DNA of 64,000 bases from Myxococcota bacterium (GTDB lineage Bacteria > Myxococcota > XYA12-FULL-58-9 > JABJBS01), in NCBI GenBank assembly GCA_036339465.1, contig JAYZAY010000073.1, forward strand, positions 1 through 64,000, in the 5' to 3' direction. Shown piece after piece: positions 1 through 64,000 of this stretch. The translations under genes were made by a program, and so were the position numbers. The notes under the pieces are model-generated. The model was not told where the DNA came from. It was given only the letters and a program-made list of their open reading frames with translations, and ran no database searches. Every line of letters starts with the position of its first letter. Positions within the stretch are counted from its first letter, which is position 1.

Positions 1-79
1 AGCCCGCGCCCAAGAGGAGCAGAGGAAGTAACCAGGTAAAACGTCCAAGCAACTCTTTTTTCTCTCCCAACGATTCCAT
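1..79 (-). CDS. 5' part of a gene running off the window edge (MESLGEKKELLGRFTWLLPLLLLGAG...), probable membrane or exported protein
   Basis: ATG at 79 overlaps the mrp stop (TGATG); frame is open to position 1; hydrophobic stretch. Confidence 0.5.
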   Translation of the reverse strand, partial: MESLGEKKELLGRFTWLLPLLLLGAG

Positions 80-894
80 CACTGCACAATTCTCAATTTG
101 TTCTTGCCTCGGTTTTGTTTGGCCCGGTCAGCCTCAATCAGATCCACCAGGCGCACCATTTCCTTAGCTAAATCCCTGAAGATACCAGCACTTTCGCTGT
201 CCGGCACCGCCTGAATCAGAGGTTCACCGGTGTCACCGCATTCTCTAATTTTGGGTTCAATGGGCACGTGCGCTAAAACAGGTATACCCATTTCTTCGGC
301 CGCCCGCACCCCACCACCGGACCCAAATATATCATACCGCTTTCCATCATCGGCCACGAAATAACTCATATTCTCAATCAATCCAAGCACAGGAATCTTC
401 ACCTTATCAAACATGGCTTTCGCGCGATAAACATCCGCCAGCGCCACATTCTGTGGTGTTGTGACCAAGAGGCTTCCTGTCACTTCTATCTTCTGCGCCA
501 GAGACAACTGGATATCACCTGTACCCGGAGGAAGATCGAAAATGAGATAGTCTAACTCTCCCCAATCCACGTCATTTACAAATTGAATCACCGCCCCCGC
601 AAGCATCGGACCTCTCCAGATAACCGCCGCATTGGGGTCGACCATATAACCCATGGACATGAGCTTGAGCCCATACCGCTCCACGGGAATAATGGTTTTG
701 CCGTCGGGGGATCCTGGTCTCTCTGAATTCCCAAGCATAGTAGGGATCGAAGGTCCGTAAATGTCAGCATCTAAAAGCCCTGTACGTTTTCCCTGATGGG
801 CAAGGGCCAAAGCCAAATTCGACGCCACCGTGGATTTACCGACGCCACCTTTGCCACTCGCAACCAAAATCATATGCTTAATATTCCCAGCCAT
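79..894 (-). CDS. mrp: Mrp/ApbC/NBP35 family P-loop ATPase
   Basis: SGKGGVGKST, LDADIYGPS, WRGPM, DLPPGTGD, VTTPQ and ENMS motifs; start placed at ATG 894 after AAGGAAAGG; the CxxC after ENMS is absent. Confidence 0.93.
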   Translation of the reverse strand: MAGNIKHMILVASGKGGVGKSTVASNLALALAHQGKRTGLLDADIYGPSIPTMLGNSERPGSPDGKTIIPVERYGLKLMSMGYMVDPNAAVIWRGPMLAGAVIQFVNDVDWGELDYLIFDLPPGTGDIQLSLAQKIEVTGSLLVTTPQNVALADVYRAKAMFDKVKIPVLGLIENMSYFVADDGKRYDIFGSGGGVRAAEEMGIPVLAHVPIEPKIRECGDTGEPLIQAVPDSESAGIFRDLAKEMVRLVDLIEADRAKQNRGKNKLRIVQ

Positions 895-1028
895 CACGTA
901 ACCTTTCCTTTCTCTACACAGAGCGGTCAGAAACAACTTGAAGCCCATGCCCTATTTGGAATACTAGACAAAAGGCTAGAGCCACCGGGCTCAATCCATT
1001 CTCACAGCTTCTACTCGGTCGAGAAATA

Positions 1029-1853
1029 ATGAGCAAGGTCCTATTCCAACATGAATCTGAGGTCGTCGGCCCCCTGATACGTGAAGCGGGACGAATCGTC
1101 ATGGCCCACTATCGAACCGAGTTTACCGTCACCACCAAATCCGACTCGAGCCCCGTCACCATGGCCGATCTCGATGCCAATAGTCTGATTGTCGAGAGGC
1201 TCACCGCCGCATTCCCCGAAGACACCATTATTTCTGAAGAAAGTCCGACCACCGGAAAAAAGAACTCGGAGCGTAAATGGTTGATCGACCCCCTCGATGG
1301 CACCCGAGAATTCGTCGACAAAAACGGCATGTTCGTCATCATGATTGGGCTTGCCATCAAGGGTGAGGCGGTCTTTGGGGCAATCTATCAACCCACCGAA
1401 GATCTCTTCATGATGGGCGCAAAGAATTTTTTAAGCATTCAACAAGGAGGCAAAAACCTCACCCCAAACTTGAGCCCAACAACCCTAGGAAAAGATTCGA
1501 TTTTTGTCATATCGCGCTCACACCCATCCAAATCCGTCGAACGGATCACGAAAAAGGTCGAATCAAAAGGTGTGGTTAGGATCGGAAGTGTCGGACTAAA
1601 AATCGCGCAAATTGTCACAGGTCAGGGTGACGTCTACCTCTCCACCTCAAATAAAATGTCAGAGTGGGACACCTGTGCGCCTGAAGCCATATTAAGAGCT
1701 GCGGGAGGAACTGTCTCAGACATCACCGGCGCACCGCTCAGATACGGAAAAGAGTCCCCCAATACCAAGAGAGGCATCATCGCCTCCAATGGTTTGCTCC
1801 ACCATCTGGTGGTCGATGCATGTCGAGAAATAGTAGAAAAAAAGAAGTGGTGA
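1029..1853 (+). CDS. cysQ: 3'(2'),5'-bisphosphate nucleotidase CysQ / inositol monophosphatase family
   Basis: SPVTMAD, ISEES, WLIDPLDGTREF, SRSH and EWDTCAPEAIL motifs. Confidence 0.9.
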   Translation: MSKVLFQHESEVVGPLIREAGRIVMAHYRTEFTVTTKSDSSPVTMADLDANSLIVERLTAAFPEDTIISEESPTTGKKNSERKWLIDPLDGTREFVDKNGMFVIMIGLAIKGEAVFGAIYQPTEDLFMMGAKNFLSIQQGGKNLTPNLSPTTLGKDSIFVISRSHPSKSVERITKKVESKGVVRIGSVGLKIAQIVTGQGDVYLSTSNKMSEWDTCAPEAILRAAGGTVSDITGAPLRYGKESPNTKRGIIASNGLLHHLVVDACREIVEKKKW

Positions 1854-1871
1854 TAAAACCCACAAACCCAA

Positions 1872-2792
1872 TCACTGGTTAGAAGCGCCCGCTTCCGTCG
1901 AACCATCACTCGTCTGAACGCCCAACACCGCAAGTTGACTCTTCGCTGCCTGAGCATGCCGCCCACCTGCTTCCGCTAACTTCGTCAAAATGCTTCGAGC
2001 TTCCGACAACTCACCCAGCTTCATAAGGCTAAAACCCTTCCAATAAGACACTTCATCCAAAACACTCCTATCACTCTCCAATTTTTCAATTTTAAGAAAA
2101 ACCTCGACCGCCCCCCTATACTGCCCCAATTCCCGTAGGGTTGTCCCCAATAGGTATCTGGCTGCATTACTGTAACGTCCCTTATCCTCCAGGGCCAAAG
2201 ATATCTTCAACGCTTCAACCGCGCTATCTTTGTTTTTTCCTCGGAGGTCCCTCCCCTTACGGTATTGCTCAGACGCCGCTTCCTGGCCAAAGTCCCGTAA
2301 TTTTTTCTCCATCAATCGCTGCTCCAATGGGCTGAGTAATCGAGTATCCAAACCAATCACGGCCTTCATCGCCGAATTCTTGTCCTTCCCGTCCATTGCC
2401 TTCAAAAACGTTAACGCACGATCTCGAGCATGGGTCACACGTTGGGCGAGCTCACCTCGTTTCTTTTCTGCGGCGAGTCCTTTTTCAAGCTTGACCTGAT
2501 AATCGTTCTTGAGTGCTTCAGCGGCTTGCTTTTGTTGTTCATAATCCGTTTTCAAAACTGAAATCCGCGCGGATGCGATAAAGTAGGATGCGACCCCAAA
2601 AACCAAGCTAAAAACCAGGTAGCTCCCCAAAGTGGCCAACCTAAATTTCTTTTCGATATCGTCGAAGCGATTCTCAAATCCCTTCACATCAAAGGTCAGG
2701 TTCTTAACCTGGTTGTCCGTCTTAATGGATTGATTACGCGACTCAACCACTTCGCGTTTTAAATCCGTCAGTTCTTTTCCTAGCTCGCTCAT
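1872..2792 (-). CDS. Coiled-coil + single TM + TPR-repeat protein
   Basis: N-terminal heptad coiled coil, TM (LATLGSYLVFSLVFGVASYFIA), TPR-like helices (ARYLLGTTLRELGQY, SYWKGFSLMKLG); start 2792 or 2798. Confidence 0.7.
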   Translation of the reverse strand: MSELGKELTDLKREVVESRNQSIKTDNQVKNLTFDVKGFENRFDDIEKKFRLATLGSYLVFSLVFGVASYFIASARISVLKTDYEQQKQAAEALKNDYQVKLEKGLAAEKKRGELAQRVTHARDRALTFLKAMDGKDKNSAMKAVIGLDTRLLSPLEQRLMEKKLRDFGQEAASEQYRKGRDLRGKNKDSAVEALKISLALEDKGRYSNAARYLLGTTLRELGQYRGAVEVFLKIEKLESDRSVLDEVSYWKGFSLMKLGELSEARSILTKLAEAGGRHAQAAKSQLAVLGVQTSDGSTEAGASNQ

Positions 2793-3321
2793 AGCCAAAT
2801 ATTCCTAGCAGAAAACAGTGGTATCACTGGTGTTATCTCAATATCGCGGCTTCCAACAACATACCTTGCCAAAATGGTGATATCTAGGTTTTTCTAGAAT
2901 TCCCAAACTTATCGGTGACACTTCTCAGCACTTCTAGCTCCTTACATAGGCGCAACAACCACCCGATTATCGTCCCACAGGGTCGTCACCTGAGTTCTTA
3001 CCTTTCAATAAACGCCCCCATATTTCACCTCTGGAATCGATAAAACACCCATCTAGCCCGAGCGCCCCGGCCCTTTCATCCAATAGAGAGTGATCCGCCA
3101 ACAATACCACATCCTCCCAAGGGTAGAGCTCGGCCCCCCTCTGGAACAAACGGGTAGGCGGCATAATCGATGGAGCAACTGACATTAAACTTGGTGGAAT
3201 CCCCTGGCCAAACCAAGCCAAGCCATCTACTCCCCAGGAATACAACGAATATTTTTCAAATATTGAATCTCGACCTCACTCCATCCAGCCATCAATAATC
3301 CCAGTTTCTCCCGAACAGAGC

Positions 3322-4482
3322 TTGACGGCAACTCGAAGGGTATTGGACAAGGACAAAATGAAACACCTTCCCTGGGATTACTTGCAGTGGCTCAGAATAA
3401 TTGAGCAACCGGCACAGGAATCGACCCCAATGCTTGAAGCCCTTTTCGCCGATCTTCCCATCTACTGGAATCACCTCGTCCCTGAAATACAGAGGTCTTT
3501 GACCCAAGCCCTTGGACAATCCACCTTAGTCACGTCATCGGAATGGCAAAGACACCCAAATCATGGGGTACTTTTTAAGCAAGCACTTCCTCCGAGGCAG
3601 CGCCTACCCAAGGAGCTATCCAAAGCGGTCCCAATTCCCCAACTAAAGGCTGCCTTTCTCAAAGGAACAACCGAAGGCGCCAAACTCGTTGGCGAGACAT
3701 TGCGTCATACCAGGGTGACAAACCATACCCGGAAAAAGCTATTTTCACCCATGGCCGCCACAGATTGTGATGGGACCCTATGGGTGGGAGACATTGGTAA
3801 TTACCTCTTTGAGTGGCAAATCAAAAACAAGCTTATTGCCCCGGAAAGCAAACGTGCCCTCAATTGCTTACTAGGACGTCTCGACCTACCACCTGAGTCA
3901 AACGCACTCAATGCAGCCAAGCGGCTCCTCGATGCACTGAAGGCAGACAAGCTACTGCCCAAGGCCATCGCCTTAGGCCTCTCGCCGACCCAAGCTAGGC
4001 TTCAGCTTTACACCACCCAAACCAGAGCCATGGCAGGCATTTCCTTTTGGGATATCTTCGATGGCGTTCAGCAGATCCGCAAAGAGCGGCTCTTCCCAAT
4101 AAGCTGGAATACCCAACTCAGGTCGTTTTTGGAAAAAGTACAAACCGACTTGCTTGTCATCGCCGTCTCTGCAAGTCCCCTCGTGGTAATTCAGGCCATC
4201 CTCCCACGTCCTCTGAAGAGTCCCCTCGATGCCGTTGGGGTCAAGCTCCAAATACAAGACGGGATTTTCTCAGACTCCTTAATGGGCCCGGTTCCTTACG
4301 GACCAGGTAAAATCGCGGCACTCCGCAATATATCAAAAGACAATCCATTACTTTCATTTGGTGATTCCTGGAAATATACCGACAAAGAACTACTGCAAGA
4401 GTCAGGCATAGGCTTTGCCATCGGCCCCGGAGGCTCCCTCGCCGAATTGCCATCAAACTGCATAAGCCTTCCTGAGTCTTAA
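3322..4482 (+). CDS. HAD-superfamily hydrolase (IB / phosphoserine-phosphatase-like) with an unassigned N-terminal extension
   Basis: Motif I DCDGTLW, motif II SAS, motif III GK, motif IV GDSWKYTD; start uncertain. Confidence 0.7.
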   Translation: MTATRRVLDKDKMKHLPWDYLQWLRIIEQPAQESTPMLEALFADLPIYWNHLVPEIQRSLTQALGQSTLVTSSEWQRHPNHGVLFKQALPPRQRLPKELSKAVPIPQLKAAFLKGTTEGAKLVGETLRHTRVTNHTRKKLFSPMAATDCDGTLWVGDIGNYLFEWQIKNKLIAPESKRALNCLLGRLDLPPESNALNAAKRLLDALKADKLLPKAIALGLSPTQARLQLYTTQTRAMAGISFWDIFDGVQQIRKERLFPISWNTQLRSFLEKVQTDLLVIAVSASPLVVIQAILPRPLKSPLDAVGVKLQIQDGIFSDSLMGPVPYGPGKIAALRNISKDNPLLSFGDSWKYTDKELLQESGIGFAIGPGGSLAELPSNCISLPES

Positions 4483-4538
4483 CTCGATCTCCATTGCCCC
4501 TAATGCAAAAACAGGACTGGGCCGAGAACCTCTTGGGA

Positions 4539-5321
4539 TCACTCCCCGAGCGCTTCCTCAACAAGGATCAGTGCGTGCTTAAACGTACCAACCGCCAACA
4601 AGAGAGGAGGTCCAGGATGGGTGGAACGCCAATAAATTCTCAATCCACGAAAAAAACCTCGCTTAAGACGGAGCCAAAGGTCGTCCCCTTCCAAAATCAA
4701 AGAAGGAAAAGAAGAGTCAATCATTTCTGTGACCTCAACTGGGTCACCACAGTCTTCGGCTCCCTTCCTCTGCTCGTTTTCTTCCACATCGGTCCAATCC
4801 ACGCCAAATTCGATCCTGGCCGGCAAACAATCCGCCGGAAAATGACCTATCTCAATCACAGGTTTCTCCACCGGATACCGGGGGTCAACCAATCCATAAT
4901 CATCCAAGGCCGTCACCCATTGCAAATACTGCTCCGAAAACCCCACGGCGATCTCAAATGGTATGAGCGAGTCGGATCGCGTCTTAAAGTAGGCGGGAAT
5001 GACAAACGTTGGATTCGCTCCTATGGAGGGAAAAACATCATAAGACAGTGCATCCTGCATCGGAAAATCGAAGTTTAGCCTGGGCTGTTCGACCACAAAG
5101 TCAGTCTCAACCGTCACATGCAAACATTCCTGTAAGGTAACTTGAAGAAGTGAAAACCAATCCCAACGACAGATACGACGGCTAGGATTTAATCCCGCAA
5201 GCCAAGGAGAACTCGAATCTTTACCGCATCCGTCTTCGTTCGCCGCAGATTCAACCCCAAAGGTTGGCTCTGTGCCCCCCAGTAGCTGGCCGGCTCTGAT
5301 AGCGCTCCAACGGGATACCAT
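4539..5321 (-). CDS. Hypothetical protein, possibly decayed
   Basis: 260-codon ORF filling the gap below dtd; no recognisable motif; both ends uncertain. Confidence 0.3.
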   Translation of the reverse strand: MVSRWSAIRAGQLLGGTEPTFGVESAANEDGCGKDSSSPWLAGLNPSRRICRWDWFSLLQVTLQECLHVTVETDFVVEQPRLNFDFPMQDALSYDVFPSIGANPTFVIPAYFKTRSDSLIPFEIAVGFSEQYLQWVTALDDYGLVDPRYPVEKPVIEIGHFPADCLPARIEFGVDWTDVEENEQRKGAEDCGDPVEVTEMIDSSFPSLILEGDDLWLRLKRGFFRGLRIYWRSTHPGPPLLLAVGTFKHALILVEEALGE

Positions 5322-5420
5322 TCAGCACTCCTATTCATGCTTAGCAGTTTACAAATCCCCACACGTCCCAACTCCCGCGTTATTAATATCGACTGGCACC
5401 CCTAAAAGCTAAAGCAAAAC

Positions 5421-5867
5421 TTAGAGTTCTTCCGAATCGAGCCAAACGGTAATCGGACCTTCATTGCATAAAAAGACCCGCATATCTGCACCAAATACAC
5501 CCTTCTCAACCTTGACATCTAATGCCCCTAAACAGGAGGAGAAATAGCCCACTAAAGGCTCTGCAATCGCCGGCTCCGCTGCCCCACCGTAAAACGGCCG
5601 TCTCCCTTTCTTACAATCTGCGAAAAGTGTGAATTGTGACACCACCAGACAATCCCCATCGATCTCCCTAACCGATAAATTGGGACGGCCTTCTGCGTCG
5701 GAAAACACCCTTAAGCCAGCGACCTTACGAGCCATCATCTCCACTGTTTTTTGTGTGTCTGCCGGGCCAACCCCCACGAAAACCACGAGCCCATTGCCAA
5801 TGCGCCCAACGATTTCACCACATACCTCCACCCTGGCATCCGTTACTCGCTGAAGTAAAATCCGCAT
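5421..5867 (-). CDS. dtd: D-aminoacyl-tRNA deacylase
   Basis: MRILLQRV, SQFTL, KGRRP, FGADM, NEGPIT; GGAGG upstream of ATG 5867. Confidence 0.95.
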   Translation of the reverse strand: MRILLQRVTDARVEVCGEIVGRIGNGLVVFVGVGPADTQKTVEMMARKVAGLRVFSDAEGRPNLSVREIDGDCLVVSQFTLFADCKKGRRPFYGGAAEPAIAEPLVGYFSSCLGALDVKVEKGVFGADMRVFLCNEGPITVWLDSEEL

Positions 5868-5880
5868 TTTGCACCTCCAA

Positions 5881-7599
5881 TCACTGCCGAAAAAATTTCT
5901 TAATTTCCTGCCCACTTCGGGCGGTAAACTGCCATTCGTAGTGCATGTCACAGTCTTCATTCGCAATTCGCAAATCATGCTTCCCCGCAGATACGGGGAA
6001 TCGAGCCAAAGGCGTTACCCCAACCTTCTTGCCATCCAAATAGACCCTCCCCCAACAAGGTTCAGATCCGACCCAGAGAAGGCCGAAGGAGCGCTTCACT
6101 GCCTTTTGGGAAGCGCGCGACACCGTGCGTTTTACGGAAGTTTTTTGAAATTCAGGCAACCTCGTCGACCGAGTACGTCCTTGCTGGGGATCCCCTCCCT
6201 CTTCCCGCTTCAACTCAGTCCCACCCCAAGCTCGCACGTCCTCGTCCCCATCGCCGGAAGAACTCGTTTTCTCTTCCAAAACCCAATTCACCTTAGGGAA
6301 GGTAAAAGGGGCAGAAACTCGCACAGAAACCTCTGAATTCTGTACTGGCGACCTATCTAAAGCCCAGTCCCCCAAAAAGAGAAAGAGACCAACCATAACG
6401 AGTACAAACGAAAGACCAAAACGTGCACCAACGCCAAGAAACCGCGCTCTGACCGTCGGGCGTCCCGACTCACGAGAAGGCTCAAAAGACTCTGTCTGAG
6501 ACACCGCCCCATGATTAGCGGGTCTACTGGTCTCATTACCTAAGAAGCCTTGAGTGGTTGTACTCCCTCCCACAGGGGTGGAATCCACCCCATCGGACCC
6601 AGAATCCCGAAGCAATGACTCAGTCAGGCCGACCATTTTCGACAGAACTTCCGTCCCTTTCTTAAAGGTCGGCGAATCCACAACTCCTATGGAAGCCTTA
6701 AACCACGCCTGTACAGTCTCCTGCGGGTTTAGATCATCATCCCACCTCGCGCGACGACAAATCTTCGATATTTCCTTCATATCCTCGAATCGGTCTGACG
6801 GATCAGGAGAAAGCATCCTCATCAAAAACTGACTGATCCAATCCGGAGTATCGGGCCTCAGAGCCTGCGGATCTCGAAGTTCGAAATTCCGAATGGTCTC
6901 CATCAAGCTGAATTCGCTGTGCCCAGTTCCATAATAGCGATGTCCCGTCCAGAGCTCCCATAACACCAATCCTGCAGAAAACTGGTCACTCCACACAGAT
7001 GCTGGTTCTCCTCTAATTTGCTCTGGAGCAATATACGAAAGCTTGCCCTTAATCGTTCCGCAAACAGTTTTGGTGGTGCGAACCGCAGCCTTTGCAATGC
7101 CGAAATCCATCACCTTTAAGCTGCCCTGAGAACTCACCATCAAATTGTGGGGACTGATATCCCGGTGAACAACTTCTAGGGGCAGACCGCTCTTCGTGCA
7201 TGCCTGGTGCACATAGCCAAGCCCATCGGCTAATTGCTCCGCTATAGCCAAAAACGGACTGCGCTCAATCAATTGTCCCGACGTGCTAAGACGTTGGAAA
7301 ACAACGGATAAATCCAGACCATCCACATACTCCATCACCAAAAAGTAGGCCCCACCCTCAGTGCCAAACTCCTGAACCTTCACCAAATTTGGATGCTCTA
7401 ACTCTGATGCGATGATGGCCTCATCAATGAACATTTGAACAAAATTTGAAGAGGCACAATATTGAGATAAAATTCGTTTGAGTACATACTCTTTCGCGAA
7501 ACCCGCCGCCCCCTCCAAACGAACCAGAAAAACTTCGGCCATTCCTCCGGTACCCAGCTTCTTGACCACTCGATATTTGCCATAAGACAGCTCAGACAT
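5881..7599 (-). CDS. Membrane Ser/Thr protein kinase with C-terminal PEGA domain
   Basis: GTGGMAEV, VLKR, HRDISPHN, DFGIAK, APEQ; TM near aa 395-410; PEGA-like VYLDGKKVGVTPL...GKHDLRI. Confidence 0.9.
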   Translation of the reverse strand: MSELSYGKYRVVKKLGTGGMAEVFLVRLEGAAGFAKEYVLKRILSQYCASSNFVQMFIDEAIIASELEHPNLVKVQEFGTEGGAYFLVMEYVDGLDLSVVFQRLSTSGQLIERSPFLAIAEQLADGLGYVHQACTKSGLPLEVVHRDISPHNLMVSSQGSLKVMDFGIAKAAVRTTKTVCGTIKGKLSYIAPEQIRGEPASVWSDQFSAGLVLWELWTGHRYYGTGHSEFSLMETIRNFELRDPQALRPDTPDWISQFLMRMLSPDPSDRFEDMKEISKICRRARWDDDLNPQETVQAWFKASIGVVDSPTFKKGTEVLSKMVGLTESLLRDSGSDGVDSTPVGGSTTTQGFLGNETSRPANHGAVSQTESFEPSRESGRPTVRARFLGVGARFGLSFVLVMVGLFLFLGDWALDRSPVQNSEVSVRVSAPFTFPKVNWVLEEKTSSSGDGDEDVRAWGGTELKREEGGDPQQGRTRSTRLPEFQKTSVKRTVSRASQKAVKRSFGLLWVGSEPCWGRVYLDGKKVGVTPLARFPVSAGKHDLRIANEDCDMHYEWQFTARSGQEIKKFFRQ

Positions 7600-7662
7600 T
7601 GTGAAAAGGACTAACGCCTGACAAGGCTCCTGACTAGAGAGAAAGCTAACTTTTTTGGTTAG

Positions 7663-7998
7663 TTACCCTTTCAAAAGTACACTCTTCTTAGACGTTTTCG
7701 CACCCAATCGATTGAGTTGAGCAGGGCTGTGATTCGAAATAAGAACACGGGGCCGACCCTCTTCTCCATCCGTAGAATCCGCCTCTAAAGAAGAAACGTC
7801 TTGTCCTGAAGTATTCTCAGGCCCGGGTACCCCCTTAACCAAAGCTGAAAACTTCCGAGTAGGCTCTCCCTTTTGAGTCTGTTGCGCCGCGACCCGCCGT
7901 CTCTCAAGTTCGGCAATACGCTCGGGGTTCGTTCGGTTGAACCCTCGACACGAACCACTGATTCGAGCTTCAATTCGCCCAGAATTATTCTCAGCCAT
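7663..7998 (-). CDS. Small hypothetical protein
   Basis: 111-aa ORF with ATG preceded by AGGAGG/GAGGA; co-directional with the kinase. Confidence 0.55.
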   Translation of the reverse strand: MAENNSGRIEARISGSCRGFNRTNPERIAELERRRVAAQQTQKGEPTRKFSALVKGVPGPENTSGQDVSSLEADSTDGEEGRPRVLISNHSPAQLNRLGAKTSKKSVLLKG

Positions 7999-8131
7999 TC
8001 CTCGTAATCCTCCTGAATTATTGCCTCTTTATCGTTATACACCCATTACGGAGATCTGGCTACCAGGCTCAAGTGCTCGGCGAATGTGATTGCCCTTAGA
8101 CGTGAACTAGAAAGTGTGGTAAGTCCAAGCT

Positions 8132-9112
8132 ATGACGAATTCGCCCCCTACCAAAGAACTCATGTGGCTGATCGACACCAGTAAAAACCTGCTCTCCACC
8201 CGTGACATGGATCAGCTGGTCGTACTCATCGCCAATTCCTTTCAGACTCTCACGGGAGCAACTGACTCCACGGTGTTTCTCAGAGACCGCAAATCAGCCG
8301 AGCTGATCTGCAGGTTCGATGGCACGAAATCGGCGGCCAACCTACCCGCCCCCCGTTGGCTGGTCATGAGCGATTTGGAACGGCTCAACCACCGCCTCAA
8401 AACAGCCCCCAATAATGAATCAAGTATTCAGGATAAAAGATGTATTTATAGGGACGGCCGCTCAGGCATGGCTCCGATCACCGTTGATTCAGAAGTGCTC
8501 GGTATGGTCTGTATGCGGTTTTCCAATCACGGCGATAATCTTCCCTGTGATAGCTTCACACTCCTATCCTTGGTAGAACTCACCGCAGCAGCCGTAGAAA
8601 ATGCCAAACTATACCACCATGCCAGCAACGATCCCCTCACCGGGCTCCCGAACAGCAGCTTTTTCGTTCTAGAACTCGCAAAGGTATTCAAAGAGTCTAA
8701 ACCTGACTGGGAAGGCGGAATTATCTTACTTGACCTCGACTCCTTCAAACGCATCAACGAAAGCGGCGGCGCCGGCGGCGGCGATCAAGCACTCATCGAC
8801 ATAGGCGCGACGTTGCAAGACGTCTTGAGGACCGATGGGCTTGTGGCTCGATATGGCTCTGATAAATTCGGCATATTACTCGCCCCGGAAAATGAATTCC
8901 CCATGCACCTCAGGCTACGGGACGTGGCAGAAAGAGCGCGAGCGGCCATATCAGCCAAAACGTTCCACGAGATTTCCCTCTCAGCCTGCCTTGGCGGCAT
9001 CATGTTCAATTCCAACTCTGCGGAATCACCGGCTGAATTGATTGCCATGGCAGACGACGCCCTCGGCCTCGCCCGTTCCAGAGGCAGGGGGGAAGTAGAG
9101 ATTCATACCTAG
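8132..9112 (+). CDS. GAF-like + GGDEF domain protein with degenerate active site (GSDKF)
   Basis: AVENAKLY, DPLTGLPN, LDLDSFKRIN, GDQAL, ARYGSDKF, ADDAL. Confidence 0.85.
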   Translation: MTNSPPTKELMWLIDTSKNLLSTRDMDQLVVLIANSFQTLTGATDSTVFLRDRKSAELICRFDGTKSAANLPAPRWLVMSDLERLNHRLKTAPNNESSIQDKRCIYRDGRSGMAPITVDSEVLGMVCMRFSNHGDNLPCDSFTLLSLVELTAAAVENAKLYHHASNDPLTGLPNSSFFVLELAKVFKESKPDWEGGIILLDLDSFKRINESGGAGGGDQALIDIGATLQDVLRTDGLVARYGSDKFGILLAPENEFPMHLRLRDVAERARAAISAKTFHEISLSACLGGIMFNSNSAESPAELIAMADDALGLARSRGRGEVEIHT

Positions 9113-9135
9113 TCGGTCTTGCATTGCGAAGACCA

Positions 9136-9450
9136 CTACACCAAACCACCCGCGCCAAATTGCAATAAGAAAATCTTCGGCATCACCGAGTGAATCACCA
9201 ACACACCTTCCCCATTGGCACGAACATTTTGGACCTCTATCAAAGAGGAATCTATATCCAAACACGCCGCAAAAAAACGTTTCAAAGGTCGATCCAACTC
9301 CCCCTTCAAACCTTGACTGTCCAGTTGCAGCAAAAGCGAATCTTCAGAAACCTTTAAAACACGCGACATCGGACCTACACTGGTCACATGAACGGTGACC
9401 CTCAGTCCATCGGAAACTGGCTCAAGCCATTTGGGATATTTTAGATGCAA
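9136..9450 (-). CDS. Divergent DUF167/YggU-like protein
   Basis: Lies directly after divIVA; DGLRVTVHV...LKRFFAACLDI pattern resembles YggU; TTG start at 9450 is tentative. Confidence 0.55.
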   Translation of the reverse strand: MHLKYPKWLEPVSDGLRVTVHVTSVGPMSRVLKVSEDSLLLQLDSQGLKGELDRPLKRFFAACLDIDSSLIEVQNVRANGEGVLVIHSVMPKIFLLQFGAGGLV

Positions 9451-9472
9451 TGGATGCCGCTCGCCCCGCCCT

Positions 9473-10027
9473 CTAAACCGATTTGATCTTGGATTTTTCT
9501 GTCTGCCCCTTTGTACCTCTCCTGTGCGCTCTTTCAAAGAGAGCCAATTTCGCTTCAGCATCTTCTTCACGCTCTTCAGAAGCCTCCTCGTGATAAGCAA
9601 CCAGCTTATCATATGATCTTATCACACCTTTAAGCTCTTCAAGGATCCTAACTCGCTGTTGTTTTAAGTCAGACAGATCCCCCAGCATTTCATTCACCCG
9701 CCGGTGGGCTCCATGAACTATCTTTTCGGCCTTGATTTCGGCCTCAGCAACGATTAGCTCAGCTTCCTTTGAAGCACGTTCCCTGGCTTGATCCATCGCA
9801 CTTTGAGCCGTCAACAGAACCTCCTTTAAAGTAGATTCTTGTTCTCGTAACCGCTCAACCTCCTCAATCAAGGCCTGTTCTTCAATCTTGTGATCGTTGT
9901 TTTCCCGTACCAACTGACCCAACCGCTCACTGACCAAGGCGAGAAAGTTCTGAACCTCATCGCTATCATAGCCCCTAAAAGCATTTTTGAATCGCTGCTG
10001 CTGAACATCAAGTGGCGTCATCGTCAT
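9473..10027 (-). CDS. divIVA: DivIVA domain coiled-coil protein
   Basis: MTPLDVQQQRFKNAFRGYDSDEVQNFL signature followed by coiled coil. Confidence 0.9.
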   Translation of the reverse strand: MTMTPLDVQQQRFKNAFRGYDSDEVQNFLALVSERLGQLVRENNDHKIEEQALIEEVERLREQESTLKEVLLTAQSAMDQARERASKEAELIVAEAEIKAEKIVHGAHRRVNEMLGDLSDLKQQRVRILEELKGVIRSYDKLVAYHEEASEEREEDAEAKLALFERAHRRGTKGQTEKSKIKSV

Positions 10028-10028
10028 A

Positions 10029-10718
10029 TTATTTATACCCCGGTCTTGAACCAAATAATGAAGAACCAACCCTAACGTGGGTAGCCCCACAGCGAATGGC
10101 TACCTCAAAATCTCCAGACATACCCATAGAAAGAAATTCAAGCTCACCATTCACGCTCCTAGCCTGCAACGAGTCCCGAAGTTTCGCAAGTTCTTGGAAA
10201 TATTCTGCAGACGGACCACCGTTTGGAGGAATCGCCATCAAACCACAAATTCGAAGTTTGGAATACCCGCGCGCCGCAAGCATAAACTCCGCTAGGTATT
10301 CCGGACACAAACCTCCCTTCTGTTTCTCACCTCCGACATTGACCTGTACAAAACACTTGAGTTCCCTTGTAAGCAATCGCTTGTCAAAGGCCGCCAACAG
10401 CTCGACTCGGTCTAGAGAATGCAGATACTCAGCGAACCTCACGACATACTTCACTTTATTTGTTTGTAAGCGTCCAATAAAATGCCAACGAATATCGGAA
10501 AGTCCTTCGGAAGCCGCCATGGTAGCTTTATCCCGAAGCTCTTGAGCAACATTTTCACCAAAATCACGAAGACCCAAATCGTAGGCCTCTCGTATAAGTG
10601 AAAAGGGTTGGCCCTTGGAAACTGCCACCAGCGAAACCTCCGACCTTAAGCGATCCGCCATATGACAGGCCCTAGATATACCAGCTTCGACTCGACTTAT
10701 ATTTTCTGAAAGTCCCAT
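10029..10718 (-). CDS. yggS: PLP homeostasis protein YggS
   Basis: LVAVSK, FGEN, WHFIGRLQTNK, GLMAIPP, LSMGMSGDF, VRVGSSLFG. Confidence 0.95.
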   Translation of the reverse strand: MGLSENISRVEAGISRACHMADRLRSEVSLVAVSKGQPFSLIREAYDLGLRDFGENVAQELRDKATMAASEGLSDIRWHFIGRLQTNKVKYVVRFAEYLHSLDRVELLAAFDKRLLTRELKCFVQVNVGGEKQKGGLCPEYLAEFMLAARGYSKLRICGLMAIPPNGGPSAEYFQELAKLRDSLQARSVNGELEFLSMGMSGDFEVAIRCGATHVRVGSSLFGSRPGYK

Positions 10719-10728
10719 TGCACCCGCT

Positions 10729-11286
10729 CTAAATAACAAAATCGATCACTCGAAGCGACTCTTCCACCGGCAAACCGATCACATTTGAATAGGACCCTTC
10801 GACAGTCTTAACCAGACATCCACCCGCCCCTTGAATACCATAAGCACCTGCTTTATCAAGGCTTTCCCCCGCCTCAACATAGGTTTCCAACTCATGGTCC
10901 TCAAGCTCCCTAAAAGTGACAGAAGAACATACCGCAGTAGTCTGAATAGGGCCTAAGCCATGGCTCACCGCAACCCCAGTCCAAACTGAATGAGTACGGC
11001 CGGCAAGCAACCTAAGCATCCGGACCGCTTCAAGGGAATCCGTTGGCTTTCCGAGAACTTCGTCGTCACAACAGACAATTGTATCCGCCGCGAGATAGCA
11101 TCCCCGTGTATCTCGAGAGGCCTCAAGTTTCTGACGGGCTAAAGTAATCACCGCCTGCTCCGGATGACCGCCGGGCCAAACTTCTTCAAGCATCGGCACA
11201 ACAACTTCTACCTGAAAGCCGCAAAGTTCCAAAAGCATGCGCCGGCGTGGAGAACCCGATGCTAGATAAAGTGTACCTCGTCCCAT
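10729..11286 (-). CDS. maf: Maf family nucleoside triphosphate pyrophosphatase
   Basis: LASGSPRR, AADTIV, LGKP, DKAGAYGIQG, NVIGLP. Confidence 0.95.
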   Translation of the reverse strand: MGRGTLYLASGSPRRRMLLELCGFQVEVVVPMLEEVWPGGHPEQAVITLARQKLEASRDTRGCYLAADTIVCCDDEVLGKPTDSLEAVRMLRLLAGRTHSVWTGVAVSHGLGPIQTTAVCSSVTFRELEDHELETYVEAGESLDKAGAYGIQGAGGCLVKTVEGSYSNVIGLPVEESLRVIDFVI

Positions 11287-11303
11287 AAGAACTCAGTAAT
11301 AAT

Positions 11304-12248
11304 TTATTTAAAGAAAAACAACTCTGGATCTTGAGGTATACCATCTAAACGGACTTCGTAATGTAAATGGGGACCGGTAGACCGCCCAGTATTCCCAACC
11401 ATCCCAATCACTCCGCCGCGTTTAATCTTTTGCCCCACAGTAACGCCGTAGCTGCTTAAATGACTATAGTGGGTCTGAAATCCAAAACCATGATCCACCA
11501 CCAAGGTTTTACCGTAGCCACCACGACTTCCGACAAAAATAACCGTCCCATCACCCGATGCCACCACCCGCGCGCCATGGGCAGCTGCAATATCAACCCC
11601 CTTGTGCATGACTTTTTCATTGGTATAGGGATCAACCCTTTTACCAAAACGACTGGTGCGCAAGCGAGAAACAACAGGTCGCACGGAGGGAAGATGGGTC
11701 AACTGCCTAAAATCGGGTCTAAAATAGCCATAAAGCTGTCTCAAACTACGCTCTTGTTCCGTTGCCTCACGCTGCACACGCTCAGCCTTATTTTCAATCA
11801 AGCCTTGCGCAAGCTTTGAGTCTAGGAGCTCATCCTCAAAATCAATGCGCTCACCCGGCACATAGAGGACCTCGCGTAAGCTCGCTTCCCCTTGTTCCTC
11901 GGTAATGGGACCAATAGCGAGCCTTCGGCTAGGGTCATTTAGCCTGGTGATTGTCCTCAACTTCGCTGCAAAAGATTCAATTTTCCCTAGGTTTTTCTCA
12001 ATCAAATTCAACTCTTCATCAAGCGCTCGAAGCTTGGTCTCCAAAACAAAATTATCTTCCTTCAGTACACTGTTCTGAGAGACTTGATCTTGCATATAGA
12101 GATAGTGAACCGTCCCAAAAGTGAGCCCAGAGAGAGCCAATGCCCCTATAAATGCACCTCGAATCAACCAGTTATAGGATAACTGAACACGCCGAACCTT
12201 GGCGGAATTCTCAGGTACAATTAGAATAGTAAAACGTTTCTTCGGCAC
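11304..12248 (-). CDS. M23 family peptidoglycan endopeptidase (TM, coiled coil, LytM domain)
   Basis: HKGVD and TGRSTGPHLHYEV zinc motifs. Confidence 0.92.
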   Translation of the reverse strand: MPKKRFTILIVPENSAKVRRVQLSYNWLIRGAFIGALALSGLTFGTVHYLYMQDQVSQNSVLKEDNFVLETKLRALDEELNLIEKNLGKIESFAAKLRTITRLNDPSRRLAIGPITEEQGEASLREVLYVPGERIDFEDELLDSKLAQGLIENKAERVQREATEQERSLRQLYGYFRPDFRQLTHLPSVRPVVSRLRTSRFGKRVDPYTNEKVMHKGVDIAAAHGARVVASGDGTVIFVGSRGGYGKTLVVDHGFGFQTHYSHLSSYGVTVGQKIKRGGVIGMVGNTGRSTGPHLHYEVRLDGIPQDPELFFFK

Positions 12249-12301
12249 GGGTCCCCCACTAACACTTAATAATAGCAGCGTCTATAGGGCAAGCGCAATG
12301 C

Positions 12302-13072
12302 TCACACCCCCGAGCAAGCAACGTGCGCGATAATCACCGTAATATTGTCATTACCGCCATTGGCCAGAGCCTTGTCCACCAATATTTCACATGCCTTCTG
12401 TGGCTCATTGGCCTTCATCTCATGGGCCAACTCCAAATCTTCAACCAGATTAGACAACCCATCAGAACACCACAGATACTGATCACCCTCCCTGACCTCC
12501 AAGCTCAAGGTATCGGCACAAACAGTATCTTCAAACCCAACAGAACGAGTAACAATACTTCGGTAGCGGCTCGGCGCCTCGTCCACCGTGCGAATTTGAC
12601 CAGATCGAATCATCTCTTGAACCATGGCGTGGTCTTCTGTTAGCTGGGAAATTTCCCCAGCTCTCAATCGATAAAGCCTCGAATCCCCCACATGGCCGAC
12701 GTACAGTCGCTTCTTATAAAAAAGCCCATAACTAAGTGTCGTGCCCATTCCTTTTAGGGATGGTTCCTTCAATGACCGGCTAAAAACCAATTGATTGACC
12801 TCACTGACGACTTCTCCCATCAGTAGCAACCACGCCGTCTCATCCCCTTCTTCAACCTCTAAGTCACCCAAGCGCCATTCAAAAAACTCTCGCAGGCCTT
12901 GAACCGTCGTTAAAGAAGCCTCTTTGCCCCCCGCATGACCGCCCATTCCATCTGCGACCCCGAGAAGACCTAATTCAGGCACGACGATATAAGAGTCCTC
13001 ATTGCCGTGTCGTCGCAGTCCAACATCGGTCCGACAACCGAACTCTATTTCCCAACCAAAACGATGAGCCAT
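12302..13072 (-). CDS. PP2C-type (Stp1/IreP) Ser/Thr phosphatase
   Basis: NEDS, VADGMGGH, MGTT, HVGDSR, CSDGL, GGNDNIT. Confidence 0.93.
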   Translation of the reverse strand: MAHRFGWEIEFGCRTDVGLRRHGNEDSYIVVPELGLLGVADGMGGHAGGKEASLTTVQGLREFFEWRLGDLEVEEGDETAWLLLMGEVVSEVNQLVFSRSLKEPSLKGMGTTLSYGLFYKKRLYVGHVGDSRLYRLRAGEISQLTEDHAMVQEMIRSGQIRTVDEAPSRYRSIVTRSVGFEDTVCADTLSLEVREGDQYLWCSDGLSNLVEDLELAHEMKANEPQKACEILVDKALANGGNDNITVIIAHVACSGV

Positions 13073-13203
13073 TCACGTCACCTAATTCACTCGGTCTAAT
13101 GATTAGTCAAACTATGGAGCGTCAACAAAGAGTCTAGTCGCCTACCCAACTCTTGTCCATGGTTGGTATTGCTTAGAACCACGAATACAATTATTTGGGC
13201 CCC

Positions 13204-13980
13204 ATGATTAACCTTAATGGAAAACATGCCTTAATTTTTGGCGTCGCTAGTGAAGAATCGATCGCATGGGCAATCGCGAAACAATTAAGCAACGCTGGGG
13301 CAACAATATCCCTCGGCTATCAACAGCGCTTTAAGAGCCGAGTCATGCAATTGGTCAAAAAGGGAGAAGTTCCCGTGGAATACTGGGAGCGCTGCGACGT
13401 TACCAATCCTGATGAAGTCGCATCTTTCTTCGAAGGCTATCCGGGAAAAGTCGACATCCTCGTACACTCAATCGCCTACGCCAACCCGGAGACATTTAGC
13501 CAAAAAATTAGTGAAGTATCCCAAGAGCATTTCTCCGAAGCCTTGGTCACCTCGGCTTTCTCCTTATTGCCCTTGGTTCACGCCGCACGCTCCAAAATGC
13601 CAGCGGGATCTTCGGTGATGACCCTAAGCTACCTTGGTGGGCAGCGGGTGGTCGCGAATTACAAATTAATGGGCGTGGCGAAAGCAGCACTCGAAGCCTC
13701 AGTACGAGAACTGGCGTCTGATGTGGGCCCCGAGGGGATCCGGGTCAATGCCATTAGCGCTGGTCCGATCAAGACCTTAGCTGCGTCACAAATTCGAAGC
13801 TTTAACGAAATGTTGGCCGTCTATGAGCGAGTCACGCCCTTGAGAACCAGCATTACTCAGGGCGACGTGGCCAATCTGGCCACCTTCCTCGCATCAGAAC
13901 TCTCAAGAAATATATCCGGTCAGACCCTCTTCGTCGATGCCGGATACTCCAGCTTAGCCATGGCCGAACTCCCCCGATAA
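13204..13980 (+). CDS. fabI: Enoyl-ACP reductase FabI
   Basis: SIAWAIA, HSIAYA, YKLMGVAKAALE, RVNAISAGPIKTLA. Confidence 0.93.
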   Translation: MINLNGKHALIFGVASEESIAWAIAKQLSNAGATISLGYQQRFKSRVMQLVKKGEVPVEYWERCDVTNPDEVASFFEGYPGKVDILVHSIAYANPETFSQKISEVSQEHFSEALVTSAFSLLPLVHAARSKMPAGSSVMTLSYLGGQRVVANYKLMGVAKAALEASVRELASDVGPEGIRVNAISAGPIKTLAASQIRSFNEMLAVYERVTPLRTSITQGDVANLATFLASELSRNISGQTLFVDAGYSSLAMAELPR

Positions 13981-13983
13981 TCC

Positions 13984-15678
13984 TCAAGCCCGAGCCGACC
14001 GGGCCAGCATTTCTTTGGCAACCGATTTCGTATTTTCCGTTAGACTGGCCCCATCGATCATTCGAGCGATCTCCAAGGCGCGTTCGTCGGCACTGATATC
14101 CGTAACAGAACTTCTCGTGCGCCCTTTCGTAACCTCCTTCTGTACCAAAAGATGATGATCGGCGCACACTGCGATCGGTGCTAAATGCGTGATCGCGAGG
14201 GCTTGATGGCCTTTGGCTACTGAACAAATCTTTTTACCTATACTTGCAGCAGCTTTCCCGCCTAGCCCGCTATCCACCTCATCAAAAACATAAAGGGAAA
14301 CGAGATCCTGAGACCATAGCACCCGTTTAAGGGCCAACATCACCCGAGAAAGCTCACCACCACTCGCTATTTTCGCCAGGGAACGAAGACTTTCCCCTGG
14401 ATTAGCACTCCATAGAAACTCCACTTCATCCCAGCCTAGAGGACCAAACCCGGGACTGCTCCCCGCGCCACCTCCCCGCACTTGAACCATCGGATGGAAA
14501 TCGGCCTTAGCCAATTCCATATCCTTTAGCTCGGTGCCCATTTTTTTACCCAAAGCGACTCCCGCTTTGGCCCGAGCGTTACTCAGAGCCTTAGCCAGTG
14601 TCTCTAAGCGTTCTTCGTGCTCAGCGATTTCCTCTAATAGGTTTTCCAGCCCCTCTTCTGATGCATCAAGTACACTGAGTTCCTCCATAATCTTGTTCTG
14701 CTTCTCTAATACCGCATCCAAAGTTCCCCCAAATTTTCGACACAGTCCATTAAGGGCACTGAGACGGTCATCAACCTCCGTCAAACGGTTCGGGTCCACC
14801 CAGACCTTCGTCCCGTAACTCCCCAATTCTCTCGATACATCTTCGATCTCTGCTTGAACTCCAGCAAGCCGTTCCAACAAAGGACTCGTTCGAACATCCA
14901 CTGACGCGATCTTTTCAACCGATTGCAAAGACTCTGCCAACAAATCATAAACCGCCGATTCACCCCCATAGAGAATGTGCTCCGCGCGCTGGGCCGCCTC
15001 CCTCAACTCCTCAGCATTCTGCAAACGTAGGTGCTCAGCTTCCAACGCCTCCAACTCTCCCCGATCTGGAGCAACCCGCTCTATCTCCTCGAGTTGGAAT
15101 CGCAGAAAATCAATTCGTTCAAGAGCTTCACTCTCCACTGATTGCAACTTACGCAATCGCTCAACCAGGCATCTCCAGCGCCCGTAAACATCTCCGTAAG
15201 ACGACCGTAAATCACCAAATTGACCATACTGGTCGAGAATCTCAATGTGATAATCCACATTCAAGAGACCCTGTTGCTCATGTTGACCGCTTATTTCGAC
15301 CAACCCTTTGACGAGTTCCCCAAGGGTCGCCACCGTGGAAAGGTGTCCGTTGATGGAAACCTTGGACCGACCTTTTCGTCCAACAACCCGAGAAACCAAA
15401 AGACAGGTGGTATCATCTCCATCGAGCCCACGCTCCGTAATCCTTTCCTGCACAAGCGTATGGTGACGAATGTCAAAGAGTGCCTCAACCGTTGCAGATT
15501 TTGCTCCCGTTCGGACTACGTCCGTATTCGCACGCCCACCCAAAGCCAACACCAAGGCATCCACAAGAATAGATTTGCCTGCTCCCGTTTCTCCAGTAAT
15601 GACAGTAAAGCCTTCAGAAAAATCCAATTCCGCTTTTTCAATTATCGCAAAATCTCGAATTTTAAGCGTTAATAACAC
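13984..15678 (-). CDS. recN: DNA repair protein RecN
   Basis: ITGETGAGKS, GQHE, ASGGELSR, FDEVDSG, ITHL. Confidence 0.96.
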   Translation of the reverse strand: MLLTLKIRDFAIIEKAELDFSEGFTVITGETGAGKSILVDALVLALGGRANTDVVRTGAKSATVEALFDIRHHTLVQERITERGLDGDDTTCLLVSRVVGRKGRSKVSINGHLSTVATLGELVKGLVEISGQHEQQGLLNVDYHIEILDQYGQFGDLRSSYGDVYGRWRCLVERLRKLQSVESEALERIDFLRFQLEEIERVAPDRGELEALEAEHLRLQNAEELREAAQRAEHILYGGESAVYDLLAESLQSVEKIASVDVRTSPLLERLAGVQAEIEDVSRELGSYGTKVWVDPNRLTEVDDRLSALNGLCRKFGGTLDAVLEKQNKIMEELSVLDASEEGLENLLEEIAEHEERLETLAKALSNARAKAGVALGKKMGTELKDMELAKADFHPMVQVRGGGAGSSPGFGPLGWDEVEFLWSANPGESLRSLAKIASGGELSRVMLALKRVLWSQDLVSLYVFDEVDSGLGGKAAASIGKKICSVAKGHQALAITHLAPIAVCADHHLLVQKEVTKGRTRSSVTDISADERALEIARMIDGASLTENTKSVAKEMLARSARA

Positions 15679-15717
15679 CGTTGCACTCCAACCCTTTGAT
15701 TCTTCAAATCCATGTAC

Positions 15718-16386
15718 TCACAATGCAGCCCAATCTAAGACCTTCCAGCCCCGCTGCAATGCAATTCGTTTCAATTGCCTATCCGGGTTCACCGTAATAG
15801 GCTCCCCGCAGGCTTCTAACATAGGTAGATCTGTACTGGAATCCGTATAAAAAAGGGTCTCCGGAATCGATTCGCCCGTACCCACCAAATATTCCTCAGC
15901 CTTCAATACCTTACCCTCGCCAAAACAGAGAGGGCCATCAACTTCCCCCGTAAACACCCCACCATCATCAACCCGCAAATCCGTGCCCACACACCCGTGA
16001 AGTTTCAGCACCCTAGAAACATGCTCCCCCAGCATCCGTGTGGAACTCGTCAAAAGGACCACCTTATCACCTTGCGCACAATGGAACTGGACCATTTGCA
16101 CCGCTTTTTCCCGCAACCGAGGTACCACCCATTTGTCAAAGAATGCCTCCGTGCGCCATACGAAATTCGATGAATCCTGCCCCTTGAGGCCTAGAATCGC
16201 CTTTTCTAAAGCCGGGCGAATGTCTGAACCAATCAACTTGTATTTGGCAAGATAGTAGCCGGCCAAAAGCATTTGTTGGAACGGCAACCGTCCCCCAAAA
16301 AACTCATAGGAAGCCCACAAACACCCAGAATTTCCCTCAAGGATAGTGCCATCAAGGTCCATGAATACCGTCGCCATAATTGACAT
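15718..16386 (-). CDS. HAD-IB family hydrolase
   Basis: DLDGT, LTSS, GEGK, YTDSSTDLPML, VNPD. Confidence 0.88.
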   Translation of the reverse strand: MSIMATVFMDLDGTILEGNSGCLWASYEFFGGRLPFQQMLLAGYYLAKYKLIGSDIRPALEKAILGLKGQDSSNFVWRTEAFFDKWVVPRLREKAVQMVQFHCAQGDKVVLLTSSTRMLGEHVSRVLKLHGCVGTDLRVDDGGVFTGEVDGPLCFGEGKVLKAEEYLVGTGESIPETLFYTDSSTDLPMLEACGEPITVNPDRQLKRIALQRGWKVLDWAAL

Positions 16387-16482
16387 ATATCCCGGTCACA
16401 AGAAATGGGAAGGGCTTCGATCCTAGGAGCGCTCTTTTTAATGGACTTGAGCCATGATAGAGCATTATTTGACTAACCACCC

Positions 16483-17250
16483 ATGCTCGACCTATTTTCA
16501 GTGGTATCGCCCACGACCTTCGCACTTCTAGGCATCACGGGTCTCGTTGCGGGATTCATCAACACCGTCGCCGGTGGTGGCTCACTGCTTACCATGCCCG
16601 CGATGATCTTTTTGGGGATCCCGCCCACCAGTGCCAACGGCTCCTTAAGGCCCGCGATTTTATTTCAAAATATCATTGCCTGCTGGAAATATAGGCAAGA
16701 AGGGCTCATACCATGGCGACAGGTCGGACCTATGCTCCCCCCCGTCCTAGTGGGAACAGCCCTCGGCGCAGGAATCACCGCACAAATCTCAAACGAAAAC
16801 ACAAAGCTCATTTTGGGAGCTTCCCTGATCATCTCTCTCTCTTTTATCCTGCTTCCCGCTCGGCCCATCACGCAATCCAAACCTGAAAACAGCACCTGGC
16901 GGCGGGTGGGAAAACCATTGACCCTTTTGACTGTCGGCCTTTACGGAGGTGCAATCCAAGCCGGCGTGGGTTACCTTATTCTCGGCACACTCAAGAGACT
17001 CTTCAACCTACCACTCCGCGAAGCCAATATTATCAAAGTCGTGTTGGTCCTCGTCTACACCCCTTTGGCCATCATTTTTTTTGCCAAAGAGGGTCAAATC
17101 GTTCTCTGGGCAAGTGTGACCCTAGCCCTAAGTCAAGGCATTGGCGCATGGCTCGGCGCAACCTTTAATTTAAAAGGATCAGAAAGATGGCTTCGTGGGC
17201 TCGTTGCCACATTCATCGTTTTCTCGATCTTAAAAATCTTGTTTTTCTAG
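16483..17250 (+). CDS. TauE/SafE (TSUP) family membrane transporter
   Basis: AGFINTVAGGGSLL, GLYGGAIQAGVG; about 8 TM segments. Confidence 0.88.
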   Translation: MLDLFSVVSPTTFALLGITGLVAGFINTVAGGGSLLTMPAMIFLGIPPTSANGSLRPAILFQNIIACWKYRQEGLIPWRQVGPMLPPVLVGTALGAGITAQISNENTKLILGASLIISLSFILLPARPITQSKPENSTWRRVGKPLTLLTVGLYGGAIQAGVGYLILGTLKRLFNLPLREANIIKVVLVLVYTPLAIIFFAKEGQIVLWASVTLALSQGIGAWLGATFNLKGSERWLRGLVATFIVFSILKILFF

Positions 17251-17267
17251 AACCTTCACACCGGAAA

Positions 17268-18293
17268 TTACTTCTTTTGGGCCCACTGCCACGGCGCCTT
17301 GAATGGCGGATGGGTACTCAATATGTAGTCCACCCTTCGATTGAGATCCGAAGCCACCTCATCCGCTGTCAAGACCAACGGACTTCCCTCGCCAAAACCC
17401 GCAAACGCGACCCCGATCCGGACCCCAGACTCTACAAAATACGCCGCAATACGCCGTGCCCGCTTGCGGGACAGCTCTAAATTTGCACTCGCCGTACCCA
17501 CCAAATCCGTATGCCCCGCAATGTACAACACCACCGGCACTTCATCGGGGATCCCCTTCCGTACTTTCACAATCGTCGCCACGGATGCCCTAAGCTTCTC
17601 CACCTCCCCTGCCGGAATTTCCCATTGCCCAAAAGGAAAGAGAACTTCCTCATGCGGCACATCAAAAAACCAAGTTTTTAGCTCGAACCAAGCGGTCTGC
17701 CCATGGCTATCCACACAATCAAAACGCATCTCCTTGACCCCCTCCACCGGGGCCCAGCTCAGTCGCCCATTCATACCTTCCCGTGCAAGGGCAAACTCTA
17801 ACTTTCCACTCACTTGCCCCGACTTTCCCAAGCCTTGATAGGAACATTTTGAAGGAGCATTGGAATATGAAAAGTCAGCCCACCCATCCACAAGCGAAAC
17901 ACGGTCACCTTTCAAATCAATCTGGAAACGAGGCATCAATGCTGCCACAAATGTCGTCGTTGTTTCCAAAGGTAAACCGGCCGTAGTCATTGCCTTTACC
18001 ACTCCACTCCATGACATCTCCCCCGGGCCTTGCTTCAGCGGAACATCCAAAACCTTCCCCACAGACAATGATTTGAAGTTTCGATGAACGACCGTGCCAC
18101 CCGCACTCCTTAACCAGACCTCCAAGGTCTTTAACCCCTCGTTAATCTTCAAAACGAACCTTGGCACCGAGCCATCCATGACAGCGCCACTATGAACTTC
18201 AAACTCGACGGCCCCCTCCCGTGCATCCGCCACCGGCATCGCAGGCAACACGCCAATACCAAGCACAAAGACAACGATGACTCTAAACTTCAA
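17268..18293 (-). CDS. Exported protein with C-terminal OmpA-like peptidoglycan-binding domain
   Basis: Signal peptide; IAGHTDLVG...NLELSRKRA...GFGE...NRRVD. Confidence 0.85.
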   Translation of the reverse strand: MKFRVIVVFVLGIGVLPAMPVADAREGAVEFEVHSGAVMDGSVPRFVLKINEGLKTLEVWLRSAGGTVVHRNFKSLSVGKVLDVPLKQGPGEMSWSGVVKAMTTAGLPLETTTTFVAALMPRFQIDLKGDRVSLVDGWADFSYSNAPSKCSYQGLGKSGQVSGKLEFALAREGMNGRLSWAPVEGVKEMRFDCVDSHGQTAWFELKTWFFDVPHEEVLFPFGQWEIPAGEVEKLRASVATIVKVRKGIPDEVPVVLYIAGHTDLVGTASANLELSRKRARRIAAYFVESGVRIGVAFAGFGEGSPLVLTADEVASDLNRRVDYILSTHPPFKAPWQWAQKK

Positions 18294-18420
18294 GACCTAT
18301 TCCTCCGCGTCCTAAAAGACCCTTCTAGGGCGCCATTGAGCCCACCGGCGTGCCACAAGTCAAGACCTGAGCTCAAAGCTATTGCTAACCGCCAAGGAAA
18401 TGTTGTAGCTGCCTCCCTCC

Positions 18421-20232
18421 ATGGGGACTTCACCACTGAACTCGCGGCTCGCCAGAGCTGTCATTGTCGCATTCGTTGCAACAATCCTATGCTCGGGCTG
18501 CAAAAGTCAGTCCCCAGAACTCGTTGGCAAGAAAATATTGAGAATGCCGCTCAGTGCAAAAGTGGGAACACTGGACCCCATTCAAGGCAGTAGCTCTTAT
18601 GCCAACTGGGCCATGGCCCCTGTCTACGAACCACTCCTCCAATACAACTACATTAAACGACCCTTGGAACTAGAACCCAACCTATTGACGAAAATGCCCG
18701 ATGTCAGCCCAAACGGCCTCGTCTACACATTCGAACTCAAACCAAACATTCTATTCCATAGAGACCCGTGTTTTCAAAAAGAAAACAAAGACCATTCCAA
18801 CACCCGAGAACTCACCACCGACGACGTGTTCTACTCCCTTAAGCGCATGGCCAATAGGACATTACGGCCCCAGGGCTGGTGGGTGTTTAATGGAAGAATT
18901 AAGGGATTCGATGCATTCAAAGAAGCTCAAAATGCCAATGCCGACGGATTCAATTATGCAGCAAAGGTATCTGGCTTCGAAAAAATAAGTAAGTATCAAT
19001 TCAGGATTCATCTAACCAAACCATACCCCCAATTTCTTTTTGTGTTGGCCATGAACTATACATCGGTCGTCGCCAAAGAAGCGGTTGAGTATTATGGTGA
19101 TCAGTTCCCTAAACACCCCATAGGCACAGGGCCCTTTACTCTAAAAACCTGGAAGCGGGGCTCCAAACTCGAATTCGTGAGAAACCCTGACTATCGCCAA
19201 GAGTTTTTCCCAAAAAAATCACTTATAACAGAAAACGATCAACACCTAAAACTGAGTGAATACGCAGACAAACAAATCCCATTTTTAGATGGAATCATCA
19301 TGGAAGTATACGAACAAGTCCAACCAGCCTGGCTAAAATGGCGTGTTCAGGACCTTGACTTTGTAAGAGTTCCTGCTGAATTCCATGACGCCATTTTCAA
19401 TAAATCGAATCGCCTCAGGCAAAAATTCAAGTCCGAAGGCGTCGAGCAATTCAATCTGCCACTCCTAGACTTCATCTACCGCGGGTTCAATATGAAGCAC
19501 CCCATAACAGGCGGCGAACAAGGCAAGAAAATAAGGCAAGCCATTTCCCTCGCCATGGACACAGAAGAGTTCAACGACCGCTTCTACAACAATACCTGTA
19601 TCCTCTATGACGGCCCAATCCCCCCTGGCTTGGACGGGTTTGAACCAGGGGTCATCTCACCCTACCGGGGCCCGAATCTTTCCAAAGCCCGGGAACTCCT
19701 AAAGCAAGCAGGTTACGAACACGGCCAGAAAGGAGGCAAACCCCTGGAAGTCTTTTTTGAAACCACCATCGGCGGTCAAAACCAAATGCAAGCCGAAGTA
19801 TTCACCCGACAACTCAAGCGAATCGGCATCGACCTAAAACCAAACTTCAATAGTTTTCCTGAGCTACTAGACAAACTCCATAAGAACAAAGCTCAAATGT
19901 TTGGATTGGCGTGGGGCTCTGATTACCCCGACGCCGAAAATAACTTGGCACTATTCTACGGCCCCAATGCTGCCGGTGGGATGAACCATTTCAATTATAG
20001 CAACCCAGAATACGACCAACTCTACGAGCGCATCAGCACCATGCAACCAAGTCCCGCCCGGACTGTGCTCTACAAACAAATGCGCGATCTCATCATCGAG
20101 CAACGCCCAGCCATTGCCAGTATGGCCCGCACCCGGTTCTACGTATGGAACGGAAATCTCAAAGCCTTTAAACCCAGTGAAACATGGTACACCTGGATCA
20201 AATTTCTTGACGTCGACAGGTTGAAACCATGA
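18421..20232 (+). CDS. Peptide/nickel ABC transporter substrate-binding lipoprotein (family 5)
   Basis: Lipobox-like LCSGC, TLDP, YEPLLQY, PIGTGPF, WGSDYPD. Confidence 0.9.
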   Translation: MGTSPLNSRLARAVIVAFVATILCSGCKSQSPELVGKKILRMPLSAKVGTLDPIQGSSSYANWAMAPVYEPLLQYNYIKRPLELEPNLLTKMPDVSPNGLVYTFELKPNILFHRDPCFQKENKDHSNTRELTTDDVFYSLKRMANRTLRPQGWWVFNGRIKGFDAFKEAQNANADGFNYAAKVSGFEKISKYQFRIHLTKPYPQFLFVLAMNYTSVVAKEAVEYYGDQFPKHPIGTGPFTLKTWKRGSKLEFVRNPDYRQEFFPKKSLITENDQHLKLSEYADKQIPFLDGIIMEVYEQVQPAWLKWRVQDLDFVRVPAEFHDAIFNKSNRLRQKFKSEGVEQFNLPLLDFIYRGFNMKHPITGGEQGKKIRQAISLAMDTEEFNDRFYNNTCILYDGPIPPGLDGFEPGVISPYRGPNLSKARELLKQAGYEHGQKGGKPLEVFFETTIGGQNQMQAEVFTRQLKRIGIDLKPNFNSFPELLDKLHKNKAQMFGLAWGSDYPDAENNLALFYGPNAAGGMNHFNYSNPEYDQLYERISTMQPSPARTVLYKQMRDLIIEQRPAIASMARTRFYVWNGNLKAFKPSETWYTWIKFLDVDRLKP

Positions 20233-21161
20233 TCGCATACATCATTCGAAAACTTCTCGAGGGTATTCCCACAGTATTCGGAGTCACCATAGTAACCTTT
20301 CTGCTCTTCAATGTTTTCGGCGGGAATCCTGTCCTACAATTTTTGGGGAAAAGTGCAACCAATGCCGAAATTGCAGCCATGGAGGCTCAATATGGCTTCG
20401 ACCGGCCCCTGGCCCATCAATATGTCGATTATTTAGGAGAAGTCATCACCTTCGATTTTGGCAAATCATTTGTAACCAAGGAGAAGGTCTTAGAGATGAT
20501 TAAAGAGCGGGCCATCCCCTCACTCGCGCTGACCATACCCGCACTTCTTGCCACCAGCCTGCTCTCAGTGTGCATTGCCCTAATCGCTGCATTCTACCGA
20601 GGGCAAAGAACCGACAAGATCCTCATGTTCTTCGCCGTCTTAGGTATGAGTGTCAGCTTCCTGGTTTACATCGTTGTGGGGCAATATATCCTGGCCTTCC
20701 GGTTTCCTGTTTTTCAAATACACGGTTACCTCCCAGGCCCACAACAATGGCAATACCTCATACTTCCAATGCTCATTATGCTGATCGTGGGGATGGGGTA
20801 CGACACTCGGTTTTATCGGTCGATCATGGTCGAGGAAACCGGCAAGGACTACGTTCGTACCGCTTTCGCCAAGGGCGTGAGCCGGCCGCGAGCACTCTTT
20901 GTCCATGTGGCCCGAAATGCCATGGTTCAAATCGTGACCCGAATCATGATATCTGTCCCCTTCCTCGTTACAGGTTCATTGCTACTGGAATCCTTTTTTG
21001 GCATACCTGGCATGGGGAGCATGCTTCTTGACGCTCTCAACGCTTCAGACTTCCCGGTCATCAAAGCCTATACCGTCATGATTTCAATTCTATTTGTCGT
21101 ATCGAATCTTTTAACCGATGTGCTCTACGCCATCGTCGACCCCCGTGTCCGGCTAGGGTAA
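20229..21161 (+). CDS. Peptide ABC transporter permease (OppB/DppB-like)
   Basis: DYVRTAFAKG loop, ESFFGIPGMG, YAIVDPRVR; ATGA overlap with the SBP gene. Confidence 0.92.
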   Translation: MIAYIIRKLLEGIPTVFGVTIVTFLLFNVFGGNPVLQFLGKSATNAEIAAMEAQYGFDRPLAHQYVDYLGEVITFDFGKSFVTKEKVLEMIKERAIPSLALTIPALLATSLLSVCIALIAAFYRGQRTDKILMFFAVLGMSVSFLVYIVVGQYILAFRFPVFQIHGYLPGPQQWQYLILPMLIMLIVGMGYDTRFYRSIMVEETGKDYVRTAFAKGVSRPRALFVHVARNAMVQIVTRIMISVPFLVTGSLLLESFFGIPGMGSMLLDALNASDFPVIKAYTVMISILFVVSNLLTDVLYAIVDPRVRLG

Positions 21162-21166
21162 CACCC

Positions 21167-22066
21167 ATGAATTTGATTAGTTTCGCACTCATCGCGGGAA
21201 TATTCACACTCGCATTAACAACCATTACCCGTTCACCTCGTGCCTGGAGAAAGCTAAAAAAGGACCGTTCCGCCCTGTTTTCCGGGGCCGTTATTGTGGT
21301 TTATGCCCTCGCAGCCATTACAGTTTCAGGGGGCATTATCGCCACTGAAACTGATATCCAGGTGGGAGAAAAATTCCTCGCTCCCTGCGCTCAACACCTT
21401 CTGGGAACAGACCGCCTTGGCCGCGATATTTTCACGCGCGTGGTATACGCCAATAAAATTGCCTTTATGGTAGGCATCGTATCAGCCACCGCAGCCGTCA
21501 TCATTGGTACGATTCTCGGTGGACTCGCTGGGTATTTTGGAGGCTGGGTAGACAGTGTCATCGTCTGGTTCTATTCAACCATCCAGTCCATACCCTATTT
21601 ATTATTGCTCATCGCCCTCACCTGGATTGCGGGAAAAGGAATCAACGGACTCTATGTTGCATTTTGCGCCACTTATTGGGTTGGGCCGTGTCGTCTTATC
21701 CGGGGAGAAGTGTTAAAGCTTCGCAATGCTGAATACATACAATCAGCACATGCAATGGGCATGGGGAATTTGAGAATATTATTCCGACATATCATTCCCA
21801 ATACACTCCACATCAGCCTCGTTAACTTCGCATTGCTCTTTATCGGCGCCATTAAATCCGAAGTAATCCTCTCCTACCTGGGATTAGGTGTCCAAGGAGA
21901 ACCAAGTTGGGGCACGATGATCGACCAGGCACGCGCAGAGTTAATCAATGGCTTCTACTGGCAAATAGGCGGCGCGACGGTGGCAATGTTTGGTTTGGTA
22001 CTCGCATTCAACATATTCACCGACGCCCTTCAAGACGCATTTGACCCGAAAGCCCAAAAGCCCTAG
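21167..22066 (+). CDS. Peptide ABC transporter permease (OppC/DppC-like)
   Basis: LGTDRLGRD, EYIQSAHAMG, HIIPN, LSYLGLG, PSWG, DAFDPK. Confidence 0.92.
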   Translation: MNLISFALIAGIFTLALTTITRSPRAWRKLKKDRSALFSGAVIVVYALAAITVSGGIIATETDIQVGEKFLAPCAQHLLGTDRLGRDIFTRVVYANKIAFMVGIVSATAAVIIGTILGGLAGYFGGWVDSVIVWFYSTIQSIPYLLLLIALTWIAGKGINGLYVAFCATYWVGPCRLIRGEVLKLRNAEYIQSAHAMGMGNLRILFRHIIPNTLHISLVNFALLFIGAIKSEVILSYLGLGVQGEPSWGTMIDQARAELINGFYWQIGGATVAMFGLVLAFNIFTDALQDAFDPKAQKP

Positions 22067-22296
22067 CGCAAATCATCGATATCGATACAATTAAGCGCCT
22101 TAGGTATCTCAGCGCCACTCTCCCGAGCATGCTCGCGCAGGGCATAGACAACATTCCCTAAGACTATCTCAGTTGTCTCAATTTGCCTAACTTCTCGATT
22201 ACCAAAGGGTTCGATTTCCAAATCCAACTCGTCACTCAGGTCGAAAAGACCGACTGGATCGTGCAACTTCAACTTATCCTGACCTAAAATCATCAC
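22063..22296 (-). CDS. Small acidic hypothetical protein (77 aa)
   Basis: AGGAGG upstream of GTG/ATG; converges on the permease stop with a 4-bp overlap. Confidence 0.55.
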   Translation of the reverse strand: MMILGQDKLKLHDPVGLFDLSDELDLEIEPFGNREVRQIETTEIVLGNVVYALREHARESGAEIPKALNCIDIDDLR

Positions 22297-22549
22297 AATC
22301 CCTCCTACCGCGAGTATACTCCTAGAAACACCAGAAGTATGCCGAATTACTTCCTCTCAGGATCTTAAAAAAACCCCAGACATTCTCTAATAAAATTGGT
22401 AAGTTATAGTAAAAGCCCACACCGGATTTCGTGTTAAAAGTAGACAAACTCAGCTCTTTTCCATACATCTTCCCACACAAGCCGCGCCGGTGGCCACTCA
22501 AAATCACCGGAAATACCCACGTGAAGCAACCAGGGTAGGAGTTAGAAGC

Positions 22550-23035
22550 ATGTCGAGACCTTACCGAATTTGTTTTGTTTGCTTGGGTAATATCTGTAGG
22601 TCTCCCACCGCCGAGGGCGTGATGCTTCACCAATTGAAAGCGGAGCCCACACTTCGAATGGAAGTGGACAGTGCGGGAACCGGCGCCTGGCATGCAGGGG
22701 AAACCGCCGATTCACGTGCTCAGAGTACCGCCAGAAAAAGACAAATTACGCTCCCCAGTCGCGCCCGACAATTTAAGGCCCGTGATTTCGAAACCTTCGA
22801 TCTCATTTTGGCCATGGACCAAGAAAACCTCAAGCAATTACAAATTCTTGCAAAAAACGAAAAACAACGGTCAAAACTCCGATTATTCAGAGACTTCGAT
22901 TCCACCATTCAAGGAGCAGGCGATGTGCCAGATCCCTACTACGGTGGAGAAAACGGATTTGAAGAGGTCTTCGATATGTGTGAGAGAACCTGCCGATCCC
23001 TCATTCGATATATTAAAAAAGAACATTTGCAATGA
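22550..23035 (+). CDS. Low-molecular-weight protein-tyrosine phosphatase
   Basis: VCLGNICRS, DSAGT, AMD, DVPDPYYG; AGGAG upstream. Confidence 0.95.
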   Translation: MSRPYRICFVCLGNICRSPTAEGVMLHQLKAEPTLRMEVDSAGTGAWHAGETADSRAQSTARKRQITLPSRARQFKARDFETFDLILAMDQENLKQLQILAKNEKQRSKLRLFRDFDSTIQGAGDVPDPYYGGENGFEEVFDMCERTCRSLIRYIKKEHLQ

Positions 23036-23910
23036 CCTGTTCTCAATCGAACAAAGAAATCCATTCAGAGATCGAAAAGATATTAGACACCAAGATACTC
23101 GCATCGTTTCGCGTTTCGGGGGGGGATATCAACGAAACATATCGTCTCAAACTTTCACAGGGAACGGTTTTCCTGAAGACAAACACACGTGCCCCCAAGG
23201 ATCTCTTTCAGGCCGAAGCCAAGGGACTTAAATGGCTAAGTGAGACAAAAGCCATCCGTGTGCCAAAGGTTCTAGGTGTGTCGTCTCCCCAAAGCCCAAT
23301 CCCCTTCCTGATCTTAGAAGAACTCGAATTCACCCCACCGACGGAAAAATTTGGTATCCAATTGGGACGGGCTCTAGCCAACCAGCACAGGCTAACCTCC
23401 GCCCGTTGTGGGCTCGACCACAACAACTATATCGGCACACTTCCTCAAATGAACACGCCGCACCCCAATTGGCTTACCTTCTACAGAGAATACAGATTAT
23501 TGCCACAAATCACGGCGGCCGTGCGAGCAAATCGAATTAATTCAAAGCTTGAGAAAGACCTCAAAAGCTTACTTAATCGCTTGGGGGACCACATTCCAAC
23601 AGCCCCTCCCCTATCACGACTCCACGGAGATTTGTGGTCAGGAAACTACGCCTGTATCTCAAGGGATACGCCAGTCATTTTCGACCCCGCCGCTTATGCG
23701 GGTGACCGCGAAATAGATATAGCCATGATGATCCTCTTTGGCCACATACCATCACAAACCCTAGCTGCCTACAACCAATCCTGGCCGCTTCCGAAAGGAT
23801 GGCAGGAGCGAGTGAAACTTTATCAGCTCTATCCGCTTCTCGTCCATGTCAATCTTTTTGGGGACTCATACGCCAACTCGGTTTCCGAGAGTATTCGCCC
23901 TTATATCTAG
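23032..23910 (+). CDS. Fructosamine/ketosamine kinase family protein
   Basis: GGDIN, FLK, NYIG, LHGDLWSGN, FDPA, LYQLYPLLVHVNLFG; ATGA overlap with the LMW-PTP. Confidence 0.92.
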   Translation: MTCSQSNKEIHSEIEKILDTKILASFRVSGGDINETYRLKLSQGTVFLKTNTRAPKDLFQAEAKGLKWLSETKAIRVPKVLGVSSPQSPIPFLILEELEFTPPTEKFGIQLGRALANQHRLTSARCGLDHNNYIGTLPQMNTPHPNWLTFYREYRLLPQITAAVRANRINSKLEKDLKSLLNRLGDHIPTAPPLSRLHGDLWSGNYACISRDTPVIFDPAAYAGDREIDIAMMILFGHIPSQTLAAYNQSWPLPKGWQERVKLYQLYPLLVHVNLFGDSYANSVSESIRPYI

Positions 23911-24569
23911 AGCGGAGAGGCGCCCTTTAGAGACTCGGCCACTTCAAAGCTGAGCACTTCCCAAAACCGGTCAAACGCTTCTTCCTCAAGCATCAGAAGC
24001 GATTCAAATTGGGATTGAGCAATACCCCCTAACTGAAGCAATTCTTTTTTCATCGCAACCAAATGCTGCTCTTCCTCCTTCAGTAGACTTGCAATCGGCG
24101 TCCCTTTCCCGAACACCTCTTTCTGTACCAAAAGAAGATCACCATAAAAAGCCAGAGCCCTATTCTCTATTAAATAACTGGTACACAGATAACGGAGGAA
24201 GGAGTCAGATTTTTTCTCAACACCCTTTATATTTTGGTTCACCCATTCTTCAGAATAACGGTCGATGGTTTGAAAATAACTTTCCGCAGCAACCTTTGCC
24301 AGGGTATTGGAATCGGTAAAGCCCTCTGCTAATTCCGCGCCCCCAAAATCTGTAGCCATTCGCTTTAGTAGCTTCGCGTGTCTAATTTCCTCCTCAGCAT
24401 GGCCCATAACTTGAAGAGAAAATCCACTCGCGTCTAAGGATTTGATGATTTTTCGAACCCCGATGTATTCAAGGAAACTCGCCATATTCAAAAGCTTGCC
24501 GTGCAAGTAACCATGGGGAACACTTTCCCGAAACCTCTGAATATAAATTGACTCTGTCGTTGCGCACAT
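23907..24569 (-). CDS. Ferritin-like (diiron-carboxylate) protein of unknown function
   Basis: E...EEIRH...E...EEQH ligand pattern in a helical protein. Confidence 0.65.
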   Translation of the reverse strand: MCATTESIYIQRFRESVPHGYLHGKLLNMASFLEYIGVRKIIKSLDASGFSLQVMGHAEEEIRHAKLLKRMATDFGGAELAEGFTDSNTLAKVAAESYFQTIDRYSEEWVNQNIKGVEKKSDSFLRYLCTSYLIENRALAFYGDLLLVQKEVFGKGTPIASLLKEEEQHLVAMKKELLQLGGIAQSQFESLLMLEEEAFDRFWEVLSFEVAESLKGASPL

Positions 24570-24666
24570 CGTTTTCTCATTCCACCCTTCAAGCTCCCTT
24601 TACGACTAAAACGAATAACGCACAAGACACTCGACAGATTTACCGTGTCTCGTTATCTGGTCGAAT

Positions 24667-25248
24667 ATGGATATTGACCTCCTCATTCACCAACTCGAAG
24701 CCGCCCCGCGTTTCTATAAAAACGAATCCGTCATAAAACTGATGAGCCTAATCAGAGAATTTCGCCACACTTGCCTTAGCAGAGATCATTTCAGCCCAGG
24801 GCACCTCACGGCCAGCGCATTCGTAGCCAGTCCCGACCGAAAAAGCGTCCTCCTCATTCACCATCGTAAACTTCGAAAGTGGCTGCAACCCGGAGGCCAT
24901 CTTGAGGCCTATGATTCTGGGCCCTTAGATGCTGCTCGAAGAGAACTCGAAGAAGAAACAGGGCTCGGAGACTTGGACGTTTATCCCTTGGATACAATCC
25001 CTTTCGACATCGATATTCATAAAATCCCAGGTTCTCAGAAGACGCCACCCCATCTTCATTTTGATCTTAGATTCGCTTTTCAACTGGCACCCACCGCAAA
25101 ATCAGGCGGACTCTCTGGTGACGAAATGGCCGTTTGGGCCCCTATTTCCAACCTTCAGAGCTTTGAAACCGATACTTCGGTCATCCGCTCAACCTCCCTG
25201 CTCCTAGGGAATTACCCGGTAAGATCAGCAGAACCCTGGTTGCTTTAA
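24667..25248 (+). CDS. NUDIX hydrolase
   Basis: GHLTASA, WLQPGGH, Nudix box AARRELEEETGL, HLHFDLR. Confidence 0.9.
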   Translation: MDIDLLIHQLEAAPRFYKNESVIKLMSLIREFRHTCLSRDHFSPGHLTASAFVASPDRKSVLLIHHRKLRKWLQPGGHLEAYDSGPLDAARRELEEETGLGDLDVYPLDTIPFDIDIHKIPGSQKTPPHLHFDLRFAFQLAPTAKSGGLSGDEMAVWAPISNLQSFETDTSVIRSTSLLLGNYPVRSAEPWLL

Positions 25249-25276
25249 ACGCAGTCGTTGTTATGGCGTATAAACG

Positions 25277-26010
25277 ATGATCCATAAGACAACCTTAATG
25301 GTAAATGACGATCTATCGGTCGTCACCCTCCAGCGTGCGCTGCTGAAACAGCTTGGTTACCGAGATGTGGTTACAGCGAATGAGGGTTTTGAGGTCCTGT
25401 ATTTCATGCCTGAAATACAGCCTGACGCGGAGTTTTTCACATTTAAATACCCGGCCTCGACGGCTGGTTGATTTGCGAAATTATCCACAAGGTAGACCAC
25501 TGAAAAAACATCCCCATCATTGTTCAATGTGCATTGTTCGGCACCGATAATATACCTAAAGGCCTCAGTTTTGGCGCAAAAACTTACCGAGAAACCCGTT
25601 TACACAGGGCGGGGGCTCATCTTCGCGAAGCCTTAAGCCTATCAAATCAATTGGCGGGTCAAAAATGGGATTATGTTGGAATCATTCCATTGAAGAGGAG
25701 TGGCGCAACTCGAAGTCTGAGTGGGCTTGGATAGAGCTTCGCAGAACTTGCCGCCCAAAGGCCTTTGCATTGTCGGTACCGAGAAAGTCATAAGCGACAA
25801 TGAAATCAATAAATCCGTCGAGCAAATCATGAAGATGCTCGCGGCGACCGCCCTCTGTCACTGGCCACCAACCGATCCAGTCCCGCCCGGAACCCCGAAA
25901 ACCATGACAAATAGTAAACTTCGATACCACGCGGAAGCGGAATTTAAGTATGTTGTCAAAATCGAAACCGGGCACTGGCAGTTCCCTATCGCCGTAACGA
26001 CCTGCCCCTC
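25277..26010 (+). pseudogene. Decayed response-regulator receiver + CheX-like gene
   Basis: Fragments in shifting frames: LMVNDD...LLKQLGY.DVVTANEG.E; *IPGLDGWLICEII...*KNIPIIV; GAKTY.EKP; then CheX-like WDYVGIIPL, EINKSVEQIMKMLAA, YVVKIETGHWQFPIAV; several frameshifts and stops. Confidence 0.65.
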
Positions 26011-26078
26011 AAGGATCTCATCCCCCCAGATTTTCGCCGAAAAAAATCAAGACAGTTCTGTAACCCCGACCACCCAAC

Positions 26079-28535
26079 TTAGCTTAGGTGGGAGCTTTTT
26101 GCGCGACTACATAGCGTTGATAAGTCCTCGCTGGCGTGCACAATACCCTCCCAATCCTTACGTTCCTTTAGCATATGCTCCAAATGCCTCGCGGCATCCG
26201 TGATGGAAGGATAACCGTAGCTACCTGCAGAACCCGCAAGCTGATGGGAGGTTCGCTGCAACGAATCCCAGTCACTCGCTTCCACTGCCTGACTAATTTG
26301 AGAAAGTCGGTCATTGAGACTTTCAATGAAAATATCGACCAACTCACGCATTTCTGAGTCGCCGGAAAACTCACTTAAGAGAGGTTCAAAATCTCCTGCC
26401 CCTGCAAGTTCACCAAAACGAGAGCCATCGTCCGGGGCTCCATTCCTCTTCTTGGGCATTCCACCCTGACCAGGTCCCTCACCATTATCAGACGCTAAGC
26501 TTAGCGACACCGAGGCTTGCTCCAAGACGGACTCGGCCGAGATGCAACGCGGCTCCCCGCTTGCCAACAAAAATTGTTCAACGAGTCCCAATAGCTCACT
26601 AACCCGGATCGGTTTGGCGGTATAGTCATCACAACCAGCCTGTATACACTTCTCCCTATCCCCTGCCATCGCATGAGCGGTGAGTGCCACAACTGCCCCC
26701 TTGTATCCTAATGAACGTAGCTTGGTGGTTGCCGTGTACCCGTCCATTTCAGGCATTTGCATGTCCATCAAAATAACATGAAAAGGTTCCTTTGCTTCCC
26801 AATGTTGCATCGCATGTTCCACCGCTAGCCGACCATTTTCAGCAATGGTAACCTGGGCCCCCGCTTGTTTCAAGCGAAATGAAATCAGCCGCTGATTATC
26901 AATACCATCCTCGGCTAAAAGCACCTTAGCGCCTCGGATATCCACCGTAGAGCTCTCTTCCTGGCCCACGGAAGAGACAACGAGCATCGCCTCCTTAGGA
27001 TTATCAATATACCCCACGCTTCCGAGAGGCCCAGGATCGATGGTTAGCGAAAAGACACTCCCCAGCCCCGGCACACTTTGAACTTCAATATTTCCACCTA
27101 ATAATGCAGCCAGGCTTTTTGTAATGGCCAATCCAAGTCCTGTGCCACCAAATTCACGGGTCGTCGAAGTATCCGCCTGCTCAAAAGGTTGAAAAATCTT
27201 ATCGACCTGATGAGGCGACATGCCAATCCCCGTATCCTTGACCTGAAACCGTATCAGGGCCTTAGCCCCAGAACGTATCACGCCTACAATAATTTCTACC
27301 TTACCTTTTTCCGTAAACTTAATCGCGTTACCTACCAAGTTCACCAGCATCTGCCGCAGGCGTGTCGGATCTGTCTGAATCGTTTTAGGAATTGACCCTT
27401 CATAGTCAACGTCAAATTCCAGTTCCTTTTCTCCCGCTTTATGCTGCATCAACGAACGCACATCAGCGAGCAATTGGACCAAATTGACAGGCAAGACCTC
27501 CGTCGTCATCTTCCCTGCCTCAATCTTGCTGATATCGAGAATATCGTTGACAATATTCAGGAGGTGTTCACCATTGCGCCTCACCGTCTGAATACACGAG
27601 ATCCTATCACTGATCGATTGCCTCGGGTTCAAAAGTAAATCGGAAAATCCAAGTATAGCGGTCATCGGTGTTCGGATCTCATGGCTCATATTTGCCAAAA
27701 AATCTGTTTTCGCCTTATCCGCCATTTCAGCCCTTTCTTTAGCTTCTGCAATTTCGGCGGTCCTTTTTGCAACCCTCTCCTCCAATTCATCTTGTGCCCG
27801 AAGAAGTTCGTGATTTCGAGTACCGATTTCCCACAGCATATCATTAAAGGCATCCGTCAATACCCCAATTTCATCATCGTTGCCTCCATCCACAATGATT
27901 GAGAAATCTTGATTATCCGAAACTGTTTTCGCTGCACTTGCTAGGCGGTCGATGGGATCTGTAATATTGCGCTGCATCCTTCCAGATAAAAAAAACGAAA
28001 TAAAAGAGGCCACAATTAAAACACCAAACGTTATAAATACATGCTGTCTCAAACGTACCCACATCCCCAACGTATGCGCCTTAATCACCACTGAGCCGAT
28101 GACTGAGCCAACGGCGGAAATAGGGTCACCCACCACTATTGGCTGTTGTAAAATGAGATAATTTCCTTCAAATTCACGCTGCGCGAGAGCTGAATGGTCC
28201 GGTCCCCGCCAAAACACACCTTCTTCTCTCTCGAAACGCGCCAGGACATCACCATTTACAGCATAGAGAATCGCCGAAACGACATATTCCTTTCCCTCCA
28301 AGCTAGCCAATGCCTCTCCCGCCGCTTCCTCGTTTCCATTTTGAACAGCAGCCTTCGAAGCTGCTCCAATCACGCCCGCCATAGCCGACACGTCCGCCTG
28401 CAAACTTTGCCGATACGTGTAAAACTCGAATGTCATAAAGACAAAAGACGACAACAGTAATGCTAAAACCGACGCAACAATAGCGATCCTACTTATCTTT
28501 TGGGCAACAGAACCTCTAATCAGACCCAACTTCAT
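26079..28535 (-). CDS. Hybrid sensor histidine kinase (periplasmic sensor-HAMP-HisKA-HATPase-REC-Hpt)
   Basis: 2 [63 protein letters not shown]. Confidence 0.95.
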
Positions 28536-28776
28536 ACAAACATACCACTTTCACGGAGTAACATAGCGAAACCTCATTCTCCCTTTGATTTTATGAACAT
28601 CTGCCCGTCCTGTTCAAATCTTTTTAACCGCTCCCACAAAAAACATTTACGACTAAACCGCCACAGCTCCACACCCACAACAAGCCCAAGCCGTTCAGCC
28701 CCAGCATGATGTTTGACATTACCTTACAATCGAGGGAAAATAACCTTTGGGTCGGACCTTAATTTGGACCATTACC

Positions 28777-29604
28777 ATGGAATTTTTTGGACAATATTTA
28801 CTCCGAGAAGGTGTGATCGACGTTGAGCAGTTGCGCCTAGCGCTAGAACTCATGGACCGTGAGAACCTAAGGCTAGGCCAGGTTGCCATAGAAGCTGGTT
28901 TCCTCACCGAAAGTCAGGCCACCGACGTCAACCGCGAGCAAACCTCCACCGATAAGCCGTTCGGTGCTATCTGTGTAAGCCACGGACTTATTTCAGAGGT
29001 CCAACTAAGGGATCTCTTGAAACTCCAAAATCAACGACGCGTCAGACTCGGGGAATCCCTAGTTCGCCTACAATATCTGAAACCCAATGAACTCGTCCAC
29101 CATCTCAGAAAATACAAAACCGAAACAGAGTATATCCTGATTCATAAAAGAGATCTGCCCGGATACCTTCAGAACCATCGAATCGCCGAATTTGTACTCG
29201 AACTTATACCGCGACTGACGCATCGAATCACCAGAGCCCAAGTTCGAATCCCGGGCCATTGTATCAAAAACGAGCGTTTAGAGATGCCCTGCTCCGCATC
29301 GCTACTCCTACGTTCGGAGCACGGACTGCGGATTGCCCTCGGGTGCGATGAACTTTTCGCACGGGAACTAACCTTTGGGGTTTTTGGAACAGGCACGAAA
29401 GACGGGCTCGATAAGTCGCTTCAAAATGATGCTATCGGCGAATTCCTCTGCATGGTTGGGGGCAATTCTATCGCCGGTTTGGAACAAGAGGGGATCCCAT
29501 GTGATATAGATCCTCCGCTCCTAGGCATCCCTCCCACAGGAGGCTGGTTGTTCCCTCTCAGCGCAACCACAGGTCGTGTTAATTTAGTCCTCAGCCAACC
29601 ATAG
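28777..29604 (+). CDS. MshEN-like repeat + CheX-like domain protein
   Basis: Four repeats starting FGQYLL/RLGQVAI/FGAICV/RLGESLV; C-terminal DAIGEFLCMVGGN. Confidence 0.7.
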   Translation: MEFFGQYLLREGVIDVEQLRLALELMDRENLRLGQVAIEAGFLTESQATDVNREQTSTDKPFGAICVSHGLISEVQLRDLLKLQNQRRVRLGESLVRLQYLKPNELVHHLRKYKTETEYILIHKRDLPGYLQNHRIAEFVLELIPRLTHRITRAQVRIPGHCIKNERLEMPCSASLLLRSEHGLRIALGCDELFARELTFGVFGTGTKDGLDKSLQNDAIGEFLCMVGGNSIAGLEQEGIPCDIDPPLLGIPPTGGWLFPLSATTGRVNLVLSQP

Positions 29605-29694
29605 ACTCGCAGCCATCTCCACTCCGAAAAATCTAAGAGCGGCGAAACGTCTATTTTTCATTTAGCTGCTTAATATTTATTATCGGTCAATTTG

Positions 29695-31020
29695 TCATCT
29701 TTTGAGAATCACAACCGCTTCATAATGTTCCGTCCGTGGAAACTGGTCCACACATGCAATTTTTTCCACTCTAAATCCTGCATGCACCAGCACCGGGAAA
29801 TCTCTTTTCAGGGCTTCTGGCTGGCAAGCAAGTAAAGCTATTTCCTGGATAGACGAATTTCCCTGAATGCTTTGGAGTAATTCCGAACCCATCCCGCAGC
29901 GAGGTGGGTCAACAACAAGCACGTCCGGAGACTCATCACGAATCAATGCCGGACCAATCTTTCGAGCATCCCCAGCTATTGCAGTTACCCCAGAAATCCC
30001 TAACCTCTCTTCATTCTTATGTGCGAAAGCCACCTCTTCTTCACCCAACTCCACAGTCCAGAGTCTCTGAATTTTCGAAAGGAGTGGATAGGTCAAAGCC
30101 CCAACCCCAGAAAAAAGCTCCACACCTTTCTTAGCGGCGGACAAGCCATCGCAAACGTATCCAAACATGGACTCAGCCATGGGTGGATTGATTTGAAAAA
30201 ATGAATTGGCGCCCAATCGGTAGTGGTAATCGTCAATATATTCCTCAACCCATGGCTTCCCCGCCAAAGCTGAAGGTTCTCCCGTCAATATTTTATTTGT
30301 CCTCAGGTCATTCTCAAAGCAAACCACGCCGCTTAATGACTCCATCTTCTCGCATTCCTCCAAGGCCCACTTTCCCCAGGCTTTCTGACTGTATAAGCCG
30401 CCAGGCACCACAACCAAAGACAACAATGCTGATTTACTTTTCCTCCCCCATCGTATTGTGAGATAGCGAAGTCCGCCCTCATCCGGAAAAATTGGCATTT
30501 CATTATTTTTCAGACTTTCCGTTACGCTGAAAACCAGGCTTCTCAATTCAGGAATAAGGACCTTGCAATGAACATTGTCGGTCACTTCATGAGTACCACG
30601 CCGAAAAGATCCGAAAAGGGTCCTATTCCCGTCTCTCTCTGCGACCAACTTTACATAGTGCCGATAATTGTAAGGAGAAGTCGGCCCGATGAAATCAAGG
30701 GGGACATCCGATTCCCCTAAACCGTCCAAAAGATCCTGAAACCTTCGCTTCTTAAACAAAGCCTCACTGGTGTAGTCATTTCTAAGAAACGTACAGCCCG
30801 TACACCCCATCAAATGCCGACAAGTGGAAGTTTCTTCCGATTTATCAATGATGAAGTCAACACAACGGCCTTGGACCGTTTTTGCAGACTCGCGATCGAT
30901 CTCAACCCAAACGTCCTCTCCAACCACTGCATTTGGGACCAAAACATTCTTGCCGGCATGTTGTGCCCACCCACGACCATCGTGATTCCGTGCCTCAATG
31001 GTTACCCGTATTTTGGTCAT
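29695..31020 (-). CDS. rlmD: TrmA/RlmD family RNA (uracil-5)-methyltransferase
   Basis: TRAM-like N-terminus, CRHLMGCTGC Fe-S motif, SFFQIN, ELFSGVG, VDPPR, ACQP, DQFPRTEHYE. Confidence 0.88.
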   Translation of the reverse strand: MTKIRVTIEARNHDGRGWAQHAGKNVLVPNAVVGEDVWVEIDRESAKTVQGRCVDFIIDKSEETSTCRHLMGCTGCTFLRNDYTSEALFKKRRFQDLLDGLGESDVPLDFIGPTSPYNYRHYVKLVAERDGNRTLFGSFRRGTHEVTDNVHCKVLIPELRSLVFSVTESLKNNEMPIFPDEGGLRYLTIRWGRKSKSALLSLVVVPGGLYSQKAWGKWALEECEKMESLSGVVCFENDLRTNKILTGEPSALAGKPWVEEYIDDYHYRLGANSFFQINPPMAESMFGYVCDGLSAAKKGVELFSGVGALTYPLLSKIQRLWTVELGEEEVAFAHKNEERLGISGVTAIAGDARKIGPALIRDESPDVLVVDPPRCGMGSELLQSIQGNSSIQEIALLACQPEALKRDFPVLVHAGFRVEKIACVDQFPRTEHYEAVVILKR

Positions 31021-31309
31021 ACCCTCCCCCCTTGTTTTGCTACTTCTGTTGTGGATCTTCCCAAGACATCCTCGCCGGTCAATTGCTTCAACCCCAGGTC
31101 GTCGTATCCCAAACCCGTCCATAAAAACTGGCCTGCTGCCCAAAGGCCCGACAAGGGAAAATAATCTTTCATGAGCGGTGAAGCAAAAAGCCCCACAACC
31201 ACCCGTGAAAGGTCAAAAAACAGTGACTTCTACCAAGGGATCTACATTCATATAAAGACCTCCCGCTGCCCCCCATGTCATCATCCAAATCGCAGCGTTC
31301 TTTTTATCC

Positions 31310-32524
31310 TCACCGTGGTCGCGTGGGAGGCCCCAATCCATAGGTCGCTTCCATCACGGCAGCATCTTCATCACGGGCCGATTCACCTGCCAATTCAGAA
31401 TCGGCCGTTTCGGCTTCTCCTGGCAACATCATATCGAGCATCCAACCCGGATCGGCATCAACCTCAACCTGAGGTGACCCCACCGGACGCGATGGTTTAG
31501 TCACCTCTGCGGGGTCCATTTCTTGGGTAGAGACCGGCACATCAGTCGTCTCAAAATGCCCAACAACATCTTCTTCGTTATGTCCTAAGCAGCTCTCACC
31601 CAAATCCTCACCGAATTCATCAGGACCATCCTCTAACGGAATCCCCATGGTCTCGAAAGCTTCTAATTCTCCTGCAAGCTCCCAAAAACCCGCCGCCGCC
31701 AAAGCGGGAATACAGTCTGGCTCATTGACATGCTCCAAGTAAGCTCCATGCTCCTCAATCTGCCTCAAAAACACGGTATTGATACCAACTTCACCGGCCA
31801 AACTGGTTTTCAATTCAACAATTTCACTCACCACAAAGCTATCGCCATCACGGCAGACAAAAACAGCGACTTCAAATTGCCCAATGGGGTGATGCCCGGA
31901 AAGACCGTTGCCTCCCACAAGCTTCTCTAAACGCAGCGCTCCCTGCCGAATACTCGCACCCGGCTGAAAGACCACCATACCGCATTTACGCCACAAGCCA
32001 GAATCCAGGGAAACATCCTCAACTTTTGGCACCAAAACGCGACTTCCGGATGGTAAGCCGTCGACCCCACCGATAACCGGACTTGAATCATCAAGCCGAA
32101 AACCCTCACCCACCCATTGAACCCGAAGTGTCTCGTTATCAGAAAGAGCCATAATAACCGATGCATCTTTTTCCCAAGGGGCAACCACCAAAATGTTCTT
32201 TCCCAAAGCACCTACCGCGGACAAAAAACGACCGGCTAACTCAGACAGGACACCGTGACCCACCGCCACAGCGAGGCCATCGGGACAAAATATTTCGCCG
32301 CGTCCCCAAACCCGTAACGAATCCTCATTACCGCCAAGTTCCTGCCAATCATGGTCGGAGAGCCAGAGAGCAAGCTGCTCGCCCAGGGTGTCGTCCAGTG
32401 GGCTTCTATGGACACATTCTCCAGACGGGGAATAGAGCGACAGCTCTAGGCCATTTAAGAGCGCCGTTTCCACCGTGGGGCTCATCAGTAATGCACACCA
32501 TTGCTCAAAAGAAATCACTTCCAT
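31310..32524 (-). CDS. Degenerate CpaF/TadA-like protein (no Walker A) with acidic C-terminal tail
   Basis: LLMSPTVETALLNG, GVLSELAGRFL...KNILVV and VSEIVEL resemble CpaF segments; the P-loop position reads APWEKDAS. Confidence 0.5.
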   Translation of the reverse strand: MEVISFEQWCALLMSPTVETALLNGLELSLYSPSGECVHRSPLDDTLGEQLALWLSDHDWQELGGNEDSLRVWGRGEIFCPDGLAVAVGHGVLSELAGRFLSAVGALGKNILVVAPWEKDASVIMALSDNETLRVQWVGEGFRLDDSSPVIGGVDGLPSGSRVLVPKVEDVSLDSGLWRKCGMVVFQPGASIRQGALRLEKLVGGNGLSGHHPIGQFEVAVFVCRDGDSFVVSEIVELKTSLAGEVGINTVFLRQIEEHGAYLEHVNEPDCIPALAAAGFWELAGELEAFETMGIPLEDGPDEFGEDLGESCLGHNEEDVVGHFETTDVPVSTQEMDPAEVTKPSRPVGSPQVEVDADPGWMLDMMLPGEAETADSELAGESARDEDAAVMEATYGLGPPTRPR

Positions 32525-32536
32525 TTCTCCTCACCC

Positions 32537-32992
32537 CTAGAGACGACGGTCAACCAATGCAGCAACACGCTGTCGGTCTTTCATCACAGATTGAAATAAG
32601 TCGGAATCAAGACCCAGCACCCCACCAGACCAAACACGGTCCGGATCTGGATGAATCTCCACCATAACGCCGACCGCTCCTTTGCCCATGGGCCTTACCC
32701 CTTGGGCAACCCCGATACCATGCGAAGCATCCACAAGCGCCGGTAAATGGGGAAGTTCTTTAAACATCACCACTGCATTTAGACCCACTGCATTTAGACC
32801 CACTGCATTTAGACCCACTGCATTTAGACCCACTGCATTTAGACCCACTGCATTTAGACCCACTGCATTCAGGGGCATGGTCTCAAAGGTTCGGATGCCC
32901 CGTGGATCGGAAGTAAATCCAAGCCCTTCAATTCTCTCTTCTACCTGGCCAACTTCCTGGGGAGGCGCCTCTTGTCTCATCCAGACGAACAC
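32537..32992 (-). pseudogene. aroF: Internally deleted class I-beta DAHP synthase remnant (frame still open)
   Basis: N-terminal QVEERIEGLGF joined directly to RGIRTFET...LNAV..FKELPHLPALVDASHG...MVEIHPDP; KPR(S/T) core missing. Confidence 0.75.
32771..32869. repeat. 15-bp tandem repeat CACTGCATTTAGACC x6 plus a 9-bp partial copy
   Basis: Perfect units at 32771, 32786, 32801, 32816, 32831 and 32846; encodes (GLNAV)n on the minus strand. Confidence 0.98.
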
Positions 32993-33156
32993 GATGTACC
33001 TCTTCTCAAGTGGGGCTTGCCTATGCCAAAATCTAAGCCCAGTGCAACCGCTCCCACCAAAGCATAAGCAAAAAATTGAACTTTTGTCTCTAGAATGAGT
33101 AAATCTCTTGGCATAGAGTGTCCCACGTATAAATATAGATATGGGAGCGTAGATAT

Positions 33157-33441
33157 ATGCTAGACCGGCTACTTCGGTTCTACCTTCAACTAAATTATCC
33201 AGTGACAGTCATGGAAAACGATGACTACTTCACCGTTAGCCATCCAGACCTCCCTGGCTGTGAAGTGACAGACCATTCTCTCGCAGAGTGCTACCAACAA
33301 ATCTACGATCTCCGACATTTATGGCTAAAGAAACACCTTGAAGCGGGAGCTCCCGTCCCTACTCCGGGATCCTACAAGAGTGGGTCAATTCATCGTACGA
33401 AGTCCTGGAAGCAAGTCGCGGAAGATAAAGCAAGGTCATAA
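33157..33441 (+). CDS. HicB-like antitoxin-fold protein (short, no DNA-binding domain)
   Basis: YPVTV...FTVSHPDLPGC...LWL...GAPVPTP. Confidence 0.75.
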   Translation: MLDRLLRFYLQLNYPVTVMENDDYFTVSHPDLPGCEVTDHSLAECYQQIYDLRHLWLKKHLEAGAPVPTPGSYKSGSIHRTKSWKQVAEDKARS

Positions 33442-33447
33442 GGCGAC

Positions 33448-35499
33448 ATGTCGGTATCGATTACAAGCGCAATTCTCGCGGCATTTGTCGCCGTAGCGGC
33501 GACCATTGGTATCTTGTTCAACCGTCCCCACAGACGTATTCACCTTCGTTTTGCAGCCGTGACCTTCACCTTATTTGTTTGGCATGCTGGGGGACTCTTG
33601 GGACGATTAACGGGAACGTCGACCCCGGTCATCCAAATGACAGCGGGCTTGGTACTCCCCCCGCTCATGCTGCTCTTCTTCGCCGAACTCGTAGGTCACC
33701 GCGGCATCCAAAAACGTGTCATTTTCGTAACTTGCTTAGCCGCGTTGGTCATCGCCGGAACCATTTTTCTTGAAGTGCAACCCTCCCTTATCTCCGACTA
33801 TCTAATCGGCCCACTCAACCTAATCTGCGCGTTTTTTATCGTCCGAAGCCTACAGCAACACCGCCACCGAGCCAAAAGCCAAACGGAACAATCAAGACTC
33901 TCCTATCTTTATTATGGGGCCATCGTCGTCCTCGCCGTTGAAACACTTGAATGGTTGGCCTCGTCCGAGGGTCTAAGCGCTGTCGGCTATGTACTAGAAA
34001 CGATTTATGTTTACTTCCTCTATCAAAGCATCGTCGCCCAACGTTTTATCAACATGGTGGAAGTCATCAGTAAGGCTGCCGTACTAACGGTGCTTACTTT
34101 ACTTCTCTCAGCCATCTACACCCTGTTGGTGTTATGGATAGGCGTTGAACAACAGGGCCTATGGTTTTTTCACACCATCGTCGCGAGTTTTGTCATTCTC
34201 ATCCTCTACGACCCAGTCCGGCCTTGGATAGAAAAGACGACGGCTCGATTGTGGCTCCGGCATGAATACGACCTGCTTTCCATCGCACAAAACATCGTGC
34301 GAAGCCTCCGGAAAGCAATTCGCGTGGATTCAGTTGCCGACGCCACCCTATCACCGCTTTATAAAAACCTCATTGCGCAGCGTTGCGCAATGTATCTCCG
34401 TGGGGAATCCCCACGGTCATTTCGCCTCCACTCCTACGAGGGAACTCAACCGCCCCAAGAACTCTCCGCCGTCAGTCAACCCGCCTTATTTGGCGACCTT
34501 GAAAGTTACCGCCGCCCACTCTTTCTCGAAGATTTGGAATACCGACAAAACCAGCTCCCTGACGAGCTCACTCAAAATGAATCTTTACGCAATCAAGAAG
34601 CAACCCGTCTGCAGCGCGCCATCAGTGCTTTTTCCGAAATTGGCTTCAACGCAATACTCCCATGTACTTCCGGCAACGAAGTGGTCGCCATTCTGGCATT
34701 GGGCGGAACCAACTATCCCTATCAGTTTTCCAGCAATGAAATGCGGGCACTCCATTCTATCGCTGAAGCCACCGCCATCGCCCTTGAGAATTCAAGGGAA
34801 TTCGAACGGCGGAGAGAGAGGGACCGCCTCGTCGAGATAGGCGAGATGTCCACGGGGCTAGCCCACGAAATCCGCAATCCCTTAGGTGCTATCAAGGGGG
34901 CTGTTCAGTGTATTCACTCAGAAGCCCTACCGAAAAATCAACAAGAGTTCTTTCACGTCATCATCGAAGAAGTCGACCGCCTTAGTGGGGTTGTTACCGC
35001 CTTCCTAAACTATGCACGCCCCTACCACGGAGACCCTCAAACCATCGACCTCAACCAAACCATTCAACAAACACTAAGACTCCTCCAACATGATCAAAGC
35101 CCCCCCGAAGTTCGGCTCACCCAGGATTTACAACCCAAACTACCCTTAGTTCAATTCGACCCCGAACAACTACGCCAAGTTCTCTTGAATCTCATTCGAA
35201 ACGCTTTCGAATCCCTCACACAAGGGGGAGAAGTCACCGTCTCCACTCAAGTCAGGTACCACCCGCCCGAACAAAAACTTGTGGTCATATCCATTAAGGA
35301 TACCGGCTCAGGTATTCCACGAAATATCATTGATAAGATATTCGTACCATTTTATACCACCAAAGCCCACGGCACTGGCTTAGGCTTGCCTATATCTCAG
35401 CGAATTTTAGAACAAGCTGGGGGACGCCTGACTGTTAATTCAGTGGCCGGGATAGGAACGACCTTTGCGATTCATTTACCAGCAATTAAAGAAACCTAG
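33448..35499 (+). CDS. Polytopic membrane sensor histidine kinase with GAF-like domain
   Basis: About 8 N-terminal TM, GLAHEIRNPL, QVLLNLIRNA, DTGSG, FYTTK, GTGLGL. Confidence 0.92.
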   Translation: MSVSITSAILAAFVAVAATIGILFNRPHRRIHLRFAAVTFTLFVWHAGGLLGRLTGTSTPVIQMTAGLVLPPLMLLFFAELVGHRGIQKRVIFVTCLAALVIAGTIFLEVQPSLISDYLIGPLNLICAFFIVRSLQQHRHRAKSQTEQSRLSYLYYGAIVVLAVETLEWLASSEGLSAVGYVLETIYVYFLYQSIVAQRFINMVEVISKAAVLTVLTLLLSAIYTLLVLWIGVEQQGLWFFHTIVASFVILILYDPVRPWIEKTTARLWLRHEYDLLSIAQNIVRSLRKAIRVDSVADATLSPLYKNLIAQRCAMYLRGESPRSFRLHSYEGTQPPQELSAVSQPALFGDLESYRRPLFLEDLEYRQNQLPDELTQNESLRNQEATRLQRAISAFSEIGFNAILPCTSGNEVVAILALGGTNYPYQFSSNEMRALHSIAEATAIALENSREFERRRERDRLVEIGEMSTGLAHEIRNPLGAIKGAVQCIHSEALPKNQQEFFHVIIEEVDRLSGVVTAFLNYARPYHGDPQTIDLNQTIQQTLRLLQHDQSPPEVRLTQDLQPKLPLVQFDPEQLRQVLLNLIRNAFESLTQGGEVTVSTQVRYHPPEQKLVVISIKDTGSGIPRNIIDKIFVPFYTTKAHGTGLGLPISQRILEQAGGRLTVNSVAGIGTTFAIHLPAIKET

Positions 35500-35507
35500 A
35501 GATCATT

Positions 35508-36692
35508 GTGACCCATAAAAAGAAACAACAATTAAACATTTCCTGCATGCTCTTCTTAGCCTCTTTGGGCCTAGGCCTCACCCCCCATCAAGACGATGAC
35601 CTAGACATCATCACCCTAAATGTCGGTCAGGCCGACGCCACCCTATTTCACGCCAACGGCACAACTCTACTGCTCGACACCGGCGCCCCTCTCGAAGAGC
35701 CCGAACGCTTAGGCTATCGTCTCCTCCCGGTTCTAGAAAAACTCACAGGCAAACGACATCTAGATTACGTATTGATTACCCACTTCCACGCCGATCACAT
35801 TGGTAATCCTGGGCGCATACGTTCTAGGAAACCTAAGCAAGCTGGCCTCTTTCAATTGGTCAATCAACTCGGCGTCACCGTAGGAACCGTTTTGGAGCGA
35901 GGTTCCTGGAATCTCAGCACCCCCACCACAACAGAAACCCACTACCGACGACATCTCAAGCACTGGCTGAAAAACGAGCAAGTAGAATCGGTGCGTATCG
36001 TCAATTCAGGAGACTCCATCACCCTCGGTCGGTCCACAAAAATCAGGATCATTTCGTCTTCCGGCAATGGTTATCTCGACAAGTTGGCTCGAGCATTTCC
36101 TGATCTCAAAAACGAATACCCGCCCAGCGAAAATGATTATTCCGTATCGGTGAAAGTCGAGCACGGCGATTTTGAGTTTTTTGCTGGCGGTGATTTAAGT
36201 GGTCAAAATGTCCTAAGGCATTTTGGCCCGGTGGGCATAAGTTACGTAGACATGGAATCTCATATCGCTGATCGAATCGGTGATATCGAAGTCTATAGGG
36301 TGAATCATCATGGCTCGAAAAACAGCTCCAACCCCTGTTTTCTAGAAAAAATCCGGCCCGAGGTCTCCCTGATTTCTTCTGGCAATCATAATCGATACGA
36401 CCATCCGGACGTCAATGTCTTTTTCAGACTTAAAAACTTCGGCGATGTTTTTATTACCGATGGAGCAGGCAAAAGCATGCAAGCATTTCCGCGTTCCCTA
36501 GACCAGGCCGTGGTCGGAGATGATATTTGGATCAAGGTACAAAAAGGCGCCAGCAGCTTTCTTGTAAACGACCGCCCCTATCCCATTAAAAAAGAATCGG
36601 ATGAACTCCAACCTTCAGAGCTACCCTGTCACGACCTTGAGCTTAAGCGATTCACCACCGAAGTCATCACCGATCCTCGACCGCACGATTGA
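35508..36692 (+). CDS. Exported ComEC/Rec2-type metallo-beta-lactamase-fold hydrolase (probable nuclease)
   Basis: NVGQADA, LLDTG, THFHADHIG, ENDYS, GDL, HHGS, ISSG...YDHP; hydrophobic N-terminus; no ComEC membrane domain. Confidence 0.82.
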   Translation: MTHKKKQQLNISCMLFLASLGLGLTPHQDDDLDIITLNVGQADATLFHANGTTLLLDTGAPLEEPERLGYRLLPVLEKLTGKRHLDYVLITHFHADHIGNPGRIRSRKPKQAGLFQLVNQLGVTVGTVLERGSWNLSTPTTTETHYRRHLKHWLKNEQVESVRIVNSGDSITLGRSTKIRIISSSGNGYLDKLARAFPDLKNEYPPSENDYSVSVKVEHGDFEFFAGGDLSGQNVLRHFGPVGISYVDMESHIADRIGDIEVYRVNHHGSKNSSNPCFLEKIRPEVSLISSGNHNRYDHPDVNVFFRLKNFGDVFITDGAGKSMQAFPRSLDQAVVGDDIWIKVQKGASSFLVNDRPYPIKKESDELQPSELPCHDLELKRFTTEVITDPRPHD

Positions 36693-36705
36693 GCTTCAAA
36701 ACGCC

Positions 36706-38973
36706 CTAAAACATCCATTTCCCTACCAGCTTTCCATAATGGCCCGTCTGCTGCCTTGGAGTTTCGCTTTCGTGTAGATGATACAAACCATATTTAACGT
36801 CCACGGCCCAGTTATCACCAATCTTCTGACTCAAACCGAGATAACCTGAAAAAGCGGGGACCTCTGCCAATCCATCATCTGCCGTGGTTAGCCTATCGGT
36901 CCCTAAATGCAAACGTGCGCGTATGGATAGTCTGGCGCCCTCCCATCCCTTCATCGATGACCTCAAGACCAAGAATTGGGAGAAACTATAACTCTCTGAG
37001 TTATTCTTAACATCCTGTAAAACCGCTCGATAATATGCACCCATAGACACCCCCGGTAACCGCTTGCTCCCCAGTCCTACCCCTAAGGTGTGCTTCTCTC
37101 CTCCGCCAAGATCGCAGCCGTTGTCGGACTCCAAATCAGAGGCTTCAAGGGTAAATGAGTCACAACTGCCGTAGCTTTGTTCACGCCCCCTTTTAGACAA
37201 GTCGTTATCCGAAAACCTATATTTGACGTTGGCCGTCTCCTTACGCGTCAGTTCCAGCGTAGCACCCTGGGACAATCTCAAGTTCCAGGCATCGTTACGC
37301 ACCCAACTGATGTTCCCACTCCACCCAACGAGAGGCCGCCACGGTAGGGTAAAAAGCTCCAATTGGGTCGATAATTTAATGCGTTGCACCAATGAAAGAT
37401 GACTCTCCAGCTTAATACCCAATTCATTGCGCCTACGGGAGCCTAGCGTTTCTGCCGCCGCCGCTTCGCTCCCACCAAATGGATTGTCAAAATCACGACC
37501 ATACCAACGAAAGGACATGGTCGTATCCCAATTATCCAACCAATAAGCGATGACACGAGAAAAAATCGCCTCGTTACCGCCATCGTCAAAAGCGAGTGCA
37601 CTACTCAGCTCAAAATCACCCACGGCCCAATGGACGCGTAAACCTGCACTGCCAAAAACGCTTCGTCTCGGTAGCTTAGAAGACAGAGCAAACCTCGCCG
37701 CACCGGGACTTCCCACCAAAAAACCCGTCTGTCCTCGGTAAATGGTGGCATCAACTCGAAAGTCATCATAATAGGAATAGCGAACATTCGCCCCAGTCAG
37801 AAAAAGGCTGTAGACATCACGTAGTGTAAGCCAAGAGTGCGTTTTACCACTCACCTCTGAATCCACAACCTTGGTACTACGACATACTCCTTCCACACCA
37901 CAGGTGTAACCAAATGGACAGTCGCTGTTGCCAAAACACGCCCTGTAAGCAGATGCATCTTCGCAGGATGCCAAGTTGTCATCACAGCCGGCCGCAAATT
38001 CATCAACGCCGTATTCCATATCATATTGATAGAGGTCTTTATGGTCATAGGAAGCGAATAGGGTCGTATCCATAAGCCCCCCTAAGGCGGACATTCCATT
38101 AAACGTCGCAGCCACACCTAATAACCCCGCATCGGGATTACGAAGTCGGCCATTGACAAAATCAACGGTTTGGGGCCTTGGGCGGTAAAATCCAACCGGA
38201 AACGCCTTGGGGGTCGTGTCGAAAACAAGTCGGTCTCCAAAACCAGCTTCAAAAGACCCTAAAATAAAACTCCCGCGATTCCAGCGATATTCTGCATACG
38301 CCTGCCCAAAATCAAACTTGTTTTTTAATCCATCGGAAGCGAGGAGGGCTGAACTCCAGTCCCACCAGGCATCAGCGACTGGCCGAACGTTAAAAAGCGT
38401 ACCCACATTGATATTTTCTTCATAACGAATGTCCACCCCTAAGAAAGAACCCGGTGGATATTGCAAAGACCGAACAGTGGTTCCCGCAGGAACTTTGTCT
38501 AAAAAGGCCCCTCCGACCATTCCCGTCTTGACCTCTCCGTGTAACTCAAAATCAACGGTGCGACCCACAAACTCGTCGGATTGCCCCAACATAACGAAAG
38601 GCCGCAACTGTAAAATAGCGCCATGGGGCAAAACAGGCACCCTCGTTTCTAGCTCCTCTAAGCTTTTAAACACGCCTCCCCTTGAGCGTTCAGCGACAAT
38701 CTCTTGGGCCAAACCAAAGCCAAGTCCGGGTAAATCATAAAGCAAGAGCGCATCAGCCCGATTCAGAGGAATCGGCCGTTGGCACATGCGAAGTAAATTT
38801 TGGTAGGCGTCCTCCTCTAGATCCCCACCATTGAGACACTCATCTAGATCATCACAGTCTTGAACGAGCAAATAGACGCCGTAATCTCGGGCCCAAGCCC
38901 GCTCGCTTTGAAGCCCCAGGAGAACGACGCAGATCATCCATGTCGAGAAGACTTTCAACCGACCCATCGCCAT
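36706..38973 (-). CDS. Exported ComEA-type helix-hairpin-helix protein with probable outer-membrane beta-barrel
   Basis: Signal peptide ending AWA; PIPLNRAD...LPGLGFGLAQEIVAER..GG.FKSLEEL; amphipathic beta-strands; C-terminus GKLVGKWMF. Confidence 0.75.
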   Translation of the reverse strand: MAMGRLKVFSTWMICVVLLGLQSERAWARDYGVYLLVQDCDDLDECLNGGDLEEDAYQNLLRMCQRPIPLNRADALLLYDLPGLGFGLAQEIVAERSRGGVFKSLEELETRVPVLPHGAILQLRPFVMLGQSDEFVGRTVDFELHGEVKTGMVGGAFLDKVPAGTTVRSLQYPPGSFLGVDIRYEENINVGTLFNVRPVADAWWDWSSALLASDGLKNKFDFGQAYAEYRWNRGSFILGSFEAGFGDRLVFDTTPKAFPVGFYRPRPQTVDFVNGRLRNPDAGLLGVAATFNGMSALGGLMDTTLFASYDHKDLYQYDMEYGVDEFAAGCDDNLASCEDASAYRACFGNSDCPFGYTCGVEGVCRSTKVVDSEVSGKTHSWLTLRDVYSLFLTGANVRYSYYDDFRVDATIYRGQTGFLVGSPGAARFALSSKLPRRSVFGSAGLRVHWAVGDFELSSALAFDDGGNEAIFSRVIAYWLDNWDTTMSFRWYGRDFDNPFGGSEAAAAETLGSRRRNELGIKLESHLSLVQRIKLSTQLELFTLPWRPLVGWSGNISWVRNDAWNLRLSQGATLELTRKETANVKYRFSDNDLSKRGREQSYGSCDSFTLEASDLESDNGCDLGGGEKHTLGVGLGSKRLPGVSMGAYYRAVLQDVKNNSESYSFSQFLVLRSSMKGWEGARLSIRARLHLGTDRLTTADDGLAEVPAFSGYLGLSQKIGDNWAVDVKYGLYHLHESETPRQQTGHYGKLVGKWMF

Positions 38974-38988
38974 CCACCTTTCTTATTA

Positions 38989-41286
38989 TTAACAAGATAC
39001 TGGATTAGATTCCCCTGGGCTTGCCATCCCCAAACACCAACTGCCATCCGAGGCTCGGTAGAGCGTCGAACCGCTCCGAGGCATCAGTACTGGCGTCGAA
39101 AAGAGCGTTGTACCATCTTGGCCACGGATCTCAATCTCGAGATCACTATTGAACATATTGAGGCCATCAACAATCACATCTACAGCCACCTCCGACTCAC
39201 TTCCGCCTGCCACCAAGAATTCTCCGGCCCCCAAAGGATAACATTGGTCTAAACCAATGAGTTCTTCACGAGGTGGGCTCTCGCCCTTTTTAGCCACCAA
39301 AAGAATGCCACCCACGTCCACTTCCACCGAACCGGCATTATAAAATTCGACCCACTCTTTCTTACTATCGGTAGAATCTGGATTTGCCATTAACTCCGAA
39401 ACAATCAACGCACCCTCCAAAGCCACCCGCGCCGCCTGAGGGCTCTGACCATCCACAAGACAACCAGCACCACAGACATTGGCAAAACCCGGGCTACCTC
39501 GGCCATCAAACACACCTGTGAGTTGAGACTGGCAATAAGCGTCCGCCGTATCATTTCCGGTAGCGCTTAGGTTCGCGGGATTAAGAGCATAGGAATAGCC
39601 CGATTGGGCTGCCAACACGTGAGATTCATCGATAACGAGGTCTCCCTGGGTCAATGTCAACTTGAGGGCGTTCGTATTGTAGAGTGCGAGTGAATCCACA
39701 ACCATCCCAATATTCTTCAGATTACCGTTCAACGTCGTATCTGCCTCTGGCGCCATCAAGAAATAACTTCCGGCGTCGGCCACAATACAGTCCTTTCCTA
39801 AAAGACTAAATTTTCGACTGTTTCCGGAGCCATCATCATTTTGAGCCACTGCGACTTCGAGCCCATTTAAATAGCGGGATTCATCGGCCGCCACATAGAG
39901 TTCCAAGAAATCCTTACCACCGGTTTTGGGATAAGCGTAAACCTCTGAGACGATCACATCACCGGCAACAAGCTCAACGATTTCGGCATAGCCACCATCC
40001 ACCACACAACTCTTCGAACCACAGATACCGTTCATAAACCCTGGAGTCGGCACCACGGGCTCATCGGAAACCTGAAACCCATCCCCTGAGAGACATCCGT
40101 CACCGGCCGCAGTCTTGGGTGTGGTACTCAAAGCATCACGCATCCACGACATTCCATCCGCCACGTCCGACTCGAAAACCACACTGGACAAGACCGCCCC
40201 ATCCAAAGAAATTCGGACCTGAGTTCCCGCACCATTGGGCACACTAAGTCCCTCAAATCCCACAACCGCGCCCCCTTCCACCACCGGAGAACTGCCCTGC
40301 GCCGCATAAAAGACCCCATAGGCCCCCGGTGCCAAACTGAAGCATTTTGCTCGTTCTAGCAATCCAGTAAAACCCTTGGCCCCACTGGCACGAATCACCT
40401 CTACGAGTAGGCCGTTCAAGTCGACACTCTTCTGGGAATGATTCTGGATCTCTATCCATTCAAAACCCTGGTCGCTGCCGCCCGGGTTGGCAAAAACCTC
40501 GGTAATCAACAGATCACCTTCAACGGGAAAAACAGTATCGCGGGATACTCCACCATCATCACATTTTAAAAAACCGCATAGGGGATTGTTCTCGCCTGGT
40601 GTCGTGGGCCTTGCAGCCCCCTCTTCACTCGAGGTTTCACACCAATACTCTCGAGAATCGTTTCGTCGGCTGTCCGGTGTAAAGCTACCGTCCAAAGCCA
40701 AAGAATTCCCGGTTTTCGGGGCGGGTAAATTTTCCTCACCACCGTAAATGATGGAATCGATCAACGTGGTGCCGCAGCGTAAGCCAATCCCCCCACTCTC
40801 TTGTCCCAAGGTTCCAAAGCTCTCGCCGAATCGATCGGAACTATCAACTGAATCCGTACCATCGTGTTCAAACCGTAAATCATAGGAATAGTGTAAGAAA
40901 TCCAACGAACCAGCATTCCCGAACACACGATGGGACTTTGCTGGGATAAACATGCCTCGCCTCACAGAGTGATAGGCTTGGCGGGTTATCCCCCCATCGC
41001 CACTCACCCCGTAACGCTCAAGGAGCATCCGATTAATCTCTTGTCCTTCATCCGAAGCGTTATAAACCTCAAACCATTCCCCATCGAAATCCGTACCAGC
41101 GGGATCAACAAAAAACTCCGTAATAACCAATTGCCCAGATTGAGCCGAGCATACTCTATCTTCGTTATTCTCGACCTGACAGGCCTGTAAAATGAGTATG
41201 CCCAAAGAAAACACAACCTTGCGAAGTAATGGAGCAGACAACAAGGTTTGTAGGAAAGAGCGAGACCCTGAGCGTAGACATACCAT
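38989..41286 (-). CDS. Lipoprotein with four lamin-tail-domain (LTD)-like repeats
   Basis: Lipobox-like LQAC; repeats LVITEFFVDP..EWFEVYN, LLITEVFANP..EWIEIQN, VIVSEVYAYP..DFLELY, LIVSELMANP..EWVEFYN, each closing with C..(T/S)PG..N. Confidence 0.8.
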   Translation of the reverse strand: MVCLRSGSRSFLQTLLSAPLLRKVVFSLGILILQACQVENNEDRVCSAQSGQLVITEFFVDPAGTDFDGEWFEVYNASDEGQEINRMLLERYGVSGDGGITRQAYHSVRRGMFIPAKSHRVFGNAGSLDFLHYSYDLRFEHDGTDSVDSSDRFGESFGTLGQESGGIGLRCGTTLIDSIIYGGEENLPAPKTGNSLALDGSFTPDSRRNDSREYWCETSSEEGAARPTTPGENNPLCGFLKCDDGGVSRDTVFPVEGDLLITEVFANPGGSDQGFEWIEIQNHSQKSVDLNGLLVEVIRASGAKGFTGLLERAKCFSLAPGAYGVFYAAQGSSPVVEGGAVVGFEGLSVPNGAGTQVRISLDGAVLSSVVFESDVADGMSWMRDALSTTPKTAAGDGCLSGDGFQVSDEPVVPTPGFMNGICGSKSCVVDGGYAEIVELVAGDVIVSEVYAYPKTGGKDFLELYVAADESRYLNGLEVAVAQNDDGSGNSRKFSLLGKDCIVADAGSYFLMAPEADTTLNGNLKNIGMVVDSLALYNTNALKLTLTQGDLVIDESHVLAAQSGYSYALNPANLSATGNDTADAYCQSQLTGVFDGRGSPGFANVCGAGCLVDGQSPQAARVALEGALIVSELMANPDSTDSKKEWVEFYNAGSVEVDVGGILLVAKKGESPPREELIGLDQCYPLGAGEFLVAGGSESEVAVDVIVDGLNMFNSDLEIEIRGQDGTTLFSTPVLMPRSGSTLYRASDGSWCLGMASPGESNPVSC

Positions 41287-41367
41287 TGTTCGACATATCC
41301 TTGTGGCAATATAATTCGGGCAGCAGGCCTAACTTATTTATCCACTTAGGGTGCCGGGTCAATAAGT

Positions 41368-41841
41368 CTATTTCATTTTAGAAGCACAATCGGGATCAAA
41401 ACACTCACCATATAGCTCCATTTTGTGACTTGTCACATGAAAACCATAGCGAGCTGCCACCTCCTCCTGTAGGGCCTCGATTCTATCATCGACGAACTCG
41501 ACAATTTTTCCGCACCTTGTGCAAATCAAATGGTCGTGGTGGGCATCCCCTGCATCACTGGGCTCGTATCGGGTGTAGCCATCCTCAAAATGACGGGCCT
41601 CGGCCAACCCGCAATCCAGCAAGAACTTCATGGTACGATAAACCGTGGCCTGACTGATTTTGGGGTCTTTTTCACGCGCTCGCTGCATAATATCCTCAAC
41701 GCGCATGTGTTCTTGTGAGCTGAAAAAAACCTCGGAGATCACCTCGCGCTGCCGCGAATTTTTCATGCCTAGTTCCTGGATATGGAAACGTAGCTGCTCT
41801 AATTTTTCTTTGAGAATCGTGGACACCTTAACCTCACTCAA
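41368..41841 (-). CDS. fur: Fur family transcriptional regulator
   Basis: SRQREVI, ISQATVYRT, HHDHLICTRCGKIVEF, HKMELYGEC. Confidence 0.93.
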   Translation of the reverse strand: MSEVKVSTILKEKLEQLRFHIQELGMKNSRQREVISEVFFSSQEHMRVEDIMQRAREKDPKISQATVYRTMKFLLDCGLAEARHFEDGYTRYEPSDAGDAHHDHLICTRCGKIVEFVDDRIEALQEEVAARYGFHVTSHKMELYGECFDPDCASKMK

Positions 41842-41901
41842 TACTAGTTAGCCCATCAAAATGCCTGGGTCAACATATCCTAAGCACCTAACTCACAAAG
41901 C

Positions 41902-42834
41902 TTATGAGGCTTCCAATTCCAAAACCGCCACTCCTTGAGCACACTGCAAAAAAAGCTCATGACCAAAAATAACACAGTCCCCTGGTATGGAATCACCGGA
42001 TTCATCCACTCGCAATCCCCGCTTCACGAAAAAAAGTTCGTCCTCCACTTCCACATAGACCCGCAGAAAAAACCTCGCCCCCGAGGCAAATCGCACCACA
42101 TGTTCAGCATCCCACTCCTTTTGCCGAATTCTTCCAAAACTGGCATCGGGTCGACCCGCCCGCGGGGTCTGACTGCCATCCTCAAGTTGCGGACACCCCT
42201 CTGGCAAACCATGGACCGCAGCCTTTTTCAATAATTCTAAAAGCGCCGGTGCCGCCCGACGCCCCGCCGCGTGAAATATCTCCGCTCCGGAATCGGTTTG
42301 GGATACGGCAAAGGGTTGCGTAGACAGAACAGGACCATGATCTTCTCTAGTATCCATATGATGAATCGAGACAAACCAGTCTCGAATACCCCAGTGCAGC
42401 TGCCAAAGGATCGGCGATGGCCCTCTCCACTCGGGTAATTTCGATGGATGAATATTCAAGGCCCCCTCCTTAAACGCCTCCAACACACCTATTGGAAAAA
42501 GCCTTGAAAAACCTGCACATACGAGAATATCCCCCTGGAGCTTCTCAATTTCTATTTTGGTTAACTCAGACCCAATATCCGAAATCTCCAAAACAGGGAT
42601 CCCCGCTCCAAGGGCGAGGTCTGTGGTGGTCGGTTGATTTTGGGAAAACCAAGTCTTGAAGTGGCTTCGCACCCCAGCCCGGCGCCATCGAAAATGGGGT
42701 TCGTTGTTTCCTCCCCGTCGTCCTAAAAGACAAGTCGTCACCTGAAAATGTTCGTCTTGGGCCCTTAAGAGATAGTCCAATACCGGGGGCGCAAAAGGAC
42801 CGTTTTGCCCTGCAAAAACAACCGATAGCGTCAT
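41902..42834 (-). CDS. Formyltransferase family protein (N10-formyl-THF dependent)
   Basis: LNIHPSKLPEWRGPSP and HHMDTREDHGP motifs; substrate unknown. Confidence 0.8.
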   Translation of the reverse strand: MTLSVVFAGQNGPFAPPVLDYLLRAQDEHFQVTTCLLGRRGGNNEPHFRWRRAGVRSHFKTWFSQNQPTTTDLALGAGIPVLEISDIGSELTKIEIEKLQGDILVCAGFSRLFPIGVLEAFKEGALNIHPSKLPEWRGPSPILWQLHWGIRDWFVSIHHMDTREDHGPVLSTQPFAVSQTDSGAEIFHAAGRRAAPALLELLKKAAVHGLPEGCPQLEDGSQTPRAGRPDASFGRIRQKEWDAEHVVRFASGARFFLRVYVEVEDELFFVKRGLRVDESGDSIPGDCVIFGHELFLQCAQGVAVLELEAS

Positions 42835-42849
42835 CTAACGTCGATACGC

Positions 42850-44346
42850 CTAGAACCGGAATTGTGCAACTAAGCGCATTTCTCTTTCAGTTTTGCCCGC
42901 CTCGCTCCCGAGAAGTTGATCCCCATAGTAATGCTCCGAAAACATCGCCGAAACCAACCCGATATTGGACCAAAAATAGTAATGAAGCGCCACTCTGGCC
43001 TGAAGCTCATTCCGAATCTTCTTCAGTTCGTGTTCCGCCTCTGAATCCGGATTCTGCTCAAACTCGGAAGCCAAGAATCCACCCACATCAAATCCAAGCA
43101 TCAAACGCTTGGGCCAAAGTAGGATTCCAAACTCCGCCCGCGATGCCGATTGCCAGGCGCCCCAATTCAACTCGCGTTTGGTATAGTTCTCAGCTTCGAA
43201 GACCAGTCTTTTCCAGCGAAAAACCACCGCAGTATTGATGGCGGGATATCGCTCCCCTGCTCGCTGATCATATTTCACACCAAACCTGAGGGAAAGGCTG
43301 GTTGAAGTGGGCTGAAGTATGAAGGGTGTGTCCCAGCGGCTGTAGTAACCAATCACATTATAAACAAGCTGGGCACCCGCTGAATACGTGTAGTTGCGAT
43401 TGTCATAACGGTAGTAGCGACCGCCAATATTCCCAGTAGACCGACCGCTACCACCGGCGACAAAAACGCGATAATTGAGCACGCCACCGTCCACACCAGG
43501 AACCGGACCCTCCATATCCACAGCGGCACCGTTGCCCTGCTCAAAAGCTGAAGCAATGTAGTACGCAGGATCCAAAAGTAGCTGCTTGGCCGACGATTTA
43601 ACCAACGATGCAGACAAACCGCCACCACCACTGTTAATATTGATTCGGTGTCCTCCCCCCACGGGTACCTGGAACATCGCAAAGGTCAGACGGGGGGTTT
43701 TTTCGGCTCGAAGACTTACCAGATAGAAAGAATCTTGAATCAAGGGAATGGGGCCAAAGGAGCGAAGTTGCAACTTCGTAACCCGAGTATCTGTTTTTTG
43801 CTCCACAAAATCATATTCCTGAGCCAAATTTCCGACAATTGAAAACTTCATGCCAGGAGAACCACGACAAATCGCAACCTCGGGAGAATTCGCACAACCC
43901 GGATCAGCACAATCCACCAAACCATCAAAATCGTTGTCGATACCATCGGAACATAGGAGGTCATTGCGCTCACCATCATTATCCTGAGCCGGCGCGGATT
44001 GAATAGACGCATCCGCCTTCACGGGTGCACCTCCGTCCCAGGAACCCTTACAAACTTTGATGGTCGGCCCCTGACATAAAAAGTCGTCACAGTCCGTGTA
44101 GCCATTGCCATCATTGTCGATCCAATCGCTACAACGAAGATCCGTATTCTCGGCTTCACCGTCAGGCTTACATGCCTCGGTCTTCATACAATCCGCATCA
44201 GCGCAATCAACCATGCCATCGGCATCATCGTCGCTACGATCACTACAATTGGTTTCCGGTGCAGCGTGCGCAAAGCTCACCCCAAAAAACGGCGTTGCAC
44301 CCAGTAAAAACAAAAAGTTCCACGCTAAAACTAAACGTCTATTCAT
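42850..44346 (-). CDS. Exported protein: three Cys/Asp-rich repeats + probable outer-membrane beta-barrel
   Basis: Signal peptide ending AHA; CSD..D(N/D)D.(D/N)G..DC.D..C x3; beta-rich C-terminal domain ending RLVAQFRF. Confidence 0.72.
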   Translation of the reverse strand: MNRRLVLAWNFLFLLGATPFFGVSFAHAAPETNCSDRSDDDADGMVDCADADCMKTEACKPDGEAENTDLRCSDWIDNDGNGYTDCDDFLCQGPTIKVCKGSWDGGAPVKADASIQSAPAQDNDGERNDLLCSDGIDNDFDGLVDCADPGCANSPEVAICRGSPGMKFSIVGNLAQEYDFVEQKTDTRVTKLQLRSFGPIPLIQDSFYLVSLRAEKTPRLTFAMFQVPVGGGHRININSGGGGLSASLVKSSAKQLLLDPAYYIASAFEQGNGAAVDMEGPVPGVDGGVLNYRVFVAGGSGRSTGNIGGRYYRYDNRNYTYSAGAQLVYNVIGYYSRWDTPFILQPTSTSLSLRFGVKYDQRAGERYPAINTAVVFRWKRLVFEAENYTKRELNWGAWQSASRAEFGILLWPKRLMLGFDVGGFLASEFEQNPDSEAEHELKKIRNELQARVALHYYFWSNIGLVSAMFSEHYYGDQLLGSEAGKTEREMRLVAQFRF

Positions 44347-44369
44347 TTCCTATTCTCCAACCGGACAAA

Positions 44370-45554
44370 TTATTCGAAACATACTTTGATTTCATCATTA
44401 CAAACTGTGACCAAGGGATTCCATCGACAATCCCAATCCTCACAATCCACATAGGTATCACCATCATTATCTAAACCGTCACTACAAAATCGATTTACCT
44501 TCATTAGCGCATCCGCATCCTGCTTGCTCAAATCGAGGTTGCCATTGGCATCGTAGAGCCCTGACCGAGCATCAGGGAGATAGGCGCTCTCACGGCATAC
44601 CTGCTTCACTTCGACACTATCGGCCCTTGAGCAGGAGAAATCACCACAATCGATATAGCCGTTACCATCATTATCAATACCATCGCTGCACCTCTCCACC
44701 GTATTTTCTAAGATCGATGCACAATAGTCCACGACCGCTTGAATCCCCGACTTCGTACAACTGTAGTCTGCGCAATCCACATAACCATTGCCGTCATTAT
44801 CGATACCATCCTGGCATTTATCTAAGGTGTCTTCTTCTTTCTCTTCGCAAAAACTCGCCACTGCCTGATCCGGCGACTTCGAGCATGAGAAATCGGCACA
44901 ATCCACATAGCCATTCCCATCATTATCGATCCCATCCTGACACTTGGGCAGGGTGTCCTCGGGCTCACTCGCAGCCGAAGTCGTTCCTGCGGAGTCAGAA
45001 ACACAAAAAGACGCACAGCCCGTGTCTTTACAATCGATATTTCCATCGCCGTCGTCATCTTCACCGTTGCTACAAAGCTGTGCCGTATTCTCCACACACA
45101 CCGTCACAAAGAGTCCCATTCGACAGCTAAAATCCTCACAGTCCACATAACCATTGCCATCATTATCGAAGCCATCGGCACACATGGCATCACTAAATTC
45201 CGTTGCACAACAATGCTCGGGGATTGTATTGCAATCCGAATCACCACAATCAAACTGGCCATCGTTGTCATTGTCGATAAAATCCCAGCACTCATCACCC
45301 TCTTCTTTGGCTGAATCCTGAGGTTCTGGGGGTAAATACTCACCACACAGAGTTGAAAGCTCCAAACAATCACTGTCTTCACAATCAATACGGTTGTCAC
45401 CATCATTGTCCATGCCATCAGAACAGGCATCGTCGTTGGTCTCATAGCCATAAACAGGCTGCGAAGGACGGACATATTCACATGCAGGCAGACTAACGAT
45501 TAAAAGAGAGATCCCAAAAACAGAACTTATTAAACCTAGAACAGTTTTTTTCAC
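44370..45554 (-). CDS. Lipoprotein with eight Cys/Asp-rich (CxDGxDNDGxGxxDCxDxxC) repeats
   Basis: GTG at 45554 after AGGAG; lipobox-like LPAC; eight repeats counted in the translation. Confidence 0.82.
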   Translation of the reverse strand: MKKTVLGLISSVFGISLLIVSLPACEYVRPSQPVYGYETNDDACSDGMDNDGDNRIDCEDSDCLELSTLCGEYLPPEPQDSAKEEGDECWDFIDNDNDGQFDCGDSDCNTIPEHCCATEFSDAMCADGFDNDGNGYVDCEDFSCRMGLFVTVCVENTAQLCSNGEDDDGDGNIDCKDTGCASFCVSDSAGTTSAASEPEDTLPKCQDGIDNDGNGYVDCADFSCSKSPDQAVASFCEEKEEDTLDKCQDGIDNDGNGYVDCADYSCTKSGIQAVVDYCASILENTVERCSDGIDNDGNGYIDCGDFSCSRADSVEVKQVCRESAYLPDARSGLYDANGNLDLSKQDADALMKVNRFCSDGLDNDGDTYVDCEDWDCRWNPLVTVCNDEIKVCFE

Positions 45555-45565
45555 GTCGATTACTC

Positions 45566-46543
45566 CTAACGCAGACACACAGCTCGGTTGCCACCATATC
45601 GCCGCTTAAAGGGCACGTAGGTCATACAGCTATCGATTGTTCTCGTGGCCGCCACAAGTTTGCCATCCGCTTCTAATTTACGCAGATGCACTTCAACGCG
45701 CTTACGGTCTTTATGGGGTATAAAAGCAGCGACATTGTGTAACTTTAGCCAAATCGTCAAAAGATATTCCAATCGCACATCGTCATGGGGGGCGATGAGA
45801 TCTCGAATGTCGTCGTTCTGCTTTAATTCTGCGATGCAGGTCGTGATCACTGCGGGGGCCACAGTCACCTTATCCACACAGACCTCCTCACATTCTCGGT
45901 AAAGCTTTTGGTGCCTCAATTTCTCAGAGTGCCCGTCGGCAGAAGAAACCACTCGATTGTAAGCGAATTTTCTGCCCCCCTCATCGATAGAATGGAGAGA
46001 GGTTAAAACAAACTCGGGAACCCCGTGGGCCCACATTCCCCGGCGTTCACGCTGCGCCTTTGCTTGCACCTCTATGAGCTCTGGTGCTGCCCCTTCAGCC
46101 GTGACCGTCATAGCATGGGCTAAGCCCTTGGCCACTTGGTCCTTCCTTAGACTGGGACAATCAAAGAGGGTCCGCCCATAGATATCTTTTTCACCTTCGG
46201 ATTGACACGCCCAGGAGCCTCGCTCAGCATTTCTCGTCGCCATCTTTGCGTTGATATAAAGTTCCTTCGCCGTCCATTTTCCCCATCGATGAACAGGACC
46301 ATGACTTTCGAGGGTATTGAAACCCGCCAAACGTCCCTTCGTACCCGTATATTTCCCTTCGAGAACCCGAAAACTATCACCATCGTTGAAATAAACCGGT
46401 GAAGGTGTTCCGTTCACCTTCACCATAGCCCTCGCTCCCGCCATGGCCAATGAACCAAGACAAAAAGCAACCAGCCAGAACACAACGGACGTCTGGTTTA
46501 AGTATCTCGGACACTTAAATCCCTTTAAATGTAATATTCTCAT
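45566..46543 (-). CDS. Exported thermonuclease (SNase) family protein with C-terminal extension
   Basis: DGDSF, RLAGFNTLE, DIYGR, GLAH, AQRERRGMW; start uncertain (ATG 46543 used). Confidence 0.8.
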   Translation of the reverse strand: MRILHLKGFKCPRYLNQTSVVFWLVAFCLGSLAMAGARAMVKVNGTPSPVYFNDGDSFRVLEGKYTGTKGRLAGFNTLESHGPVHRWGKWTAKELYINAKMATRNAERGSWACQSEGEKDIYGRTLFDCPSLRKDQVAKGLAHAMTVTAEGAAPELIEVQAKAQRERRGMWAHGVPEFVLTSLHSIDEGGRKFAYNRVVSSADGHSEKLRHQKLYRECEEVCVDKVTVAPAVITTCIAELKQNDDIRDLIAPHDDVRLEYLLTIWLKLHNVAAFIPHKDRKRVEVHLRKLEADGKLVAATRTIDSCMTYVPFKRRYGGNRAVCLR

Positions 46544-46754
46544 AACTCGGATTCCTTTGTTGGGCCGGTGAGAAAAGTTCCATCGCAGGCAGCAGCGGGC
46601 CAGGTGCATCTCATGGTTGGAGACAAGAGTCTAGGTCGAAGTATAATCTTTTTTCTTTTGTGCCTAAGAGCTTGACCTTCGCAAAGAAACGGTTGACTTG
46701 TTAGATTTTGAGGATGAACACTTGGCTCTCGAACTCGGAGGAGCGTAACAACCA

Positions 46755-47321
46755 ATGATTCGACTCATCTTGATATTCGCTCTTCCATGGGGGGCTCTAT
46801 CCGCCTGCATCGTTGATGACGGCAGTCTAAACAGCGACTTCAAAACCCACGATACCCCCATTGACCGCCAAGAGCTCAGCTCCACCGAGGTGTTTTCTTA
46901 CCCTGCTACGGTTCGTTCAGTGATCGATGGTGACACCATTGAGGTCCTGTATGAAAATGAAAAGCTTCGCATTCGTCTGAAAGGCATAGATACTCCTGAA
47001 TTAACCAAATGTTCCCCTTGTCCCGAACGATTCGCCCAAAACGCGAAACAAATTGTCTGGAATGCCATCGGTAATTCTGTCGTGGGCCTCGAATTCGACA
47101 GCCAATGTGCTTCAATGCCCTTGGATACATGTCGCGACATGTATGATCGGGTGCTAAGCTATGTACGACTTCCTGGAAACATCGACCTCGGCGAGGAGCT
47201 CATTGTTCGTGGACTCGCCCGAGTCTACCGATACAACAACGAAATCTTCGACCGCCTAAGCCCCTATGTCATTGCCCAAGACACCGCCAAAATCAATCAA
47301 CAGGGTATTTGGAGCCCCTAA
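46755..47321 (+). CDS. Thermonuclease (SNase) family lipoprotein
   Basis: Lipobox LSAC; VIDGDT, RLKGIDTPE, DMYDRVLSYV, GLARVY, GIWS. Confidence 0.9.
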   Translation: MIRLILIFALPWGALSACIVDDGSLNSDFKTHDTPIDRQELSSTEVFSYPATVRSVIDGDTIEVLYENEKLRIRLKGIDTPELTKCSPCPERFAQNAKQIVWNAIGNSVVGLEFDSQCASMPLDTCRDMYDRVLSYVRLPGNIDLGEELIVRGLARVYRYNNEIFDRLSPYVIAQDTAKINQQGIWSP

Positions 47322-47403
47322 AACAAGGCCATTTTACCGTTTTGTTTACAAATCCTACCGCCAATGTAATCTTGTTATGAATTTCGAACTTTGGGGAGGC
47401 TGC

Positions 47404-47820
47404 ATGCCGGCGCTAAGTCTATGGGGAAGGAAAGAATACAGTCACCCCTTACCGGTACTCGAGCTACCACCAATTCCTGCTCATTCGGCCATCAATCGAC
47501 GATTGCTCCCCCGATTCCTCGGGGAATTCCAAATTCACGACCACGACCACAACGATGACTATACCGGTATCAACGTCTCCTTTGGTGGACTGAGATGCTA
47601 CACTCAAAATCCGGTCTGGCCTGGTAATATCATCAATATATCCTTCAACCTACCCGGCCTCGACAAATCCATTGCCGCCAAAGCAAAGGTTGAAGAAATT
47701 ATCGGTACCGGAGAAAAACTCGGTATGCGGCTCCGATTCGTTGACATCAAAGAAAATGAAAGAAAACGAATCGCAATTTGGATGACAAAACTCACTACGG
47801 GAAAAGAGAGAGCACCCTAG
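47404..47820 (+). CDS. PilZ domain protein
   Basis: RRLLPR (RxxxR) and NVSFGG (D/NxSxxG), GMRLRF; GGAGG upstream of ATG 47404. Confidence 0.78.
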   Translation: MPALSLWGRKEYSHPLPVLELPPIPAHSAINRRLLPRFLGEFQIHDHDHNDDYTGINVSFGGLRCYTQNPVWPGNIINISFNLPGLDKSIAAKAKVEEIIGTGEKLGMRLRFVDIKENERKRIAIWMTKLTTGKERAP

Positions 47821-48959
47821 ACCGGTAGAGCCCCGAAATGACCCGCCACACGCATCAAGCCACTCAGGTCATGAATATCTTCAGCCATTCGTGGAATCAT
47901 GGCCAGGGGTGCCTTCTGGCGGTACTCTGACCTAAACTCGTCCAAAACCCTATCCTGGGTTTCGGTGGCGGTCCTCTGCTCATCGGCAACGGCCACTAAT
48001 CTATCCCAAAGTTCCGCCGAGGGGTCTTTGAAGACGCCCACAGTTTCAAGTTCAGACCGAGCCGTCTCCAATTCAAAGAGCGAACGTGGAAAAAATGCAG
48101 TCCGATTCACCACATACCCTAAAAACTCAATTTTCCGTTTGGAAATCTCCTCGGCCAAAAAGCCCACATCCTTCAAAACCACGGGATCACAAATCCCCAC
48201 CACCAGCGTTCCGGTCTTTGGTGAGCGCATCATTTCCCCCAGAGACACCGCCCTGAGTCTAAAATCACTGGCCAAAAATTCCATAACCCTGAAAAACTCA
48301 AGCAATTCATCTACAAAATCCGCCCCTAAAGCCTTACTCAAAACTTCCCAAATGACCTTACCTGTGCGTTGTAAAATGGAACTGGTAATAGAACGAGAAG
48401 CTCGCTTCGGATCAAAGAGCACAAACCAGCGAAAAATATTCTCTTCCAAAAAACGAGCCACGTAGTCTGGTGCTTCTAGGAAATCCAAAACACTCTTAGA
48501 AGGCGGGGTATCTACCACAATGATATCAAAGGAAAAGTTCGTGGTTAAATCGTATAATTTCTCGATGGCGGTATACTCCAGCGTACCTGCCATCGCGCCA
48601 GAGAGCTGATTGAACACCGTATTATTCAGTACACGGTCGACGATCTTACTATCATTGGCATGGGACCGAATCAGATCTTCCAAAGTCTCTTTGGGGTCCA
48701 GCATCAAGCACCAAAGCTCTCCCTCACCGCTGTATCCAAGGCCCGACTGCAAATCGATTTTGGTGGGTTGATTCGTGAGATTGGTTCCCAGGGCATCGGC
48801 AAGGCGTTTGGCTGGGTCAATGGTTAAAACACATATTTTCTTACCACCCCGCGCCAAAGCCAGCGCCAAAGCCGCACTGGACGTGGTTTTCCCCACTCCT
48901 CCAGGTCCTGCCCACAAAACAATCTTCTTGTCTTGAATCGCCTCCAACACGGTTTCCAT
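47817..48959 (-). CDS. ArsA/Get3-like ATPase (second of tandem pair)
   Basis: GPGGVGKTT, TIDPAKRLADALG, VVDTPP, VVNR. Confidence 0.88.
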   Translation of the reverse strand: METVLEAIQDKKIVLWAGPGGVGKTTSSAALALALARGGKKICVLTIDPAKRLADALGTNLTNQPTKIDLQSGLGYSGEGELWCLMLDPKETLEDLIRSHANDSKIVDRVLNNTVFNQLSGAMAGTLEYTAIEKLYDLTTNFSFDIIVVDTPPSKSVLDFLEAPDYVARFLEENIFRWFVLFDPKRASRSITSSILQRTGKVIWEVLSKALGADFVDELLEFFRVMEFLASDFRLRAVSLGEMMRSPKTGTLVVGICDPVVLKDVGFLAEEISKRKIEFLGYVVNRTAFFPRSLFELETARSELETVGVFKDPSAELWDRLVAVADEQRTATETQDRVLDEFRSEYRQKAPLAMIPRMAEDIHDLSGLMRVAGHFGALPV

Positions 48960-48963
48960 GCCT

Positions 48964-49923
48964 TCACCCCCCCCACTCTTGGGTCAACGTGACCTCGCCC
49001 ATCACCGTTGCCAACTTTTCAATACGAGACCGCCCGACAGGGATAATCACCGGCAATTCGACAAAGCGAACCGCTAAGCAATCCTTAATTCTCCCCAACC
49101 AATGCTCCTGTCGCTGACGGTGCTTCATCTCCGTTGCCGCCAACCGAATAAGTGCCTTTCCTGAACCCTCATTCATGCTACCAAGAAGTCGTTCAAAGCC
49201 GGTACCCTCTTTCTCGGAAAAGTGTCGTTCTCGAATCAAATTGAGAATCACGCACTCCACAGACATGCCTACTTCATCCTGCAAACGCTGCTTTAATTCG
49301 ACGGATTCTTGAACCGGCAATTCTTCGGGAATGGTCACGATGGTCAGGGCAGTCCTACGTGAGTCGTAGAGAATTTTACCTATGGCTGTCGCTCGCTCAG
49401 CAATGGCGCCAAACTTCGCGATCCGGTTGATGCCCTTGGGTACACCAAGCATGGTAACCGCGTGCCCAGAAGCATGCAGATCCACAACCACGTGGTCGTA
49501 ACGCTCATCAAATCGCGGGTGCGTTCCTTGACATATCTTTTCAATGGAATTCAGGAGAACAAATTCATTGAATGATGGTGCCGCCGCCCAAAGCCTAGAA
49601 AGGATTTTATTATTGGTAGCGAATCTAACCAACCGTTCATAAGGAAGTGCGTCCCGAAAATAATCCTGGATAACGGCTGAGGTTTCTAGGTGTGTTAAAG
49701 TTAGCTTCGAATTGAATTTCCAACTGAGAACAGCTGCCCCTTGCTTAACCTCAGTTAACCCCAAGAAAATTGGGGAACTAGCGCGACCACCAATCTCACA
49801 AAATAGCACTTTCTTTCCCTGCTCACTTAAGGCGTATGCGAGAGAGAGACCACAGGATGTCTTACCTACACCACCTTTACCTGTCACCAAAATGAGCTGG
49901 CGCTGCAGAAAGTGCCTAAGCAT
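48964..49923 (-). CDS. ArsA/Get3-like ATPase (first of tandem pair)
   Basis: TGKGGVGKTS, VVDLHASGH, VTIPEELPVQES; ATG overlaps the dnaJ stop (TAATG). Confidence 0.85.
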   Translation of the reverse strand: MLRHFLQRQLILVTGKGGVGKTSCGLSLAYALSEQGKKVLFCEIGGRASSPIFLGLTEVKQGAAVLSWKFNSKLTLTHLETSAVIQDYFRDALPYERLVRFATNNKILSRLWAAAPSFNEFVLLNSIEKICQGTHPRFDERYDHVVVDLHASGHAVTMLGVPKGINRIAKFGAIAERATAIGKILYDSRRTALTIVTIPEELPVQESVELKQRLQDEVGMSVECVILNLIRERHFSEKEGTGFERLLGSMNEGSGKALIRLAATEMKHRQRQEHWLGRIKDCLAVRFVELPVIIPVGRSRIEKLATVMGEVTLTQEWGG

Positions 49924-51014
49924 TAAGAAAAGAGTCCACGCTTCTTGGCCGGCCGAACCTCCCCAAAATCCTCTAACAATTTTCTCTGTTTCGCAGTAAG
50001 TTTGGTGGGAATTTGCACTTTGCAAACGAGGTGCAAATCCCCTCTACCCGCCCCACGAAGTCTCGGGGCCCCCTTCTTTTTAATGGTGATGACATCACTT
50101 GGCTGAGTCCCCGCAGGAATCGTAACCAATTCAACCCCATCCAAGGTCTCAACCTCGATTTCCGCACCTAGAGCAACCTTCACCATATCCACATTGAGCT
50201 CCCCATAAAGCTCATCCCCCTCTCGCTGCATCCACTTATGGGCACGAACCTGAACGGTGATATAAAGGTCGCCTTGGGGCCCACCGCGCATACCTGCTTC
50301 ACCTTCACCGCTGTACCGAAGACTCATACCATCGTCAAAGCCAGGGGGAAGTTTCGCGGTAATGGTACGTTTCCCTAAAACCGTTCCCTTGCCAACGCAT
50401 TCTCGGCACGGATTACTATGTTTCTGCCCTGCACCGCTACAATCTGGGCAGCTCGACGAAACCAAGAACATTCCTTGGCCATGAACCACTTGGCCTCGCC
50501 CTTGACAGGTTGCACAAGCCACCAATTTCGACCCAGACGCCGCCCCCAACCCCGAACAGGGACTACAAGCTTGGCGCTGTTCGAAGCTCAGTTCCTTCTC
50601 ACAACCAAAGACCGCCTCTTCAAAAGAAACCGACATTCTAGCTTGAACATCGCCGCCGCGCTGAGGCCCCCCCGATCGACGACGTGAGCGACCACCTCCC
50701 ATGCCAAAGAGATCCCCAAAGATGTCGCCAAACGACGAGAAAATATCTTCGACCCCTGCACCGGAGAACCCACTAAAACCAGAGTTTCTCAGCCCCGCAT
50801 GGCCGTGGCGGTCATAAAGCGTGCGCTTTTGTGAATCAGAAAGAACTTCGTAAGCCTCTGAAGCTTCTTTGAATTTCTCTTCCGCATCGGCCGAATCGTT
50901 TCGATCGGGATGATATTGCATGGCCAATTTGCGGTAGGCCTTCTTGATTGAACCATCGTCAGCAGAACGTTCAACCCCTAATACATCGTAATAGTCGCGT
51001 GGAGTTTTCATCAT
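49923..51014 (-). CDS. dnaJ: Chaperone DnaJ
   Basis: J-domain with HPD, G/F-rich region, four CxxCxGxG repeats, GDLY. Confidence 0.96.
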
Positions 51015-51092
51015 TTATCTCGAACTTAATTCTCAGTAAATTATTTAAGAAAGGACCTAGCTAACATACCGCTATGGCTCCGCAAAGCCCTA

Positions 51093-51893
51093 TTACCCAA
51101 CCAACGTGCTCTTTTGAAGATCACAGAAAAGAAGGGAGCCTGAAACCGCTGCCACCGGCAGCAGAACCAAATTTAGAAAGGGCACAAAAAACACCATAAC
51201 CAAAGCCAAACCGAAACCTAAACCCTCCCATTTGTGCCTGCGAATCACCCCCCAGCGCGCTCTGTATCCCATGAAGCGTCGCGCTGGAATCATCCCGATG
51301 AATTCGTGGGCAAAGAGCAGTGAGGTCAATCCCACGGAGATAACCGGTACCACCACAACCCCTAAAACAGGGATAAAACTCAACAAAAACAGTGGCATGT
51401 GAAAAACCGTCAGAAAAGCGAGACCCCAAAACAAGTCTCGAAAGGACACCGCCAATCCCATCCATGTGCCCCGAACCATCCCCATGTTCGGCGCTACGGG
51501 CATAGCCTCAATCATTTCCACTCTTTCCGAGAGTTTATCTAGGATGGGGCTCGCCAATGCCTGCCCCCCCATCAGGACCAAGGCCCCCCCAGCCCCAAAA
51601 CAAACCACCACCGCCAACACCCACATGGACCAAGTCAGTACCCTCGCCAAAGCGCTCCTCCACCAACCATCGCTCCCCCAAGTGGCGAGTCCTTGTTCCC
51701 AAGAGTTAAGCTCTGGATAGAGCCAAAACCACAAGCCAACCAGCGAAAGGACAAAGAGCAGCACGTTCACGCCAATGGCCAAACGTGCCAACCCCCACAA
51801 GCGATGCTTACCTAAATAGCTAAATCCCTTAAAAAAGTGAAAAAATCCGACGGTAAAACGCTGAATGGATGATGAACGTAACTTTTCCGACAT
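51093..51893 (-). CDS. EI24/CysZ-like membrane protein
   Basis: ASPILDKLSERVE, FIPVLG, FVPFLNLVLLPVAAVSG; multiple TM. Confidence 0.75.
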   Translation of the reverse strand: MSEKLRSSSIQRFTVGFFHFFKGFSYLGKHRLWGLARLAIGVNVLLFVLSLVGLWFWLYPELNSWEQGLATWGSDGWWRSALARVLTWSMWVLAVVVCFGAGGALVLMGGQALASPILDKLSERVEMIEAMPVAPNMGMVRGTWMGLAVSFRDLFWGLAFLTVFHMPLFLLSFIPVLGVVVVPVISVGLTSLLFAHEFIGMIPARRFMGYRARWGVIRRHKWEGLGFGLALVMVFFVPFLNLVLLPVAAVSGSLLFCDLQKSTLVG

Positions 51894-52057
51894 AAGGGCA
51901 TCATAGGCGCTTCAAAATGGCCTGCAACTATAAACGACCGGTCAGGTACGACGCATGGCATTATAAATTCGGACACACGACCTTTATTTCGTTGAAAACA
52001 GTTGTATAATCGGTCTATGAACCTTTTTTGCTAAACGCAATTAATTTGGGGATCTAG

Positions 52058-53938
52058 ATGAAAATGACCTTCTTAGAAGCAATTGAAGCAGGTGGCTTGA
52101 TTGCCGATGGCGCTATGGGAACCGCTCTTTATGAACGGGGGATCTTTGTAAATCGTAATTTCGATGAAGTAAATCTCATGAAGCCAGAACTCGTTTTGGC
52201 CGTTCATCGAGAATTTATCGCCGCCGGCGCCAATATGCTCGAAACCAATACCTACGGCGCCAATCCTCTTCGACTGGCCAAAGATGGGCTGGCCGACAAA
52301 TTGGAGACCATCAATCAAACCGCAGTATCCATCGCCAGGGAAGCTGCCGGTAGCGATGCCTATGTCTGTGGCTCCATAGGCCCCACCGGACTCTCCCCCA
52401 GCCAATTACGCCCTATCGAAGAAAGTGCCCAAGCCGCCTATTACAAACAAGCGAAAATCCTCAGTGACTGTGGCTGCGATGCCCTCATTCTCGAAACCTT
52501 CACCCATCCAAACGAGCTTCGCCTCGCCGTCACCGGCGCTCGAAAAGCAAGCGATCTCCCCATCGTCGCTCAAATTGCGGTAACCGATGAGGGAATTATT
52601 TACGACAACACAGATCCAGCCGACCTGGCTAAAGAGATGGTTGCTTGGGGTGCAAATGTGGTCGGTGCCAATTGCAACGGCCCCGACGAAGTGTTCCAGG
52701 TCGCCGTTCAAATGCTGGATTCAGGCTTTCCTGTTTCTGCCATGCCCAATGCAGGACGCCCCAGAAAGGTCGAGGACCGACAAATCTACATGGCCACCCC
52801 AGAAAACTTCGGGGTCTTCGCCCGCCGACTCTACAAAGCCGGCATCAAAATCGTTGGCGGGTGCTGCGGTACCACACCAGACCATGTAGAACGTATCGCC
52901 GCCGCGGCGCGAATGGCATTGCCGAATCAACAGGCACGGACTCAACGCGCTTCTGTTCAAAACAACCAAGTTCCTATGCTCACTCCGGTTCCACTGAGTA
53001 AACGCTCAACTTTCGGCTCTAAAATCGGTCGGGAATTTATTTTTAGTGTTGAGGTGAACCCCGGCGGTGGTTTGAATTTAGACCGACAAATCAAAGCAGC
53101 CAGAATGCTTCGGGATGCCGGGGCAGATGTGATAAACATCGCCGATGGTCCCAGAGCATCAGCCAGAATAGGTAATCTTTCCTTCGCCCGTAAACTCCTT
53201 GTGGAAGAAGGCATAGAACCCCTACTCCACCTTTGTTGCCGAGACCGAAATCTCCTGGGCATGGTATCCCACGTCCTCTCGGCGCATGTGGATGGCATTC
53301 GTAACTTGGTATGCATCACCGGTGATCCACCTAAAATCGGCGATTTCCCCAATGCCGCCGCCGTCTACGACTTGGACTCCATTGGTCTTTTGGGAATGCT
53401 CGAACATCTCAATTCTGGAATCGACCCAGCCGGTAAAGCCATGGATAGCCAAACTGAATTCGTTCTCGCCACAGGTGCGGAGCCGGCGGCCTTAGATTTT
53501 GAGCGAGAAATGGATCGTCTCGAACAAAAGGTTGCCAATGGTGCCAACCTCGTAATGACACAACCCGTGTTTCTCGAGGAACATATCGAGCGCTTTCTTG
53601 AACGCTCCGCCCATTTAAATGTGCCAATACTGATTGGAATTGTTCCCTTAGCGAGTTCTAAAAACGCAGAATTCTTACACAAGAACGTTCCGGGCATGAA
53701 AGTACCCGAGTCCATCCGCACAAGGATGAAAGCCGCCGGGACCGGTGATGATGCCCGCGCAGAAGGCATCGCCATCGCAATTGAAACATTGCGAATGGTC
53801 AGAGACAAAGTCGCAGGAGCCTACATCATGCCGCCCCTCGGGCGTTATGACATGGCCGCGAAAATCATCTCCGAATTTCGACACAACCGCTCGCTCTCAC
53901 CAGCAATACCCGGCTTCCAGAGCACAGAAGCCGCGTAG
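52058..53938 (+). CDS. yitJ: Bifunctional homocysteine S-methyltransferase / methylenetetrahydrofolate reductase
   Basis: DGAMGT, ETNTYGAN, GANC, PNAG, GGCCGTTP; MTHFR part INIADGP, CRDRN, TGDPP, TQPVF. Confidence 0.93.
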   Translation: MKMTFLEAIEAGGLIADGAMGTALYERGIFVNRNFDEVNLMKPELVLAVHREFIAAGANMLETNTYGANPLRLAKDGLADKLETINQTAVSIAREAAGSDAYVCGSIGPTGLSPSQLRPIEESAQAAYYKQAKILSDCGCDALILETFTHPNELRLAVTGARKASDLPIVAQIAVTDEGIIYDNTDPADLAKEMVAWGANVVGANCNGPDEVFQVAVQMLDSGFPVSAMPNAGRPRKVEDRQIYMATPENFGVFARRLYKAGIKIVGGCCGTTPDHVERIAAAARMALPNQQARTQRASVQNNQVPMLTPVPLSKRSTFGSKIGREFIFSVEVNPGGGLNLDRQIKAARMLRDAGADVINIADGPRASARIGNLSFARKLLVEEGIEPLLHLCCRDRNLLGMVSHVLSAHVDGIRNLVCITGDPPKIGDFPNAAAVYDLDSIGLLGMLEHLNSGIDPAGKAMDSQTEFVLATGAEPAALDFEREMDRLEQKVANGANLVMTQPVFLEEHIERFLERSAHLNVPILIGIVPLASSKNAEFLHKNVPGMKVPESIRTRMKAAGTGDDARAEGIAIAIETLRMVRDKVAGAYIMPPLGRYDMAAKIISEFRHNRSLSPAIPGFQSTEAA

Positions 53939-54460
53939 TGCTCGCGAATGAACGACGACCAACTTCCAGGCATGGAAATGGCGTCTTCCTGTGTCTCGCC
54001 AATGATCCCAACTTCTAGGCAAGAAGCCAGGCGGCCATTCCCCCAACCAATTCTCAACTTTCAGGGCATGAAAGCCGAATCATGCGTCGGTTATGAACGA
54101 CTCGAACCCATCGTCTTGAAACGCTTGTCGAGTTCAAGAACGACCCAGTCGTCCCCGCGACGCCATTGCCCCGAAGGATTTTTCTCCGGTGACGTAATCG
54201 TTTCGATGGCTTCCTTTAAGAGAGCCTCACAAACGTTTTCTGAGCTTGTCACTATTTCCTGATGCATATTGCGCGCTCCCTGCCGCTTCGATTTGGACGT
54301 TGCGGCGCGTTTAGGCGCAAAAAATGGTATTGCCAAGTGCATTTCCCCCCCCGAGGTTTGCAACTCTATTACGAAAGATCATAACCCCACACAAGACAGG
54401 TTTGCACGCAAAATAGCGTAGGCAAAAAGTGACCCAAGCCGTAAGGATAACCCCTCAATC

Positions 54461-55576
54461 TTACTGAGAATAGCTACAAATCAGCGTGTCTGAGCCCAAA
54501 CGCTCAACTTTCCCAATACGAAATCGAGACGCTTCCATAAGGGAGCTGACAGCCTTACCACGAACACTGGGGTACAATCCCTCCCCTCCAATAATCATTG
54601 GGGCAATAAAAGTGTAACATTTGTCGACGACGTTCTCGGAAAAAAATCCCCCTAAAACCGTGGGGCCGCCCTCCACCAGAATGGATGTTAAATCTCGGCG
54701 ACCGAGTTCATCCAACACAGCACCTAAAGCCACCCGCCCCTTAACTTCGGGCACGGCGATCACCTGAACGCCGGCAAGGAGATTGAGTGCTTTTGTTCGG
54801 GCCTTCGGTGCCCGTTCCGAACAAAAAATGAGACTCGTCCCGGGGTTTCTTTTCCCCACCCGCCAACAAGCTGCAGTGAGTGGACTCCGAGCCTGGGTGT
54901 CCAAAATGATTCGAATGGGGTCCCGTCCACCTCGAACCCGGCAAGTGAGCAGAGGATTATCGGCGAGGACCGTTCCCACCCCCACCAAAATCCCATCCAA
55001 TTCATTGCGCAACCGATGCCCATACCGACGAGATTCCTTTCCGGTGATCCATTTCGATTCCCCGCTGTCTGTGGCCACTTTACCATCGAGAGTTTGGGCC
55101 ATCTTCGCCACAACCCAGGGCCGGTGGGTTTTGATGAAGTGGGAAAACGCCTCATTTTGCTCGATGCATTGGTTCCTGAGAATCCCAGTTTCCACCCCAA
55201 TTCCGGCCTTCCGAAGTCTCCGGATCGCGCGCCCATTGGCAAATTCATTGGGATCGCGCATTCCCACAAACACCCGATTGACCCCCGCCTTGATGAGTGC
55301 GTCGGTACAAGGCGGCGTGTGACCAAAATGATTACAAGGCTCTAGGGTCACGTAAATATCGGCGCCATTGGCAAATCTCCCCGCATCCTCCAAGGCCGCC
55401 ACTTCAGCATGCAGTCCACCGGCCTTGGCATGATGGCCTCGGCCCACGATATTGCCCTTCTTCACAACAACACAACCCACCATGGGATTTGGCCCGGTGC
55501 GGCCCCGTCCCTTTTCTGCTTCAACGAGCGCCTCCTCCATGAATGTTGCCTGCTTTTCCATTTGACTTGGGTCCAA
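54461..55576 (-). CDS. ribD: Riboflavin biosynthesis deaminase/reductase RibD
   Basis: PNPMVG, HAE, TLEPCNH...PPC, TLDGK, SKWIT, DNP, VEGG. Confidence 0.96.
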   Translation of the reverse strand: MDPSQMEKQATFMEEALVEAEKGRGRTGPNPMVGCVVVKKGNIVGRGHHAKAGGLHAEVAALEDAGRFANGADIYVTLEPCNHFGHTPPCTDALIKAGVNRVFVGMRDPNEFANGRAIRRLRKAGIGVETGILRNQCIEQNEAFSHFIKTHRPWVVAKMAQTLDGKVATDSGESKWITGKESRRYGHRLRNELDGILVGVGTVLADNPLLTCRVRGGRDPIRIILDTQARSPLTAACWRVGKRNPGTSLIFCSERAPKARTKALNLLAGVQVIAVPEVKGRVALGAVLDELGRRDLTSILVEGGPTVLGGFFSENVVDKCYTFIAPMIIGGEGLYPSVRGKAVSSLMEASRFRIGKVERLGSDTLICSYSQ

Positions 55577-55704
55577 AGTGCACTCCCGCAGCGACTAATA
55601 TTATCCAATACTTAGGAGAAATCGATGCTAAATCAGAGCGACGGCCCGTCCAGACCTCTTACGCAAAGTGATTTCATCAGATAGAGTCAGAGTAGAAGGT
55701 CGAG

Positions 55705-56460
55705 ATGAAAAAACCAAGTTCGCCCCATAAATTCGCTCAAAAGGCGTCGGTTTTCCCGCCCCCTTCTAGCGCTGATGAATACGGTCTCGTGGCCATCACC
55801 TGGGAACTTAATTCAGACCTCCTTTACGATGCCTACCAACATGGTATTTTTCCCTGGTCGGAAAACCCAGTGTGTTGGTTCTCCCCCGATAAACGGGCGA
55901 TTTTCCCCTGGGATCGGGTCAAAATACCCAAAAAGCTACAAAAACAGGCCCGAAAGGCGGGACTGAGGGTAACATACGATCTCGCATTTCGGGAGGTGAT
56001 CCAGGGGTGCTCCGATTCGCACCGACACCAGGGAGAATGGATCAGCCCCGGGTTTGTGCGTTCCTACACGCAGCTTCATCAACGGGGTCATGCCCATAGC
56101 GTGGAAGTCTGGCAGAACGAGCAACTCGTGGGCGGTCTCTATGGAGTACAAGTACAGGGGCTCTTCGCCGGTGAATCCATGTTCTTCAGAGTACCCAACG
56201 CCTCCAAATTGGCCTTTTCTGCTCTTTTGGCCAAGCTCATCCACATCGGCTGTCCACTCATCGACGCCCAGGTATTAAACGACCACACCGAACAATTGGG
56301 TGCCGTGGAGATCCCCCGGGCAGATTATCTTCAGCTTCTCCACTATGCCCTCAATGTTCGCCCCACAGAAAATTCAGCAACCTGGAGTACACCCTTTAAG
56401 GATTTAGACGCACTCTTTGGCTTTCTAAAGCCCAATCTCAACAAATTTCCAAAAAGCTAA
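55705..56460 (+). CDS. aat: Leucyl/phenylalanyl-tRNA--protein transferase
   Basis: AYQHGIFPW, WFSP, AHSVEVW, LVGGLYG, GESMF, ASK, IDAQ. Confidence 0.95.
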   Translation: MKKPSSPHKFAQKASVFPPPSSADEYGLVAITWELNSDLLYDAYQHGIFPWSENPVCWFSPDKRAIFPWDRVKIPKKLQKQARKAGLRVTYDLAFREVIQGCSDSHRHQGEWISPGFVRSYTQLHQRGHAHSVEVWQNEQLVGGLYGVQVQGLFAGESMFFRVPNASKLAFSALLAKLIHIGCPLIDAQVLNDHTEQLGAVEIPRADYLQLLHYALNVRPTENSATWSTPFKDLDALFGFLKPNLNKFPKS

Positions 56461-56549
56461 GATTGCCGTCAATCGAAAAAGGGACAGCGAAGTACTTGAC
56501 GAAGGCTACGCAATCATCATAAGAGCCTAAAGCGCCGAACGGCAACTCT

Positions 56550-56625
56550 TCCCGAGTAGCTCAGTTGGTAGAGCAGGTGGCTGTTAACCACCCTGCCGCT
56601 GGTTCGAGTCCGGCCTCGGGAGCCA
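56550..56625 (+). tRNA. tRNA-Asn (anticodon GTT), CCA encoded
   Basis: Acceptor stem TCCCGAG/CTCGGGA, D arm GCTC/GAGC, anticodon arm GGTGG-CTGTTAA-CCACC, T loop TTCGAGT; 76 nt. Confidence 0.97.
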
Positions 56626-56633
56626 TTCGACAT

Positions 56634-56664
56634 AAGCCTCGTCCTAAGGACGGGGCTTTTTTTT
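56634..56664 (+). terminator. Rho-independent terminator of tRNA-Asn
   Basis: Hairpin AAGCCTCGTCC-TAA-GGACGGGGCTT followed by a T-run. Confidence 0.88.
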
Positions 56665-56697
56665 GTTTGAGCCTCCAAAAAGATGGAGATGTCGCGC

Positions 56698-56738
<41 letters not shown>

Positions 56739-56867
56739 CCAGCCCAACGGGCTTAGGCTGTTTTTGTACAATTCGATACTTTATCCCCCTCTCAAGCCTC
56801 TTTCGCTTTGCTCTCTACCACCACTGTGGCAAAAGCAGGATTAAATTCGACCAACCAACTTAATAAA

Positions 56868-58052
56868 ATGATAAAGCCCCTACTCTTCCTCACATCTTTG
56901 ATGACGGCCCCTATCGCTGAGATCGCGGATTCACCGAATGGGGAAACCCATGCTTCGGAGCAAAACTATTTTTTTTACAATCCAGGTGGCGTGGGGGCAC
57001 ACGCCTTTCATACTCCCTGGACAATCATTATCGAATCGGGTTTCGAAGAATACGATTCCAGGTCCTTAAACAAACTCAATCTCGCCCGAGGCCAAAAGCT
57101 GCTGTTGAAAAGCATTCTAAATCCCGCTGATATCCTCGATCGGTATGGCAAGAAGAAATTTTTATATCAACAGATTTTGCCGGCTGCTGGAGTGACGGGC
57201 GGGCCTCCTGCCTACATTCCCAACTATCTTTGGCACCTCCTCGGTGGCGGCTTCCGGTTTCGGCTTATGACCGAATATTTCACCCATCACGGCTCTAAAT
57301 ATCCACAGCTCTTCTCCTGGCTCACCCTCTACGCAGGCCATTGGCTCAATGAAGCAGTCCAAGCCCAGGAATTGAAGCATGGCTCCGCAGATGCCTTGGC
57401 AGATCTCTTTTTCTTCGATTGGGTAGGCAAGGTACTTTTTCTCAATGATTCAGTGTCCGAATTTTTCAGTAAGGTATTGCACCTTCGTGACTGGAGCTAC
57501 CAAACCTCTTGGAATCCCCTCACCAACAGCCTACACAATACGGGGCAACTTTTCTGGGCTCGGCTAGATCTGGGCTGGGGATTCAGCCTCTCCAGCTTGA
57601 CCGGCCATACCATTAACTCGGCCAACCTGACATATTCCATGGATGACAATCGTACCCAATGGAGCATTGGCGCTGGGCTAAGGGCGAGCGGATATGAGGT
57701 GCTCGAAAATGATGATTTGGTTCCGAGACAATTGCGGTGGTGCTTTTTAGCTGCCTATTCTGAAAATGATAATCCGATTTTAGTGATCGTTGGAAAAGAG
57801 GGTTTGCCCGAGAATACCCTTTATGACCGTACGGTCCCAGAACCCAGACCTTTAAAGCGCGATAACTATACCCTCGCCCCCAGCATCCAAATCAATATGT
57901 ATCCAAAATGGCTTGAGTTATGGGGCGAAAAAATCGCCCTTCATGTGAGTTGGAAAAAAGACGCATTTTTTATGGGTTTTGGTCATAGCCTCCTTCCCGT
58001 CGGTCTGGGAATTTCTACGCCAGTGCACGAAAAATATCGGGACGACTTCTAA
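56868..58052 (+). CDS. Exported/envelope hypothetical protein (weak resemblance to DUF3943-type proteins)
   Basis: Signal-like N-terminus; NYLWHLLGGG...WLNEAVQ...DALADL; beta-rich C-terminal half ending in F. Confidence 0.65.
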   Translation: MIKPLLFLTSLMTAPIAEIADSPNGETHASEQNYFFYNPGGVGAHAFHTPWTIIIESGFEEYDSRSLNKLNLARGQKLLLKSILNPADILDRYGKKKFLYQQILPAAGVTGGPPAYIPNYLWHLLGGGFRFRLMTEYFTHHGSKYPQLFSWLTLYAGHWLNEAVQAQELKHGSADALADLFFFDWVGKVLFLNDSVSEFFSKVLHLRDWSYQTSWNPLTNSLHNTGQLFWARLDLGWGFSLSSLTGHTINSANLTYSMDDNRTQWSIGAGLRASGYEVLENDDLVPRQLRWCFLAAYSENDNPILVIVGKEGLPENTLYDRTVPEPRPLKRDNYTLAPSIQINMYPKWLELWGEKIALHVSWKKDAFFMGFGHSLLPVGLGISTPVHEKYRDDF

Positions 58053-58249
58053 TTGTTCCTAATCCGTTTTCTCAAGCCTCCACGAGGACAGCCCATTTTG
58101 CTCCTACCACAGGGATTCAAGTATTGGTGACCATCGAGGCTTGATTCTCTTTGGGAAACGGTATTCAACCGACAGCCACGGGGCACAGTGGAACACCCCC
58201 TATTATTACCTCAAACATGCTTGAGACATGCTTTCCACCCTACGCCCAA

Positions 58250-60733
58250 TTATCTTCCCATGGGTTGGCCACCCGGCGCAGAGACAGGCTCTCTCGAGCC
58301 CATCCTGTTGGACACCAAATGGAGAATGGGTGGAAAAAGACAAAGGCAAGCAATGAGATTAACACCGAGTCCCACCACAGAGAGGTGACCCAGCATTTGA
58401 AGCCCTTTGTGATTCGCCACAACCAGAGCCACAAAACCGAGGGCGGTGGTTAGAAGCGCGGCACCAATGGCACGGCCGGTTTCATCGATCACTGAATGCA
58501 GGTTCTCACCTTCTCGCATTCGGGCCACCAAATGAACCCCACCATCCACACTAATGCCAAAGAGAGCCGGTAAGATACACACATTCATAAAGTTGATATT
58601 GATGGGACTCATGGGAATCAAAGCAAAGACGCAGAGCATCGTGAAACATGCAGGTACAATCGCCAATAGGGCGGCTGGAATGTTTCCGAGTAAGAAAAAG
58701 AGAGTGATCAAAACCAGGCTCAGGGTAAAGATAATCACCGGCCAAGATTCTCGAATGACCATTTGAAAAATGTCGGCCAGAATCATGTGTTCGCCAGCAA
58801 TGCGCAAAGATTCTCCATTTGGTAACCTGACAGAACGAACCGTATCTGCAAAGCGAGTAAGGTGTTCCGATATCGCTACATTGTACTTTGGGAAAATCAT
58901 GACATAGCCGGTGTCTTTTCCTTGGGCATCTTCAAATTTCCGACGGATTTCTTTGGGCAGATCGGACTTCTCAAAAGGCGAAGCCTTGGTCATTTTCTTA
59001 AATTCTCGGAGGGACTTACGTTGGTCTCTTTCGACCCAGCTAGACCGAATCTTTTTGGCGACCTTGCGGATCTTCTCGATCACACGAGCCTTCTCTCCCT
59101 GTTGCTTCGGCACCATATCCGAGCTTGCCGCAATCAACGCAATAGGGGAGTCTTCCTCTTGCGCCATTTTCGCCTTGAGGGCGGCCGCGATAACCAGCTC
59201 TTGCTCTGGCGTGGCGGGCAAGGCGAGGATTGGGGTAGAAGCATGCCCCAAGAGACGTTGGATATCGTCGTCCATTTGAAAAGAAGGGAGGTCACTGGCC
59301 ACCAGCGTTCGACTGTCTCCATTAAAGGTCGCGTAGTGACTTCCCCAGTAAGCAAGTACGGTGAGAACAATGGCGATAAAAGCAATAGGACGTGCTTGGC
59401 CTATAAGCATCTTGCTGTAGGCCGACGGACCATGTGAGGCTCTAAGACGCGGTTTCCAACCAGCACGAATAAAGATTGACATCAGGGCGGGTAAAACCGT
59501 GAGGTAGGCGATCACCATGAGTACCATCCCACCCGCAGCAATCACGCCAAATTCATGAAATGCGCGAAACTCCGAAATACTAAGGCCGCCAAAAGCGACG
59601 GTGGTGGTAACCCCGGCGATAAACACAGATTTTCCCGTATTCCCAAAGGTGATGCCGATGATTTCTTCAGGGCTTCTTTTATTATCCCATTCCAACTGAA
59701 AACGACCCAGTAGGTGGATCCCATGATCGATACCGAGCCCTAAAAGGATCACGCCGATGCTCGCGGTGAGGATATTGAGAATCCCGAAACTCCACGCTGC
59801 AAATGTCGTGGTCCAAATTAAACCGACCACCAATGGCGTCATAATCATCACAATGGCCGCCAGTCGTCGAAAATGAAACGCCACGTAGCCCAAAACCAAT
59901 AAAATGGCGATCCACGCGGTGGACTGAATGTCATCCTTCACAATAGCCTGTTGGTCGATCTTTTTCGTATAATTCCCCCCAAATTCAACAGATATATTGT
60001 CACCGTAGGTTTTCGTATCCACAGCTTCAACCGTGGCTTTGATTCGGTTGACCACCCCCATGGCAAAGCCCAAATCACTGGACAGCCCCGTGGGTTTGGC
60101 CAAAAGCAGAATAAGCTTTTGTTTTGGGTCGATATAGTACGCCTCACCCATCATGGTTTTTAGGTATTCGCCACGCCTCTCTTTTTCATATCGATGGAGA
60201 ATGTCTTCGAGATTATTTTCAGGGAGCGATACCCTCTCATTGTCTGGAACCACAAAAAATGGGTCGTTTTCCTGACGTTCGTAGGCTTCTCTCTGGGTTA
60301 CGTAGTCGCGAAGCTCCTCTAAATCCCCCATACTCAAGTAGTAGAGTGCGTGTTCTTTAAAGAAATCCCGTGGACGTTTGTAATCGACGTATTTCACACC
60401 CTTGAGGGCTTCGATCTGGGGCACCAAATCATCAACCATGCGCTTGAGCTGATCTGGCTCACCGCCGCTGATGGCAACGGCCACATGCCCGATGCCTCCC
60501 ATGCGCTCTTTTAAAATATGGAGGGCTTCCACACTCGGAAAACTCTGCGGCAAAAGTTCCGTGAGGTCGGCACTGACGTGGAGCCGCTCTTTGGCACTGT
60601 GGATACCCAATCCGGCAGTCAATAAGATAAGCGCCAGGCTAACGTGGGGACGGCGATACATGACGACCGCGTTGCGTCCGAGAACAGCCTCAAAGTTTTG
60701 AGCAATGGCTCCCAGAGTAGTTTTCATTGTCAT
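58250..60733 (-). CDS. MMPL/RND family lipid transporter
   Basis: Two-fold repeat with large periplasmic loops, about 12 TM, GLGIDHGIH and GISVDGGVH motifs. Confidence 0.9.
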   Translation of the reverse strand: MTMKTTLGAIAQNFEAVLGRNAVVMYRRPHVSLALILLTAGLGIHSAKERLHVSADLTELLPQSFPSVEALHILKERMGGIGHVAVAISGGEPDQLKRMVDDLVPQIEALKGVKYVDYKRPRDFFKEHALYYLSMGDLEELRDYVTQREAYERQENDPFFVVPDNERVSLPENNLEDILHRYEKERRGEYLKTMMGEAYYIDPKQKLILLLAKPTGLSSDLGFAMGVVNRIKATVEAVDTKTYGDNISVEFGGNYTKKIDQQAIVKDDIQSTAWIAILLVLGYVAFHFRRLAAIVMIMTPLVVGLIWTTTFAAWSFGILNILTASIGVILLGLGIDHGIHLLGRFQLEWDNKRSPEEIIGITFGNTGKSVFIAGVTTTVAFGGLSISEFRAFHEFGVIAAGGMVLMVIAYLTVLPALMSIFIRAGWKPRLRASHGPSAYSKMLIGQARPIAFIAIVLTVLAYWGSHYATFNGDSRTLVASDLPSFQMDDDIQRLLGHASTPILALPATPEQELVIAAALKAKMAQEEDSPIALIAASSDMVPKQQGEKARVIEKIRKVAKKIRSSWVERDQRKSLREFKKMTKASPFEKSDLPKEIRRKFEDAQGKDTGYVMIFPKYNVAISEHLTRFADTVRSVRLPNGESLRIAGEHMILADIFQMVIRESWPVIIFTLSLVLITLFFLLGNIPAALLAIVPACFTMLCVFALIPMSPININFMNVCILPALFGISVDGGVHLVARMREGENLHSVIDETGRAIGAALLTTALGFVALVVANHKGLQMLGHLSVVGLGVNLIACLCLFPPILHLVSNRMGSREPVSAPGGQPMGR

Positions 60734-61258
60734 GAGCGTCTCAACTTCAGATATTGTTCGAAGATAACCGGGTTTCGATGGTGTTGTGGGCTCTGCTTAC
60801 TCCCCTTGCCCCATTTATTCAACCGATATTGTCCAATTGATGAACGGCGCCGAGGGTGAAATATTCAAAATATTGTTCAAATATTTCCACGATTTAATCA
60901 AAATCAGCGTTACCCTTAGGAATCGGCCCAGCTTTGTCAATCCCCATTCTCTACCAAGGCGTCAAAAAGAAGGTACTGCCGCACATTAAACCCATTAAAC
61001 CCATCCCGGGGTGCCCCTGATCCATGCCCTAAAAACCATCGCGAACCATCAAATATTGGATCATTGTTGATTCCCACCAAAAAAAGAATGGGCATACCGG
61101 AGACAGTGCGTATTCCGATGCGCAATTCAAAGCAGGTAGGACACAGGTGACATTGTCAGCCATTCTCTGCGAAGACCGACGCAATCTGAGTAGCCTAGAA
61201 TTCGCCACTTAGGGACACTTTGGGCGGTAAAGATGTGCATAAAGGTAGCATCCGGTCT

Positions 61259-61274
61259 TGGCACCATTATTGCT
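61259..61274 (+). promoter_or_regulatory. Putative sigma54 (-24/-12) promoter
   Basis: TGGCAC-CATTA-TTGCT matches TGGCAC-N5-TTGCW; intergenic and oriented toward the LTA-synthase-family gene. Confidence 0.6.
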
Positions 61275-61451
61275 ATTAACCCACAAGACGAACCCCAAAA
61301 AAGGACAACATACTTTAACAACAGTCGCGACCCTTTGTGAGTATAAAACCACCTAAACCCCTAATAAGGCGTTGCAAACCAGACAAAACGGACCTATGCA
61401 GAGCCCTTCTCATGGACCTTTCGTCGTCTAACGCAAAAAAATGCGCGGATA

Positions 61452-61493
61452 AGAAAACAGAAAAGAGAAAACAGAAAAGAGAAAACAGAAAAG
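61452..61493. repeat. (AGAAAACAGAAAAG)x3, i.e. six alternating heptamers
   Basis: Three perfect 14-bp units ending 17 bp before ATG 61511. Confidence 0.95.
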
Positions 61494-61510
61494 CATAAGA
61501 TTTCGCCATC

Positions 61511-63631
61511 ATGAAAATAAGAACCGCCAATAATTCCAATGACCTGACCGATATGCTTTTCACCGCCCCCGAAGCTGGGGTACTGCGCCCATCAAATCCT
61601 TCTGAAAGCCAAAGTCAAAAAATAACAGGATCAATGTCCTTTGTTTATGGGTGGGTCGCTTTCTGTATCCTACAAACCCTTCTGGTTCGACTGGGCACCC
61701 AATCTGGCTATGGCTTGACCGCATTTTGGGACGAACTTGGGTTCGCCGCACTCTCTTTGGCCTTTTTCTCATGCCTACGACTGTGGGCCCCCCAATTTAT
61801 AGGTCAAGTGGTCTTTGGGCTTTATACCACCTGCCTCATTGTCTTGGCCGGGGCCAATCAGCTCTATTACGATGCATTCCACTCATGGGCAGGTCTCTAC
61901 AGCGTTCGCCAGGCGGGAGAATTAGGAGACATCCAAACGAGTATCAGCAGTATGCTACCCTATGATGTCATCCTCCTATGGTTATGTGTTCCCTTCGGAC
62001 TCCTTTATGGTTTGGTAAGGTCTTGGAAAACCTGGGAACCCCGTTTGAGCACGCCCCTTCTGGCGCTGGGTATTTTGACCCTCTCGATCGGCCATCTCAA
62101 TCGCGTAAACACCACCTCACCAACCGAGAACCACTTTTTACTTCGCGCCATCCGTTTAGAATCCAAGCGCGTGCTCCAGCGGATCGCCCCCTACAATCCG
62201 ACCAAAGTTCTAGGTGGGACAGCCATCAGCGATGTCTTTGCGCCCATGGAAGGTTACACCCGTCCCGGCTCAGGCAACCACCCTTTGACCCAATACCCCT
62301 TTGCCACGCAAAATCCACAACATACCCCCAACATCATTATTATCGAGGCAGAAAGTTTCAGGAGTGCCGAATCGGGTGCCTATGGCGCACGCCATAGCCT
62401 GACACCTGAATTTGATAAACTTGCCAAGCAAGGGTTAAGGAGCCATCGTTTTTATGCCTCGGGTATGCAAACCGTTCGCGGTGAATTAGCAATTCATTGT
62501 AGCACCTATCCGGCCTTGGGTGATCTTCCGATATATAAGCGTGTGCCAAAGTCGGATCTCACGTGCTTACCCCAGATTCTAAAGGCGGCGAATTACGAAA
62601 ATCATTGGTTCAGCGCCTACAAGGCTTCCTATTCAGGAAAACGTAAATTCTTAGAGAACCATGGTTTCGACCATATTCATGGGGCTAAAGAACACGGTCA
62701 ACCAGACGATGTCCATGTTGGCTGGGGTATTTCCGATGTGATCATGGCCGACCGAATTGTCGACCAGCTAGACAGATCGGAAAAACCATTCCTGGCAACC
62801 TGGATCACCCTCTCAAACCACCATCCCTGGTATTGGGATTACCCATTAGAATTTCCAGAAGATCTGCAAGTTGATAGCACCAGCGAAGCCTATGACCACT
62901 ATCGCCGCGGCATCTACTACACCGATCATGCTATCGGCTACTTCGTTTCTCAAGTTCGCAAACGCGATTGGGGAAAGGATGCATGGATTGTGATTGTGGG
63001 CGACCACGGCATGGCTATATTTCCGGAAAACTCCAAGCGTTCAGACTTTGGGAAGCTTGAAGCGCACTTTCGGGTTCCCCTCCTGATTTTAGCACCAGAC
63101 ATTCTTAAGCCGGGGGTTTTTGAGCGCACGGCATCTCAAGTTGATATTGCACCAACATTGCTGGACATGATGGGCATAAAAGTCCCCAACGCTTTTGTAG
63201 GGCAGAGTATCCTCCGAAGCCCCCAGGCCAAAGCCTCTCCTGCTCTTTTGGTTGGCGCAAATGCAGCATCCCTCGTCTTAGACGACACCCGATGCTTTGC
63301 CTCCACAGTTACATGTAAGAAAAACGAGACACCGCGCTGTGCAGAAAATCAAAATCCAAGCGCCGCTACTCATGTTTGCTTTTCGCAACACTCTGACCTC
63401 CTTTTTGAGGAAGACAATAACCTCAAAACACTTCCCGAAAATAGAACCCAAAAACTGATTAAATACCTAACACTTTTGCCGACAATGCAGACCCACCTAG
63501 AATCAAGCAATCGTCTAGGAGCTGGCGCGAATTGGGAAAGCTCTCTTGCGGAAATAATGGCAACGCAAACCGAAAACCGAAAACCGACTTCCAAAGCCCA
63601 TAAACCGAAAACCGCAAACCGATTCCCATGA
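61511..63631 (+). CDS. LTA synthase family (sulfatase/phosphoglycerol-transferase-like) membrane protein
   Basis: About 5 N-terminal TM; IIIEAESF, QTVRGE (catalytic Thr), TLSNHHP, VGDHG, SQVDIAPTLL. Confidence 0.88.
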   Translation: MKIRTANNSNDLTDMLFTAPEAGVLRPSNPSESQSQKITGSMSFVYGWVAFCILQTLLVRLGTQSGYGLTAFWDELGFAALSLAFFSCLRLWAPQFIGQVVFGLYTTCLIVLAGANQLYYDAFHSWAGLYSVRQAGELGDIQTSISSMLPYDVILLWLCVPFGLLYGLVRSWKTWEPRLSTPLLALGILTLSIGHLNRVNTTSPTENHFLLRAIRLESKRVLQRIAPYNPTKVLGGTAISDVFAPMEGYTRPGSGNHPLTQYPFATQNPQHTPNIIIIEAESFRSAESGAYGARHSLTPEFDKLAKQGLRSHRFYASGMQTVRGELAIHCSTYPALGDLPIYKRVPKSDLTCLPQILKAANYENHWFSAYKASYSGKRKFLENHGFDHIHGAKEHGQPDDVHVGWGISDVIMADRIVDQLDRSEKPFLATWITLSNHHPWYWDYPLEFPEDLQVDSTSEAYDHYRRGIYYTDHAIGYFVSQVRKRDWGKDAWIVIVGDHGMAIFPENSKRSDFGKLEAHFRVPLLILAPDILKPGVFERTASQVDIAPTLLDMMGIKVPNAFVGQSILRSPQAKASPALLVGANAASLVLDDTRCFASTVTCKKNETPRCAENQNPSAATHVCFSQHSDLLFEEDNNLKTLPENRTQKLIKYLTLLPTMQTHLESSNRLGAGANWESSLAEIMATQTENRKPTSKAHKPKTANRFP

Positions 63632-63640
63632 CCCATAAGC
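63564..63640. repeat. Imperfect heptamer array (11 units, consensus C-R-N-A-A-A-C)
   Basis: cgcaaac cgaaaac cgaaaac cgacttc caaagcc cataaac cgaaaac cgcaaac cgattcc catgacc cataagc. Confidence 0.8.
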
Positions 63641-63745
63641 CGCCCCCCCCAAAAAAAAACCGGGTGTTCACCAACAACGCAAACATACAGGTATTGCAAT
63701 AGACACCACACCACCGAACGTTCACTCACATTCATGATGGTAGGC

Positions 63746-63797
63746 ACCACCAAAAATAGGACCACCAAAAATAGGACCACCAAAAATAGGACCACCA
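63746..63797. repeat. 15-bp tandem repeat ACCACCAAAAATAGG x3 plus a 7-bp partial copy
   Basis: Units at 63746, 63761 and 63776. Confidence 0.95.
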
Positions 63798-64000
63798 GCT
63801 ACACCCATCAACAGAAAATACGCCGGCGGAAGGTGAATTTCCTTGAACTGACCACTTTACTTGAAAAACCTGCTGCCATCACATGATTTCCCAGACTGCA
63901 AATCGAAAACCACCGTTCACCTTAAGAAATCCCCCCCCTGCATAAAACAAAGCAAAATGGGATTTATTGGTCATCCATCGCCCCAAGGCAATTCATCTGC

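Follow-up and report, generated by a model that had tools for sequence, protein, structure and literature searches.

Do nine neighbouring genes in the window (the whole 64,000-nucleotide stretch of Myxococcota DNA that was analysed) encode one cell-surface system for capturing extracellular DNA, as a sequence-only reading had proposed? The region very probably consists of two separately conserved Myxococcota modules, here called A and B, together with passenger genes, and is not a single system: across genomes the nine genes do not co-occur as one set, the modules have nearly exclusive distributions, and the genes for Fur and a formyltransferase accompany them only within the family of this genome. 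The proposed link to extracellular nucleic acid was supported, and both modules are probably unstudied gene sets that pair surface nucleases with an outer-membrane pore for feeding on surrounding DNA. In line with the earlier claim that a characterised counterpart is lacking, neither module was found described in the print sources covered, mostly titles and abstract openings of openly accessible papers. The modules bear on the use that myxobacteria make of DNA from lysed prey and from their biofilms, a question still largely open.

Gene anatomy of the region

Each of the nine predicted genes was recovered at its position, and the domains agree with the earlier description (Table 1). The Pfam matches among the products were SNase (two), LTD (four), HHH_3, FUR, Formyl_trans_N and Lactamase_B. 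Re-measured intergenic gaps in the seven-gene minus-strand run are 15, 81, 60, 15, 23 and 11 bp, the range given before; the 11-bp gap holds if the Cys lipoprotein starts at its second GTG, since a start at the first would give a 13-bp overlap. The MBL gene lies tail-to-tail with the barrel A gene at the reported distance of 13 bp. A simple heuristic of hydrophobicity and lipobox recognised export-type N-termini in seven of the nine products, again as claimed; three of these, the LTD protein, the Cys lipoprotein and SNase2, also carry a lipobox. The same heuristic found no lipobox in the N-terminus of the MBL. A promoter/terminator scan stayed close to chance (17 vs 13.6; 19 vs 14.1). Contigs from four seawater/marine runs matched the stretch in short pieces only, without joints or indels, and these pieces are too short to show continuity. 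No RNA data set was listed as containing the stretch, a result that has no bearing on expression.

Table 1 Features of the nine-gene region, with positions in the window
Feature	Position	Strand	Basis
Module A accessory: stand-alone ComEC-type metallo-beta-lactamase-fold hydrolase (MBL), putatively exported	35508..36692	+	HxHxDH motif intact
Module A core: HhH-barrel protein (barrel A)	36706..38973	-	HHH_3 match, AF2 model, 168/355 genomes
Module A core: LTD lipoprotein (LQAC36), four lamin-tail domains	38989..41286	-	PF00932 x4
Passenger between modules: Fur-family regulator	41368..41841	-	PF01475
Passenger: cytoplasmic formyltransferase (Fmt/ArnA-like, below cut-offs)	41902..42834	-	Formyl_trans_N
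Module B core: Cys/Asp porin-barrel protein (barrel B)	42850..44346	-	NF033662 x3; Atlas structure matches
Module B core: Cys lipoprotein (LPAC), eight acidic double-disulfide repeats	44370..45578	-	NF033662 x8
Module B core: putatively exported SNase1	45566..46609	-	PF00565
Module B accessory: SNase2 lipoprotein (LSAC18)	46755..47321	+	thermonuclease alignment

Module A

Barrel A consists of a signal peptide, an acidic N-terminal segment (median charge -10), a degenerate HhH domain of the ComEA fold, a predicted 24-stranded outer-membrane beta-barrel and a terminal Phe. The barrel proposed earlier is thereby retained: in the AF2 model calculated from a 149-sequence alignment (pLDDT 89.7, pTM 0.88), the only model used for barrel A (a single-sequence AlphaFold prediction has a pLDDT of 30), the 24 strands are amphipathic. 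The polar face carries a mean charge of about +8, with conserved Arg positions. Its closest whole-barrel structural matches are the ushers FimD and PapC (Z 14-15, TM about 0.35, identity 8-10%), whose barrel likewise has 24 strands; smaller porins match with scores as high. No usher Pfam match was found in 24 members of the barrel A family, and no chaperone or pilin genes were noticed nearby, the recurring neighbours being LTD and nuclease genes. Judged from the model, barrel A is a putative 24-strand barrel without a close solved relative, and is by itself a structural target. Structural relatives in Bacteroidota are suggested by ESM Atlas models.

A full HMMER scan for homologues of barrel A retrieved 655 representatives at E<=1e-30, and word-index searches retrieved few; none of the plasmid records searched matched. 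The best-sampled family has the barrel in 132 of 171 genomes, almost always as one match, with many complete genomes of 9-13 Mb, so that the module is testable in a laboratory myxobacterium. The GC content of several barrel loci whose records carry an Enterobacterales or Rickettsiales title is about 70%, and those labels were not relied on.

The HhH domain shares the two-HhH fold of ComEA (PF12836 above cut-off) and superposes on ComEA 8DSS with a Z of 11.5 and an rmsd of 1.2. Unlike ComEA, it is fused to an outer-membrane barrel, and two features of ComEA are not conserved. To bind DNA, ComEA needs a conserved lysine that follows hairpin 1 (Bs K164, Gs K166; PMC9747964), whereas the equivalent position (model residue 86, mapped via the 80-residue offset of the structural-match ranges) is Lys in 0 of 145 and Arg in 3 of 145 members of the barrel A family. 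The first hairpin has kept its second Gly in 5 of 146 members. Both positions speak against the earlier proposal of a tethered HhH that captures DNA.

An LTD gene lies near the barrel A gene in 19 of 20 loci of relatives, 65 of 80 phylum-wide loci and all 15 loci of further genomes, and an SNase gene in 17 of the 20 and 59 of the 80. Where at least 3 kb were available on both sides (44 loci), 41 loci encode an LTD or LTD-like protein and 39 an SNase or PLD nuclease, leaving three without the former and five without the latter. Barrel, LTD and nuclease genes are all present in the 15 further genomes, in varying order. The nuclease is usually an SNase, with catalytic motifs retained wherever the domain was fully captured; in five barrel A loci without SNase it is replaced by a single-HKD PLD/Nuc-type protein encoded directly upstream, and the downstream side carries an LTD or LTD-like gene. 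At one locus the gene immediately preceding barrel A encodes a canonical multi-HhH ComEA. Module A of this genome contains no in-operon nuclease.

The MBL adjoins barrel A in 7 of the 20 relatives' and 4 of the 80 phylum-wide loci, and its close orthologues, present in 12 of 41 genomes, are confined to this order; as judged from these comparisons, it is an order-restricted accessory of module A. Its ComEC_Rec2-like match falls below cut-off, and the window protein comprises the MBL only, without the ComEC membrane Competence domain or OB fold. The possibility of a split ComEC piece was ruled out, as contig C11 encodes a complete ComEC that includes an MBL domain.

Module B

Barrel B, the second barrel claimed earlier, is composed of a signal peptide, three acidic double-disulfide repeats, a predicted OprO/OprP-like porin barrel and a terminal Phe. 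Its C-terminal part resembles Porin_O_P models of the ESM Atlas (TM 0.55-0.58 by query, 0.72-0.84 by target). PF07396 was matched by 1 of 63 family members (E 0.012), and a profile search retrieved no porin among the sequences of solved structures. The assignment as an OprO/P-like porin comes from the Atlas models and is accordingly a putative one: barrel B shares with OprO/OprP (PF07396) the predicted fold and many conserved basic residues, and differs in its N-terminal acidic repeats, its operon with a nuclease and a sequence below the family cut-off.

The NF033662 repeats score 230.6 bits in the Cys lipoprotein and 93.1 bits in barrel B (cut-off 41), and their profile matches the C-rich domain of teneurin (7PLP, E 5.8e-7), a Ca2+-binding domain (PMC9058538). 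This homology supports the earlier suggestion of Ca2+ binding by the acidic repeats, which is likely. Unlike teneurin, module B has the repeats arrayed in tandem within a lipoprotein and a porin of a bacterium, where their Ca2+ binding is predicted.

At all 22 module B loci the Cys lipoprotein gene adjoins that of the porin; SNase1 is part of the operon at 19 of them, and SNase2 occurs at six, divergently in five. Judged by D21, R35, D40, E43 and R87 (staphylococcal nuclease numbering), the catalytic and ligand residues of the family, the motif of SNase2 is intact and that of SNase1 largely so. SNase2 keeps all five residues in an alignment to thermonuclease, and in a 20-sequence alignment of SNase1 the equivalents of D21, R35, E43 and R87 are invariant, with Asn at the D40 position in 20 of 20. 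SNase2 was also considered as a displaced nuclease of module A; this was ruled out, as SNase2 accompanies module B. In a quick, weakly supported tree with long branches it falls outside the module A SNase group.

Proposed function and rival explanations

We lean towards the view that A and B are two independent, analogous outer-membrane modules that harvest extracellular nucleic acid and became juxtaposed in one family. The module nucleases, exported or lipid-anchored and presumably Ca2+-dependent, would cut environmental or prey DNA or RNA at the cell surface, and the repeat lipoprotein would scaffold the reaction at the pore, by LTDs in A and by Ca2+-binding acidic repeats in B. If these proteins form complexes, barrel A may pass longer fragments and the OprO/P-like barrel B nucleotides or short oligomers into the periplasm; nutrition (P, N, nucleotides) would be the likeliest use. 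Since the nuclease gene of module A was lost here, this module is proposed to rely on the nucleases of module B or on the MBL, and fur and the formyltransferase gene would have been caught between the juxtaposed modules. Replacement of SNase by PLD and the near-exclusive second module form a pattern that would mark a real functional unit. The recurrent linkage of both barrels to partner lipoprotein and nuclease genes, the positive polar face of barrel A and the ddb and Hvo_1477 precedents described below favour harvesting. The degenerate HhH, the Asn at a Ca2+-ligand position of SNase1, the few well-flanked barrel A loci that have no LTD or nuclease gene, the missing in-operon nuclease in module A of this genome, the weak porin-family signal of barrel B and the usher likeness of barrel A count against it; ushers export proteins.

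That all nine genes form a single co-evolving, possibly Fur-regulated DNA capture system is very improbable. The tight gaps of the seven-gene run favour it, as does the same-family genome G004, in which fur, fmt and module B follow one another as they do here; module A, here without a nuclease of its own, may moreover depend on module B. However, none of the 20 relatives' loci has module B genes next to barrel A, nor, except for one weak match (3e-4), does any of the 80 phylum-wide loci, and within the family a different gene occupies the module B slot in G005 and about 8 kb of other genes separate the modules in G002. Outside this family the single-system reading is already contradicted by the genome comparisons. 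Fur and formyltransferase genes were found near the modules only in G002, G004 and G005 and in none of the 80 phylum-wide loci, and on this distribution they are family-level passengers. Barrel B occurs in 22 of 355 genomes; both modules are present in three of the 355, all from this genome's family, and a 149-sequence profile gave no convincing barrel A match in the 19 other module B genomes. The modules thus appear near-exclusive across genomes, a pattern that involves few independent lineages, kin not being independent.

Other explanations concern the barrel of module A. Instead of importing, it might serve the LTD and nuclease lipoproteins as an anchor or as a translocon for surface display, with DNA degraded outside (biofilm remodelling, prey-DNA clearing or defence) and a structural, protein-binding HhH. 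We consider this unlikely: the best whole-barrel matches to 24-strand ushers, the degenerate HhH behind a very acidic segment and an LTD partner more constant than the nuclease would fit, but the usher identity is low and smaller porins equal the ushers in score, an anionic substrate would fit the conserved arginines and the net positive charge of the polar face, and one locus places a canonical ComEA beside the barrel. Less likely still, module A may be a pilus-independent entry for transforming DNA, in which the nuclease trims, the wide barrel passes and ComEA and ComEC from elsewhere finish uptake. RA0C_RS02645 of Riemerella and PGN_0421 of Porphyromonas, two HhH proteins needed for transformation, are possible members of the barrel A family. 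Feeding had been preferred over competence on the grounds of missing genes, which does not hold: ComEC, ComEA, DprA, PilT and a secretin are encoded elsewhere in this genome, and gene absence therefore cannot tell feeding from transformation. While ComEC, ComEA and DprA, the wide pore expected of 24 strands, the superposition of the HhH on ComEA and the use of ddb homologues for transformation in Riemerella (PMC8459023, PMC12478041) would agree with DNA entry, the HhH lacks the essential lysine of ComEA, one or two sugar-non-specific nucleases would shred the DNA at the pore, and a classical uptake route is available because PilT and secretin are present.

A bolder form of the harvesting view, which appears rather doubtful, holds that the modules are two non-homologous, TonB- and pilus-independent nucleic-acid importers of the outer membrane replacing each other across Myxococcota lineages, with barrel A a new kind of barrel, wide enough for DNA fragments and having structural relatives in Bacteroidota. 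If true, it would explain the uptake of prey DNA by predatory myxobacteria and possibly represent a new transformation route.

Among known systems, the best reading is that the modules would work like, and without homology to, the ddbABCDEF loci, which serve DNA utilization in Bacteroidales and have relatives acting in transformation in Riemerella (PMC12478041, PMC8459023). Like these loci, both modules encode secreted or lipid-anchored nucleases next to an outer-membrane barrel with a lipoprotein partner, and their variants are mutually exclusive across genomes. They differ in having a 24-strand, usher-sized barrel or an OprO/P-like porin, LTD or acidic-repeat partners and SNase or PLD nucleases, whereas ddb loci encode a TonB-dependent transporter, DdbC, and the DUF5689 protein DdbD (PMC12478041). 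Neither type of family was detected in the module proteins; neither barrel has a Pfam or NCBIfam match to TonB-dependent receptors, and barrel A reaches a TM of about 0.3 to such transporters. The combination of SNase or MBL with LTD in module A recurs in haloarchaeal MBL-LTD lipoproteins and in Hvo_1477 of Haloferax volcanii, an SNase lipoprotein with LTD that is required for growth when DNA is the phosphorus source (PMC3929857, PMC5118699). In those cells, which have no outer membrane, the domains are fused, whereas module A encodes them as separate genes tied to a barrel.

Two modules in one gene run

The ORFs, strands and gaps of the nine genes agreed with the sequence-only reading, as did the export-type N-termini of seven of the nine products (a heuristic call). 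Pfam and NCBIfam domains are listed with the coordinates. The host assembly comprises 4.2 Mb and is 93% complete; the taxa in which its homologues occur place it in Myxococcota. Marine and seawater metagenomes contain DNA near-identical to this stretch.

Features of the window and related genes elsewhere in the host genome (G000)
Feature	Position	Strand	Unit	Domains or remarks
DAHP synthase remnant	32537-32992	-		large deletion
Tandem repeat in remnant	32770-32869			perfect, 15 bp x 6.7
HicB-like small gene + membrane GAF histidine kinase	33157-35499	+		
MBL hydrolase	35508-36692	+	accessory	ComEC-like MBL
Barrel A	36706-38973	-	module A	HHH_3
Multi-LTD lipoprotein	38989-41286	-	module A	LTD x4
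Fur	41368-41841	-	passenger	FUR
Formyltransferase	41902-42834	-	passenger	formyltransferase
Cys barrel (barrel B)	42850-44346	-	module B	NF033662 repeats, 3
Cys lipoprotein	44370-45578	-	module B	NF033662 repeats, 8
SNase1	45566-46609	-	module B	SNase
SNase2	46755-47321	+	module B, sometimes	SNase
SNase1 paralogue, shorter	contig C28, 5744-6274			
Acidic-repeat protein	contig C6, 3768-4475			

The region holds real, conserved genes, but these form two modules rather than one. Modules A and B occurred together in three of 355 genomes, all of the host's family, and their arrangement varied: the order fur-formyltransferase-module B was as in the window in G004, about 8 kb of other genes intervened in G002, and a different gene occupied the module B slot in G005. 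The nine-gene run thus represents local synteny. A 149-sequence barrel A profile, searched against G004 and the 19 further genomes that carry module B, returned HhH-domain matches only, plus one weak, unrelated-looking match; the ten top HhH matches that were read were stand-alone HhH proteins. In G002 (locus L174, contig C76), translations revealed cyanophycin-type genes between module B and the formyltransferase-fur-LTD genes. Literature searches found no publication on either module, and both are apparently unstudied.

Module A and its barrel

Of 41 related genomes, 24 yielded a barrel A match, some of them through the HhH only. Profiles seeded with the window proteins were built on loci from 20 of the 23 other matched genomes, where barrel A was accompanied by LTD (19/20), SNase (17/20), MBL (7/20) and, once, Fur and formyltransferase; the Cys proteins and SNase1 were found at none of the 20. 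A GTDB pattern scan found 227 loci, of which 80 were retained, including a few duplicates of loci already counted. They span Nannocystaceae, Kofleriaceae, Polyangiales, Myxococcaceae and others and carried LTD (65/80), SNase (59/80) and MBL (4/80), with a single weak Cys barrel match; Cys lipoprotein, SNase1, Fur and formyltransferase were found at none of the 80. Among the 44 loci with at least 3 kb on each side, 41 had LTD or LTD-like genes, three had no LTD, and 39 had SNase or PLD. A scan of 37 neighbouring ORFs at loci without SNase or LTD (mostly chosen from 109 candidates) identified a single-HKD PLD/Nuc-type gene directly upstream, replacing SNase, at L067, L071, L073, L078 and L115, and a canonical ComEA gene at one locus. 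This HKD motif resembles that of Salmonella Nuc. Across the phylum, barrel A was present in 168 of 355 genomes, nearly always in one copy (11-sequence profile, three candidates scored per genome); in all 15 of these genomes picked for completeness and spread it lay together with LTD and SNase genes, one SNase lying within a kinase-labelled frame. The host module lacks an in-operon SNase, its LTD and barrel genes being only 15 bp apart, and the host's three PF00565 matches are SNase1, SNase2 and one gene on contig C43.

Longer versions with two LTD and two SNase genes (one SNase short, the other of about 390 aa, its C-terminal part being uncharacterised) were seen at L085, L089, L100, L112 and many other loci. 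The LTD-barrel pair of L070 and L114 lies in two small assemblies titled Gammaproteobacteria, by transfer or mis-binning. Close MBL orthologues occurred in 12 of 41 related genomes, all of the host's order, tail-to-tail with the barrel A gene in seven of the ten relatives having both. Several genomes of that order place the HicB-like/GAF kinase pair tail-to-tail with module A, with or without MBL between; the pair may be regulatory or a relic of old synteny. The neighbouring DAHP synthase remnant, a product of decay or assembly artefact, shows 41% identity to the C-terminal part of an intact gene at the same place in a relative; a longer paralogue lies on host contig C74.

The proposal that the HhH protein is a barrel was borne out by an AlphaFold model based on 149 sequences (pLDDT 89.7, pTM 0.88), in which a helical N-terminal domain precedes 24 long, mostly clearly amphipathic strands; a C-terminal Phe occupies 110 of 149 alignment rows. 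From the general topology of such barrels we take the N-terminal domain to be periplasmic. The top Foldseek match was the usher FimD, yet at a TM of about 0.35, and in VIA-align FimD and PapC matched along the full barrel (Z 14-15, 8-10% identity), with partial matches to smaller porins scoring equally. Barrel A therefore has no close solved relative and is, as modelled, a new large barrel. Superposition of its HhH onto ComEA gave Z 11.5 and rmsd 1.2. Loss of K166 abolishes DNA binding in G. stearothermophilus ComEA (PMC9747964). The equivalent position is Lys in 0/145 and Arg in 3/145 sequences; 5/146 retain the second Gly of the hairpin. Both hairpins are preserved in the host's stand-alone ComEA. 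It hence appears doubtful from the alignment that this HhH captures DNA as first proposed.

Module B

The Cys barrel was present in 22 of 355 phylum genomes. At 22 loci (21 genomes besides the host, and G004) the Cys lipoprotein was always adjacent, with SNase1 at 19 and SNase2 at six; module A genes were found at none of the 22, the same-family contigs being short. Atlas models place the Cys barrel near Porin_O_P by structure, with slight support from sequence. Of the five SNase catalytic positions, SNase2 keeps all; in SNase1 four are invariant and D40 is Asn in 20/20 sequences. The acidic NF033662 repeats gave a match to the C-rich domain of teneurin, where three Ca2+ ions are bound (PMC9058538). 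The barrel gene stands in two tandem copies at L205 (genome G359), and SNase1 paralogues without module B exist in other genomes too.

Candidate functions

The strongest functional clue is twofold: beside barrel A a nuclease gene persists even though its fold varies, and the unrelated barrel B likewise keeps a nuclease neighbour of its own. We lean slightly towards both modules being harvesting units, in which the nuclease would cut, the repeat lipoprotein would scaffold and the barrel would let products in. Such units would work much like the ddbABCDEF system (PMC12478041), but neither window barrel is a TonB-dependent transporter, which places the modules outside it, as a new variant within the nuclease-plus-outer-membrane-transporter kind. 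Hvo_1477 is a precedent for SNase combined with LTD in the use of DNA as a source of phosphorus (PMC3929857, PMC5118699).

That barrel A is a display translocon, with degradation wholly external, seems unlikely, and a transformation route somewhat more so. HhH proteins that may or may not be related to this barrel are required for transformation in Riemerella (PMC8459023) and Porphyromonas (PMC11532111). The sequence-only reading had argued for feeding from the missing competence genes; the host encodes ComEC with its own MBL, ComEA, DprA, PilT and one secretin outside the cluster, so their absence from it is no such argument. A single system of all nine genes, as that reading held, is highly improbable given the restriction of joint occurrence to the host's family.
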